From Bigelowiella natans CCMP2755 (Eukaryota; Protista; Cercozoa), in assembly GCA_000320545.1 (NCBI GenBank), contig ADNK01002821.1, forward strand, positions 7,976 to 71,975: 64,000 nucleotides of DNA. The letters run 5' to 3'. Below the pieces are notes generated by a model. That model had not been told where the DNA came from. It ran no database searches and saw nothing but the letters and a program-made list of their open reading frames with translations. Every line of letters starts with the position of its first letter. The stretch's first letter is position 1. This document shows positions 1 to 64,000 of the stretch, one piece after another. The translations under genes were made by a program, and so were the position numbers.

Positions 1-230
1 GGCGCGAAACTACTATCTTCTTGCTCTCTCACGGCTCCGAAACCAGCGAGGACAACAAGGCGCATACGGCGATGACGAGGAGGAGGAGGAAGAAGGCACG
101 AAGATGGGGGGGGCGGAGGGAAAGGAAAGAGCTGCCGAGATTAGAAGGTGATGAGCGTCGTTGTTTTGAAGAGCATCTACTGTGTGAAGGGGAATGATAT
201 TATAACACATATGGGTACAGTATAAATATT

Positions 231-269
<39 letters not shown>

Positions 270-1175
270 TGTGTGTGCGTGTGTGTGTGTTTTCCTGCGT
301 CTAGTATTTGAACAATCCTCGCATCGAAATTGGAATACCGTTATTGACACTGGCCGTTTGCTTATCACCCAGGCAGTGCCTTCTAAACCTTGCGACATGC
401 TACATCAAAGAGCGCCGTTTCACGGACGCCCTTCACTACTGCGACATTGCCGAGAAGGAGTATCACCGCGCAGGTCTGCCGCTACCCGCCAAGTTATCTC
501 TTCGCAAAGCCAACGCTTTGGAGGAAACAGGGGAGTTGAAGAAAGCGCAGAAGGCCCTTGCGAGCGGCATCAAGTCGGTGGAAGATGGCACGAACGCAAG
601 CCGCAAAGAATTGCGCTCTTTGGAAGCTGCCCGGGATAAAATCTTGGCGAAAATCGAGGCGACTGCGAAGGCAGAACGACGGAAATACGGAGGATTTTTG
701 AACCGAAAATGGGGGCCTGCAGTGAAAAGTGGGTTTCTGCTCAATAACGATGATAAGAAAAGAAAGAAAAGGCAACAACAGGAGAAGCAGCAGGAGGCGG
801 GGAAAATCGGCGAGGATAGTAAAGAGCCCATTCCGATGTAAGTAGGAAGGAGGGGGGGGGGATGTAAGAAAGCTTGCCAGCCAGCGGGATTTGCGATGAA
901 GTGTGCTGTAGTTACTTTCACTTTACCGTTATCACCCCTTGTTGCGTGGCGTCTCCTTAGGTATCCTGACAAGAATTTGGTTGGCGAAAAAACCTGCGAG
1001 TTGTGTGGCAAGAAGATGCCCTGTAAGCAGTGGGCGCGACACATGCTGAAATACCATAACCCAGATTCAACGGGTGGGTCTTCCTCTCTCTGCCCTCATC
1101 CTGTGTACTCATTGTGTTCAATTGCTTGGTCTAGTTGTTTAAAACTATCATCATGTATTGTAGATAGTGTTAATT

Positions 1176-1215
<40 letters not shown>

Positions 1216-1306
1216 GTGTGTGTATGATACTTATAAGACACATATGTGTCGAGTACACTTGTGTGTATGTGCACATATATATGTATGCATATTTATTGTA
1301 TGTGTA

Positions 1307-1362
<56 letters not shown>

Positions 1363-1496
1363 GGGGTGGGGGAGAGAGCGTATATTTAACTTTATGCGCG
1401 GTTCATGTAGGGGACTACGAATCATCAGATTCTGAAGGCTATCCAGAAGAGTTGACTTTCCCACCGCTACCGGATGGAACGGTCATTACTTATTGA
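1..1496 (+). CDS. 3' part of a TPR-repeat protein with a C-terminal C2H2-type zinc finger (exons ~<1-147, 373-837, 961-1073, 1411-1496)
   Basis: Exon 373-837 reads RQCLLNLATCYIKERRFTDALHYCDIA..KLSLRKANALEETGELKKA (TPR-like). The apparent stop at 839-841 lies in a GTAAGT donor at 838. Splicing to 961 gives MYPDKNLVGEKTCELCGKKMPCKQWARHMLKYH (C-x2-C..H-x4-H), then a phase-compatible last exon ending TGA at 1494-1496. Confidence 0.7.
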
Positions 1497-2077
1497 GTTT
1501 ATATATTTGTGTGTGCTTGCGTGTATGCGAATGTGTATCTGTGAGTCTAGAGTCAAGCTGAATAAAGTGCACGGTACAATTTTAACTGCTGGAGGGTCTC
1601 GATCAGCTCTGCGCGGCGACGATGTAACTGGGCGCGACGAGCACAAACACATGTACATGCATGTGCATGCAGATGGCATCTCACTAGTTTGTGATGCAGC
1701 TGCAACTAGCGGATGCAAACGTGTGGCGGCTGGGACATTCGCAACATGCTAGCATGACAAGCTAGCACAAATGCCTGCATGTGCATGTACGTAGTCTGCA
1801 CTAGCTAGCACAAGCTAGCCAAATTGCGCTTCACATATGTAACGGCATAATAGACACAGCTAGACAGCAACGGCTAGCTACGATACTTGACACACACACG
1901 TACACAAACACACACGCACACACACACACGCACACACACACACACACACACATCACACCTACACACACACACACACACATACACAAATAAACACGACAAA
2001 CATGATGGAACACGTGATGCGATCTTGACAAACCTTGTTCTGTGGCTGTCATCACCATGTACATGCCACATTTGGTA

Positions 2078-3778
2078 CTAGATCTGCCAAAGGCAGCATG
2101 ATGGTGTGATCACAGCGGTCTTTGAATGCAACATGTTACGATCATTTTGCGCAATCATGAGATGCAATGTAAATGAATGCTCCATTAGAGGCTGTGGACG
2201 AATTCGACTTTTCATTTTCCTTTTGGCGAATCTTACCACTCTTGAATTCTGGTTTCGGGTTGACTTGTTGATCCTCACCTCGCCCCAACTTTCGGTACCT
2301 TAATGGAGTCCGACCTCTGAATCGCCTCTCGACACATTTCGAAAGTGACGCGCTCCTTGCCCCCAAATAGCGCCCGAACAATGTGCGCAACATCCGCCTC
2401 TTGCATGTGGAATTCATGCTTGCTACAGCAGTCCTAGCAGCAGAAGCCATTTTTGTATTCACTCTCGAGGGGATCGTTGGGAAGCGTCATTTGCTTGCAC
2501 GCCGCAGCATGTGTGCTGGCCGTGATGTAGTCGCCCCCCCTCGCCAGGAAAGCAAAGCCACTTTCCACATCTTTTTTGCTCTCACCCGCACTCGTGATCC
2601 TTCTAGCCAAGTTCAGAATGGGGAGCGCCATACTGCCGTCAAAAACACTGTGCTCCGAACCCACCCCCACCTCGAGTGCCTGCAGACATCTCTGCAAAAT
2701 TCTCGCCTCCGAGGCCTGGGCACTAATCGCTATTTGATGGATAGTGACTCGGCGACTGCGATCAATGTCGATCATACTGAGCACCCTCCTGACATCTGCA
2801 TAGACAACTTTGTATGATGAGCGGGGATGAGCATAGCTGGTAGGGCTGCTGTTGTGGCGATCTTCTTCCTCCTCGCCCGAAAGCTGTTCGGCACTGCATC
2901 CACTGCTACGCCAGCAGTGATTATGATGTGCCCTTGGGATTTCGACTTATGTGAGGCATCTCCACAGTCATTGGATGAGGATGCCTCTGATGGTGCGAAG
3001 ACTTGATGCGGACTATGCGTTGGGAGCTTTGACTTCAGGCTTCTTCGCCTTTTTTTGTGATTGACGAACGCGGTGCTAATGATGGAGTCAACGGAAAGAG
3101 GAAACTCGGCGAGAAGATCTTGAAAGAGAATTGTGGGAAGATGACTGCCGGAGTGAAGGCGAGTACTTCGGGCTCGCTTTGGTAGAACACGGCGACCCTT
3201 CCAAACTCTCCTCCGCTGCGTTAGGCGGAGGATTGAGACTCAGACGGCTGCCCATGTTAAGAGCGCGATGTCACCGACGCCGGCGCCCTTGTTGAGGGGC
3301 TTGGAAAAGAGGAGGAAGGCCACACTCTGATGTGTTAATGACACTTGAGAGGAAGAGGTCAGGCGATGAATCTCCTCTTCATAGACCGACGCAAGCCGCG
3401 AATCGAGACCCTCATTGAAGGATGCTAAAAGCCGCACCCGCGACGGCGCAAGCAGCAGCCCCTCAGAACTCCCCATGTCCCAGCGAAAATCATCACCGCC
3501 GAGGGAAGGGAGGCGTCGAATCGCTCCTGGCTCGGAAAATCAATCATGGCTGCGTTCACTGGGCAATATTCCACTGGATATTAACGGGTATTACTGGGCT
3601 CCGATTGGGTTCCGACATCCAAGCGCTTTCTTTGACCGTGGCGCTAGGCGCAAGGCTCTCTGGAATTGGGAACGAACGCATCGGAAGACTTTCGGTGAAA
3701 CCAGCACAAGACCGATCGGTCAGATGCACTCGCACATCTGCACAAAATCGTGCAAGATCCAAGTGGGCCTCTACAACC

Positions 3779-3800
<22 letters not shown>
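2078..3800 (-). pseudogene. Coding-like but fragmented minus-strand region (possible pseudogene or indel-containing gene)
   Basis: Overlapping minus-strand ORF pieces in different frames (3476-3240, 2784-2434, 2462-2142) and a poly-T..TGTAG acceptor-like site near 3770-3809. No family recognised. Confidence 0.25.
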
Positions 3801-3811
<11 letters not shown>

Positions 3812-4063
3812 GTAGGCATCGTTGCATAAAACCAGGGCAAAACATCCCGAAGACAAGGCAGAAATACAGTAACGGCTAGCTAAACGGTCGGTTTAGAACT
3901 GTTTCCGAAAGTTCCCACAAATCCTCACAAAATGGCCGAATGCCATCGCTCTCAGCGTCGGGCTAGATACCAGTGATATCTATCATCTGCGCTGTCCTGG
4001 AGGCGAGAAAAGGGGAGGAGAAGAACAAGACGAAGAGAGAGAGAAGAAGAAAGGGCACTTGCA

Positions 4064-5980
4064 ATGGGTGCTGCAGGCGCTTCTGCAATGTTAGACGCTG
4101 CCAAGAAGAATGATCTGAACAAGATGAAGAGTTTGCTAAAGAAAAAGGCGGATCTTGAGGCCAAAGATGATGATGGTAGTTCAGGGTGAAATAGATGATG
4201 TGAATGGAAAAAATAGGTGTTTGGTCATGTTGCATCGTTTGTTTGTGCGTGTGTGTGTCTTTGGTAGTAGTGCTGATGATGTTGGACAGCCAATCGCAGT
4301 GTTTGGTCACATTGCATCCTTTGTTTATGCGTGAATGCACATGTGGTCATCGTGAATAGGTAATACGCCGTTGGCCTTGGCCTCTTTGAGGGGTCACAAG
4401 GAAACCGTCGAGTGCCTGATCGACGCGAAAGCGAATCTGGAGAACAAGAGTAATTACGGTGAGAAAAGCCTGAGAGTACGGGCCGTTTGTTGTAGCTCTT
4501 TGGTAGTAGTGCTGATGATGTTGGACAGCCAATCGCAGTGTTTGGTCACATTGCATCCTTTGTTTATGCGTGTATGCACATGTTGTCATCATGAATAGGT
4601 AATACGCCGTTGGCCAGGGCCTCTCGTAAGGGTTGGAAGGGTATCGTCAAGTGCCTGATCGACGCGAAAGTGAATCTGGAGAACAAGGATAATGATGGTG
4701 AGAAAGGCCTGAGAGTACGGGCCGTTTGTTGTAGCTCTTTGGTAGTAGTGCTGATGATGGTGGACAGCCAATCGCGGTGTTTGGTCACATTGCATCGTTT
4801 GTTTATGCGTGAATGCACATGTGGTCATCGTGAATAGGTAATACGCCGTTGGCCTTGGCCTCTTTGAGGGGTCACAAGGAAACCGTCGAGTGCCTGATCG
4901 ACGCGAAAGCGAATCTGGAGAACAAGAGTAATTACGGTGAGAAAAGCCTGAGAGTACGGGCCGTTTGTTGTAGCTCTTTGGTAGTAGTGCTGATGATGTT
5001 GGACAGCCAATCGCAGTGTTTGGTCACATTGCATCCTTTGTTTATGCGTGTATGCACATGTTGTCATCATGAATAGGTAATACGCCGTTGGCCAGGGCCT
5101 CTCGTAAGGGTTGGAAGGGTATCGTCAAGTGCCTGATCGACGCGAAAGTGAATCTGGAGAACAAGGATAATGATGGTGAGAAAGGCCTGAGAGTACGGGC
5201 CGTTTGTTGTAGCTCTTTGGTAGTAGTGCTGATGATGGTGGACAGCCAATCGCAGTGTTTGGTCACATTGCATCCTTTGTTTATGCGTGTATGCACATGT
5301 GGTCATCGTGAATAGGTAATACGCCGTTGGCCTTGGCCTCTTTGAAGGGTTGGAAGGAAATCGTCAAGTGCCTGATCGACGCGAAAGCGAATCTGGAGAA
5401 CAAGAATAATAATGGTGAGAAAAGCCTGAGAGTACGGGCCGTTTGTTGTGGCTTTTTGGTAGTAGTGATGATGATTGTTGGACAGCCAATCGCGGTGTTT
5501 GGTCACATTGCATCGTTTGTTTATGCGTGAATGCACATGTGGTCATCGTGAATAGGTGATACGCCGTTGAACTGGGCCTCTTACAATGGTCACAAGGAAA
5601 CCGTCAAGTGCCTGATTGATGCGAAAGCGAAAAATGGTGGGGAAAGTTGGCTACATATAGAAAACATAGTGGAATTATCTTATGATGACGTGATTGTGGA
5701 GAGAACTATTACGCCGGTTATTAGTACATTATAATGAAGTTAAAACTGTGTTTTCTTCTTTGGAATCAGATCGAATTTCTCTCAGACAGGCTTCGGGGAA
5801 CGGTGTAGAAAACAATGAGCAAATTTTAGTCAGCGGAACATCAGAGATGCCACAGCACAAAGAAGCAGGAAACCAGGTCACGCTGCCCATTTGATTCAAA
5901 AGCAAGCAAATCAAGTATTTGGAATAAATTTTGAAATCGTCAGCATCTCTAATATATTATTTTATTAGCCTTCTATGTAG

Positions 5981-6034
<54 letters not shown>

Positions 6035-6940
6035 TTATTTACTTATCTATCTGTTTATTTATATTTATGTCCATATATGTGCACTCATTTAATCGTATTA
6101 TGCATTATTCACAAATTGTTATCAACCGTCTTTTTGTGTATAACATTTCCATCACACTGCTCACACAATCAGCAACCATACAAAAGACTACTTTGCGCTT
6201 CTTTTTGTGTGCCCAACCCGGTACAGTATCTGACATTTGATGTGGGAAAAAAAAAAAAAAAAACAGAACTGCGAAGAACTTCTCCAAAGATTGAGCTCTC
6301 TGGGCAAACAGCAAGAAGGGCAAAGAGAAGGGTCACTGGTCAGGGCTTCCCCATAGCGTTGCCGATTGAATCGCTCATTTGTATTTGTCGCCTTATTAGG
6401 TTGCGACGCATATTTGTCACCGCGGGCGATATCCGACCGATAAATCCCACCTTGAGCGCCATGCACTGCTGTTTCGGCGAATGAAACAGGAAGGTCGGCA
6501 ATCCAAACCATCAGCAAATTGGCGCGACGGATGCAGTGGGATGAAGATCTATCATGTTTTAACAGACTCAGATGCCTTCGTGATCTACCTGGAGTGCGAT
6601 CAGGAAAGCGATAAACCGTCGCAGGTTTCGAGAAAGTCCAAAGATGAATTTTGGAGAGATCTTTCAGGAGAACGGGTGGAGACCATTCCGCACGTCTTTC
6701 AACTTCCAGCGGAGCAAGTGTATGAGAGGGCAGTCTCCAAACTTGGCAAGAAGAAGGCAAGAGCTGCTACCATGAAGTCTTTCTCATTTCAGATATCCTC
6801 AGTATCAATATTGCCAGGGAATCTTTCTGGAGCGTCGGGTCGCGGTTGGGCAAGATCATTATTCCGTCAGTTCCGAGGTGAAGGACCGATGTACTTGATT
6901 GTAAGGGATATGTCGCATTTCTCCACCACCCCCCTCTCAC

Positions 6941-6981
<41 letters not shown>

Positions 6982-9900
6982 AAATGTGCTCATCTGCTTA
7001 CGCTTTCTTGCAAGGCCTTTGTGAACTGGTGCATTGAAGGAGAGCAAGTGCTGAATGAAGATCTAGGCCTTTTGTCGTCACTATTAGATTGCGCGGACGT
7101 GGTGCACCACCGTAAAGACCGTAGCAAGTGCAAAGTGGATTCCTACATACTGGCTGAGCATGGAACCAATCGAACCAAAAAGATTTATTGGACCATTCAC
7201 AAAAAGTAGGGAAGCGTATGGTTTTCTTCCGTAGTCCCAATCGCAGAATATGCATGATACCAAAAACACACACACACACACACACACATACGCGCGCGCT
7301 ATTATAAACCTTTCATATAAATTTAAATATATGTATATATGTATATATATATATATATATATATTCACGGCACTGCGTTCGCTATATATTAGCTTGTTGA
7401 ATCTATAAATACAGAAAAATGTGTCATTATTTCTAATCTTATCGTAGAAACTCGCACGCCGTTCTGGCGTTCAGTGGATCCCAAAACATTGAGAATTGGA
7501 TACAAAACCTAAAGGTGATACTGATGAATTGTCCGATCGAGACATCCTTGTTGTTACTCAATAGCAGATGTTTTCATAATTTCATACAATTTACACGTAT
7601 CTAGTTTGCGCTAAGGAGCCCCGGAGAGCTTATATCAAAAGACGTGAAAGTGCACCATGGGTTTCTCGAATACATCGAAGAACTGGGCAAGGCTTTAAGC
7701 GAGCTCTACCGCCAGTGTGAGACCGAGCTTGCTTCGGAGCGTGCTTTTATTGTTTATCTCGTCGGACATTCTCTCGGGGGGGCTCTAGCAAGCCTGGCCG
7801 CTGCATGCCTTGTGCTGAACCAGAAGTTTTCCAAGATAACTTCAAAGGTGACATATTTGTTGGAAAACGACCTTCTCTCACCATTACGCGTATTGTGTAC
7901 CCTTAGGTTATGCGTGTCGTTACGTTTGGCCAGCCCTCGGTCGGGGATTCGGCCTTTGCTAAATTGTACAATGAAATAGGGTTAGGCTCGAGAACTACCA
8001 GAGTAATGATGTCAAAGGACGCCGTTCCTGACCTACCGCACACCTATGTGAGCTGGTATCGCCATGTCGGAACGGGGATATATGCGGATGCACTTTTGCC
8101 AAGGTTAAGAGTATATTCACCGATAGAGTTTGCGCCAAATCTGATTGAATTCAAAACACAGGAAGGCTCAGCGGAAATCAACGTGGTGGTCACCTCTGAG
8201 TTGGAGGGTCTGGAAGTTTTCCCACCTGCCTGCGCCGCACCTTCTTCCGGCATATAGGATGGCTATAGACCAAAAAACGCACTTGGAAAAAATATGCGAA
8301 GCTCAATCACCAACGGGCAAACTCTCTCGAGAAAAAAAGAAGACTAGCACTAATGGGGACCCTAGCCGAGAACCAATATTTGCGAAAATAGTTGATGCCT
8401 CCAAGAATGATAGCGAGGCGGTTCTTTACAACTCAAGACACATGCGGCAGCTCGGAGAAATGCTACGTCACATCCCAAAGGCCTCTCACCAAATGCCAGA
8501 AAACATCGCCAAAATTTTCAAATCCGACACAAAAGAAGTCGCTCTGTCATTCTGCCCCCCTTCCCCCGCACGAGGAGCCGCCACGGAAATGTCCGGACTC
8601 GTCACTCTTGGGTCAGGGCTCTACTACGAGAAGATCAAGAGCGACCTGCGGCGCGAACTCCATAGCCAAACAGACGAGATTAAAAATGAGGTGCGAGACT
8701 GTAAGCAGCACATGGACGATGGTTTCACACATATCAAAGGAACTCTTGCACAGATGAAGGAGACGATGGAGCTTCAAACGGTCCAGCTGTCTCATATCAT
8801 CAGCGGCCAGGAGATGACCCACAGACAGTTGGAAAAAATCAACAGTAAGCTCGACGAAATTCCGAGGCTAATTCAGAAAAGTGATAAGATGAAGCTGGCT
8901 AGGGAATACCGTGAGCATTGGAATAAGGTGCAGCATAGCTACAACAGAGCATCACAGCGTGGTTCCGACGCACATAAGTCTCTAAAGTCGGTATCTAAGA
9001 ACATGATTTTTCATATCAAAAGCGTGCTGCAAACTTATTGCCCGAATCCCGGTCACCAAATGCGGCTGCCTTACGTCGCTGGCTTTGTTTTCGCGTCTCG
9101 CGCTAGGATGGACGCTTTCCTTTTTGAAGCAGCTCCCACTCATAGCTACGAGGCCAGCCAAGGCGCCACCAAGTATGACAACTACCAAAGGTGGGACAAA
9201 ACGAAAGTGGCGGAATGGCTGAACAAGCATGACTCTCCAGATGTCCAGGACTGCTCTGACCAATTTCTACAGGAAGGGATAAATGGCAGTGTTCTGAAAG
9301 AGTTGAATATAGATGAAGATTATGACAATTTCTTTGCAGAGATGAAGTTCGGAGGCGTTGGTCGCAAACGGCTTCTGAAGAAGTACATCAAGTCATTAGA
9401 AAATAGCCCGGGAAAGGAAGTGAAAGAGGACCATGATGCGTTGGAGTTTATTCGTGAGGCAGCGAATCTAATCGACGAAGAGTTGTCCCATATAGCTCAA
9501 TGCTCCCGCTTCAACCTGGCTGAGATCGTTGAGCGACATTTTTCAACCATGACCCAGTTGATGTCCCTACGCCATGGTTTGTTTTCCGGACTTCGGAACA
9601 ACTCTCGCACCGCCGCTCTTTCCTCAAAGGAGGGCAAGGTTTCGGACTATGCCAATCAATGGCGGATTGTAGAGCAGGTCCGGGACATCGTTCTCCGCTT
9701 GGGGAAGATTCCCCGAGAGTGCGTGCGCGCGCTGGTAGAGGCTGTAGCTCCCGGGGCCCATGCTTCGTTTTTCGCGTCTCTCAATGTGGAATTCGAAGGA
9801 GAGATGGCAAGTGTGAAGCCAGCCGCAAGAGCGATTGACATGAAGCTCGTGTCGAAGATGGTAGACACTCCAGCGAACCGAAAAGCTTTAAGGGAATACC

Positions 9901-10494
9901 TTCAGGAACATCCCTATGCCATAACTCACTTCGACCTTGAAAGCTTGGAGGAGGTGGTCGTCTCTTGTTTGTCGCCCGGAATGGATGAAGAACTGCTTCT
10001 CAGTCTGATGCATGAAGATCATAAACGCTCTTGGGAAAGCAAACGAATAGCATCAAAGATAACGTCCATGACTACAAAGCACCCGCTCATTTGTTTGACT
10101 GCCCACCACCGTCGGGTCGACGTGGTTGGAATGATTCATCAGGAAGAGAATGGCTTGGAAGCGCTTCGAGCATTGATGCATATGAATGTGTTCTCTTCCA
10201 CGGAAACAGACAACAAAATGATCCAGAAAATAGTTGAAGACATTGCCCCAAAGCTGAATATACCGAAGGTCCGGCAAAAGCTTTAACTAGACCTACGAAT
10301 TCCATCTGCATCAATTTGGCTTTCATGCATGTGTGCTACTCGAACGACTTTGTGTGTGTTGATTTTGTTCTACTAACGAGCAGGTTCATCGAGAATTTTT
10401 ATGCAAGACAAATGGAGCCTCTATTGAAATGCGTCTACAGTTAGCTATGGAATATCTCGAGCTTCTCGCAAAGGTTTCACCAGCATCACAATGA
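4064..10494 (+). CDS. Multi-exon protein: N-terminal ankyrin repeat array - linker - class 3 lipase (alpha/beta hydrolase) - coiled coil - SAM domain - helical C-terminus
   Basis: Predicted exons 4064-4175, 4360-4458, 4599-4697, 4838-4936, 5077-5175, 5316-5414, 5556-5636, 5770-5876, ~6268-6338, 6400-6900, 7015-7205, 7448-7514, 7605-7847, 7907-~8200, ~8258-10268, 10384-10494, with compatible intron phases. Lipase_3 motifs: LAFSGSQNIENWIQNL, VHHGF, GHSLGGALASLAA, TFGQPSVGD, DAVPDLP. SAM-like segment WDKTKVAEWL..FLQEGINGSVLKEL..GRKRLLKKYIKSL (~9190-9400). TACTAAC branch site before the last acceptor. The ANK-to-lipase join is inferred, not proven. Confidence 0.7.
4257..5636 (+). repeat. Tandem array of ~239-bp exon+intron units (99-nt ankyrin exon + 140-nt intron), order A-B-A-B-C-D
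   Basis: Exon starts at 4360, 4599, 4838, 5077, 5316, 5556. Each unit reads GAATAG|GTAATACGCCGTTG...G|GTGAGAAA. A 478-bp higher-order dimer is visible. Confidence 0.95.
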
Positions 10495-11449
10495 GCATCT
10501 TCATTGTTGATGGACAAATCTCGTCGCTAAATCGCGGGAAGCGCAGCTGCTTTTACCATTTGCGTTTTGTGAATTCTCCGTTGGAACATTTGTGCTGGCC
10601 GTCACTAGGTCATGTCATATGAGAGTAAGCGACAACTTAGCAGCGATCTATTACTACTGCACAGATGAACTAGATGAAGTTGTGCAAGACGGATGTAATA
10701 AATCAATTAAATTTGCTCAATGGTCATCAAGTTGTGCACACGCATGCATACACATACATATATCTAGACATGTATGATTATCCGAGAGATTATTCAGAGA
10801 CTAGTAACGTTTGCAGCTGATCTAGTAATGTGTGTACGTGATATATGATGATGATCGAGATATGAAGTACTACTAACAATGTCTTGTTTTACGTACGACA
10901 CGTAGCGTGCGCCCAACTTTTGCACTGGTTAGCTCGCAGTATATAATGTATAATGGTATTGCAGTAGTACCTAGCTTTGCAAGCGTGCATGCTAGCATGC
11001 TGCACATCTAGACGCCTGCTATAGTATCTAGGTATGGCTGGCACGTCACAACATCCAACCGCGCGCGCGTATGTAACTGGAAGGAATTTCGAATTCTTAC
11101 AACTCGATGTGAGCATGCTTACATCTTCTTCTATGATTTCACAGTCTCCATTACTTCATCTTTTTCGCATATATAGCTATTAATCGCGCACATGGATACG
11201 ATAGATGGTGAAGAGTTGGATAGAATGAAATGTAGCATGGATCCGAAGCTGGGATACGAGGCTAGTTTGATCTTTAGAAATATGGTATTTACAATCCCAA
11301 GGCTTCTAAGACGGGAGGGGTCTGATTTCTTTTTAAATCATTGCTTTACCATATTGCCCCATTTTATATATGTGCTAAGTTTTGATCTATGTTGGTTCGC
11401 ATCACCAAATTCTTCGTCCCTAGTACTACTAACCTCTTCATCATACACT

Positions 11450-12568
11450 TCATTCATTTAAGTTTGGAATGAAATCTGTGCTATCCGTGTGAATCTTAGT
11501 CACTACGAATTTCGTAAGCTCATCCCTTACCCCCCATTTTCGTCGATAATGCTTCTTGGGCTTGTATTTTCCGGCCGTCAATTTCTCCCCTCGTAGGTGC
11601 TCTACAACTTGGGCCTCGACAATAGCCTCTTCCAAGTAAGGTAACCCAAGCTGAACTTTGTCTTGGGCCATTTTCATGAGAAGTACGCGAGGAAGACGGA
11701 TAACATCGCCTACATTGGCTTTCAGTCTATTGACTGTGTACCTGATTAGTGTATGCAGTCGTGTAAACAACTCGTATAATTTTCTTGGAGATATTGCATA
11801 AATTACCAACGGCCTTCTTCAACAATCACTTGTGAGCCTCCAACTTCAACGACAGCGTATTTTTCACCGAGCTGAATGTGTGCAGGATATTTTTTCAGGC
11901 TATGGACAACGGCAGTAATGTTCATGAGTTAACACCTTAGGTACGCTGTCAGGAACTTGGTAAAACATTGTTTCCATTGGATCAACGTCCACTTTAGGAA
12001 TACCCAGGGCGTCCGCTCGCTTCTGCGATTGTTCTGGAAGAAGAGAAATAGTCTCATGAGTTAATTAACAAACCCCCTGAAACTCTTGACCTTATCATTC
12101 TAAACATTTTGAAATGTAGGGCAGGATAATATTTAAAATACGTTAATAATTATACCTGAAAGAGCCATACTTCTCGGGGAAACACTTCTGCAATTCGTGC
12201 TTGTCCTCATATTTCTCATTGTCATTGGTGCAATTGATCGCCCTGCAATCGTACGAACCGGCGAGGACAGAAGCCCTATGGGGTGGGAGATGAATTTATG
12301 CGTATTAACATCAAGATTACCCCAATTATTTAGAGACTGCCACCACTATAAGAGAGCATCCCGTTGATTTAAATATTTCGAGGGAAGTACCACGTGGCAT
12401 TATACCCCTCCACTCGTCTTTTTCATCATACGAAGAATTCGTATACAAACAGCGACTAAATGGTTAAAAATGAGAACCTTGTGTCCCTCCGATGGCGGAC
12501 AGACCCAGGGCAACTAACAGGAGGGCAGACAGGAGCATGGCGAGGGGGGGTAGGGGCGAGGAAGCCAT
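11450..12568 (-). CDS. RPL21: Plastid-targeted 50S ribosomal protein L21 with bipartite (signal + transit-like) presequence
   Basis: KYAVVEVGGSQVIVEEGR..YTVNRLKANVGDVIRLPRVLL..GLPYLEEAIVEAQVVEHLRGEK..KYKPKKHYRRKWGVRDELTKFVVTKI is bL21. First exon MASSPLPPLAMLLSALLLVALGLSAIGGTQ is a hydrophobic signal peptide. A following exon GLLSSPVRTIAGRSIAPMTMRNMRTSTNCRSVSPRSMALS is R/S/T-rich. Confidence 0.9.
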
Positions 12569-13250
12569 TGCTCCGTTTGAATGTTAAGATATATAGTGGG
12601 GTCAGGATTCCTTGATGGGCCCGATTAAAATCATGAAAACGAAGTAAATTTTATGTCTCAATATAAATCTGTGTGTCTTTAATTTCTAAAAGTTGCTCAC
12701 AATCAGACTCACTAAGTTGAAATGCTTGTAGTAGCAGCATTTTCGTTTGTGCCGTATGAAACCCTTAAAGGCGCGTCTCTCTTGCGAAATGCCCTGCATA
12801 CCTGGAGGTAGACATGGAAACTAAAGTCCGGGCCACCCTCACCACAAGCCGCAGGCTATCTCCATCATTATTTTAGATTAAGACATCGGTTACAGGAAAC
12901 CGGAATATCAAATAATCATGTAAAAGGGCCATAATTAATTAATCCCGGTAAATCAGTGACTCGAGCAAGAAGTAAATCCACCGCGCCTTTTTATCATCAA
13001 CTTTTTGTGACCGCCCGAGAAGCTTTATTAGGACATTTCATCTACTCCGGGGCTGAATTTGACTGATTCACTTGCATAATTCGCCTGCTCACGAAAAATG
13101 TGCAGAACCGGAAACTTTGAAAATCCCCGGTGTCCCGGCAATAACGCTGGGAAATTTCGAGAAATTTCAGGCAGGGCGTCGTGCGCGATTTGCCGCCCCT
13201 TCCCTACTGAGTTTACGATTCACAGCTGAAACATGGCGAGTGCTGGGAAA

Positions 13251-13723
13251 ATGAGCGCCGACGACCTTAAAAAAAACGTACATGATAAAACAAGGATAGA
13301 GGGGACAGGCGCGTAGAAACCATATATCATATATTTTCCTGAAAACAAATGGATGGAACATTGAAGCCTTTCCTTTTCTCGCAGATTGCATCCCTTCACA
13401 AGTTTCACGCAGTAGAAGTTGAGGCAAACGGAAGTGGGATCAAGGTACAAAACTTTTGTCAGCGTTTTGTACGAAGGAAGTAATTGGAAATGCTGCTCAG
13501 ATCGATGATACAGTGAAGACGTTAGACACCACCGGGAGCACTTCGATAGATATGCTCTCATTCAACAACAAAAGACCTGATTCGAACGAAAAAGGGAATA
13601 TGGAGAAGCAAATTGAGCTTCTGCACAAATTCCACGAGGTGATATAAAGAGCGAGTTTCCATCATGGATATTTCAATAAAATGATTTGTTTTTTAGATCG
13701 AAGTAAGAGCTAACACCCAGTGA
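13251..13723 (+). CDS. Small hypothetical protein with an internal duplicated motif (LHKFH-x-[VI]EV-x-AN)
   Basis: Exon pieces IASLHKFHAVEVEANGSGIK (13385-13444) and MEKQIELLHKFHE|IEVRANTQ* joined by short GT-AG introns. The first junction appears off by one base. Confidence 0.4.
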
Positions 13724-14029
13724 AAGAACACGACGCAAGGTCGGACCTAGGAAGGAATTTTTACGAGATAACAATCACGATATTCCTGTTTAAAATTTGA
13801 GTTTAATGCTTCCAAGAGAGGACACTGACCAAAAACAGGCACAACAATATGAGAGGAGGGAGATGTTGGTCCGATTCCTCATACGTTCCTCGCAGTGTAG
13901 AGAAGGGAGATGACATGTTGTCACACAAGAACTCTAGACAAGATGTGGATATCTTGTCGATCTCACGAAATTGAAATCTGTATGAAAACGCTTAAAACTG
14001 GGTGTAGTTGTGGGCTTCACATTCGAGGT

Positions 14030-15200
14030 GGTACCTATAGCTGCGTGATGGACATGTGTTCCTTCTCATGTCACCACTAGACTATGCCCACTGCTTTGGC
14101 ACAATTTGTTTAACAAACACACCGTGTATGCGCATGCGTGCGCGCACATATACCACAACGAAACCGCTTCCATGACCAAACGGCACGTGATGACGAGCAA
14201 AGCAGTGGAAATCATACGGCGCAAAACACGCGCCGCGAAACACTACTAGCACACTAGCACGCTCATCTGGCTCGATCATCATCAGCACGTTACCAAACAC
14301 TCCACACCTGCAGTTCGATCAGTGGTGCGTGTGGCACAATGGCAGAACACCTGTCTCTAGATCTAGCCATGCTAGCATGTCTAGCCATGCACACTTGTTT
14401 GGTGCACGCATACTGCTGGTAGCGCTAGAGCGGTGCAGTCACGAACGAAAGAACACAGAACAGAGCATTGCACGTGAAAGTGGAACAGACAAAGGACACT
14501 GGTGCACACGTGTGTGTTGCAAGCACATTGCATATGCACAATCCATGTGGTCAATGATGGACATGTCCAGACGTGACACCACACAGACTTGTGTGCCTTC
14601 TGTTGCTGTGGCCAGTGCACGTCTGACAGAGCGTGTAACACCATGTGCAATGTGCATGTGACACAATACAGTGATGTTGCTGTGTTTGCATCTGCCTAGC
14701 TGCCGCCGCGTGCATGCTGGCATGAATGACATGCAAAGTCCACTTGGTGTTGCAAACCCATCTAGCCATGATGATGATGCGAGCGCCTGCTGTCACGCAC
14801 AACATGTATTGTGTTGCTGTGTCCATCATCGCATCATGCATTTGTGGGATTTTGTCAAGTTGCGCGTCGAGTCATGTGGGCTTGCGCAGCGGAGCTGTCG
14901 CACGTGAATTAGCCCATGCTAGCATGGCAATGCAACGTGGCGTTTTTTGCCTCACAACTTGTTCATCATGCGCATCGTATCCCAACAGGTGAATCTTTGT
15001 AGCCACCATGTCTAGATGCATGTCTGTACAAATGCACAATGTGGACACAACACATGCACTAGCATGTGCGTGTGTGCATGATGTGCATATAGCTGCAGCA
15101 TCGCGAAGCTAGATTAGGATGACAATTGGAAAGATTTAAACATTCATTGCATCCGTCTCCTGTGTGCATGTGCAAAAATATGCACATTGCACACACAACA
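14030..15200. other. Purine-pyrimidine-alternating, palindrome-rich convergent intergenic block (largest example)
   Basis: Dense CATG/TGCA/CTAG/CACGTG, with CATGCTAGCATG at 14368 and 14915. Confidence 0.75.
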
Positions 15201-15285
15201 ACCATAGTTAATACTGCTATCTATTGTCAAGTACATTTCAAAAATTCCACACAGTCCGCACACATCATTATCATCATTACCTCCA

Positions 15286-17277
15286 TCACTCTTCTTCCCT
15301 CACAAGCCCTATCGCTAATCTCCTCCTCCTCCTCCTGACTCTGATGTTCCAATCAATGGGAATCCACCGATATTCGAGCTTATTTTCCGCCAGTTTCCAT
15401 TTTCGGATCCCCCCACTCATGCATATTGCCTTTGATCTTCCCAGGTGACGAGGGTCTATGATTCTACACGAGCAGGGTTTGCCAGCCAAGTTTAAGATCA
15501 GGTTGAGTATGCTGTCAGGAGCATTGGGTAATTTATTCTGCAAGCAGCAGAAGAGGAGTTTGTTTTCAAACCAACGCTGGGCTTCGACGGAGACAATGTT
15601 ATCTCCGGTACACCTTTTTGGAGAGGTGTCGTTCGTAAGATTTGTGATGATGCTCTTCAACATGGCAAATAGATCCTCGCTGGAGAAGGGATTAGCGCCA
15701 ATATTCAATAAGGTAGCTAGTGCGTACAGAGCGTCAATGACGCGGTCTGATGAGAAGTAAGTCGAATTTTCCCCACACCAGTCTTCAACCAGTTTGCTCA
15801 TGCTGATCTGTTTTTTGAGGAATTTACGACCGATATACATTGCAATGAATTCGAAGAGCTCATTGATTTCAGTTAACGTCGGCAGTAGCTGATGCAACGA
15901 ATCGCACACTGTTGTGAGCTCTATCACTTTCTGGAAAAAGTACCTGGGCCGAGACCTTTTCAGCGAATCAAAGCGCATTCTGTACAAGTCGATGTGTGCC
16001 AGTAATCCTCTTTCTCTAGGGCGCGTCCATTTTTTCGCTGCTTCAAGTTTTTGCAAAACTTCGATCATTGCGTCGGAGAAATAGCCACAAATATTCTCTA
16101 AGGCCAATTTAATTTTGTCTTTGGCAGGCCCTTGTAGATAGTTTAAATCTCTCCATAAACGATCTCTTTCTCCTTTTGAAATCGGATGTAAAATATGTTC
16201 AATGTGCACGAAAACACCTCGCACAGTGAGCATCTGAGGGGATGCAAAGCCCCCAAATACACTTTTGATACATACTGTGTTTGCAATCTGATCCAGATTC
16301 GCACAAATATCGTAAATAAGCACCTGACGCACCCTATCGTCCAGGGGTAGAACCTTAGATAAGTCCGCCCATAATTTTCGTTCTGCTTCTATAAAACCCT
16401 TTATCCCCAGCTCCACGTCTCGGTGCCAAGAATTCATTTCAAGCGCGTGTCTTGAATTAGAGTCGGTTGAAACAGAAGAAGAAGAGGAAGAAGAAGAAGA
16501 AGATGATGATGAAGGGGAAGAAGAAGAAGAAGAAGATGATGAAGAGAATGGCTGTATGGGTAGGTGAACGTTGGACACGACGGAAGCAAGATACTCTCCC
16601 AATATAGCGCTGGGCAAATGCTGATGGGAGGTGTCGATGTCGTCGAGGTATTTGTAACGAACGGGTAGCCCAACTCGATACTCCTCCATCTTACGTAGGT
16701 TATGAAGCATATCAATATCCCAATTTATCTCTTCCCGACCTTTGATTTCGGCTATTATCACGTTAAAACTGGCCAAGATGTCGTCCCTGCAAGCTCCCTT
16801 TTCATCAAGGAGTTGAACCAGCTTTGGGTTTCCGGATAGGATGGCGCGATGAAGAGGGGTAAAGCCAGATTCGTCGTGAATGTTCACGTTTGCTTTCATT
16901 TCAATCAGGGCACGGGCCGTTTCGAGTTCTCTCGCATGTCGTTCCTTTCCTTCCCGGGTTCTATCTTCAGCCAGACGACTCCGAGAGCCGATGCTGTCGT
17001 TGTAAAAATCGATGCTAATGGCGTTGTGGAGCGCAGTCCTTCCTCGTGGGCAGCGAGCATTCACACCTCCTGGCCCGACTGCCCCCTGTATTTCAGCTTT
17101 TGGCCTATGCGCCCGCACCAATCGACGGAATTCGTAGTCCAAAGCTGCAGGGGGTGAGGTTAAAGCCGCTTCATCTTCACGAGGTTGCTGCACTATCGCA
17201 TTGGGATAACCAGGGCGTAGCTTGCCATCCAAACTTTCGAACTTTCTCTTCCGAATGGGGGGCTTCACCGGCGCCAT
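15286..17277 (-). CDS. Intronless 663-aa protein with N-terminal ankyrin repeats, Ser-rich linker and uncharacterised helical C-terminal region
   Basis: Single ORF. ANK motifs VNARCPRGRTALHNAI and ANVNIHDESGFTPLHRAILSGNPKLVQLL. Poly-Ser from a (TCT/TCA)n tract at ~16474-16545. Confidence 0.8.
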   Translation of the reverse strand: MAPVKPPIRKRKFESLDGKLRPGYPNAIVQQPREDEAALTSPPAALDYEFRRLVRAHRPKAEIQGAVGPGGVNARCPRGRTALHNAISIDFYNDSIGSRSRLAEDRTREGKERHARELETARALIEMKANVNIHDESGFTPLHRAILSGNPKLVQLLDEKGACRDDILASFNVIIAEIKGREEINWDIDMLHNLRKMEEYRVGLPVRYKYLDDIDTSHQHLPSAILGEYLASVVSNVHLPIQPFSSSSSSSSSSPSSSSSSSSSSSSSVSTDSNSRHALEMNSWHRDVELGIKGFIEAERKLWADLSKVLPLDDRVRQVLIYDICANLDQIANTVCIKSVFGGFASPQMLTVRGVFVHIEHILHPISKGERDRLWRDLNYLQGPAKDKIKLALENICGYFSDAMIEVLQKLEAAKKWTRPRERGLLAHIDLYRMRFDSLKRSRPRYFFQKVIELTTVCDSLHQLLPTLTEINELFEFIAMYIGRKFLKKQISMSKLVEDWCGENSTYFSSDRVIDALYALATLLNIGANPFSSEDLFAMLKSIITNLTNDTSPKRCTGDNIVSVEAQRWFENKLLFCCLQNKLPNAPDSILNLILNLAGKPCSCRIIDPRHLGRSKAICMSGGIRKWKLAENKLEYRWIPIDWNIRVRRRRRRLAIGLVREEE

Positions 17278-17515
17278 GTGCGCTTGGCAGGGGGGGGCGT
17301 CAATCCTTCTCTGCTCTTCGGACCCGCAGTTGAGAAGAATTCAGTGATGGATTTTGTGAATTTAGTGAATTTATAGTTGTCGCTGAACAAAAACAACCTG
17401 GATATATGAGATTCATATTGAGAGAAAACCGAGCATATGGAGTGGTAGTTATTGCGATGAATTTTAGTCTAACTTTCCGTTTCGTTGCTCGGAAAAAAAA
17501 AGAAGAAGAAGAAGA

Positions 17516-19953
17516 ATGGCGGACCACTCGGGCGATGGAGCGGGTGGCGCCGATTCGATCGACTGGTTTTCTCTGGTGAGCCAATAGAGAATAGAGCTGG
17601 ATCGACCAAGGAAGTGAAGGCTTTCACTTTCGAACAAGCCAGCCAGTACAGAATGCATCGTGCGTGCGGATAACTGACTTCTGCTTTTGTGAATCCTTCG
17701 AAAGGTGTCGAACATGATGGGGGGGATGGCTTTGTTTCTCTACGGCATCGGGAGGATGACATACAGCCTAAAGATGGGCGCTGGAGACGTGTAGGGCCTT
17801 CCCAAAATGAAATGAAACCGCCATCCTTTCTTTCTGCATGTGGATTGACTTTGTGGATTGAGAGATCAACATTTGCCCTCTCACCATCCTGCAGGATGCG
17901 AGACGTTCTCAAAAGGATGTGCAAAAACCAATTTCTAGGCATGCTAACAGGTCTTACCATTTCAACGTGTTTAGTATTAGAGCGAATAGTTCCTTCCGGG
18001 GCCTCTCATCAATATTTCGACGTACGCCTCCTCAGGCATCTTCGTGACAGCCATTCTATCCTCCTCGTCCGGTAAGTCTCGTGCAATCTAACGCCCACAA
18101 CAATAGGTGCTCGTGTGTATGCATACACGCATGTGTGTGTGTGTTCTTTCTATAAATAACGTGTACATATAACATCTTGAAATTGACAACGCTACCAATG
18201 TTATGATGCGTATGAATACAGCTGCATCGGTGATGCTGGTGACGTTCGTCGAATCAGGCTATATCACCTTCGCCGAAGTATGTAGCGTACTAGCTTCTAG
18301 ATTCGAATTTAGCTACAGCAAAATCGAAGAGCCTTTTGAACCTTGAGGAATTCGTTGAAGAGCGACGAAAACCAGCAAAGGAATATAAAGGATTTTCACG
18401 AGCCCCACCCAAAAATGGGAAATCTTAAAGCCTGGCCCCATCGATTGCTACAAAATCACCGATGCTTTGATTTAGCAGAGCTCGGAACTCAATACATAAT
18501 CTACATCTCATGTCGACATGGCAACACACAAAAAGGAGAACCCCTTGGGGGGGGGGAATGGCTTCGCCCCCACTCACCTTTTTGTTTTGTTTTGTTTTGC
18601 TTTGGTATTATTCTCGTGTTCTTACTAGTCCATCGGTGCGTTGTTGGGAGTCAATATCGGAACAACGATAACTGTATACCTCGTAGCTCTCAACATCACA
18701 AAGTAGTCATAATAAAGTAGCATTGGAGGCAGGAGAGAAGGCGGGTAGAGGAAGGGGGAGAGGCAGGGGGGGAGTCAGCGGTTGGTAGTAATAGATACAT
18801 GACATCTTGATAACCATGCCTTTAATGTCATTTCGTGGTTGTGATTTTCACCGCTATGAAGGTACTGCTTAGGCCTCATAGCTGCAGGTTATGCCGTTTC
18901 CTCCTTCTCCGCCAAGGTAGCTCTACCACCACACATCCAAAACAGTATAGAAGAATAAGGGGAGATAGGATGCAAGGCACCCATTCCCTAGAGAAGAGGT
19001 GAATAACGATGTGATTTACAACGCGTGCTGCTGCTTTTTCCATAAGAAAAAAAAAAAAAAACGTTCGCAAATGTTCTCGTTAGGGGTCAAAGTCGTGCTA
19101 TCTAGGAGAGGCGCTATTTGGCCTGGGGTTATTGTTCTTCGGTATAGACATAATGGGCGACGCGATGTCGCCACTCCGCAACTATACGGTTGGTTGTTCC
19201 TTCCAATCCCGCAAAACGCCTTCAAAACGATAAGCTGCGCCACTCTGCACTGATAGCCAGCTGCATATCTCCACCGCAGTTCCAACTCGAGAATCTCTGT
19301 GTGTTGTTTCCCGTCGTAATTTCCGGGTGTAAATCTGGACTCTTTTCCCCTTTTCAATATTGCACTTACAAGACATCTTCCTCGCCCACCTCGCATTCCA
19401 ATCCTTCTGTATCTTACAGCCTTTTCTCACGGTTCTGATGTCGCTCGATAACGTGTGGATGGCTATTATTGCCTCGACGATATTCACGCTTGTGATTCAA
19501 TCGGTAGCAGCGTAAGCACCGTCCAGAGTAGCCATCATCACCACCAGTAGACTTGTAGGAAGACAACGAATCCGCACTACTACTACCACTACTACCACTA
19601 CTACCACTACGACTACTACTACTACTACTACTACTCTACTACTTAACGTTTTGTCCTATATAAATACTTTCCTTGCAGCTCCATGCCGATGCTGCTGCTA
19701 CTACTGCCTATAACCAACACCGTTACCAACACGACTGTAATGTGTTATGTCATCGTTCGTCGTCGTCATATAAGAGCGCGGCTGTATTATCAATCGTGGT
19801 ACTGCTCTCCCAGCAAGGGTTCCTCTCGCAGTCTGCCGGAGTCGCAATGGTAATTGGCAGAGCATGCTGAAAGAGAATTGAAAGCTTCTTTTTGTCGCCG
19901 ATACTGATAATCGCCTTGACCAGGACGCGGTCCCAAATCATATTCTACATAAA

Positions 19954-19993
<40 letters not shown>

Positions 19994-21579
19994 CTTCTGC
20001 GTGTGTGCATAAATAGGTTCTTGGTGCTAATATTGGCACCACAGGCACCGCGCTGCTAAGCAGTATAGGCAAACAAACAGAATCGGTGAAATCTGCCCCC
20101 TGCTGCTGCTGCTGCCGCTGCCGCTGCTTTTATCGCTCATTTTCCCCAAACGAAAAGCAAACGTGTTGATGGTGATTCCCCTTTCCCTGACTGGCTAATG
20201 CTGGCACGAAATCTCGCCAATCTATGATGGCCATCAGCACGCGTCCGCTTGCAGCTACCGCCCAACTTGTATGCAATCAGGTTCGTGTCGCGGTGTGCTA
20301 CTTCGTCCTGAAAGCATTCGGTCGGTTGCTCTCGTTGATGCGCGTGTGTATAGGAAGCTGCACAGAAGAAGAAGAAGAAGAAGAAGAAGAAGAAGAAGAT
20401 AGAATGATAAGAAAGAAGAGTGAGGAGATGCTATCATCCATCGAATTTGTATACGTCAGCTTAGGCCCTTCGTTAGCATGGTGGCAGCCTACGACTGCGT
20501 CGATCAAATACATTTCACACACACACACACACACACACATACACATACACATACACATACACACGCACCCATACACGCACGCACGCACGCATACGTACAT
20601 AGAGAGGGGCGGGAAGTGAGGGGGGAGAAAGAGACTCGTTGGGCCTTCCTCCTCTCTTCCTCCTCCTCCGACAAGTTCTCTGCCTCTCTTTAACCTCACT
20701 GCTCTTGCCTCCTCCCCCTCCTGTTTTCTTTCTACTTGTTTTCCTACTCCTGAAGGCGTGGTGGCTATAGCTCCATTCGTCAGCTGGTTCGTGTACCTAA
20801 TATACGCTCTGCAAGGCACAGCGTTTGTTGACCCTAAGGTGGGAAAAGAAGAAGAAGAAGAAGAAGAAGAAGAAGAAGAAGAAGAAGAATGTGATGACGA
20901 TGCATGAAGTAGGGCACATGCTATGCTGCGGAGGGAATATTGCATATGTATATATGGAATCAACTACACACACGCGCCGCACTTAGCTCTTCGGTATGTC
21001 TCACTCGACTGCTGCTTTGATGTCATCGTCGCCACGGAATTAGAGCAAGGCTGAGCGGGCTGAGCACGTTCCTGGCATTATCACCTTCTCGCATTCGCTC
21101 TTCAACGTGGCTTTGGCGTTAATATTCCTTCCGTTCACGTCGCGGGTATGCGTGCATCCTCTCCCGCCTTTTCATCGTGCTCACGGATGTTAATACAAAT
21201 TGCCGTGCTAGTAAGCACGCACTCGTGGTATGTCCTCATACGACGTGTTTGTAATCAAATCGCACAGGTAGCAAAGGTTGTTGAGTTCTTAGTTCCAAGC
21301 GACCCCACTTTGGGTAGTTGCAGTTCAATCGGGGGGGCTGCTATGGTGGTTGATACGTCGAGCTCAGGGACAGCATCCTCGAAAATGTGCGTGTGCGCGC
21401 CGTATGAGAACAGCGTTTTTTATGTTACCATGCCATGTAGCTTTGTTTATTCGATGGTTTCTTTTGAGTTTCTGTTCCACGCTCCAGTCGCCTTTCGCAC
21501 TTGTGTAATTACTGCCGACTTTGGCCTCATTAGGACGACGAAGGGAATAATGCTGCAGCCACCAAGGAAGAAGGACTAA
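17516..21579 (+). CDS. Sodium-dependent phosphate cotransporter (PNaS/NptA-SLC34-like, Na_Pi_cotrans), many small exons
   Basis: Spliced exons give MADHSG..WFSL|VSNMMGGMALFLYGIGRMTYSLKMGAGD|MRDVLKRMCKNQFLGMLTG|IFVTAILSSSS|ASVMLVTFVESG|SIGALLGVNIGTTIT..|GEALFGLGLLFFGIDIM..|..FTLVIQS|SAAVLSIVV..|VLGANIGTTGTALLSSIG..|FSHSLFNVALALIFLPF. Both (Q/S)SS and G(A/V)NIGTT signature repeats are present. Confidence 0.9.
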
Positions 21580-22286
21580 CTGTGCGACAGGCTACCAGGT
21601 TGCGACCTCTCCCAATTTATCACTCTCTAGCATTGCGGACCATCAAATTTGCATGCTTCTCACGCATCGCTTCCGCTACATTTGTGATTGTGCATGCATG
21701 CATGTGTGCAATGATGATACGCATCTTTGCTGAATGTAGCATTGCACGCTACATGGCAAATGTGTGCGCGCCGAAGTGTGGCTGTAGCGCGCCTGCGTGA
21801 AGCATTTGCACAATGGCACACACACGCAATGAATTGCATAATGCTATAAGCAGTGTTCATAGTGCGGATAGAGACATCGTGATTCTTAATTATGCACTGT
21901 GTATAGTGTGTAATTACTAGTCTCTATCTTTGTCCTGAGTTCATTATTGTCCATGTGATGAGCCAAAGTATATATTAGTAGTAAATAAAATCTCTTCGAT
22001 AACATTTCGAAGCCAGATTTAAAAATTTGGCCATAATATACATGTATGATGTTAATATGATTCGGATTCGTAGCGCAGCCCACACAGTCATTTCTATCTG
22101 CTCCGATAGTTTGAGGCTTTTTAACCCACAAAAAGCTGAAGCCGTGTGTTGATATCGTGCCATATACCTTGTGAGGTATCACTGCAAGTAATGCCATCGT
22201 GGTGTTGTTCATTCGTCTTATTAAATACAGTATGCTAGTGTGTGAATCATGCTTTACTGCAAAGTGTGCGACCAGTAAACTCAATC

Positions 22287-23690
22287 TATCTAACTCTGGA
22301 ACTATATCCTCGCACTGCTGGTGAATTTGGAGCTGGGTCCATATCTCGAAGCATATCTTTCATCACACGCAACATCTTTGCGTCTTCGCTACGAATAGAC
22401 CCTCCACATTCACGAACCTGAACGACACAATTTCTTCATCTTTTACATCTAGGCAAGCAAGATACAAATAAACAGGAAAGAAACTAAGATAAGGGGATCG
22501 ACTGTCTGGTTGTAAAGATGCCTGAGTTGATTTTTCGCCATCTAAATTTATCGGGTGAGGAAATCTTATAGAGATTCAAAGAGTGGTGATGAGCACATTA
22601 TGTGATGAACCTTGGCAACAGTTCTTTCCACATCCTCTGCTTGATCTGAATATGTTCTTGCGGCAAAATTCATAGTAGCAAATTTATTTCTGCAATTGTT
22701 TCTACTTTCACGGGAAAGTTTCCTTCTCCTCCTAATTTCCAACAAACTATCTATAGATTCATCATCGGAAGTTCTAGGAAAGCTTTGGTTTGAGGTTCCT
22801 CGTCCAATGCTACCCGTTGGACGTGAAGGTTTATGTCGATGTAGAGACTGTATTGAATGTACTGCAGAAGTTGCGCTCAAGGGAGAGAGGCAGGATTCAA
22901 AGAGCTGGGAACCAAATTTGACATCGTCACCCTTGGGGAGATTAACTATTGGCATCGAGCGCTCCAAGCCAGAGAGCATGTTTCTACTGGGCCTCCCTCC
23001 TTTCCGTAAATCCAAATCGGCATCTTTGCGACTGAGAGAGAGTGCAGATAGCTGGTTTGTGTTGTGAACTTGAAACACATTTGTAAAATTAGCTCGCGAT
23101 TTGGGCGAGAATTTTGTAGATTTACGCACAGTTTGTGTCCCTGCATTGCGCCTTAGTCGTTGAAGGAGTTTTATTCTTTCAGCTTCGAGTTTATTCCTCT
23201 GAAGGATTTCGTTTTTTTTCCTTTCCAATGTCTTAATCTGTTTCCTTCGTTTTTTTCGTCGCTCTATCCAGTCCAGTATTAGTGAGCGAATAGCTATGTT
23301 GGGAACGAGGCGAAGATCACTAACGCACCAATTTTTAGATGTTAAGCGGGAAATTAGAATTACCTCTTAAGTTTTTTTATTGGTACCTTAGCTTCTGGCT
23401 TGTAAGTGGGTCCGTTTTTTTCCCAATCTCAAACCACTTCTTAATGCTCTGTTCCAAAATATGCATGTTATCATTAAAATTCAATTCGCTCAGTAATCAA
23501 TAGGATGAATATTCTATCCATCACAGATGGAATTCTTTGACGAGGGTCTAGATGAAGCAATTCGAAGTTACTCCAGCGCAGGGCCTACATCTATCTACCT
23601 TATAGTCATATGTTTGTCCGAGAGAATTGATATGAGTATTGGTCATAATTTCCCTTGAAATGGGGCAGAGGAACGCTTGCGGTATCTTCT
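22287..23690 (-). CDS. Hypothetical multi-exon protein (coiled-coil then Ser/Arg-rich disordered region)
   Basis: 220-aa ORF at 22566-23228 plus flanking exon-like segments. No family recognised and both ends are approximate. Confidence 0.45.
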
Positions 23691-24419
23691 GCAAGTTATC
23701 GAGTAAATTTCACAACTAGCCAATGTTGTTGTAGCTAGAAGCCACATGAGGATGGGGTTTTGCCGTGCCGTACACCGCCAACAGCATATCAGCTACAATA
23801 CCAGGGTTGTACCGAATTACCTTTGTGCACACGCACGTTGGCTCCATTGTTATGCGGCAGCGGCGACTTATGGAAGTTACAGGGGGGAGGGGTTTGGAGG
23901 AATTTCGAAGATTGCTTGCTTGTCGTTGGTATTTCCCACATAGAAACACCGAATGAGAAAGGGCTGCGTTTGTGCATAAAATGATCGGAAAACGAATGCG
24001 TCATAGTTACAAATCCCCTTTTGCTCGGGGGGTGGAATGGCCTGCTTTTCGGGAAAACTAGGAAGCCTGGCAAGCCCTGAAGTCGCACTTTTCAGCAGTT
24101 TTCTCTCCATCACCAATCTCCGCGAAAGAAGAAAGAGCCTTCGTCTCGACCGGAATTATGCATTCGCAGCTGAGATTTCGTGCAAATATCGGTGTTTGGT
24201 TCGCAGGGCAAGGGTGCAAGAGATGACTGATTTATTTTGGTGCATCGTACATGACTGCGTCCAAACACATGTGTGTACCAGTAAAATTTCCGAGCTTCCA
24301 ATAACCTCCAAAACCCAGGCCAATTTCTGGATTATTGCTGTGTTCGAATGCCATAGCATGGGGAACGGTACTCGTGCCGATTCTGGTCTTGTGTACTTCT
24401 CTTACAACATTTCAGTAGT

Positions 24420-25744
24420 ATGTTGTCGCATATTTGTAATTGGATCGTTTTGGCTGTTCGTATGGTAGTTTTCCCTTGTCGCAGGTATGTTATCGGAAAA
24501 CTCTTTCCGTGCCGAGCTCAAACAAACACCCCCACACTGCCCCACACTGGCAGCTTGCAACAAACCCCTAGCATTGATTCCACGAGACTGGGTGTGAGAG
24601 TCTAGGATACTATTATCGATGCGTCTTATAGATGGAAAGCAAATAGAAAAAGTCGAGACGGGCGCTTCTTCGGAGGGACCACTGAAATCAGTCGAAGAAT
24701 GGCAGGACTACCTCGAGGAGAAATACGCCGAGAGTGAGGTTGATAAATAGAGATGTTCTTTGAGAGAAGATAGGGCTTAACAGAAGTTTAATTCCTTATG
24801 TGATTGCTGCTGGCAGAATGAGAAGTCCGAAAAAGGCAACTGGGCTACTAATGCCGACAAGAAAAAGGAAGAATTTCGTAACTACCAGGACAACCCAAGA
24901 TTTGAACGAGTGCGAAATTTTTACATGGAGAATCATAAAAATCAGGTTGAAAGAGTGATACATTCTAATCTTAATTTTGCATCAAAAGTCAGCATCAAAA
25001 GTCAGCATCCTTGTCATGATTTCTTTCAAATAGACCCACGACTTCGTGTTGAAGATGGAGAAGAAATATTCCAGACTTAACCGGATGAGGATGGGTGTAT
25101 GGGAAGTACTTGAGCTGCTAGATACATATATTGACGACTCCGACCCAGATACAAATCTTTCCCAGCTGATGCACTCTCTCCAAACAGCAGAAGCTGTACG
25201 CAAAAAGTACCCTGGTGAGAAATATGATTGGTATCACCTCACCGGACTGATCCACGATATGGGCAAGTTTCTTGGTGCTGTTTACGGGGAGAAGCAATGG
25301 TGCGTCGTGGGTGACACATTCCCTGTTGGCTGCAGATTTTCCGAAAAAATTGAGTTTTCGAAATTCTTTTCCCTGAATCCAGATTTCTACGACGAGAAGA
25401 TGAAGACGAAGTTGGGCGTTTATAAAAAAAATTGTGGATTGAAGAATGTGCGCATGTCATACGGGCACGATGAGTATCTTTATCAAGTCTGCGTTCAAAA
25501 CAAGACCACTTTGCCGCAGCAAGCTCTTTACATCATTAGATATCATAGCTTCTATCCTTGGCACAAAGAAGGAGAGTACATGTACTTATGTGACGACACA
25601 GACGTGCGGATGCTGAAATGGGTCAAGGATTTCAATCAGTTCGATCTGTACTCGAAAGCAGCTGAAATTCCAAACAAAAAGGAGCTCATCAAGTACTACA
25701 AGGGCTTAATCGACAAATATTTTCCTAAAGTTTTAAATTGGTAG
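24420..25744 (+). CDS. MIOX: myo-inositol oxygenase
   Basis: FRNY..VRNFYMENHKNQ|THDFV..LDTYIDDSDPDTNLSQLMHSLQTAEAVR..DWYHLTGLIHDMGK..QWCVVGDTFPVGC..SYGHDEYLY..IRYHSFYPWH..FNQFDLYSK are MIOX signature motifs. Introns ~24592-24631, 24739-24817, 24946-25033. Start codon uncertain. Confidence 0.95.
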
Positions 25745-26549
25745 TCATTGATTCGTCGTACTTTTGAGCGACAAACTACAATCGTTACAGCAGCTTCGAA
25801 GTCCCAGCTAGTAGCAATACAGAGTCCGTGAGTCCGTGGATCCCTCAAGCTTCATTATGCGCTGCACGTTATTAATGTGCTGCTGGTGTAGTGTAGCGTT
25901 ATGTGCATGAACAGGCTACACACGATCGAGCAAGTAGCGACAGCAAGCATAGTTGGAGATTCTATGCATATACAAGCGTTGTTTATGGCCTATGTCAATG
26001 TGCGCAATCGCAGGATCCAGATATCTTCCAATCTAGCAATCATGCATTACACAGCCCTGAGAATAATGCTTAGGCTGGGCTATACATCGTAATTACAATT
26101 GTGCAAATACGCATATATGGTGCAAATAAAGTACAAGGCTGCATACGCGTCTGGGCGGGAACAACGTTATTGCGCCTAAAGCGGGTGCGCGCCGCATCTC
26201 ATACATAGAGGGAGCGCCTGCGCGAAGCAAGGTGTGCCATGTGCTGCATGCATGCCACAATGTACGGGTACGTGCTAGCGTGTTAGTAGCTACAATTATA
26301 GGTGTACGTACGTACGCTAGCACGATGAAGCAAGATGTATGATGGACAACAAATACTAGAAGTACTAAAACTATAAATGTTGCATGATGCGACATAAAGG
26401 GTAATTCATCGATCGATGCACAACATCGCCTTCTGATGACACTGTACGGTGATTATAATAAGCGAAGCTTTTTGTTCTATACATGAGTAGCATGATTCTT
26501 AATGAAGTGCTTTCTTTCTCAAATTATTTCAATGAACTTCTTACGCCCA

Positions 26550-28200
26550 TCAACGACTAGACTGTGGCAAGATGCGTACAGGACTTAGTTTGTCCAATGG
26601 AATCGAATCTGCAAGAAACTCGGCATATTCTTCCAGAGAAAAGTCGGAGGTAACCACAACCTGAAATGGTCTGGGAAAAAAATTATATTCACACAGGCAA
26701 TGAGCTATAGTAAGTAATTGGAGGGAATTTTATCGTTTACTTTTTCGGTGATTCATTTCTATTTTATATGTTTGAAGTTCAACAACCCTCTAGGCGTGAA
26801 GTTCTGAAATTCATCATAGTCCTCAGGCCTTAAGATTTTCTCCAAGTTCTTTTCCTGTGAAAGCCAGCAACGAATATGTATTATTTGCCATTCGATTACC
26901 GCTCTAGTGAACGCCTGTTATTGACAAACCTCGTCCATCGCTCCAGGTGTCAATACAATATCAGTTGGGAAGGTATCCGCACCGCAGAAATCTTTAATGA
27001 GGTCCTGTAAGATTTTTGTGACATTCAAAGCACTCTCAAAATGGTTTTTATCGATTTCTATGCGACAGTACCGGGGCGGCATCTGCCATATCAATTTGGA
27101 GCAAAGACCCGAATTTAAGAGCACTTACAAGTTTCTATCAGCACAAATTATCTTTTTTCAGAAATGATTTAGCAATTTGGGCTGCGAGAAGTGCTGAACC
27201 TGCCGCATTTCTTCTCTAGCTTCTTCTTTTGTGATACTTTTCTTAACGTAGACTTTTACAATGTATCCTTTCATCTTGTTGAAAAGGATAGTCAGTGATG
27301 AGGCTCGCCATGAAGCAACAGTGCACTTACAAGGAGAGGAACGACGCCTTGATACTCGTTGAAACGGGAATACTTTCGTTCGTGGTCAAGAATCAAAGGA
27401 ACCTTTCCATCTGGAAGAAAAGTAAGGTTACAAACCTGTATGGTATTTAAACCCAAAAGATCTCCAATATACCCTTCGTGTGAACAATGTGGATAAACTC
27501 GTTGATTTCCTTCAGAATACAATGACGGACCCCGTTCTGCAAAAAACACAACAGGCGTTCAGTGATGTTGCACGCCATAACTGCCTTCGTGACAGTTTGT
27601 CGACCTCGTCCTTCGCTCTCTGTACTGCTTTCAGTTCTTCATCTTTTTTCTTTTCTTCTTCCTCCTTTTTTTTCCTGGCTGCCGCTATGGCTAGCTTCCT
27701 CTCCCTGTTCGTCATATTGTTATCCATTATACGACTAAAAGAGTTAAATCTGGGAATTAGTAGTACATTTCTTTTGCCTCATTTTCTTCCTTTGCTTTAA
27801 TTGCCGCTATTTCCGCCTTCCATTGCTTCCACTCATCTGATGTTTTCTCCTCTGAGGTTTTGTTTGAACCAGAATCCTTTGTTTTCGTGGTCCCCCGTTT
27901 GGACGTCAAGTTCTTCGTGGTTCTTAACGAAATCTTCTTCTTTGTTGTTGCGCCCCGCTTAGCTTTAAGTCCAGTTTTAGTTGAAATTTTCTTGGAGGTC
28001 GATGCGCCCGCCTTGGGTTGCTTTGGCCGCTTTAGTTTCTTCAAGGGGGCCTTCGAAGCACCTGCCGATTTCATACCTGGTGCTTTGATTGGTAGGGGAA
28101 ATCTAACCCTACTACCAAACAAAAAATTATAATTGTGGGTTGCTACTAGCGTTTACTTTGGCGACAATATTATTCTTATTGTCGCAGGAGAGAAACCACA
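26550..28200 (-). CDS. Hypothetical multi-exon protein with Lys-rich N-terminal region
   Basis: Chain of minus-strand ORF pieces (28122-27757, 27727-27512, 27549-27292, 27124-26918) separated by short GT-AG introns. No family recognised. Confidence 0.5.
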
Positions 28201-28700
28201 TCCTATCTACGAACGTCAACAATCCTTTGCCGTTTTTTCAGACGTAGTGTTGGTTTTGTAGGAAGATAAGCAACGTTACGCATGTGGAACACAAACAAGC
28301 GCATTCCCAGAAGTTTCTTCAAGACAGCCCGAAATTTTCACTTGAAACTTCCAAAGAACAGACGGAGGTCAACGCATATTTTGCAGTATGATCTAGCACT
28401 CAACAAATCCTGATGCTCCATAAACCTGTGGATCTTCTTCCAACTACAGAAAGTCTAAAATTTGTTCCCGTTTCTTCGTCGCGAACACTCGCGATAACAC
28501 ATGTTGTCGATCCGGGGATCCAAATAGTTCTCTGCGACAACCATTCTGAAAGCAATTTCCGAAATTTGCCTGCTTTTGTACGACCCCGTCGGTGTAAACG
28601 AAGGGATTAGGTCTGAAACATATTTTCCGAGAACTTCATTCCCCCCCACCCAGAACAACTCGGGATTCATGCTGGCAATCTAACAAGCGGGCATTATAAG

Positions 28701-29878
28701 ATGAAATCTTGGTCAGTGATACTGGCTATCATGGTATTCATCACACCAGGAGCCCAGGGAAGGGACAACGATGCTTTCCATGCGATTGTATGCGATGCTG
28801 GATCAACAGGGACTAGGCTCTACGTGTACAAAATACATAGCAATGGTAGCCTGCCCTCACATAATATTTTTATTTATCAGAAACCCGAGTATAAACGTAC
28901 TATTGATGTATCCTTCTTTCACTCAGGTAAACTAGAGTCAGTCACCGGGAAAAAGTCGAAGCCAGGACTGTCCAATGTGCTACCGGAAGGTGGGAAAGGG
29001 TCGTAGAGAGACATTTTAGCTTAATGAATAAAGGACGAGTGAGAAATGGAAACATGGTAAATGGGCGTTGGAAGAGAAAGGATCATGACGAATAGAAGAA
29101 TAGATTGGTGCCCTAAGTACAGCTAAATCAATAAGTTTCTTGTGTTGTTTTTCCTTGGCGGGCTGCTCCCCTTTCCTCAACGCATTGTCTTGCAGATGCC
29201 GCAGAATATCTATTTCCTTTGATAGAAGATGCAAGCAAGAAGATTCCTGAAACAGGTCCAACCACATGAAAAATAAAGCTCGCCATTGACGCCAATCGTT
29301 CGTCGTGGTAGATAATGCGATAGCATTAAACGCGTAGATAATCAATGTAAAGAGTGTCGTTTGTGAGAGCCTGAGTTCTTTGATGTAATCTGATCCGTCC
29401 ATACTTCTGCCCCTACCCCCCCCCTTCCCACTCCCAGCGCATGAGTCCACGCCTATATTCGTAATTGCAACCGCTGGGATGCGACTTCTGCCCGAGAAAA
29501 GCCAGCAGGCAATATACGATAGAGCTGCAAAAGAGGTTGGATAAAATAGACTTGAAAAAAGTGAGAGAGAGGGTGGGGGAGGCGGAGGGAGGCAGATAAA
29601 AAGTAAACGATGATCAACGCTTTGGATGGTAGCAATATGTGGCCACCTCTTTTTCCTCTCTCCCCCCCCCCTCCCCCCTTCTCTCTCTGTGCGCGTGCGT
29701 GCGTGCAACGATCTTCGTGCCTTCTTCTCAGTATCCTTGAAATCTCCTTCTCATAATTGCTTCCTCATATTCAGTTGGTTATTTTGCTCCAAAAGAAGAA
29801 GTTGTCATTCAAAGTAGATCGAAGGAACTTCAAGACTGCATCGGTAACACATACGCCTGCTCATATGCCCTCTCCACA

Positions 29879-29917
<39 letters not shown>

Positions 29918-30854
29918 CATTTGACGTATTTACTCGTTAAATTCAGCCTATAAGCAACCCGCCCTTCCCCCTCACACCTGCAAGAATATGTTATAAGCAC
30001 AGTAGGTGTTAATTATCATATGCATTCACAGGGACTGGAGGAAGGATATTGGGGGTTTCTAGCTGCGAATTTTCTGCAGGTATCATTATAGCAAAGTTGA
30101 TCCAAAAGCCAGGATAACGGCAACAATAACAACAAAAGCAGTAGTTAATAATAATTAATATGTAAGCGCCGCCCGCAGGGTACGAGTTCCAAAGTACAGG
30201 TCAATCTCAAAGGGATATAGGAGATTGGTTGCTTTCAAATTTGTTTGCCAATATTCGCTCACAACAAGACTCTTCTTGGTGTATCGTCGCTTTATTCCTC
30301 TTAGATTTTCGATCTTTCTGTAAGTTTCTTGACACTCGACCACTTTATCTTCTTCTTCTTCTTCTTCGTTGTCTTGACCCCCCCCCCCCCCCCTCCCACG
30401 TTTCCCTCTATGGACTAAAAGGAGAGGATGGGGAAAGAGCTGAGGATACGGGGCGGAAAGCAGCTTGCAGGGGTATTGGATCTTGGAGGGTCATCAACGC
30501 AGGTAGCAGCAAGATCATTCGTGGTAGATGGTGCAAGATGCACGAATGGAGTGATGATAGTGGTGAAGATGAAATTATGATAATGCTGCGGATGATGGAT
30601 CGCGTCCTTGCAGAATATAGAAGGGAAGCTCGCCATTCTCCAGCACTCCATTTTTCTCCCTCCTCCTTCGGCTCTTATCTCCTACTCCTATCTATTGCAC
30701 CCCCCCCCCTCTTCTAGATATCTTTTAAGTGCAGCGGTAGCATCTCCAACGGCAAGAATCACATCGGCGTAAACGACTTATTCGTACACTCCTTTCTAGG
30801 CTATGGCGGCGTTTTGCTCGCAAAAAGTAGACAATATGAAGATTTTATCGATAT

Positions 30855-30891
<37 letters not shown>

Positions 30892-32383
30892 CACAAAATA
30901 TATATAGTCTTCCTCGATTATTGATTATGCAGTCACGTGAGAGTGGCCGAAATTGCATCTATATTTACTGTTCTTGCAAACACTATGCCATCCACATCGC
31001 ACACCAACGATTCTCGATGAGGATCAAGGGTGGAGATTCTTTGATTTTGCTTTCGCCCGCTGCTGCTCCGATAACTCCCAAAGCTGCGGACATTATCCGC
31101 AGATTGCGATTACACACGCTCACACACTTCACTCTCGCTTCTTGTGCCATTTGTATTGATGGAAGGGTTGAGACGCTACATACAAAAGGGTCAAATCCAT
31201 GTGACTTCTTGGATTATGAGCGCAGACTAGCGCCTTCAAATAAAACAACTGTCGGGAGCGGAAACGGGTACGTGAGAACTCTCTGCCCCCCCCCCCCCTG
31301 CCCCCCCTTCTCTATAATATATACGCTACTGCAAACGCTCATTCAAATTAATCGTTCATCCCCCTTCCCCCCCCCTTCTCTGTCCACAGCGCTCAGTGCC
31401 GCAGCCTAATACGGGAGAATCTCATCAACAAGCGAACATGCGACGAGCCTCCTTGCTTCTTCGCAAACGTGCACAACCCTGCAGTACAGTCTAGAAACGA
31501 CGACGCTGCTGCTGCTGCTGGTGCTGGTGGGGGTGGGGGTGGTGTGTGCGGGCAATTCGTTGCTATATCCCTCTACTATTACGCAATCGATTGCCTCCGC
31601 AGCGTCTCGGAAAATATCCTTCAGCACGCGCATCGGGGTGACGTGGACGGGCTCCTTCACAGATGGCCAACCCCCACTCTCAAAGACATAACAAAAGCAG
31701 CGGTAAGTAAGTAGCAGCGCACAAACTGCTCTCTAGTTTCAGGGTTTTAAATAGGAGCGTGATCCTTGTAGGGAAGGTGGGCGTCGATACATGCAGAAAT
31801 TGCGTAAGGAATCCGAGGTTGAGAGTGTCCTTCCATCCCTCTCCCCCCCCCCCCCCCCCCACCCTTCACCTAGGATGTATTCTGCCAGAGCGAATGGGAG
31901 AAAGTCGCCACGTGGTACACCGCAGACACAAATCAACCTCACAGCAGCGCCATCATACCATTCGAAACCCCCGCTCAGGATAGATAGCCAATGTCTGCTT
32001 AAAATGCTCTCCTGCAGGAGTGTTGATCGCTTTCGCATGCGGGGCTTTTTTTATATTTTTTGAACAGCACATTACTAACATTTCGCGTTGTTATTAGGAA
32101 ACATGCAGAAACGCCGTCAAAGGAGGCTTGGTCAGGACGGTGCTTCGAGGTGAATTACATCATCTCCATCCTTCACAACGGATACGGCATCAACGATACG
32201 GCAAGGAGCGTGACCTTCTTGCGCGACATCAAAGGTCCTTCACACCAAACTAAAGCAGCGATTGTCATGAGTGACGATCCGAGATTTAGCACTGCAAGCA
32301 TCTGCTCGTTGTCGTGGTTGAATGCGGCTGTTTTGAAAATGATTAGCAGAGATATTATAATTCTCGCATGATGCCCCATCATC

Positions 32384-32441
<58 letters not shown>

Positions 32442-33160
32442 CATTGCTAGCAATAGCAGCGTCAACACTCACCAAGCGTCTCACCTCACCACCATCAAAT
32501 CAATCCAACCACAAGGCTCCGAAGTGGAATGGACGCTGGGCGCTTTCCTCCAGGTTTTTAAGCTCTCGAATGCAACCTCACGCTACTACATAAATCATAA
32601 ACAGCACTTTCGGCGAATCGCCAAATGACCCCACGACAGCTTTCTTGCAAACTGATTCACAATGCACGCAAACTGATACCGTGCAGAAGCGCCTTGAGCT
32701 CTCCGAGGCAAAGAAGTCGGGCAAAGATGATGCCGGGGACGGTCCTAAGGTGGAGGGAGGCGGCGATCTCACATACCCTGCCACCTCGCTCACACCCGCG
32801 GATCCTTTCATCTCGGCGGCAAGGTGAGGAGGGTGGGGGTGGGGAGGGAAAATGGGTGAATTGCCAGTAATTCCTCTCCGGATGGACGAAATCTCTCTGA
32901 AGGCACTTTCAATGGATTTTATACATATTATTAACGACAACGACAACAAGTCACCGACCCCCCCCCCCCCCCAACCCGCCCCTCTCAGCTTGGACTTCAT
33001 TCCGTCGGTGCTGCTCATCGCTGTGCTCTTGACAGTGCCCTTACTCCTGATTTACTTGAAGGGCCAAAACAAATCTCTCACAGAACTGGTAGATCTATCT
33101 GCACACACAAAACAACGTGATCTGGGACTAGGGCAGGAGCAGAGAATTGCGTTTGATTGA
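28701..33160 (+). CDS. GDA1/CD39 family nucleoside phosphatase (apyrase/NTPDase) with signal peptide and C-terminal TM helix
   Basis: All five apyrase conserved regions are present: DAGSTGTRLYVY (28794), ATAGMR (29467), GLEEGYWGFLAANFL (30032), GVLDLGGSSTQ (30470), EWTLGAFL (32527). N-terminal MKSWSVILAIMVFITPGAQG and C-terminal LLIAVLLTVPLLLIYL. Confidence 0.93.
32377..32437. repeat. (CAT)n microsatellite in apyrase intron (representative of many intronic SSRs)
   Basis: Direct reading. Similar (CA)n, (GA)n, (AT)n, (GAA)n, (CTA)n and poly-C tracts occur throughout long-gene introns. Confidence 0.95.
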
Positions 33161-34502
33161 GAATAAGAAAACCATATACACCCCAGAGCTGTAAGCACGC
33201 GCAGTTGTCATTCCCCCCCTTCGTTGATTTTCCGGTACTTCATTGATCTCCGACAATACTACTCACAGATGTCCAAAGTGATCCAATGCGACTGCATAAA
33301 AGTACCTGTCAGCCCAAGCAACTTAGCCTCCCCGCCGGCTACTGCCAATGGGGGAAAAAGACTTGTGCCTGTTACGAAGATTTCGCTGGAAAAGTAGTGG
33401 TGTTGGTGAAAAAAGGGGTTGGCAAGACGACAGCAGGGCGCAGCAGAGAGCTTGCAGCGGACCATGCGAGCGCCTCGCTAATTCTAAGCACATCTAGATA
33501 AACCCATAATAAATCTATGCGTGCATATAATGATAGACATGTAATACAATATAATTATTTATATATAGTATTACTGTGTCTATTATTATTATACGAAAAG
33601 ATGATCATCAAATGCACAAAATGGCGGCGAACGATGCAGGAGCGCGCGCATGTATGCATATATATGCATGCATGCAACACATGTATGCGGCGTTATGTCG
33701 TTGTTGTAGTCTCGCCATCACTCGCAGTTACATGCTATCATGGCTATCTGGTTGTGGCTAGCGAGCTGTGCGCGCACGCTAGCTTTATCGCCTAATAAAT
33801 TTGCACATTTATCTGTATGCGTCTGGACGTACGCTTTGTGTCGTTCGCCCAGAATGTAATAATAATTGTTGCTGCGCGTGCAAGCCCTTATGAAAGTATG
33901 AAGAAGCCTATCTAGCTAGGTAGCACGCACGCTCACATAGCTTGCTAGATAACTAGATAGATAGATAGTTGTGCGCCGTGCTGTCAGTGCACGCCGCGAC
34001 GTACCATACTAGCATAGCGTGGTGCTAGCGCTGTGAGGTGAACGTACGTGCGCACGTGCACACAGGATCTAATTCCATGTAATCTTAATCGCACAAGAAG
34101 AAGAATCGCGAGTACAACAAACAACAGTGTACCGCAGTCGTCATGTTGAGAAGAATTTAAGTTGTTTGCGAGCATGCACTACGCCGTAGATGCATGCCGA
34201 ATGATCATGAGGATATGGGATCTTAGCATTCTTCATTTGAGCTATAAAATTTGGACGAGATTCCCAGAGAATCGAGAAGAGAATCCGGAGATCGAATTTC
34301 TACAAGTTGTATAGGAGGCAACACTGGTGCCGCCATTCTCGCGGGGATCTGGCCTACTCACATGCAAACATCCAACCAGTATCATCATCATACACCGTAG
34401 TATCATCATCATCATCATCATTATCATCATCATCATCCTGCTCGCACATCTGTCTTCTACGTGGAAGATATTTTTCTTCAATTGGCAAACTCAAAGCTCA
34501 CG

Positions 34503-36836
34503 CTACTGGCGACCACACGAATACTTCCCAACTTCAATGAGGGCTCGCAAGAAAGCAAAAAGGGCAGCAGCAGCAGCAGCTGCAGCTACAACACCGTTGC
34601 GAACACGGTTGCTTGCACGTGGTAAAGTGGCAAAGGGGGGGGGGGGGGGGGGGGGCAAGTGACCTTTCAGAGTGAGCGGAGGCATTGGAACCTTCTTGCA
34701 CTCAGGAGAAGCGTCCTCTTTGATGTAGTTTTCCAGCATGCATCGTAACACCTATCCGAAGCAAGAGAAGGCATTTATGAATTGAATGGATGCAGCGGAG
34801 AACGTGCAGGAAATGTGGGACCGAGGTGTTGATGCCGAACACATCACAACAAAACACGCGCCGCTGTGCCCGAGCGCGCTTTGAATACCTCATTGAAGTC
34901 CCATTCCTTTATTCTCTTATTTGTCTTAGCCTGTTATCAGTGACAATGATGATGGTGATGGTGCTGTGATGAAGATGGAACGATTGTGATATCGATTGAA
35001 ACATACACACAGGTACGTATCTGCTGCCTTAGCAGAACGGCATTCCCACCTTCGATAACGCAACGAAGTTGGTGTAGCGCCTCTCAGATATATCCCGGCA
35101 AATCGAGTAGACATGGAACTAGACAGTTATAGGAAACAGCGAAAAGGGGAGGGGAGCAGGTAGGTTTCAGGGCAATTTTGAATGCAATCGCTATTGTAAG
35201 AATTTGGAGGTGAAATTCGGTCGTTCTGGCGACGTCATAATGTGTGAATAGCGAGCCAAGTTTCGCGTAAATCCACGCTGTACCTTGCTCTTTGTTTCCT
35301 GCGAGATGTAGGTGAATTTATTCAGTATCTTCGCCCTCTCGAAGTTTGCCCTTTCCACGGATCTGACAGTAGATTGGGAGGAATACGAAGGCCACACATG
35401 TGTGATTTCGTTAGTCGCATTTGCATGCAAGTTGTTCAGGCTTATTGTCGGAGTCGTTTTTCAAGTGTTTCTTTTCTTCTTTTTCCTTTTCTTCTTCTTC
35501 TTCTTCTTCTTCTTCTTCTTCTTCTTTTTCTGCTATCGTTCTTATCGCGATGAGGCATCAACCCTGCTGCAAGCCTGTAGTTGGTGAAACAGATCTTTTC
35601 GTCCTGAGCCATCTTCGACTGGACGCCATAATAAAAAATCAAGATGATGATGGTAGCATGATTGTGTGATGATTGTGGTTATTTGGCTGACGTTTCCGCA
35701 ACTGGCCAAAGTAAATAATGTTGGCGAGAAACCGATTCGGTTTGAAGATGATGCTCATAGCTATTGTTAGCTTTCTAATTATTTGTAGTCGCAACATCCC
35801 AGTGGCTTGGAAGTGACAAGGAGGAGGAGGAGGAGGATGAGTGCGGTTATTGACGAAATCGTTCGGCATCTTCTACATTTACACATTGGCGTCAAGAGGA
35901 AACAAAGGGCTATTTTATCGCGGTGTGCTCATCGTTCATCTAACCGAGACGTTGCTGCACTTTGCTTCTAGCTCCTGATATATGTATGGCAATTGGACAA
36001 GTAAGACCCGATACATCTTAGCCTGCATGTGTGTGTGTAAAGCTAGAGGAAACAGAGCTGGACAGAACGCCAGGAAACGGAAGGAGCATCGTCGTTCAGG
36101 CGGATATATGCGTTATCGAATTGATGGATTGCCCCTCTCGTCCCCCACCTTGTATGCTTCATAGTCTTTCCGAAACACAGATGCCATTTGGCGCATCTTC
36201 TCCATCGCTTGGTACTTGCAGTGGGAACCCTGTGAAAACAGCAAAAGCGAACGATAGCGTTGTCAAGTGTTCCCCGAACTTGCAGCATTGCACCAGCCGT
36301 CGGTTGTCACCTCTTCCGTGTTGTAGTTGCAGCTCTGAAGTATACCTGAAATCGTTTCGATCATCATATTCATATTGAGGAGAACGCCAACAGCAGTGAA
36401 CACGAAGGTGTCTATGCATTTTACAGCTTCTCCATATCGAGGGAGAGGGAGAGAGACGGGGGGGGGGAGGGTGGAGGGAGGGGGGGGGGGGAATGTTGCT
36501 TCCACCACTTTCAACGTATAGCAGGAAAAAGGACTAATTCTTTCCCCGTTCCATTGGGAAATAAACAGATCTAATATCCCCCCCCCCCCCCCTCGTATCA
36601 TACGAGTCTTACACATTATTTCATGCCCAAACCTGATTGTGGGCATGGGACAACGGAAACCGATTTTCTCCGAGCTTCGCAGCATATCGAGTGGTTGGCT
36701 GCCTGAAGAGTGCATGATGAAATCGTTTGTGGAGAGAAGAAAATTGCGCTCACACTGAGCCGTGGTGAGTAGCAAATATTCCGATGAATTACTAACAGTA
36801 TCCTCTGTACTCTCGCTCACACACAGAAGTGTAGGG

Positions 36837-36871
<35 letters not shown>

Positions 36872-37466
36872 TTCCTATTTCCCTCTCTCTCTCTGTGTCT
36901 GTCTTTCTGTCTTCTTCTTCTTCTTCTGTATCATTCGTAATCGCGTGTTGGTAGATCGTCGGCGTACATGCAGAGCTTGCAGGTTGTGGGAGCAATCCGC
37001 ATAGAAGTTGCAAGCCCCCGTCGCATCTCTCACGGAGTCCCTGTGGTGTAGGAGGTCCTGAGTAGCGCATATCGACCAACATCAATTAACACTGTCTTCC
37101 TAGCAGGCAATACGGCGAATCACACGCACGCCTACAGATGCTCTGGTCGCATGTCGATTCCTACCTCGTGCAAGCTGCTGGTGACTGTGCGGAATGTTGT
37201 TTTCAGGAATTCGGAGAACTCGCTGTCGCACTCTATTATCTGTGCAGTGGCGTTGTAGAGAGAACAAAGATGGCGTTCAGGAATGGCTGGTTCAGCGTGA
37301 TTTAACACTCTTAACATCGTGGCATCGTAAGGACTTGCTCCGTCATAATATGGCAATGAGCATGCACACACACATATCCATCACACACACGCAAGCACAC
37401 TCTCCACTCTTAAAAACAGGATAGCTACGCTCTATATACTTAAGAAGATACATATATAAATATAAA

Positions 37467-37508
<42 letters not shown>

Positions 37509-38526
37509 CAAATCCATTCATCTTACATGCTCGAAAAGCTGGTTGATAGTATTCACGTCACGATGAAGTGCTTTTAGTATGAGTTTCTAATAGCAACAAG
37601 GGTGGGTTTTCAGTTAAAATCGGAGGGGAAAGTGTCTTTTACAACTAATTTAAATAATAATTTACTATTCAGCGGTACTCTGGATATAAATATCAGTGCC
37701 AGTAAACTAGGGGTTGATTGTCTAGAACCCAATTCGATGATTTCGGTCTCCCTGCTTTTCAGGTTTTAGCCCATTTCACTAAACACTACACCGCTCACTG
37801 CTGCAGGTGCTAATGCTGCTGCTGCTTAATTACCTCCGACTTCTCCAAGAGGATATGCCGCAACTCATGAGCAATCAGCGTAAAATCGTCTCTCCCATCC
37901 TTTTCCTCGGCGAGATTGCCGTGCTATTCGAATGATGGGAAATTGTACCACAGCCACACTCAACTCAAGTATACTATCAATCGAGATGTTAGCTTTTCAT
38001 CCGACATAAACTTAACTTAATGTTGTGATGGTGCAACTACCTTATCCCCACCCTCAGGGACCGCGGCGTTTTCGGGGTTATGGTGAGTTTTCCTCTCCTT
38101 TCCATGGGTCGCCAGTAACTTTATAATGATTTGATGGTAGATATCCGGCGGGATCAGTGTTTGTTCGTATATTTTATGGGGAAAGAGGAGAAAGAGGAGG
38201 GGAAAAAGAGTAGGCTAAACTCTCAAATGACTCGACTGTAGTATCTTATCAATAATAGAGTACATTTGTACCTCTAATATCTGATGTTGGATGTTTCCAG
38301 CCCCTGATTCCATATTATTGACCTCATTGCTCCCCATCTCCTTCTTAAGATTTGCCTTGTCATTGGATATTGATGCTTCAGCAGCTAGTGTCTCTATACT
38401 CTTTTCCGCCGATAATGACTTGATTGGGTTTCGAGTCTTCTCTTGAATTGCCGATGCTTGCGAGAATAGGCTTACTAAAAAGAATGCTGATATACAAAGG
38501 AGAGAGGGGGAGGAGCAGGTGATCAT
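34503..38526 (-). CDS. Hypothetical secreted/ER-targeted multi-exon protein
   Basis: Signal-peptide-like start MITCSSPSLLCISAFFLVSLFSQASA and many exon-like segments (37371-37165, 36790-36610, 36410-36345, 36230-36150, 35400-35200) separated by microsatellite-rich introns. Family unknown and 3' end approximate. Confidence 0.5.
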
Positions 38527-39313
38527 GCTAAAACTCAAATAATCGTCGTACAGTATTTATATAAGGAGCGGAAATTCGACTTCGTGCATACCCGCTTGCA
38601 GTGTGAACTGTCCATTCTTCAGCCCCATCTTCACTTAGCTTGATTGCCAGTGCCCAAGTATGGCCGTGGTTCTTTCCCAATTCTTAGAAGGACCGCAACC
38701 TGAGGTTTTCCTTCTAATGTCGGCCGTTCGGGGGGTGAGGATTCAAAAAATTTGGAGGACGACGAAATTTTAAATTTAAAAAATGTCGTGTTAGAGGAGA
38801 GTGACTGCATAATTCGCATGTCGCAACCAAGGAACAACATGCATTCATCGACATAATCGTTAAACTGCCTGCGACAATTTTTTATCGTGTCGCATGGTCA
38901 CGCTCTCAATATAATCTGCCAATACTTTACGATGGGAGCATTTTCGGAAAAACATTATTTTGTTCGAGATTTATCGTTCACTAAATCTCCTGGTTGGCGA
39001 TGTTAGAGAGTCGAAACGCAGCTTCCGGTGCACGATTTCGGTACATAACATTGGGAACATATCATGAAAAATTGACCTAATTTTGGCCTTGACTGGAGTG
39101 TCAAAAGCCCGTGCACGCAACTCAACTTCCATGCGTCAATTCGTTTGGGAATTACATAAAGTATTGGTATTTCTGGATAACGACAACTTTTAAGAATATG
39201 TCGCAGTTGAATATTTCAAGGATTTCTTGCCTTGATGAAACTCGGCCACGTCTGAATTTACAAGCCGAAGCGACCACCCCCACACCGGAAAGAAGCAAAC
39301 AGAAGCAGCAAAA

Positions 39314-39957
39314 ATGAATAACATGCAATCCTTGACGCAAGGTCGGAAAATAATATGTAGCATAAAATCGTATTTATAAGGAATATGCTGTACGCTCGTT
39401 TCGAATATCTAGAGTGACAACCAATCTTGCGCCTTAAACGGTGCCGTCAGTTCTTCACCGACACCTACTAAATTTCGCTCAGGGGCAAACATGTCCAAGA
39501 AGGAACAGAAAGAGTTCGAGCATATGGTTCAGGTGCCTTTTATGCATATATTTGGGTACTTTAAGAAACACTGATCGCATTCTATTCTACTCTAGGACAT
39601 GATGTTCTCGGAGATGCAAGAGATGTACATTGGGTAGTAGTCCAACAGAACATATTTATTTTTATCAATTGAAACAAGAATATAAACAAAGTTAATGATT
39701 TCAAATTACTATGTAGATGGATCGAAATTGAAGTATCATTGAGTTGAATGTGACTGGATACTCTTAGGTTTGTTGATCGGTGTTTTGGAAAATGCGTCAA
39801 CACCTTCCGCACACGCAAGTTGCTATCAACTGAGAAAGAGTGTATATCAAACTGCGTAGCTAAGAGTCTTGCACACATCAAACGAGTCCAATTAAGGTTC
39901 CAAGAGCAAAATCAGATGATGAACGCCCAAGCGCAGGCTGCGATGCAACCAAAATAA
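39314..39957 (+). CDS. TIM9: Mitochondrial intermembrane-space small Tim chaperone (twin CX3C), Tim9-like
   Basis: Spliced MNNMQSLTQG|ANMSKKEQKEFEHMVQ|DMMFSEMQEMYIG|FVDRCFGKCVNTFRTRKLLSTEKECISNCVAKSLAHIKRVQLRFQEQNQ. Twin CX3C motifs and an RVxxRFxExNQ tail. Not in the ORF track. Confidence 0.88.
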
Positions 39958-40813
39958 AACGTTATTATAAGACGCTCTAACTTTGAAAAGAAATGCTAGG
40001 ATAAATCGCTTTAGTGTATGGATTACTAGGTTCACATTACTACATGCCAGTGAAAGTTGTTGTATTACATCATAAAGACAGCAGGTTGCGCACGTGCAAC
40101 AGGTGTAGACTAGCACAGGGGATGTAATGAATAAATAAAAATGTTCAATGGTCACCCTAACATGTGTAGCTGTATTGGTAGAATACCTATATATGTCCTG
40201 ATGTAAATTAAATGTACGCAATACGTACGCGACTTACAAGAGTTTCGCATGCGAATCGTGTGCACGCTACGTGCATCGTCGCCTACCACGCATACATTCT
40301 GGCATGGCAAGTTGCTATATATGATCTAGTACGTGATGCTCGTCATCTATACTAGCTAGCTAGCAGGTCATTGATCTACTACCTACAATTGTTTGACATC
40401 TGAACTTGCGGTCGAATGATAGAGGTGCTTTAGTCTATAGTACTATAGCTGCTACATGCGGGGCCCCTCCACTACTGAAGGTTGCAAAAAGCTAGCAGAC
40501 CCACGTACCACAGCATATGGCATCATGTAGCATGGCAACGCATCGCATGCAGCTCTGTTCTGTGCACATCTGGTACATCTAGCGGCAGTAAGTGCACAAT
40601 TAGTTGCAAATCATACTTGTATATAGTAGCTGCCGAGTAGCGACGTAACTAAACACGTAATATTTTGTAAATACTACTATTTTATGCTCGTGTACATATG
40701 TGACATGCTACTGCGAGATTGGATCAGAAAGATTCGTTCATAATTAAAAGCGCTTATTGAAGATATGTGTGCATAGAAGTTAGATAAGTCTACTCATTAG
40801 AAGTAAGATAAGT

Positions 40814-41711
40814 CTACTCATTCTGATAACTTGGACCAGTCTCATCTGCTACATCTTTTTTATCATCGCGTATCTCGCTGAAACCGCCTTTGGAGGGGAC
40901 AAATGAACCCCTAATTATCATACCGACCAAACCCTTATTCACCATACACGCATTTGATACTGCGAATCTGAATAAATAGAAACGTTTTTACCCGCTTGTT
41001 TCCTCGTAGATCATAAACATCACACCGAGTGCTCCCATTTTTGCAAAAAGATTGATTATCATCATGCTGAAAAAAATATTAGTGAGGGCGATAGAATTCC
41101 AAATCTCCAAAGAGCTGACCTCATTCCAAATGCCACTTCGTGACCAGCACTGCTCCAATCACTTCCGTGTAGACACAACATAATAATATCGGCGATAATG
41201 GAACCACCATGTATACCACCTACGACAACTACTTCCTCCGAGTTGCGAGTGTACATGTAGGTGAATAGGGCGATTGCCACGTTAGCCCCAAGTGGCTGAA
41301 TAATTATATCATAAAATTTAGTCACGGGAAGGTTCACATAAACACGTTCAATCTTTGCAATATGATAGTCGCTTTATTCTATATTTTGCTCTTAATTGCA
41401 ATACTTATCCTTCGCAATGTTAGCCCTCACCATAACGTCATCATCACAACTTTCCGATAATAACAACTAATTATTTCATAAATTAGTCACCACTCCTATA
41501 TTTCCCAGAAGGCATAGACCAATCTGCAGAAGAGCTATTGCCTCCAGTCGCGTATGCCATATGTGCAGCATGTTGGGTAGGGTAGGGGGACCAAATTCTC
41601 TAGTTTGGAAATTAGACCCGTTCTTGAGAGGTATCTGTATCAAATAACCTGCATTTTTCTCTTGCGTCAATACCTCAATTTCAATGTGTCTTTGGCGCGT
41701 GGGCGTGACAT
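40814..41711 (-). CDS. Small multi-pass membrane protein, AGTRAP-like
   Basis: ANVAIALFTYMYTRNSEEVVVVGGIHGGSIIADIIMLCLHG..FGMS|MMIINLFAKMGALGVMFMIYEETSG resembles the N..D..FG..I.L..K..Y.E..G pattern of the AGTRAP family. Start approximate. Confidence 0.5.
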
Positions 41712-41857
41712 CTCTTTCGATGAAATTACACTTAGAATGCACTCAAATCATTTGACGTAAGGTTAAAATATAATGGTTTCTCCTCCTCTCTGGCAGTTAT
41801 GTCGCATGGCAGGATTGACCGAGGCACATAATGATTTTGGATTGGTGCAAATTTTGT

Positions 41858-42137
41858 GCGGGAATACTTGGCGCCAAGATGCGATTGATGGATTTTCGCG
41901 GGAGAGATTTTTGGTCAAGTCGAAATTATTAAATAAATCTTATTAAATTTATTATTACGACAATATAATTAAGTTGTCGGATGTTAAGATATATGACACA
42001 TGAAATGCGCGGGAAACAAATGGAGTTGGATAAGGGGCGTTAGATGATATTTTACGAGAAATAAAGAGATTTTTGGTACAAATTCTCCATCATTTTTGCC
42101 TCTTTTATCTTCCCGGTAACTTCGGTTCTGGCGGGAA
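41858..42137. promoter_or_regulatory. Cluster of E2F-like sites upstream of MCM6
   Basis: GCGGGAA 41858, TTGGCGCCAA 41868-41877, TTTTCGCGGGA 41893, GCGCGGGAAA 42007-42016 (reverse TTTCCCGCGC), GGCGGGAA 42130. Confidence 0.6.
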
Positions 42138-42569
42138 CAGAATAGTTGAGCAAAAACATTTGTGATTCGTACATTGAGAACGCAATAATTGGAAAGAATA
42201 TGCCATTATATGGCTATATTCCTTGTCGCATATGACAAATATATTTGATTTTCTATATGTTTTAAATCACATTAAATTTCATTTATCTGAAGACTGTCCC
42301 TCAACACACCAAAGCCCTAAGGACTGCTTCCCCTCTCACTCCCGCACCAAGGTCTTGATATCTTTAGAATACTAACCACAAAATAGAGCAGGCGGGGCGA
42401 ATATCTACACAGTTATTGAAATCTGCATGAAGAAATTGCGAAGTATGAACTCGAGCCAATACTTAACGCGTTGTGTGTTATGTACACTTCTTTTTCTTCT
42501 TCACCAGGGGTATCTATAGTACAAAGACGGATACAACGAACAATTATTAAACCCTGAACTATAACGGAA

Positions 42570-46747
<4,178 letters not shown>

Positions 46748-47800
46748 AAGAAACAGAGTTAAATCCGGAGAACTTGCAGTGAAAATTGCAATTGAGTGAA
46801 AATCATAAACGATAATAATACCCACCACGGTACAGTACCGCGTGTGTTTGTGTGTGTTTGTGTGCGTGTCGATCACAATCGAACTTACCGGCTATTTTAG
46901 AAAGATGTTCATAATAACGAGTGCAAGCAGTGTGTAAGAGACACATGCGTGCATGTGCGTGTCGTGCAAATCTCTGGCCGCCACAATGATCATCACATGC
47001 TACATGCAGTACGCTAGCAGCACGGCTAGCTACACGGCGCGGCGGGCTAGCGGGTCTGCGGCGAACCTGACCTAATATAAATGCTGCTAAAGCATGCAGC
47101 ATGTACAGTACGTGATGATGTTCAGTGCATACGCGCATGCACACAGCTCCGCCACGCATGATCGATAGCATGCATGTATATACGTCGCAAACATGTGCAT
47201 GCATGCATACGTATATATGAGACGGATGTAATGAAGAATTAAATTTTTTCAATGGTCATCCTGATGTAGCTGCATATGTGCAATGCATACGTATATATGC
47301 ATATATAAATCGGCTAACCTAGGCGGAATGTACGATTTCCTCAGTGGACAATGTATGCATAGCAGTGCTGACTCTCTAACTTGCTGCTCTTCATACGCGT
47401 ACAATCTCCGCTAGCCTGCTCTATCATCTCTACTATGTCGTGCACGTAGCTACATACAGGTGTGTAGGCCACATCGTAGCCATGCGTGGCGGCAATTTTG
47501 TATGGCTCGTTTGATCGGACGTGCCGACATGTCATGCATGCAGAACATAGCGTTTAGCGTGCAGGCTTGGCATCGCTGTACATACGGGAATTCCAACGCG
47601 ATGATCAGGATCCGCACCTTGGCGGAACGAAAATAAAATGACTGATGACTCAACGTATGGAGCTACATGTTTCCATCATCATATCACACATGCCGACAAC
47701 CAATTGAGTACTTGCTACAGGCATACCCTCGGTTTGTGATTTTATATGTCAATGGCCATGAGGTTATAACACTCGCGCCGTCCTTAGATCCCGCCATGTT

Positions 47801-47969
47801 TTAACGAAACTTGGTCTCGTCGACGACACCTTCTGGCCACTTTCTCATTGTAGCATTGCCAACCTGTAAAGCGCCGCGTAGAATGAATGAGCGACAAACA
47901 TACGTGCGCGTGGTGGTCATTAAGAGTCGCGACCGACGGTAAACTTTTATTCTCTCTCTCTCTCTCTCA

Positions 47970-48040
<71 letters not shown>

Positions 48041-48421
48041 TACAATATCTATATATTATGTAACGTACATACTTACATACACCAAGAGGCCATTACCATG
48101 ATATCCACGGTTTTCTTCAGCCTCCAGAACACATTGTGTTTCACGTAAGGCACGCCGTATTTCTTGCAGATAGCTTCACACTCAGGCTGCGCTTTCTGAT
48201 AAGAGCGCATGGAGAGGTGTGGCCATGCATGGTGCTCAATCTGGTAGTTCAGCCATCCGTGCCATAGATCGACCTGTCGAGAGAGGGGGGGGGGGAGGGG
48301 CGGGGGGCGGAGAAAGGTTTTTAGCAAATAGAACGCTTGAGCAACGTGTATGAAGAGAGAAGATAGTTGTTTTGAGCTGAATACTCGAGTAACACTCGAC
48401 TAGGTAAATGTATTTTCTCGA

Positions 48422-48490
<69 letters not shown>

Positions 48491-49124
48491 AGAGTGTTCT
48501 TTTCAGTACAAAATCTGTGCCGGAGGAGAAGTTGGCAGAGCTCACGACAGCACGGAGGAAGAAGGTTGCAGTGTTAGCACGGCACCCGGTCTTGAATCTG
48601 TAAAGGTCATCTCCTGCGAAAGATAGGTCAAGCAACAATAAAGACGGCGGACGGCGCTGGGAAGCAGGGGCAATCGTACGTACCTGCATGGTTGGTGACG
48701 ATGGCGATGAACGCGTGGATGTTCGTCACGATATCCGCAAGGACCTACATGCCAACCAGGGAATGACGACGAGTGAGAACGAATGCCGGTAAAGGAAAAC
48801 TGAGTGTCATCTCTAGCAGAGAAGGAGAGGGGGGGAGAGGGGGAGGGGGAGGCCTGTTTCTACCAGGTTGATGAGAGCATATTTGTAGCGCTGGGCTCCG
48901 AAGAGGAGGTAGATCGGTAGCGGCATGAGGATGAAGTTGTACACCAACTGATGATGGCGACAACGATGATGATAATGAAGAAGAAGGGGGGAGGGGAACG
49001 AGGAGATTGAGATCAGAATGTCTGCATCGAGCAGGGAGTGGGCTTTACTACTTGATACACGTAAATCTACTACTAGATTAGTCTCCTCATCGGAAACACA
49101 TCTACTCCAACTAAAAGCTTTGTC

Positions 49125-49155
<31 letters not shown>

Positions 49156-49512
49156 TCTCTCCCTAAAGTAATACCATGGGGCCGACGATGCGGAGCACGA
49201 ATTCGGAAGCTGTAACCCATGGAATTCTCCCAGTGAAAAGGGCTTTGACAGTGAGAATGTCCTCCTGTTGGGCCTCAATCTGCTTTGTCATCTTGCCGTC
49301 GCGGCGGAGCTCAGCGAATTTCAGCTGCTTGTATCTACGACAGTGAGCGTAAGCAAGGAGGATGAAGGGAGGGGGAGGGAGAGTGCGTGAGTTATTTTGG
49401 ATGTACTCTCTTTTTGGCCAGCGCCTATTAATTAGGTACTTCAACATTGATCGCAGTCTCTCCGTCTTCCCCTTCCCCCGCCCACACACGCACACACACA
49501 CGCACACACACA

Positions 49513-49551
<39 letters not shown>

Positions 49552-49933
49552 TCTCTATCTGCATGCAGTGAATGAGTGAGTGAGTGAGTGTGTGTGTGTA
49601 TGTGCAAAGAAAATACGTGTTGGGGGCATAGTAGAACCACTTCCAGGTCATCATGAAGAATCCGACAGTCTAAGAGCAATTAGCAGTGGTAGTAGTGAGA
49701 GTTTGCTGCGGCGAGGAGAGCAGCGCGACGGGTGAATATGGCGTCATCATCATAGAGAGCGGCGGAGGGCTTTGCTCCTTACTTACCGCGTACTTAATCA
49801 AGAGAGGCGTGTCGGATTCACGAAGATCTGACAGGTTGCGCTCCACCAGGTCAGGATCCGCCTGGCGAGGATGGATGCATGGATGGGAGGGGGGGAGGGT
49901 GACAACAACGACAATCATCAAGGTGGTCGACAG

Positions 49934-49967
<34 letters not shown>

Positions 49968-51424
49968 AATGATGATAATTACTGCGGTGATACAGATGAT
50001 TAAGACCAATCTTGAACCCAGGTCACAATCTCCATCTCATCTCCCACACTCCCTCCCCCCCTTCACCCCCCTGACAGTGTCTCACGTGGTTTTTCAATTG
50101 GTATATCTTACGTCCTCTCCTAGCTTGTAGTGGTGCGTACGGTTATGTTCCATGTCCCAGGCCTGAGGAAGGGGAAGAGAGATGCAGGTGGAAGGGGGGG
50201 GGGGGGTTGTTAAGAAAGGCGGCTTTGATAATCACCTCCTTTTCCACACATCCGCACTCGGTATCATTATCATCAACTAACACGAAGAAGGACCTCAGGC
50301 AGCATGTAGTCCATCCAGTCGATGGTGCGTCTGTACAGCGTCCCCCACGCAAACTTAAACCTGCACACAAACACGCCCCCGGAATCACTGAATGACGCAA
50401 AACACACAAGCGCGCGCACACGACAGACGCACCACTACTGCACTTCGACTACAACACGTACAACACGCATTATAGTAGAGAAAGGCAAGGGTTGTTGAAG
50501 CAGCTGGGGAATTTTGGAGGTCATGTAGCATATTCTTGAGTCGTAGAGGTGATATTTACCGCTTGTAGGTGCTAGGACCGCCAACAGCTTTCGCAGTTTT
50601 GACGTTCTCATAGCCTCCGTGGCAGGTGTGGTGGCCGATCATGGTCCTGTGTGTGCAGATGATGGGTTTAGGCCCGGAGGAGGAGGAGTGTAAGTGTACA
50701 CATGCTTCTGTGGAAAGACAGACGTGTGCAAAGGATGTGTGTGTGTGTGATGAGCCAATTTTGTTTTTCCTAACTTCCTACGCTCCTGGAAAATCTCCCT
50801 TCGCAGATGCGTACATTTATGGGCAAAATGCCGATAATACTCACCATCTCATGAAGATTCCAAGACTGAGCATCATCACCGTGAAAGGGTTGGGATACAT
50901 CCAAAGGGTGGTCAAGCCCAGCAGAGTGAATGCGCGGCTCCAGTTGACCATCTTAGCCAGATGTGCAGCATCTTCCACTCCTAAGAGGAGATTCGGGAGA
51001 AAAGTCACAGAGTCAGAAAATCAAGATTGTATTGAAGTTGATATATCGTTAATATGGATGTGGTGGTGGATGGAGTGCTTGCAATCATTGATATCATCAT
51101 CTTCTTCCTGACCCTGCTGCTTGTAGAGGCGGTCTCCAAGCTCCTTCATTTCCTTTCCAAACCCATCCAAGTCTAGTTTCTGCACGTACATCCGAATGAA
51201 TGACTAGAGTAATATCACGTCTCTCCAATGTCCAGTTCTCCTTCTCCTTTTATTTTTTGGTGGAATCTAACTCTGAATCGATCTGACTCCCATCCCCATC
51301 TTCCCCACATCGTTAACGGATAAATGGTGTGGGTGGTTTTAATTTCGATGAAGGGAAAAGGGAAGGAAACAACCTGGATCCATAGATCTTGCTTTGCAAG
51401 CTTCTGATTTTGAGGTTTGCACAT
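47801..51424 (-). CDS. Membrane fatty acid desaturase (no cytochrome b5 domain), ~13 exons
   Basis: Histidine boxes GHHTCHGGY (~50610-50640), WDMEHNRTHHYKLGED (~50110-50160), WLNYQIEHHAWP (~48220-48255). Also DPDLVERNL and TWKWFYYAPNT. First coding exon MCKPQNQKLAKQDLWIQ|KLDLDGFGKE. Confidence 0.9.
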
Positions 51425-51457
51425 GATCGATCCCGCAAGTACAAGCTGCTATAATCT

Positions 51458-51502
<45 letters not shown>

Positions 51503-52586
51503 AAGAGCAGCAGCAGCAGCAGCAGCAGCACACCAACAACATATCATCACACTTTCGTCAGTGAAAATGTTTTGATTGTGCAAGCTATGGCTCAACACTC
51601 AAACTGTTCGCATTTTAGCCCTGCAAGGAAGTCTCTTTCTTTGGGACATAATGCATGGAAGATGACGTGACGTGCGAAAAACCGGGGACGGAATGCAACA
51701 TAGCATTTTCGTTATGCCAAAATCTGTTTTATCATGCCTCAGCGACAGAAGTTCTCATTTGCGAAATCAGCATGGCCGACAAGTTCTAGGGTTTGGCAAG
51801 CAGGCAGCCATGTGGGGAATAAGTCTCTTTGCGACGGAAGGAAGGCGGGATTTTCACAATGTTGAAGTTAACCAACAGCTACACTTCTACCAAAGCTGCA
51901 GCCCTACTTATAACGGAGTACTTTACCTCGGACGGCAAGAGGCGGAGAGCAACGTGGAATGGGTGTCAGCCAGATGAGATGATGCCTGCAGCGGTGACAA
52001 TCGTTCCAGTGCGTGGATCTCGGCCGAGAAAGTCACAATCGGTCCATGATGTAAGGCATTTTATACAAAAGACATCACCATTCTTATGTCTTATTTATGT
52101 AAGGCCAAATTACAGCCACGTAGTACTACATCTCTTGAAGCTGACAACGAACTTGAGGGAAATGTGCCGCATGATTTTTCCTAACGTCTTATTTCGTTTC
52201 AAGTCGCAGGGAGAAGAATCGGGCTGTTTATCTTTTCTGAGAAGAAAATCGCGACCGGGCACAAGCCACACGATCCGGCTGTGGCTTGAAATCCGTCATT
52301 GCTTGTCACATGGAAACAAAGGCCTTCCTTTTCCAGATTCGACAAGATATTTAGGGTTAGTGTTCGACAATACGATGCTCGATGGATTTCAGGATTTCAC
52401 TCGAAAAACATCTGAATTTTTTTGGTTGGTTTCAATCCCTGAGACAACCAGAAGAACTCGCAGAGTTCCTTCGATCTAGCCGGCAGGGTAACAACGGGTA
52501 TTTTCTGTGTTTTGATGACAATATAACATGTCGCATATCGTATATCACCTGATATATTCGTATATCTTTTTCCTAAATATCCTCAG

Positions 52587-53731
52587 ACCCCAGCACAGTT
52601 GCCCCTTCCACCGGCGTTAGCCGTCTGTTGTTCATGCGTTAAGAAGGGGTTAGGAAGTCGATGGAAGTCTAATTGGAGTCTCGGGGAATTTTCCGAAGTG
52701 GTACAGAAAGCTCCGAGAGCTTGTGCGGAAGCATGCCTGCATGAGCCACATCCGCAATTCTCCAGTGAGAATCGCGAATTATGATATAACCCGATGACTG
52801 CTGGCAGGTGGAAAGCAAGATGGACAAAAAGAAGTATGCTGTTTCCGCTGTGCCGGAGTTGTATTTCTTCTGGCGATTAGCTACCTCCACTGCTTTCACA
52901 TTCATTGGCTTTCGAGGGATGTACAAAGGTGAGATAGCCTAAGTAATGCGGTCCAAATCCTTACTGCCTCGGCAGTTTGATTTTCCATGCAATCTCGACT
53001 GATTCCCTGTTATATTTAGCATATGAACCCGTTCTTCAATCAAAATGGTCTGGACGGGATTCCATGCTTCATCAGCGACAATCTTTTATCCCAGCTATGA
53101 ACTGGCGTGTGGATATTCCCAAAGCTCATCTTGGCGATTATACAACAGACGATTTCATGCTGTTCTTCCTTGCAATACTATTTCTTGATATAGTGTTGCA
53201 CAAGGCTTTCTACAAGGCTACTGTGCCTTTCTCGCTCCTGATTCACCACATTATCGCTGCTGGAATTGTTGTAACACTTCGGTTTCTCAACTACGGGTTG
53301 AGTTAACATAAGTTTAAAATTCAAATGTAAATGATAAATGTAAAAATTCGTTTTTCTCCGACTTAATTAGGTATGGATATATGTATATGACCTGGTCAAC
53401 AGAGTGCTATCCAGCGATCAGCAACTGGGAGCATTTAGGGCGGGCATTTGTTCTCAATAATTACGGAGACGAGAATCCGATGATCCTACGCCTTTATCAA
53501 TTTAAGGGCAGACTTACACATTTTTTCTGTTTGCTGACAATACTAATGATAAGAACTCCTATTTGGAGTTTCATCGTGTATAAAGGATGGACAAACCCAA
53601 AAGGATGGGTTTTCTGCAAGCTAGGAGGATTCTACGCCTTCTACCTAGATTTCAACTGGGCTCGGTATCATGTAAAGAGACTTAAGGAAAATAGGAATGA
53701 AAAAGAAGCCCAGAAACTTAAAGCTTCATAA
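52587..53731 (+). CDS. TLC (TRAM/LAG1/CLN8) domain membrane protein
   Basis: Exons ..YFFWRLATSTAFTFIGFRGMYK|..FLAILFLDIVLH..LLIHHIIAAG..|YGYMYMTWSTECYPAISNW..LMIRTPIW..FYLDFNW fit the D..HH..E..N..R..W pattern. 5' end uncertain. Confidence 0.65.
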
Positions 53732-54616
53732 TTAAAGAGGTATTGCAAATAGAATCATTCGCATGTGGAGATTTGGAGCCAACATTTGCATTTGCTGCGA
53801 TCATCCCATGCTTACTACCCGCGCTTTTAGCATACGGCCATGCACTGGCTATGACAGGCAGCGAGGCTATGCACATGTCCATTAAAACATAGAAAGTGCT
53901 TGATTAAACATAGAAAGTGCTTCATTAAAATATTAAAGAAAATCCTATTAATATCGTGGTGCAGCGCAGCTATCTAGCTATTATAATGCTTACCTGTACC
54001 CACGGCACGTATATGCAGCACGTATCTTGCTGCAATAAGCCCATCATGCATGGTCGATCTTGCACAATAGAGGACACAGTGATGATTACAATTGCATGAT
54101 ATATGTGTATATATACAAGTACGTGTATGTATGTATTGTAACATAATATTTCACCAAAAACTATTATACTATGCATATTATATACATTACGTTGTATATA
54201 CATATTATGCACGGCGGCACTGCCGGCAGCGGTAGCTATGCTAGTATCCATCAGGCCGTCATGCATGAACAAAATGCGATGCGAGTATATCACATAAAGG
54301 TAGCATGGACACACAGTTCTAAAAGCGCACCTCTACGATGAGCAGCACGTGTGCACCGCAAATGGCATGCCTGCAATACATACTGGCGAGAAATTGAAAG
54401 AGTGAATGCTATTCTACTTGTTTCCGGGGAGACAGCTAACTGCGGGCGCTACTGCGTCAGACATAATGCTTACATGTTAAAGGTATTTAGAAATAGAACA
54501 CACGACAAATGTAGTATTTTTTGCTGCCCTTGAAGATAACTGAAATAACAAAGAGGAACAGTGTACTACGGGAAACTCTGATTAATTGGGATATGTACGT
54601 TTCCGAACCTGGTGGT

Positions 54617-56353
54617 TTATTTTTTCTTGCCAGCCCTTCGCTTTCCACCTCCACTTTTAGAAGCTTTAATAACCTTTAATAAAATATTTTGTTCTATGAT
54701 GAATCCTTGTCTCGAACGAGAAATATTCAGCGAAAATTCGAAGTTGCGCCTATAGTTCTCTCTTATCCCCTTTCTCCCCACTTTCTTTTCTTTCTCAGTC
54801 TTTCATTATCCATTTTTTTTGCATAAGATATGCATGCCCATGAATAGACAGTTAAATGTTAGATAATATGATATATGCGAGTTTAGTTTTTACATAATTG
54901 TGCGCTATCCTGTGTCCTTGCTAGTGTAATAGCTAATATGTTGTGTATATGTGTACGTGTTTGCGGGAAAATGTTGGAGGGTACCCTCGTTTCGATATTG
55001 AGAATACTAGTCTCGGTTTCCGCCTTCTCATCGTATCCATAGTATTCACCTCACAAACAAATAATGTTTCTTAGGGAGCTTTGAAAAAAGATTGAAAGAA
55101 TAAATACCATCCTCAAAGTCGATGTCGTCAACACATTCTCCAGAGGGCGTCTCTGCCGTGAAACCCTCAGCGTGGACAATCCAATCTGTGATCTGCACGT
55201 TATCCCAGCGAAAAAGAATCAATGAATATACTCAATGCACATGAATAAATATCGTTCAGAAATGCTGATCATGGTCATGGTACAATCATCACTTATCTAA
55301 GGGCGCGCACCTCCAACCCACGACAGTCGAGATAGGCGTACGTCTTCCAGTCGGTCTTTTTTGGGGGGGGCAAATTAAATAAATGAATGAAAATGGCACA
55401 AGAGTCAGCAAATCAAACTGCTTAGATTCTAAAGATTGGTGTGCATCCTTTCTATTTAACATCTCTACATCTCTTACATCCTTCTGCTCGTAATCTGGAT
55501 ATTCTTTTCCTTCGAACTTTATGCTGGTGTAGAAAAATAAAAATAAATCCCATGCGAGTTGACATTTAAGAAGCTGAAAATCGCCGTGGCAAAATGGGCA
55601 GGGAACGGACGGGGCATTGGTTTTGCTTTGCTTACGTGGCATGCTGCTTCGATCCTTTCGGCTTGATAATAAGGTTGACCTAATACGGACAATAGCATGA
55701 GGAAAAGAAAGGAACGAGATGCCTATGGATCATGATCATCTAGAAATTTCTCCAGACGGAAACAGGCCTCCTGACACTCTCCGGAAATACGGACAAAAAC
55801 AACTTGCCCTCCCTCGGGGGAAAATCATCGGTGGAATGAAGGTATTGATAAATTTGGACAAAGAATTTTTACAACATCTTTGTATACCGTTCCTTTAGAA
55901 CCTGGAACGTCCACCTCCTGATGATTCAATGTTTGAGAACACGGGACAGTTTACGTTAAAATAGAATCTAAACGATGAAGTGGTGCAACTCTAGACACCT
56001 CTTTTCGATCAACCCAGATGTTCTCGTGCACGTCCCCATTTGGGAAGCGGACCTGAGGTGCAACTTGGTCAACGAATATACTACATACCGCCATCAACAA
56101 CGCATGGTAACAGGGATGTATCGTGTCGCTAGCTCGGGAACGACACCTTCACATTGAGCCTAGTTGTTGCATCCAGCTTCAGGGAGGCCAAGCCGTTAAG
56201 TTCACATTTCAGCTGCAGTTCCAAAACCGGCTGAGAACATAAACATTGGTACAACTGTTAACCGTTCCAGTTTCATAGTCGATGCGATTGCTCCCTCCCT
56301 TCGGAACCGAAAGAAACCCCTCTACAACCCCCGGAAGCCCCTTCTCGCACCAT
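54617..56353 (-). CDS. DUF866/UPF0587 (CZIB/C1orf123-like) protein lacking the CXXC motifs
   Basis: M|PVLELQLKCELNGLASLK..VK|VRFPNGDVHENIWVDRKE|EVDVPGSKGT|VNLIIKPKGSKQHAT|IKFEGKEYPDY..|ITDWIVHAEGFTAETPSGECVDDIDFED|GEYYGYDEKAETETSILNIETR follows the family layout. Confidence 0.8.
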
Positions 56354-56546
56354 TCCGAAATCTGACAACATTGTAAAAAAATCAGGGCATTTTTCATCTG
56401 CGTCATCGGAAAATCGTAGAACAAAAAAGGTAAACGCAGTGAGCTTGATTTAGAGGGCGTTTCATAACAGCGTCAGGACAATCTCGGAGTATGACCCCGT
56501 GGTAGGCAGATACGTGACCTGCCACCAACACCCCCACAGTTCGACC

Positions 56547-57770
56547 ATGGGTGCTGGGTTATCAAAGGCAAGATCCTTCTGTGGCTGCCGCCCCGGAAAA
56601 ATGGGAGTCCGGCGTGGAGCGCAAACTTCTGCACAGCGGCGCCCAGTTTTGAGGGGCGTCGTATTCGATCTGGACGGGACACTGACTATACCTAATCTCG
56701 ATTTCAAGGAAATGTACTCACGCTGCGGCGTAGACCCATCAGAGGATATTCTTGAAGCTATCAAAAAAATGACCCCTGAGAAAGCAAAAGCAGCGAATGC
56801 AGTAATTGATGAGATGGAAGCTGAAGGGCGCCGCACGCTCCAGCTTGAGTCAGGGGCAATCGAACTTGCCCGTTGGTTGCAGTTCCACGGAATTCGCACT
56901 GCCTTGGTCACGCGCAATACAAAGCTCACTGTCGACCATTTCCACACAAAGCTTTGGGAGCCTTTAGGACTTCCCCAGTTCAATCCGGCCTATAGTCGGG
57001 ATGATGAGGTGCCTGCGAAACCCGAGCCAGGTGCATTAGAGGCTATTGCCAAGAAGTGGAATGTACCGCTGGGACCTGGGATTCTAATGGTAGGTGACAG
57101 TCCCACGAACGACGTAGTATTCGGCAAGTCAGTTGGGGCGACGACAGCTTTGGTAGATTCTGGAAGGCGCTACGTTGAGGGCAAAAGCGACGAAGGTGCC
57201 GATATTGTCGTCGAGGGCCTCCATCTCCTGCCGCACATCCTGTGGAAAAAGTTTGAGATTACCGGCCCCAATGCAGGACCTCTGGTAAAGTATCAACCCC
57301 CTGAAGCTCCTAAAACAAAATCCACAATAGCAGCGGCTAATGGCGACGCAAAGACTCTCAAAACAATATCAAGAGAGGCTTTGAATGCAGCAGAAGAGGG
57401 TCAGAACTCTGCATTGATTTGGGCGGTAGAGAAAGGGCATGCTGATTGCGTAAAAGTCTTGATTGAAGCTGGGGTTGATTTGAATAAACGAGGATATATA
57501 GGGGCTACGGCAGTTAATCGAGCTAGTCGTGGTGGCCATCTTCATGTGTTGGAGATGCTTCTGGACGCCGGTGCCGATCCGAATATTCCAAATATCAAGC
57601 AGCAGTATCCACTCCACTTTGCTGCCTTTAAGCTTCATGGAAAGGCTGTGGATGTTCTACTTCGTCACGGTGCAAGTACTATTGTTTTGGATAGAAAAGG
57701 TCGCACCCCTGCTGAAGATACAAGTGATCCAGAGATTCGAAAGGCAATATTGGATGCGAGAAGAAAGTAA
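56547..57770 (+). CDS. Intronless HAD-superfamily hydrolase fused to C-terminal ankyrin repeats
   Basis: Motif I VVFDLDGTL, motif II LVTRN, motif III/IV KPEP..MVGDSPTNDV. ANK repeats GQNSALIWAVEKGH, GATAVNRASRGGH, QYPLHFAAFKLH. Arg-rich N-terminal extension. Confidence 0.9.
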   Translation: MGAGLSKARSFCGCRPGKMGVRRGAQTSAQRRPVLRGVVFDLDGTLTIPNLDFKEMYSRCGVDPSEDILEAIKKMTPEKAKAANAVIDEMEAEGRRTLQLESGAIELARWLQFHGIRTALVTRNTKLTVDHFHTKLWEPLGLPQFNPAYSRDDEVPAKPEPGALEAIAKKWNVPLGPGILMVGDSPTNDVVFGKSVGATTALVDSGRRYVEGKSDEGADIVVEGLHLLPHILWKKFEITGPNAGPLVKYQPPEAPKTKSTIAAANGDAKTLKTISREALNAAEEGQNSALIWAVEKGHADCVKVLIEAGVDLNKRGYIGATAVNRASRGGHLHVLEMLLDAGADPNIPNIKQQYPLHFAAFKLHGKAVDVLLRHGASTIVLDRKGRTPAEDTSDPEIRKAILDARRK

Positions 57771-58419
57771 TTGCAGGCATTAATGTGCATAGCACGCCGC
57801 GATATAACATTGTCTGCCACTCATCATCGCATTCATTTACGCCGGTTATTTACAGCTACAATATTGTAATTGCTATTATACCTAACACTTGGCGTGCTCG
57901 TGCATTTTTTTAGAACGCGCGCATTGCACCGATTGCACCATGGCACCTGGTGATTTGTACACGCCCTTTGGTGCTGAAGATATCCGACACATGCTGCGCT
58001 CTTATTGTACACTTATGCGTTGTAATAGATACATAGTTACGGCTACAATACTCGCTAATGTGAAACAAGTTTCCTACAGGATTATCAGGCGCAACCGCAT
58101 AGCATGCAGTCGACAGTGTGCGTGAATATGGTTTTTGATGTTGTAGCGTACGTGTCGTAGCATTGCCTTGTGTGTCCCCAATATCGATCATCCCAGCATC
58201 AGCCACAAGTCAACCCGCACACATAGAGCATATACAAGTATTGCGTGACTGCTTTGTCTGGTTCTCGGCCCTGCAAGCCTATTTGCAAGCTTTCACAGAT
58301 TTTCTCGCAAGCTGTGCTTCATTATGCATGTGGCGATGGCAAAAGTCATAATTGCTGAACCAGCAATTTGCAAGAATTAAACGAAAGGTCTTCTTAACAA
58401 AGGATAAATGATACATTTG

Positions 58420-59350
58420 TCACCAAAATCTTGTCCCAGGGCCACCCTTGAATGGGCCAACTATGTCAGGAGTAATCCAGCCCCCATAAAAATCTCCCTC
58501 TTGTGGCTTTGCTTTCACTCCATCAACCCAAGCGTCAACTCCGCGTTGCAGGTAGAAAGCAAATTTTTCTTTGATGCACTGTCCAGAATAAATGGATCAA
58601 GTTGTCACAAATTTATATATAATTTCAAAAAACATAGCGTAAACTTGCGACCGATTGGTCATCCTCAGGTTTGGGATAGGTCCATGCAACCATCTTCGCA
58701 AGCTTGTTTTTCACCTTGACATCATAGTAAACCGCCTATAAAGTAGCAACGTTGATCCTCAGAAAGACATATCCAATATTCTGCATCCTTTGTTTCTATA
58801 ATTTGGTATGTACGAATTGAACAGAACGTACCTGGCCCTTGAATTCGCAAGTTGTTTTCAATGCCTGACTAGGTTTGAGGAAATCCATTTTGATATCCTC
58901 CTTCGGGATGTACCATGTTGGAGGATGGCTCTCTTCCATCATCCTGTCAGAACTTTTCTTAAGTACCCCAAGATCACTGGTGCATATTATTGTAATAATA
59001 TGAAAATACATATATTTCTCACCTCCACGCTCGCTCTGTTTCGGCGATGATTGTTTCCCCAATTTTTACAGTCACCTAATTTTTTGTTTGCAAAATTAAA
59101 GCTGCAGCGGAGCAACTAAAATTGTTTGCTATGTTATAACTATAAAACGAATGAGCCACGAAAAGTGCCTACTTTTCTGCCCTTTGCCTCCTTGCATACT
59201 GGCGGTCGGGGATAGCTCCAGACGGACTCCTGGCCTTTCCCAGGTGTTTCTTGTTCTTTCTGTGGGAAGAATATACTCAAATTTAATTTCGGATGCATAA
59301 AGACTTTTCATACCTTCGTCGGGCGGGGCAAATAGCCTCCTGATGCTACA
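58420..59350 (-). CDS. DUF427 (NTP_transf_9) family protein of bacterial type
   Basis: PGKGQESVWSYPRPP..|RMMEESHPPTWYIPKEDI..TTCEFKGQ|AVYYDV..AWTYPKP..|FAFY..WVDGVKAKPQEGDFYGGWITPDIVGPFKGGPGTRFW*. 5' exons extend further but are unresolved. Confidence 0.88.
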
Positions 59351-60434
59351 TGTTTCGGAAATTGCGTGAAAATGGACATAAATGGATTCCTCCGCACAAG
59401 ATCGGTTTACTGCGAAGCACTACAGCGTTTTGGGACGTGCACTTAACAATGGCAAACCAACGGCAGATCAGGTACAAAGGACCAAAATTATGATGAATGC
59501 GTGATAATAGACACGCACGCTACGATTTCCGCACAGATCGCAATCAGCAGGATGCCGTAGCTGCAGAAGGAAGGGTGAGGAGAGGGGGCACGTCGAAGCT
59601 TCGGTAGAGCACCGAAGACGCGATATTTTTGGGACTTTTTTTCAGGAAAATGGTGGTGCGGGCTTTAGGTACCAATTTCTCTTCTCGGGGGGTATAAAAT
59701 ATCATAAACGCATGCGGTTTTACATTCCTATTTTTATTAATCCTGTGAATACTGTGGACATTTAGAAAACTAGGTGCGTATTAGATGATTCCACGTAAAT
59801 ATTCAAACTATCATTCCTGATCATTCCATTGGGAATAAAGCCGTGCGTATTTTGGTACTAATTGCGGATCATTCTGTGTCTCTGTTCATGGATTTGGTTA
59901 TTCATTTTCGTCAGATTGTCTTTAGCTACATAGACAAAATTGAATAGAAAGTATTATTATATTTTAGTTATATTTTTATAAACGACAAGTAGTAGGACCA
60001 TATTTAGCCTTTATGTACGACTTTATTTGTTCAAATCGTTAAATTGAAAGTCTTAATTATCCCTTGTGTTTTGAGTCGCTACCATCCCAGCACATCTCCA
60101 TTTCATGCAAATGGCTTGAACAAATTACGGGATTAATGCGGGGAATGATTTTTTGCAGTCTAATCTTGTAGTTTTGTCAAGGCCGCGATTTTACGAAAAT
60201 GGATTAATAAGATTCAAAGTTGATTCTTTAAGGAAAACTTACCGCCCATTTCATAGCATTAGTTTTCTGAATATATTTTTATGCATGAGAATACAGGGTA
60301 TTTTTCTATTTTATATATGTTGGAGATATTTTATCTTTCTGAATCAAAATTGCATTGAGTTATAACTTACTCGACTTGCAAGCTCCCCCAATTGAACCCT
60401 TGCGAGCGGGCGCTAGCCAATAATACACACCATA

Positions 60435-61591
60435 ATGCTATCTCTAGCAGCCCTTGTTTTATTCCTTGGTAGTGGAGGATTTGAAACAGTTTCTGCTCTG
60501 TCAAACCATAGGGCAGATGAAAAACAAATCACCCTTGAACACATGGATTTCAACTTCACACACGAAGTGGCTGGTGCAGAGACCCGCACGTTGCCAATAA
60601 AGAAAGCTGCACAACTTATTGAGCAAAACGAGGTAGAGTTTTAGTGTAAAGAAAAGCTTACATAATCGATCAAATTACAAGCAGGGAAATGAAAGAATAA
60701 GCATTTTTTTTGGAACTTGTATCAATCAACTGAAGCACGATGCAAAGCGACATTGTTACCAACATCAATTCAATAAAATTTCGTAAATTCAGTCGGCTGT
60801 AACGTTTGAAAATTATTCTACTTCAGGCTACATCAGCGCATCCGGCCAACAAGAAAGGTTCCTACGAAGATGGAGAGGATACCCCAGCCTACGCTTTCGC
60901 TGTCCAGAGTTTTGGGGTTGCTATCTTCTTCACAGGACTCGTCCTCCACTTCTACGATCAATGGAGCCCTGCAGTCATTTGCTTCGCTGTATCATTTTTC
61001 TTGGATATCCTTGTAACGCATACAGCTGCATGGACAGGCCACAACGCGGACTTCGCGTACGAATGCTATAGAACATTTTCACTCCTCGCATTCAGGACTG
61101 TGCTCATTTTCTTGGTAATCTTGAAAGTTGACAAACTCACATCCATCTTCTTGGGAGTATGGAACTTCTTGGACATTTCCGCTACTGTCTTGATGTTCAT
61201 GGCATGCGATTATATCAACAAAGTATCCTACGAAAGCGGACACTCGCAAGCACTCGCTCCTCTGAAGTGGGCTTACAACAATCCTGAAGCAAGATTTGCG
61301 CTGGAGTATGGAACAATGTTCTTCCTCCTTTGCACATATGAATTAACGTGGACAGCTGGTGCTGCTGGTGGAAATAAATCAGGCGCATTCGATTACTCGA
61401 ACATTGGAAGAGGTGGCGGGGGAGAAGGTGGAGGAAGTATCTACTCGAAGCTGCAGGGAGTCCTATTGACGGTAGCTATTATCAGCTCCATTCTTTTCAT
61501 ATGGGACGGATTGAACAGTGCGCTGTTGCTCGTCCAGGGAATCGGTTTTTTCACAGGTTCATGGAAGGACCAAGTGTGCAATAAACTATAA
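60435..61591 (+). CDS. Hypothetical multi-pass membrane protein with signal peptide (2 exons)
   Basis: MLSLAALVLFLGSGGFETVSA.. exon 60435-~60632 spliced to ~60827-61591, with several hydrophobic helices. Confidence 0.7.
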
Positions 61592-62662
61592 ACGTTTGAA
61601 TCTCAACATTCGGTCCTGAGTTGAGTGTCCCTGAAATGAACGACAAAAATAACGAACGTCCAGGACGTTTGAGTCCTTCGTCATTAGATATGAAAATTTG
61701 TACCAATAAACCTTATTGATTGTTGCTACTCATGATTAAATTGTAACAGGCAACATACAATACTTAACTTGCATTTCGGAGAAATAGTTTAGTACTTCAC
61801 CTGACTAGCTAACAGAGGCGAGCGCGTATATATGTATGCAGCAGTCGATCGCCGTCATAATAATAATTAATAATGCGGACGCGCACATGTATCATATGAT
61901 TATGACGCACATGCCCTTACTTGTCATACGATACATGTGCATGTCACATGCTAGCATGGCGTTTTACGGCGCTAGCTAGCTAGCGAGCGATGTCGATTCC
62001 ATCGACGAAAGAATGCTGATATCACGATGCTTTTAAATACATGAAACAGCTGCTGTAGCGAGCACACAATACCTATCAATCCAATAACAGAGACAAACAA
62101 ATTCAACAACTATAGACACAGTATATATAATATATAATATATATAATATATATCATATATACGTATGTCTATTGTAACATAAGAGCTCTGTCGTAGTAGC
62201 TCTGCAGCCGCGCTGCTTTATTGCACAACTACATCATTAGGGTAACAATGCAACATTGTAGCTTCAATTGCGTTCATTCCTTCCGTCTTACACACGTGTG
62301 ACTCACATGTAGCGCAACGCGCCACACGCATGTGCATGCGCACACGCTCATCTAAGGCATTGCCATCCGTGAGAACGTACGCAGACAAATCGCGCAAACT
62401 TTCACGCCATCTCTAGATCTGCGCAGGCTGCTACGCACGTATACATGCATGCGACTACGACACGATGTGATGTACATTACCTAGATTACACAGAGCAGAC
62501 AACGCATAGATCATTTAATAATAAATGTGTCCACACGGCCTGTACGTATAATTCGCACATGCATCAACAATGACAAACGGTGCTGACTTGCAGTGGCCAC
62601 AAGACTATCTAACCCTTAGTCTACGCATCTGCCTTTCATCAGACTCAAGGCCTTGCAAGTAA

Positions 62663-63156
62663 TCATGACACCTTTGATTTGCTATCCTCCTCCTCATCCC
62701 TGGTGACAGATGCCGCCCCCCCACTGATCGAGGCCTGCGCTAAGCGCTGCTCAATGCTCTTGTCAATCTCCGCTTTGTTCTCCCCTGCTAGCTCGGAGGG
62801 GAAAGCAAGTACTTCAGAATCATCACCTGCTGTGACCTTGTGCGCGTCCACAAGTCCACTTGGAGCGGCGTTGCCCCCACCCGCCCCCATTGTTATCATC
62901 GATAGAATCTGCTGATTAGTTAGGCCATCGATCTTGCGTTTTCCATCCGCTGTCGCGCTCATCTTCTCTCGGACCGTCCTTTTCGAAGAAGCAAATAGAA
63001 AATGAGAGCAGGGCCCGTGCTAGTTGCGAACGAGAAGGCAGCTCTCTAGGTCAGTGGACAATGATAATACACCATTTAAACCGTGGTGGCTGCTTTGTTA
63101 ACATGCACCGCCGTTCATTAATGTTCTCCAAGATGCCGTCGAAAAGGGATAATCGA

Positions 63157-63188
<32 letters not shown>

Positions 63189-63481
63189 AATATGCATATG
63201 AAACGATCTAATTCATCTTCCCCCTCCCATATTCTATAACCTGTTTTGTCTCAGAACCCCCCCCCCCCCGGGTATTACCTAACAAGCTCTGCTTTCTCCC
63301 TATCGCCAAGGTCTTGTGCGTATTTATGCTCCATATCAGTCCAGTAGTACTTCTCCCTAAAGCAGTGTTGGATGGCAACTATTACGACAACCATGCTTCT
63401 ACTTCCAAGTGGTTTTGAGTGTGAGGAGGAGAGAAATGGCAGCAGCTTCTAAATTATATTAGTGTTTCCTATAACACAATA

Positions 63482-63540
<59 letters not shown>

Positions 63541-64000
63541 CGTAGAATATCGCATGAGATGCAACTACTACTACTCCTCCTCCTACTACCACCACGACTA
63601 CCATTTCTGATTTTGCGCAAACTTGATTCTGTGGCGGAAAAGGGAACCCGGTCTGGGTGTCTTATCATACCTTGCTGGTGGGGATCAGCTGAAGAACAGC
63701 AGCACTTTGATCCATGGAATAGTCCCCCCCCGCCCTCCCCCCCGTGTTTTCCACATCCGCTCTCGGGCCCGACAGGCTTTGGATCCCAAGCTAATCGCCC
63801 TCTTCTCCTTCTCGGGAGGTCCAATAATAAATGTCTCGTATTGATAAAAGAAGGTTTATTATACCGACTTTCTTCACGTTTGAGGGGGGGGGGGGGCGGA
63901 AAAAAAAAACAAATTGTAAATTTAATGACCTTGATTTTCCCTTGGCGGTAGGTACATGGGCGCTAATCGATCGATCAGGGGGAAAATCCCCTTTTCCCTG
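62663..64000 (-). CDS. 3' part of a hypothetical multi-exon protein
   Basis: ORF 62663-62962 plus exon-like pieces (EKYYWTDMEHKYAQDLGDREKAELVR at ~63280-63356) between SSR-rich introns. Confidence 0.5.

What the first reader, a model, noticed from the sequence alone, without database searches (positions are those of the whole stretch)
4064..5636. One-ankyrin-per-exon tandem array whose exons diversify faster than its introns
Seen: six exons spaced 239-240 bp apart, five of them exactly 99 nt (one 33-aa ankyrin repeat), all flanked by phase-1 introns, so any exon can be skipped, duplicated or swapped in frame. By hand count, exon A (4360-4458) and exon B (4599-4697) differ at 18/99 nt in 10 codons. 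Every changed codon is non-synonymous. The adjacent introns (4459-4598 vs 4698-4837) differ at only 7/140 nt. Most changes cluster at TPL[AL/AR/NW]AS[LR/RK/LK/YN]G[H/W] and the beta-turn [SNY/DND/NNN]G. Known: these positions include the ankyrin binding-surface residues randomised in DARPins, and one-repeat-per-exon diversifying arrays are described for LRR/TPR candidate immune genes of the brown alga Ectocarpus. Inference: a variable recognition module under diversifying selection, maintained by unequal recombination through near-identical introns.
Basis: partly seen in the sequence, partly recalled or inferred. Interest (0 to 1): 0.88.

Follow-up and report, generated by a model that had tools for sequence, protein, structure and literature searches.

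The report
Ankyrin exon array with hypervariable surface codons
A gene of the alga Bigelowiella natans builds its ankyrin domain from near-identical exon-plus-intron units, and these differ mainly at codons for the protein's binding face, a receptor-like pattern repeated in at least eleven other arrays in the genome.

Summary
Window 4064-5636 (+) holds a start exon, five 99-nt exons and one 81-nt exon. They start 239-240 bp apart, and each repeat exon has phase-1 GT..AG introns on both sides. RNA-derived contigs from two studies show four of the splice junctions.

- The array is A-B-A-B-C-D. A 478-bp two-unit duplication differs at only 3 intron bases, so there are four distinct repeat exons, not six.
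- A further intron (5637-5769) follows, and the transcript runs about 3.6 kb onward, probably in frame into the class-3 lipase/SAM gene (JGI Bigna1 143766).
- The intron is unique to this locus.
- At least eleven other arrays in the genome have the same one-ankyrin-per-phase-1-exon design.

Exon A differs from exon B at 18/99 nt, against 4-7/140 in the introns (Fisher 7e-5). In the sister arrays, hypervariable codons 1, 2, 3, 5, 10, 13 and 14 have mean pN 0.35, against 0.09 in introns. These positions largely match those randomised in designed ankyrin libraries.

Diversifying selection on a recognition surface is well supported. An immune role and exon skipping are not shown. It is a new variant of a known kind (Ectocarpus and Tetrahymena exon arrays, fungal NLR repeats). 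The scan had already flagged similar ankyrin and LRR arrays elsewhere in this genome.

The parts
3950..4063 (+). Transcribed 5' leader; the transcript begins upstream of 3950
   Evidence: RNA-type contigs of runs X15 and X19 cover 3950-4174 and extend beyond the laid stretch.
4064..4175 (+). Exon 1: ATG, 37 codons plus 1 nt. It encodes an N-terminal capping ankyrin-like repeat and begins MGAAGAS.
   Evidence: Sequence and translation. Weak Pfam Ank and Ank_4 hits. Splice joint 4175|4360 in X15.
4176..4359 (+). Intron 1 (184 nt). Its last 101 nt match the repeat intron, and it carries an extra partial copy of the intron core at about 4217-4255.
   Evidence: (matches at query positions 39-140 and 80-118).
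4360..4837 (+). First A-B block: exon A1 4360-4458, intron 4459-4598, exon B1 4599-4697, intron 4698-4837
   Evidence: The A-to-B splice joint 4458|4599 is in two RNA-type runs.
4838..5315 (+). Second A-B block, a recent 478-bp duplicate: exon A2 4838-4936, intron 4937-5076, exon B2 5077-5175, intron 5176-5315
   Evidence: It differs from the first block at only 3 bases, at first-block positions 4776, 4797 and 4812, all in the intron. In DNA run X1 the exon A and exon B contigs have k-mer depths of 191 and 155, against 81-91 for single-copy flanks.
5316..5414 (+). Exon C (99 nt), lying midway between A and B: 9 and 10 nt differences
   Evidence: Pfam Ank 22.5 bits.
5415..5555 (+). Intron 6 (141 nt)
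   Evidence: Splice joint 5414|5556 in two RNA-type runs.
5556..5636 (+). Exon D (81 nt, phase 1 to phase 1): a truncated last ankyrin repeat
   Evidence: joint 5636|5770. Pfam Ank and Ank_2 hits.
5637..5769 (+).
   Evidence: GT..AG joint in X15 and X19.
5770..5876 (+). Linker exon. The frame is open to TGA 5892-5894. The 3' end is not determined: candidate phase-0 donors lie at 5805, 5829 and 5877.
   Evidence: RNA-type contigs continue past 5800. Frame and donor scan.
6490..10286 (+). Probable continuation of the same mRNA: class-3 lipase, coiled region, SAM-like domain and an orphan C-terminal domain (public model JGI Bigna1 143766, ATG at 6481)
   Evidence: P0001 is 1080 aa, with Lipase_3 at 105.7 bits. 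Exon map. The RNA-type contigs run 3632 and 3645 nt past 5800, which fits 76 + 3234 nt plus a 3' UTR of about 322-335 nt. The joint itself was not observed.

Best explanation
This is the ankyrin-repeat recognition arm of an expressed nuclear gene of Bigelowiella natans. It grew in place by tandem duplication of a 239-bp unit, one 99-nt phase-1 exon (one 33-residue repeat) plus one 140-nt intron. The latest event copied a two-unit A-B block.

After duplication, the framework codons, synonymous sites and introns stayed nearly identical. A small set of codons was replaced quickly, often at two or three bases. These lie on the beta-turn and the first helix, plus a few in helix 2 in this array. The best reading is positive diversifying selection on a ligand-binding face, working on a scaffold that unequal recombination between the similar introns can lengthen, shorten or reshuffle in frame.

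The arm is probably the N-terminal part of a larger protein. That protein carries an apparently intact class-3 lipase, a coiled region and a SAM-like domain, so the variable arm would choose the partner or site where the lipase and oligomerisation module acts.

Shown: the anatomy, the splicing, the copy number, the excess non-synonymous change and the genome-wide recurrence. Inferred: selection as the cause, ligand binding, the fusion to the lipase, and any defence or recognition role.
For: - Anatomy and counts.
- Ankyrin identity. A gap-free register to DARPin and consensus ankyrin repeats.
- Transcription and splicing at four predicted junctions in two studies.
- DNA k-mer depth fits two copies each of A and B and four copies of the shared intron core.
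- A-B differs at 18/99 nt, against 4/140 in flanking intron (Fisher 6.7e-5). All 10 changed codons are non-synonymous and the 23 unchanged codons are identical at every base. dN over intron divergence is about 8. Clustering into codons has P=1.6e-4.
- Six of the seven family-defined hypervariable positions vary in this array (p=0.014).
- Eleven sister arrays have the same exon design. Mean hypervariable-codon pN is 0.347, against 0.090 for introns and 0.119 for framework pS.
- Within-array variability peaks at positions 1, 2, 3, 5, 10, 13 and 14. The ANK-N5C designed library randomises 2, 3, 5, 10, 13 and 33, described as a continuous binding surface (PMC4308713).
- Four-fold sites next to hypervariable codons (0.105) are no more diverged than distant ones (0.088).
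- No donor copy of exon B or of the intron exists elsewhere in the genome.
- None of the 18 A-B differences fits the TpA mutator pattern noted for this genome.
- Lipase context.
Against: - Only four distinct repeat exons exist here, so the window alone gives few independent events.
- About half of the A/B changes (codons 16, 18, 19, 21, 28) fall outside the canonical binding face.
- Introns show recombination (four-gamete failure). Part of the low intron divergence may therefore reflect homogenisation rather than youth.
- The sister-array set was filtered for units with near-modal intron length, which slightly favours conserved introns.
- No site-wise codon model was run.
- No ligand, no strain comparison and no exon-skipping isoform was seen.
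- The raw RNA run gave only 3 reads from about 6% of the run, so expression may be low.
- The ankyrin-lipase junction was not observed, and the public gene model starts the lipase gene separately at 6481.
Confidence: 0.7

Rival explanations
1. Concerted evolution dominates. The differences at the variable codons are old. Gene conversion and unequal crossing-over keep erasing divergence in introns and framework codons, and selection only stops the variable codons from being homogenised. The introns then look young without being young.
For: Intron variants are mosaic: columns 9 and 80 show all four combinations, and intron 5 mixes the types of introns 2 and 3. Whole-block duplication shows that recombination is active here. 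Several variable codons differ at all three bases, including steps that would be synonymous. This regime is the one proposed for fungal NLR repeats (PMC4986451).
Against: Four-fold synonymous sites in codons next to hypervariable codons are no more diverged than distant ones (0.105 against 0.088) and match intron divergence. Old lineages kept by selection should drag linked neutral sites along with them. Variable codons lie 3-10 nt apart, so conversion tracts would need to be implausibly short. In the window, the intron 3' halves largely track the tree of the exon that follows them.
Confidence: 0.17
2. No selection is involved. The excess exon change is a small-sample accident, or it results from clustered multi-nucleotide mutation or relaxed constraint in a recently duplicated, dispensable gene segment.
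For: Only four distinct exons exist in this array. Changes at helix-2 positions 18, 19, 21 and 28 are not obviously on the binding face. Expression looked low in the one raw RNA run.
Against: Relaxed constraint cannot push dN above the neutral rate, yet dN is 3-8 times intron divergence here and 2-17 times in the sister arrays. All reading frames, splice sites and framework residues are intact. The same positions vary in eleven arrays with unrelated introns. None of the 18 differences fits the TpA mutator pattern.
Confidence: 0.06
3. The A-B-A-B pattern is an assembly artefact: two alleles or a collapsed or expanded repeat. The true locus would have one A-B block.
For: The two blocks are 99.4% identical. 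Short-read contigs break inside the array, so none spans it.
Against: In DNA run X1 the contigs carrying exon A and exon B have about twice the k-mer depth of the single-copy flanks (191 and 155 against 81-91). The shared intron core has about four times that depth (337), and the part unique to intron 6 has about once (78). The introns after B1 and B2 differ at three bases. Both blocks keep frame and splice sites. X1 may come from the same strain as the assembly.
Confidence: 0.04

Closest known systems
Ectocarpus ROCO-LRR and NB-ARC-TPR candidate receptors with one repeat per exon (Zambounis et al. 2012, PMC3341825; also PMC11378527)
   Same: Each repeat is one exon of fixed length. The exons are frame-symmetric, so they can be gained, lost or shuffled. 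Repeat-encoding exons are under diversifying selection, and the authors propose a recognition role.
   Different: The repeat type here is ankyrin, not LRR or TPR. No ROC-COR or NB-ARC domain was found. No inactivated or antisense exons were seen inside the introns. Here the whole exon-plus-intron unit is repeated at about 95% DNA identity. The organism is a rhizarian alga, not a brown alga.
Tetrahymena 90-bp LRR exon arrays (Xiong et al. 2019, PMC6564038)
   Same: There are tandem intragenic exon-plus-intron units detectable at the DNA level, a single intron phase throughout, and characteristic intron lengths for each cohort of arrays. Unequal crossing-over is proposed as the driver. The Bigelowiella arrays likewise fall into intron-length cohorts of about 80-83, 140, 156-159 and 311-318 nt.
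   Different: Ankyrin with 99-nt phase-1 exons, not LRR with 90-nt phase-2 exons. No link to a retroelement was seen. That paper did not report selection at binding-face codons in the passages read.
[quoted passage not shown] 2014, PMC4986451)
   Same: Near-identical ankyrin repeats have a few positively selected positions on the concave face (inner helices and beta-hairpin). Repeat shuffling is proposed as a diversity generator, and lipase-type (sesB-like) effector domains occur in the same proteins.
   Different: The fungal repeats are not split one per exon. They sit C-terminal to a NACHT or NB-ARC domain, which is absent here. Repeats in the window array are 70-82% identical in protein (apart from the duplicated pair), below that paper's 85% criterion.
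Designed ankyrin repeat libraries (DARPins; ANK-N5C, PMC4308713)
   Same: The framework is almost the same: GHLEIVKYLV in the sister arrays against GHLEIVEVLL in the DARPins aligned. The natural hypervariable positions 2, 3, 5, 10, 13 and 14 largely coincide with the positions engineers randomise to make binders.
   Different: These are artificial proteins without introns, so this is a functional analogy only. Position 33 is randomised in the libraries but nearly fixed (Lys) here. Position 1 varies here but is fixed (Asp) in the libraries.

Membership tests
Ankyrin repeat (Pfam PF00023 / Ank clan) | 33-residue repeat matching the Ank profile at or above the curated cut-off | tested here: met
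   Single exons scored alone: A 23.8 bits and C 22.5 bits against a 21.1-bit cut-off; B 18.0 and D 20.6, just below. Sister exons align without gaps to DARPin repeats.
One-repeat-per-exon shuffling arrays (Ectocarpus / Tetrahymena type) | Each repeat encoded by one exon of constant length with symmetric intron phase | tested here: met
   Five 99-nt exons and one 81-nt exon, each with phase-1 introns on both sides. Four junctions were seen in RNA-type contigs.
One-repeat-per-exon shuffling arrays (Ectocarpus / Tetrahymena type) | Exon-plus-intron unit repeated in tandem at the DNA level | tested here: met
   Tandem Repeats Finder: period 239, 5.7 copies, 90% matches. Introns differ at 0-8 of 140 nt.
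One-repeat-per-exon shuffling arrays (Ectocarpus / Tetrahymena type) | Excess non-synonymous change at ligand-facing codons | tested here: met
   Pairwise counts and Fisher tests only; no site-wise codon model was run.
One-repeat-per-exon shuffling arrays (Ectocarpus type) | Association with a ROC-COR or NB-ARC signalling domain | tested here: not met
   Pfam on the downstream protein P0001 finds Lipase_3 and a weak SAM hit only. Flanks of sister arrays gave no domain.
One-repeat-per-exon shuffling arrays (Ectocarpus type) | Inactivated or antisense repeat exons inside the introns | tested here: not met
   The window's introns carry no extra exon. Intron 1 has only a partial copy of the intron core.
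Fungal NLR highly conserved ANK repeats | At least 85% identity between repeats over at least 100 residues | tested here: not met
   A against B, 23/33 identical; A against C and B against C, 27/33. Only A1=A2 and B1=B2 are identical.
Fungal NLR highly conserved ANK repeats | NACHT or NB-ARC domain in the same protein | tested here: not met
   No such hit in P0001 or in the array exons.
Fungal NLR highly conserved ANK repeats | Repeat-number polymorphism between isolates | not testable with these tools
   The short-read contigs available do not span the array.
Class 3 lipase (PF01764), for the probable downstream part | Profile match above cut-off with the GxSxG nucleophile motif | tested here: met
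   P0001 scores 105.7 bits on Lipase_3 over residues 209-353. GHSLGG can be read in the sequence.
Ankyrin-lipase fusion protein | A splice joint linking the ankyrin exons in frame to the lipase exons | tested here: inconclusive
   RNA-type contigs join exons C, D and the 5770 exon and run 3632 or 3645 nt further. A phase-0 donor (5805, 5829 or 5877) to the acceptor at 6490 is in frame. The joint lies outside the laid stretch and was not seen. The only public model is separate.

The most novel reading that the evidence does not exclude
Bigelowiella natans keeps a genome-wide, germline-encoded repertoire of cassette-built ankyrin binders, a natural counterpart of DARPin libraries. The symmetric phase-1 exons would be reshuffled over evolutionary time and also combined by alternative splicing, giving many binding faces per gene. 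These faces would aim effector modules, such as the class-3 lipase here, at non-self targets such as viruses or bacteria. That would amount to a receptor-diversification system in a rhizarian alga.
Probability: 0.12. Interest if true: 0.85.

Novelty: new variant of a known kind. Interest (0 to 1): 0.62.

Why it matters
Exon-per-repeat arrays with hypervariable binding faces are candidate recognition receptors in lineages with no described immune receptors. They were previously described for LRR and TPR repeats in brown algae and for LRR repeats in Tetrahymena. Intron-free ankyrin versions are known in fungal NLRs.

An ankyrin version in a rhizarian alga, found in at least a dozen arrays, suggests that eukaryotes reach this solution repeatedly. 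Its natural variable positions largely match those chosen by protein engineers.

It also gives a concrete, testable set of genes for studying host-microbe or host-virus recognition in chlorarachniophytes. Here the array comes with a plausible effector, a class-3 lipase.

Tried and rejected
- **Exon D read-through.** I first read exon D through to a TAA at 5733-5735.
- **Structured or snoRNA-like RNA in the introns.** An Rfam scan of 3000-7000 at E up to 1 found nothing.
- **Sister arrays sharing the 140-nt intron.** None exist in the 91-Mb assembly.
- **External donor for the exon B codons.** A DNA search found only this locus.
- **TpA-to-TpG/CpA mutator as the source of the differences.** 0 of 18 A-B differences fit.
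- **Exon skipping.** The E1-to-5316 joint in X19 rests on 25 nt that are identical in exons A and C, so it is not evidence.
- **Larger pieces of the sister arrays.** The analysis rests on the roughly 3-kb loci L014-L037.
- **Domains flanking sister arrays.** Six flank ORFs gave only C-terminal ankyrin caps and no other significant domain.
- **A longer public protein joining ankyrin and lipase.** Neither the 1.8-billion-representative search nor the word-index search found one.
- **Old-lineage signal next to the variable codons.** None was found.
- **Other long-period arrays in the window.** None in 12000-64000.
- **Papers on Bigelowiella ankyrin arrays.** None in the held library.

Full report
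**Observation.** An ATG at 4064 opens a 112-nt exon. Five 99-nt exons follow at 4360, 4599, 4838, 5077 and 5316, then an 81-nt exon at 5556-5636. The seven introns begin GT, end AG and interrupt a codon after its first base. Tandem Repeats Finder reports one array: period 239, 5.7 copies, 90% matches. Each exon translated on its own hits the Pfam ankyrin models, and exons A and C exceed the curated cut-off. Exons A and B differ at 18 of 99 bases in 10 codons, all changing the amino acid. The two adjacent introns differ at 7 of 140 bases.

The array reads A-B-A-B-C-D. Exons A1 and A2 are identical, as are B1 and B2. The 478-bp block 4360-4837 differs from 4838-5315 at three intron bases only. 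So there are four distinct repeat exons, and exon C lies almost exactly between A and B (9 and 10 differences). The intron variants are mosaic. Two pairs of sites show all four combinations, and intron 5 mixes the types of introns 2 and 3. Intron 1 carries an extra partial copy of the intron core. Both features are traces of unequal recombination between units.

**Expression and assembly.** One search for sequencing runs and one lay of reads were allowed. Contigs of two runs from different studies carry GT..AG joints at 4175|4360, 4458|4599 and 5414|5556, plus a new one at 5636|5770. These runs are labelled RNA only by guess, but they behave as cDNA. A joint from exon 1 to 5316 in one run rests on 25 bases shared by exons A and C, so it is not evidence of exon skipping. 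In a DNA run, the contigs carrying exons A and B have about twice the k-mer depth of the flanks, the shared intron core about four times, and the unique part of intron 6 about once. This fits the assembled copy numbers.

By the Nei-Gojobori count pN is 0.20. Every "synonymous" step lies inside a codon that also changed its amino acid, and the 23 unchanged codons are identical at every base. Eighteen random differences would fall in ten or fewer codons with P=1.6e-4. Two codons differ at all three bases: TTG/CGT at repeat position 13 and CAC/TGG at position 16. None of the 18 differences fits the TpA-to-TpG/CpA mutator that earlier notes report for this genome. Neither the intron nor exon B has a copy elsewhere in the 91-Mb assembly, so copying from another locus is unlikely.

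**Genome-wide replication.** A protein search of the window's own genome with exon A found 82 matches on about 36 contigs, many at regular spacing. In the roughly 3-kb loci returned, eleven further arrays have the same design: one 99-nt phase-1 exon per repeat, with periods of 179-182, 255-258 or 411-417 bp. Across 78 distinct repeat peptides the framework (GHLEIVKYLVDMKANIEAK) is almost invariant, while positions 3, 5, 13, 10, 2 and 14 carry 2.6-3.2 bits of entropy. Within arrays, pairs of repeats differ in amino acid 59-78% of the time at positions 1, 2, 3, 5, 10, 13 and 14, about 40% at positions 9, 12 and 17, and 25% or less elsewhere. In the eleven sister arrays the means are:

| Measure | Mean |
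|---|---|
| pN at hypervariable codons | 0.347 |
| pN at framework codons | 0.057 |
| pS at framework codons | 0.119 |
| Intron divergence | 0.090 |

Hypervariable pN exceeds intron divergence in 11 of 11 sister arrays, and whole-exon divergence does so in 10 of 11. Four-fold sites in codons next to the hypervariable ones (0.105) are no more diverged than distant ones (0.088), and both match the introns. So the introns are not unusually conserved; a few codons are unusually fast. Linked neutral sites give no sign that those codons belong to older lineages. One caveat: I kept only units with near-modal intron length, which mildly favours conserved introns. No site-wise codon model was available.

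**Where the variable codons sit.** A sister exon aligns without gaps to DARPin and consensus ankyrin repeats in the PDB, which fixes the numbering. The ANK-N5C designed library randomises positions 2, 3, 5, 10, 13 and 33 and describes them as a continuous binding surface on the beta-turn and helix 1 (PMC4308713). From memory, DARPins use 2, 3, 5, 13, 14 and 33. The natural hypervariable set is thus mostly the engineers' set, with position 1 in place of position 33. In the window array, 6 of the 7 family hypervariable positions vary (p=0.014).

**Gene context.** The RNA-type contigs that join exons C, D and the exon at 5770 are 3783 and 3796 nt long, and run 3632 and 3645 nt beyond 5800. They cannot be colinear with the DNA, because a 57-bp (TA)n tract and two further long dinucleotide tracts lie in the way. 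Downstream lies the public model JGI Bigna1 143766 (P0001, 1080 aa). This identifies the organism as Bigelowiella natans. The model carries a class-3 lipase domain (105.7 bits) with GHSLGG, a weak SAM match and an orphan C-terminal part; only four representatives among 1.8 billion proteins match the downstream 713-residue ORF that makes up most of the model. The frame opened at 5770 has phase-0 donors at 5805, 5829 and 5877, and an AG at 6488-6489 gives a phase-0 acceptor in the P0001 frame. That model predicts 76 + 3234 nt plus a 3' UTR of about 322-335 nt, matching the contig lengths. I rate the fusion, or at least co-transcription, at about 0.65. The joint itself lay outside the stretch I laid, and no public protein joins the two parts.

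**Handling of the spliced model.** All searches used single exons by reference. Joined translations were printed only in local scripts to check frames.

**Comparison with what is known.** The closest systems are four:
- the Ectocarpus LRR and TPR exon arrays (PMC3341825);
- the Tetrahymena 90-bp LRR exon arrays, with uniform phase and cohort-specific intron lengths (PMC6564038);
- designed ankyrin libraries.

This locus shares the logic of all four but is a member of none. It has no NB-ARC, NACHT or ROC-COR domain and no dead exons in its introns. It uses ankyrin rather than LRR or TPR, and its repeat identity falls below the fungal 85% criterion. No paper in the held library describes such arrays in Bigelowiella. 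Earlier notes of this scan had flagged a similar ankyrin cassette array and an LRR cassette array on other pieces of the same genome, as well as the ankyrin-lipase reading of this very stretch.

**Verdict.** This is a real, expressed, recently expanded ankyrin exon array whose binding-face codons evolve several times faster than neutral sites. It is one member of a genome-wide class in B. natans. Diversifying selection on a recognition surface is the best-supported cause. A defence role, exon-skipping diversity and the lipase fusion remain to be shown.

Noticed in passing
window 6481-10286 (+): The public model JGI Bigna1 143766 (1080 aa) has a class-3 lipase with GHSLGG, a coiled region, a weak SAM match and a C-terminal part of about 350 residues. 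The downstream 713-residue ORF (window 8145-10283), which makes up most of the model, matched only three other representatives (one of 157 aa) among 1.8 billion proteins.
   Followed up: partly
window 4064-4084: The predicted protein starts MGAAGAS, which fits the loose N-myristoylation pattern (Gly2, small residue at position 6). The ankyrin arm may be membrane-anchored. This is a pattern match only.
   Followed up: no
window 4217-4255: Intron 1 holds an extra, diverged partial copy (87% identity) of the repeat-intron core, followed by a short (TG)n run. It looks like the scar of a lost unit.
   Followed up: partly
L014, L017, L032, L033, L036 (array ends): Several 179-182-bp arrays end in the same C-terminal cap exon, of the form ...NG.TP.DLA..DELK.FIK... 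The 411-417-bp arrays (L015, L020, L024, L037) end in GQTALYWAN..GHNDIV.FLRNDEEIQKIRDEVEKKARQEAE, a cap followed by a charged helix. The arrays therefore form subfamilies that share cap exons.
   Followed up: no
L020: - strand 47-145 and 663-761: Two identical ankyrin exons lie 616 bp apart, with a 200-bp internal tandem repeat in the intron between them. This is another very recent duplication event in a sister array.
   Followed up: no
L026/L035 (contig C970): An ankyrin array with period 99 and no introns (open frame 144 aa) coexists in this genome with the exon-per-repeat arrays. It could serve as a natural control for the role of the introns.
   Followed up: no
window 3780-3809, 5982-6038, 6945-6979, 7315-7364: Long simple tracts (A30, (TA)28, (TG)17, (AT)25) sit in the leader-proximal region and in the presumed long intron and lipase introns.
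   Followed up: no

Follow-up and report, generated by a model that had tools for sequence, protein, structure and literature searches.

A Bigelowiella natans gene joining ankyrin repeats, a class-3 lipase and a probable SAM domain, compared with scaffold-tagged enzymes

Described lipases and scaffolded enzymes

The lipases of Rhizomucor miehei and Thermomyces lanuginosus are secreted, single-domain enzymes of about 270 residues, whereas the protein predicted from the Bigelowiella natans DNA analysed here (the window, 64,000 nucleotides) would be multidomain and intracellular, with 1375 residues and no signal peptide. The GHSLG elbow, the D-x-V-P aspartate, the H-x-x-x-x-Y histidine and a Trp-bearing lid/oxyanion segment are common to all of them. 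Regarding layout, iPLA2-beta (PLA2G6) has N-terminal ankyrins, a linker and a serine lipase, is cytosolic and peripheral on membranes, and needs oligomerisation for its function. As in the B. natans protein, the ankyrin array, the linker and the serine lipase belong to one chain; however, iPLA2-beta uses a patatin Ser-Asp dyad instead of an alpha/beta-hydrolase triad, lacks a SAM domain and shows no sequence relationship. A SAM domain on an intracellular phospholipase is found in DDHD2/SEC23IP, where the catalytic part is a DDHD lipase.

In plants, EDS1, PAD4 and SAG101 act in immune signalling and have a helical region behind a lipase_3-like domain, as in B. natans, although the sequence similarity is weak and the triad is intact in the B. 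natans protein. EDS1 signalling does not require the triad. Finally, tankyrase, which combines ANK clusters, SAM and PARP, pairs target-binding ankyrins with a polymerising SAM that boosts the attached enzyme (PMC4980433). Nonetheless, tankyrase and DDHD2/SEC23IP contain other enzymes in another domain order, as the probable SAM of B. natans comes behind both the catalytic domain and a long helix.

Gene structure and transcripts

A single B. natans gene of 18 exons encodes a soluble chain of 1375 residues with about seven ANK repeats, a linker of roughly 170 residues, Lipase_3, a low-complexity spacer, a long amphipathic helix, a probable SAM and a C-terminal domain (Table 1). Bookkeeping of coordinates and phases gives a frame of 1375 codons without a stop over 4064..10494 on the + strand, including the short linker exons 5770-5876, 6267-6338 and 6400-6493, and the end at 10494 given by the initial annotation is the true stop. 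The predicted start at 4064 is the first ATG downstream of an in-frame TGA at 3974. The N-myristoylation motif consists of a Met-Gly start and a small uncharged residue at position 6, with which the predicted terminus M-G-A-A-G-A-S is compatible.

Table 1. Exons and protein regions of the gene, in positions of the window.
Feature	Position	Strand	Description or evidence
Exon 1	4064..4175	+	Predicted ATG start, MG- terminus, N-capping ANK-like repeat; phase 1 end, donor G|GTAGTT
Five one-repeat ANK exons	4360-4458, 4599-4697, 4838-4936, 5077-5175, 5316-5414	+	99 nt each; introns 140-141 nt
Last ANK exon (C-capping, 27 codons)	5556..5636	+	Donor G|GTGGGG; Pfam Ank_2/Ank E 1e-4 to 5e-4
Five linker exons	5770-5876, 6267-6338, 6400-6493, 6566-6756, 6818-6877	+	Transcript joints, phases
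Four lipase exons	7015-7205, 7448-7514, 7605-7847, 7907-8103	+	Oxyanion/lid segment, Ser546, Asp609; joints
Exon 17 (large)	8162..10268	+	His663, low-complexity linker, helix, probable SAM, C-terminal domain
Exon 18 (last)	10384..10494	+	36 codons and TGA 10492-10494
Heptad-like helical module	about 8616-9143	+	Heptad occupancy, model, homology to P0004
Probable SAM domain	about 9189-9383	+	Sub-threshold Pfam, hhalign
C-terminal domain	about 9591-10268	+	Similarity to Logan contig L010

Transcript contigs were obtained from three runs (X1, X15 and X18) of three studies, X18 being from a close relative about 1% diverged, where the last ANK exon and the 3' end are bridged by a single 3689-nt contig. 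In these contigs, GT..AG joints lead out of the last ANK exon through short linker exons into the lipase exons and reach the stop at 10492-10494. The joint 5636>5770 is present in X1, X15 and X18, showing that splicing uses the donor AAT G|GTGGGG that follows 5636, as first proposed. The joint 5414>5556 is also used, since the sequence that X1 and X15 carry as a loose end ahead of 5556 equals the end of exon 5316-5414. Moreover, the joint 6338>6400 together with exactly 72 unplaced record letters supports exon 6267-6338; the joint 5876>6267 has no row of its own, being dropped at a poly-A repeat. The junctions whose verification in transcripts had been suggested were thus found for 5636>5770 and 6338>6400, and the 6267 exon through the 72 letters.

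Of the three linker exons originally drawn, 5770-5876 stands and the second one (given as starting at ~6268) corresponds to 6267-6338, but the supposed exon 6400-6900 is in fact three exons (6400-6493, 6566-6756 and 6818-6877) separated by the intron 6494-6565 and by the GC..AG intron 6757-6817. Its end at 6900 was misplaced, since the joint 6877>7015 sets the true donor at 6878; the donor at 6901, common to the JGI model and the initial annotation, was discarded for the same reason. Similarly, an intron 8104-8257 is contradicted by the joint 8103>8162, which delimits a 58-nt intron (8104-8161). The last intron, 10269-10383, is given by the joint 10268>10384, seen in X1, X15 and X18 and in one raw RNA-seq read of X22.

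Domains of the predicted protein and their relatives

Each 99-nt ANK exon corresponds to one repeat, with phase 1-1. When the exons are scored singly, Pfam Ank is matched at E values of 5e-5 to 4e-3 (PF00023/PF12796), one exon scoring above the cut-off of 21.1, at 23.8 bits, and the others lying at 18-20.6 bits each, whereas exon 1 matches Ank_4/Ank weakly (E 0.02-0.16). The tandem array has a period of 239 nt, 5.7 copies and 90% matches, and its six units share a TPL..G...V..L signature. Exon 4 is an exact copy of exon 2 and exon 5 of exon 3, in a higher-order duplication of 478 nt, leaving only three distinct types of internal repeat, two of them as exact duplicates. Adjacent exon types are 82% identical and differ in 10/32 residues, compared with 95-100% identity for the introns; pN is 0.21 and pS 0.12, the latter built on about 2.5 changes. 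The variable positions include loop and helix-1 positions of the usual ankyrin binding face, familiar from DARPin design. Such a divergence of the exons, faster than that of the introns, fits recognition better than a plain docking role. Also, the run of the relative joins a 3/5-type exon directly to the last ANK exon (loose ends 5554-5555), so the number of repeats may vary. The conserved ANK introns match no Rfam family and have an RNA fold z-score of 0.38. The linker exons 5770..6877 contain no domain recognisable in the Pfam search.

The lipase domain scores 105.7 bits for Lipase_3 (PF01764; cut-off 22, E 2.4e-30) in the public model protein P0001, and 45.7 and 36.5 bits in single exons (E 8e-12 and 5.6e-9). 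The lipase_3 assignment of the initial annotation is therefore borne out, its GHSLG and DxVP (here DAVP) motifs being intact. Ser546 (TCT 7770-7772) lies within GHSLG, Asp609 (GAC 8018-8020) within DAVP and His663 (CAC 8238-8240) within APHLLPAY. These three columns (S142, D205 and H259 of P0001:141-520) do not vary among 26 aligned sequences, which also conserve the FxGS..NW lid/oxyanion segment. The catalytic histidine had been placed in ASHQM; this candidate was rejected because the invariant one is that of APHLLPAY, 54 residues past the aspartate, a spacing also found in Rhizomucor lipase. Structures of the Rhizomucor miehei lipase align at E 5e-14, and among solved structures the closest matches belong to genuine triacylglycerol lipases. 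Judged from sequence, this is a complete Ser-Asp-His triad in a class-3 lipase of the Rhizomucor type, and activity is predicted. P0001 has no transmembrane-like segment, its sole hydrophobic peak being the nucleophile elbow. Compared with the gene of the relative, 9 codons have changed synonymously and 15 non-synonymously, which suggests only moderate constraint, with the triad untouched. The X15 contig carries a 1-nt deletion at 8032 that would disrupt the reading frame just past the catalytic Asp; should the deletion be real, the enzyme would be dispensable in that culture.

As for the regions that follow the lipase, the heptad-rich helix announced earlier is recovered, with a hydrophobic occupancy of 0.55 at heptad a/d positions against 0.21 elsewhere and, in residues 525-585 of P0001, a constant heptad register and a pLDDT of 70-82. 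The proposed SAM domain fares less well, since it misses the Pfam cut-off (PF00536/PF07647; 19.6 bits against 23, E 1.2e-3) and a genome-wide SAM_1 list at E ≤ 0.01, with 23 loci, does not contain it; aligned by hhalign to 12 SAM domains from the B. natans genome, it nonetheless reaches a probability of 81.8% over 55 columns. The two best matches of an ESM-feature search are SAM clusters (0.88). SAM domains are bundles of five helices and about 65 residues with the pattern W..V..WL / F....I.G..L..L / G.R..L; the AlphaFold model of the region has five helices but a pLDDT of 51, and with it Foldseek retrieves nothing significant, although three of the top four matches are SAM domains. Both AlphaFold models, single-sequence and two-sequence, are of low confidence (pLDDT 48-51). 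Taken together, the SAM identity is probable. The lineage-restricted C-terminal domain is 30% identical over 244 aa to Logan contig L010 and has no usable match in an ESM Atlas feature search.

The gene has one copy only and belongs to no paralogue family. An exhaustive HMMER search of 1.84 billion representative proteins gave four matches, of which only P0003 and P0004 were of use, and none had the ANK+Lipase_3+SAM architecture; no description of it was found in the literature either, in agreement with its presentation as undescribed. Apart from the self model, word-based searches with the large exon and P0001 brought up just one protein, a dinoflagellate Lipase_3 protein, two JGI metagenome scans yielded no relatives, and no close relative was found outside the lineage. 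The metagenomic P0004 (1558 aa, JGI sample 3300045300) has in common Lipase_3 (30% identity) and the helical module (27% over 191 residues) but no ANK or SAM matches; below threshold, it matches an AIG1-type GTPase region (20.0 bits, cut-off 27) and an IQ motif (19.2 against 20.3). Within the B. natans genome, ANK and SAM are common, shuffled and very promiscuous modules, and family scans for other ANK + Lipase_3 genes had no contigs in common (150 scored of at least 998 candidate ANK segments). That the four elements belong to one chain, as claimed, is supported by spliced contigs of the three runs, the SAM remaining probable.

Alternative readings and the most probable role

The public model Bigna1 143766 (P0001) has 1080 residues, starts at 6481 and is without ankyrins. 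With a start only 13 nt ahead of a donor in use, and with two real introns kept as coding sequence, the model is a prediction artefact. It could instead reflect two genes, one for an ANK-only protein with its stop at the TAA near 5732, the other for a lipase that starts at ATG 6481, with the ANK-lipase RNA as a minor read-through isoform; retention of intron 5637-5769 would indeed give a stop at 5732, and in X1 the 5' contigs have a depth of 3-5 compared with 49 for the 3' contig. However, in X15 both ends have similar depths (38.7 and 65.5), in X18 one contig of depth 28 takes in both the ANK exon and the 3' end, and no cluster of contig ends or starts marks a transcription start in 5900-6500, where low raw-read depth keeps this from being proof (run X22 has 45 reads, too thin for starts, ends or strand). 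Two genes are decidedly unlikely. The public model is then to be corrected from a 1080-residue lipase to a 1375-residue ANK-lipase-helix-SAM protein, four introns having been mis-called.

If the fold served solely as an interaction platform, as in EDS1/PAD4/SAG101, the helical region after the lipase domain and the weak sequence similarity to the structures of EDS1 and PAD4 (E 7.5e-4 to 5e-3) would be accounted for, but the triad and the oxyanion/lid segment are all intact, active fungal lipases match far better and no EP domain is among the Pfam matches of P0001 at E ≤ 0.1, making such a scaffold very improbable. A catalytic role in defence, allorecognition or prey handling, in which diversified ankyrins recognise a ligand that is foreign or non-self, helix and SAM polymerise and the clustered lipase attacks membranes, as a non-NLR sensor-effector with SARM1/tankyrase-like activation logic, would agree with the excess of ANK exon over intron divergence, with pN above pS, with the variable binding-face positions, with the possible change in repeat number and with the pairing of the same lipase and helical module with a sub-threshold AIG1-like GTPase in P0004. 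On the other hand, the gene shows no paralogue expansion, the repeat types are few and partly duplicated, pS depends on a handful of changes, the ANK and SAM modules are promiscuous in this genome, and the lipase is nearest to ordinary fungal-type triacylglycerol lipases, with EDS1/PAD4 only at E ~1e-3. Moreover, Pfam detects no death-fold, TIR or NB-ARC domain, nor any P-loop NTPase family (NB-ARC/NACHT), in the exons or P0001. A sensor-effector of this kind is unlikely, and so is its formulation as a single-chain recognition-and-attack protein, where a fast-diversifying, one-repeat-per-exon array would sense the foreign ligand and switch on a membrane-attacking lipase by helix/SAM polymerisation, and exon skipping or unequal crossing-over could change the repeat number.

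The protein is more probably a cytosolic, scaffold-tagged active lipase with a role in regulated lipolysis or in membrane-lipid remodelling or signalling, rather than in dedicated immunity. By analogy, we infer the same logic as in iPLA2-beta (ANK and patatin lipase), DDHD2 (SAM and DDHD lipase) and tankyrase (ANK, SAM and enzyme). The lipase would cleave glycerolipid ester bonds at the surface of membranes or lipid droplets by means of Ser546-Asp609-His663 and the Trp-containing lid, while the non-catalytic modules would govern where and when it acts: the ankyrins may dock it to a protein partner, the N-terminal Gly is possibly myristoylated, and self-association through helix and SAM would concentrate or activate the enzyme.

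If the defence reading were true, this would count as a protist immune effector of a new kind, an NLR-independent module for immunity or non-self recognition on tankyrase/SARM1 logic. As a scaffold-tagged lipase, it would add a third catalytic type, the class-3 lipase, to the recurring design of an ankyrin and/or SAM scaffold with an enzyme, and would lend itself well to studying whether an interfacial lipase can be gated by polymerisation of a SAM or a helix. The evidence so far makes it a further example of the heavy domain shuffling in this chlorarachniophyte.

Splicing of the ankyrin and lipase exons

Transcript-type contigs from three runs of three studies (X1, X15 and X18, the source of the last being a relative with ~1% coding-sequence difference) and one raw RNA-seq run were aligned to 5420-10500. 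The region is a eukaryotic gene, rich in introns and encoded on the + strand. The donor at 5636 proposed in the initial annotation is used in all three contig runs, and their joints place the ankyrin array and the lipase in one spliced gene, as had been claimed. Because canonical splicing links the donor of an ankyrin exon to the exons of the linker and lipase, a single pre-mRNA is required, which rules out an assembler merge of two neighbouring transcripts. Record 7 of X18 (3689 nt) extends from the last ankyrin exon to past the stop codon, and in record 5 of X15 the first letters are the end of exon 5316-5414, spliced to 5556. By coordinate count, the 18 exons total 4128 nt, corresponding to 1375 codons with no in-phase stop in any exon, plus the TGA at 10492-10494, in agreement with the predicted end at 10494.

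The joint 5876>6267 has no alignment row of its own, its acceptor being in a poly-A run. In this case, the exon is placed at 6267-6338, behind an AG, by record 5 of X15, which holds exactly 72 letters between 5876 and 6400, 63 of them aligning to 6275-6337. Together with the joint 6338>6400, this record confirms the linker exon predicted at ~6268-6338, and the one predicted at 5770-5876 is also correct; the single exon predicted at 6400-6900 corresponds to three, separated at 6493>6566, 6756>6818 and 6877>7015. Intron 6757-6817 is GC..AG, the sole known splice type inside its three-letter ambiguity. This intron is kept in one low-depth X1 contig, which lacks 1 nt at 6814; counted by phase, 60 nt are thereby retained and the downstream frame stays intact.

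Contig depth is even along the gene in X18 and similar for the 5' and 3' contigs in X15 (38.7 versus 65.5); in X1, the 5' part has about a tenth of the 3' depth. As the 3' contig of X1 begins inside an exon (7649), this drop is ascribed to 3' bias; a shorter isoform may also be made. Also, the 390-nt intron contains a 95-nt X1 contig of depth 2 (6097-6206), the continuation of which has no match in the window. Several introns carry (TA)n, (GT)n and (CA)n microsatellites (5985-6030, 6945-6980, 7265-7365), which yield spurious sub-threshold Rfam matches.

The sole strong database match of the large exon (exon 17) is the public JGI gene model Bigna1 143766 (P0001, 1080 aa; window 6481-10286), with 100% identity. 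This model starts at the ATG at 6481, treats introns 6494-6565 and 6757-6817 as coding, places a donor at 6901 and has no last intron; because of these errors it lacks the ankyrins and is partly wrong in its N-terminal region and C-terminus.

Features of the gene and the evidence for their positions (triad residues in spliced numbering)
Feature	Position	Strand	Evidence or remark
Exon 1	4064-4175	+	opens ATG GGT, first ATG past in-frame TGA at 3974
Splice joints, linker to lipase	5636>5770, 6338>6400, 6493>6566, 6877>7015		all GT..AG; X1, X15, X18
Splice joint	6756>6818		X15 and X18; reported AG..CC, 3 ambiguous letters
Splice joints, lipase to end	7205>7448, 7514>7605, 7847>7907, 8103>8162, 10268>10384		all GT..AG; X1, X15, X18
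Ser546	7770-7772		triad
Asp609	8018-8020		triad
His663	8238-8240		triad
Probable SAM domain	about 9189-9383	+	Pfam SAM_1 19.6 bits, cut-off 23
C-terminal domain	about 9591-10268	+	~230 residues of exon 17

Lipase domain and the regions after it

The predicted Lipase_3 domain is found in P0001 with 105.7 bits, and the solved structures it matches best are the lipases of Rhizomucor miehei and Thermomyces (E 5e-14 to 8e-14), whereas EDS1 and PAD4 are matched at E ~1e-3 only. Both predicted motifs, GHSLG and DxVP, are intact. When the domain is aligned to 25 further Lipase_3 sequences (23 homologues of full length and the lipase regions of P0002 and of the metagenomic protein P0004), the invariant columns include G-H-S-L-G-G, the Asp of DAVP and, 54 residues past this Asp, one His in APHLLPAY. 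The His of ASHQM, previously suggested as catalytic, is rejected: it sits in a low-complexity spacer ~80 residues downstream. Moreover, the F-x-G-S...N-W segment, from which fungal lipases build their oxyanion hole and lid, is kept in the alignment to the solved fungal enzymes. No transmembrane-like segment was found in P0001. At 8032, just past the catalytic Asp codon, one C of GACC is missing from an X15 contig (depth 65), a change that would shift the frame; this deletion is absent from X1 and X18 and reflects either an allele of the strain or an error of assembly.

The heptad-rich helix of the initial annotation is supported, with hydrophobic occupancy of the a/d positions of 0.54-0.56 versus 0.21-0.22 elsewhere and one register over P0001 residues 525-620. 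A two-sequence AlphaFold model of the helical module is poor overall (pLDDT 48) and contains a long helix at residues 525-585 (pLDDT 70-82). P0004 (1558 residues, from a 7452-nt contig of JGI sample 3300045300) has both Lipase_3 and this module, followed by a C-terminal continuation that matches an AIG1-type GTPase and an IQ motif weakly, below threshold. Lipase and helix modules may thus form a small family in protists, combined with swapped C-terminal parts.

The proposed SAM domain scores under the Pfam cut-off, but a profile of 12 same-genome SAM domains aligns to the segment with 81.8% probability over 55 columns (hhalign), and a SAM domain is probable. Both of the two closest clusters by ESM features are also of SAM domains (score 0.88), which is a lead only. 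A single-sequence model of the segment has five helices (pLDDT 51), and a Foldseek search with it gave no significant match. The C-terminal domain matches no family among Pfam profiles or ESM features, and aligns to one Logan contig (L010:1-684, ERR15116648) with 30% identity over 244 columns. The L010 copy carries one in-frame stop and, like exon 17, ends at P-K-V.

The ankyrin array

After exon 1 come five exons of 99 nt and one of 81 nt; each of these encodes a single ankyrin repeat (Pfam Ank on single exons, E 5e-5 to 4e-3) in phase 1-1, and the introns between them measure 140-141 nt. Tandem Repeats Finder reports 5.7 copies of a 239-nt period with 90% matches. Exon 2 has the same sequence as exon 4, and exon 3 the same as exon 5, whereas adjacent exon types are 82% identical and differ in 10 of 32 residues. 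The introns (within 4176-5555) are 95-100% identical to one another, and between exon types pN is ~0.21 versus pS ~0.12, over very few sites. Since the exons are more divergent than the introns and pN exceeds pS, selection would keep neighbouring repeats different or diversify them. This pattern fits a binding surface under selection, and also selection against identical neighbouring repeats. The introns carry a UGAUGA motif within an inverted repeat, with no Rfam family match and an unremarkable fold (z 0.38). In X18, the last ankyrin exon is preceded by either an exon-6-type or an exon-3/5-type end (5554-5556), which is either exon skipping or a different repeat number; because all ankyrin exons are phase 1-1, skipping keeps the frame.

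Distribution and possible function

In the 91.4 Mb assembly, there is one copy each of the large exon, of the SAM segment and of the 239-nt ankyrin unit. The genome also has some 19 further Lipase_3 loci, at least 998 candidate ankyrin segments and 23 SAM_1 loci. When 1.84 billion representative proteins were scanned exhaustively with HMMER, four matches in all were obtained at E <= 1e-3, and two metagenome scans gave none. A full-text literature search found no paper on this gene or architecture, the sole paper with all three terms listing separate viral genes. The contig of the relative shows 24 codon differences, of which 9 are synonymous, 15 are non-synonymous and none affects the triad, suggesting purifying selection that is moderate at most.

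The gene encodes a fused, expressed protein of ankyrin repeats, an active-type Lipase_3, a helix and a probable SAM domain. As functional analogues, iPLA2-beta, DDHD2 and tankyrase come closest; its sequence places it in Lipase_3, ANK and, probably, SAM only. The immune sensor-effector proposed in the initial annotation appears unlikely; family expansion and a death-type domain, which are usual marks of such a system, are absent. A generic scaffold-tagged lipase is the more economical reading because ANK and SAM are joined to many unrelated proteins in this alga. In such a scaffold-tagged lipase, the ankyrins would dock the protein, the helix and SAM would self-associate, the N-terminal Gly could be myristoylated, and the lipase would act at a lipid surface.
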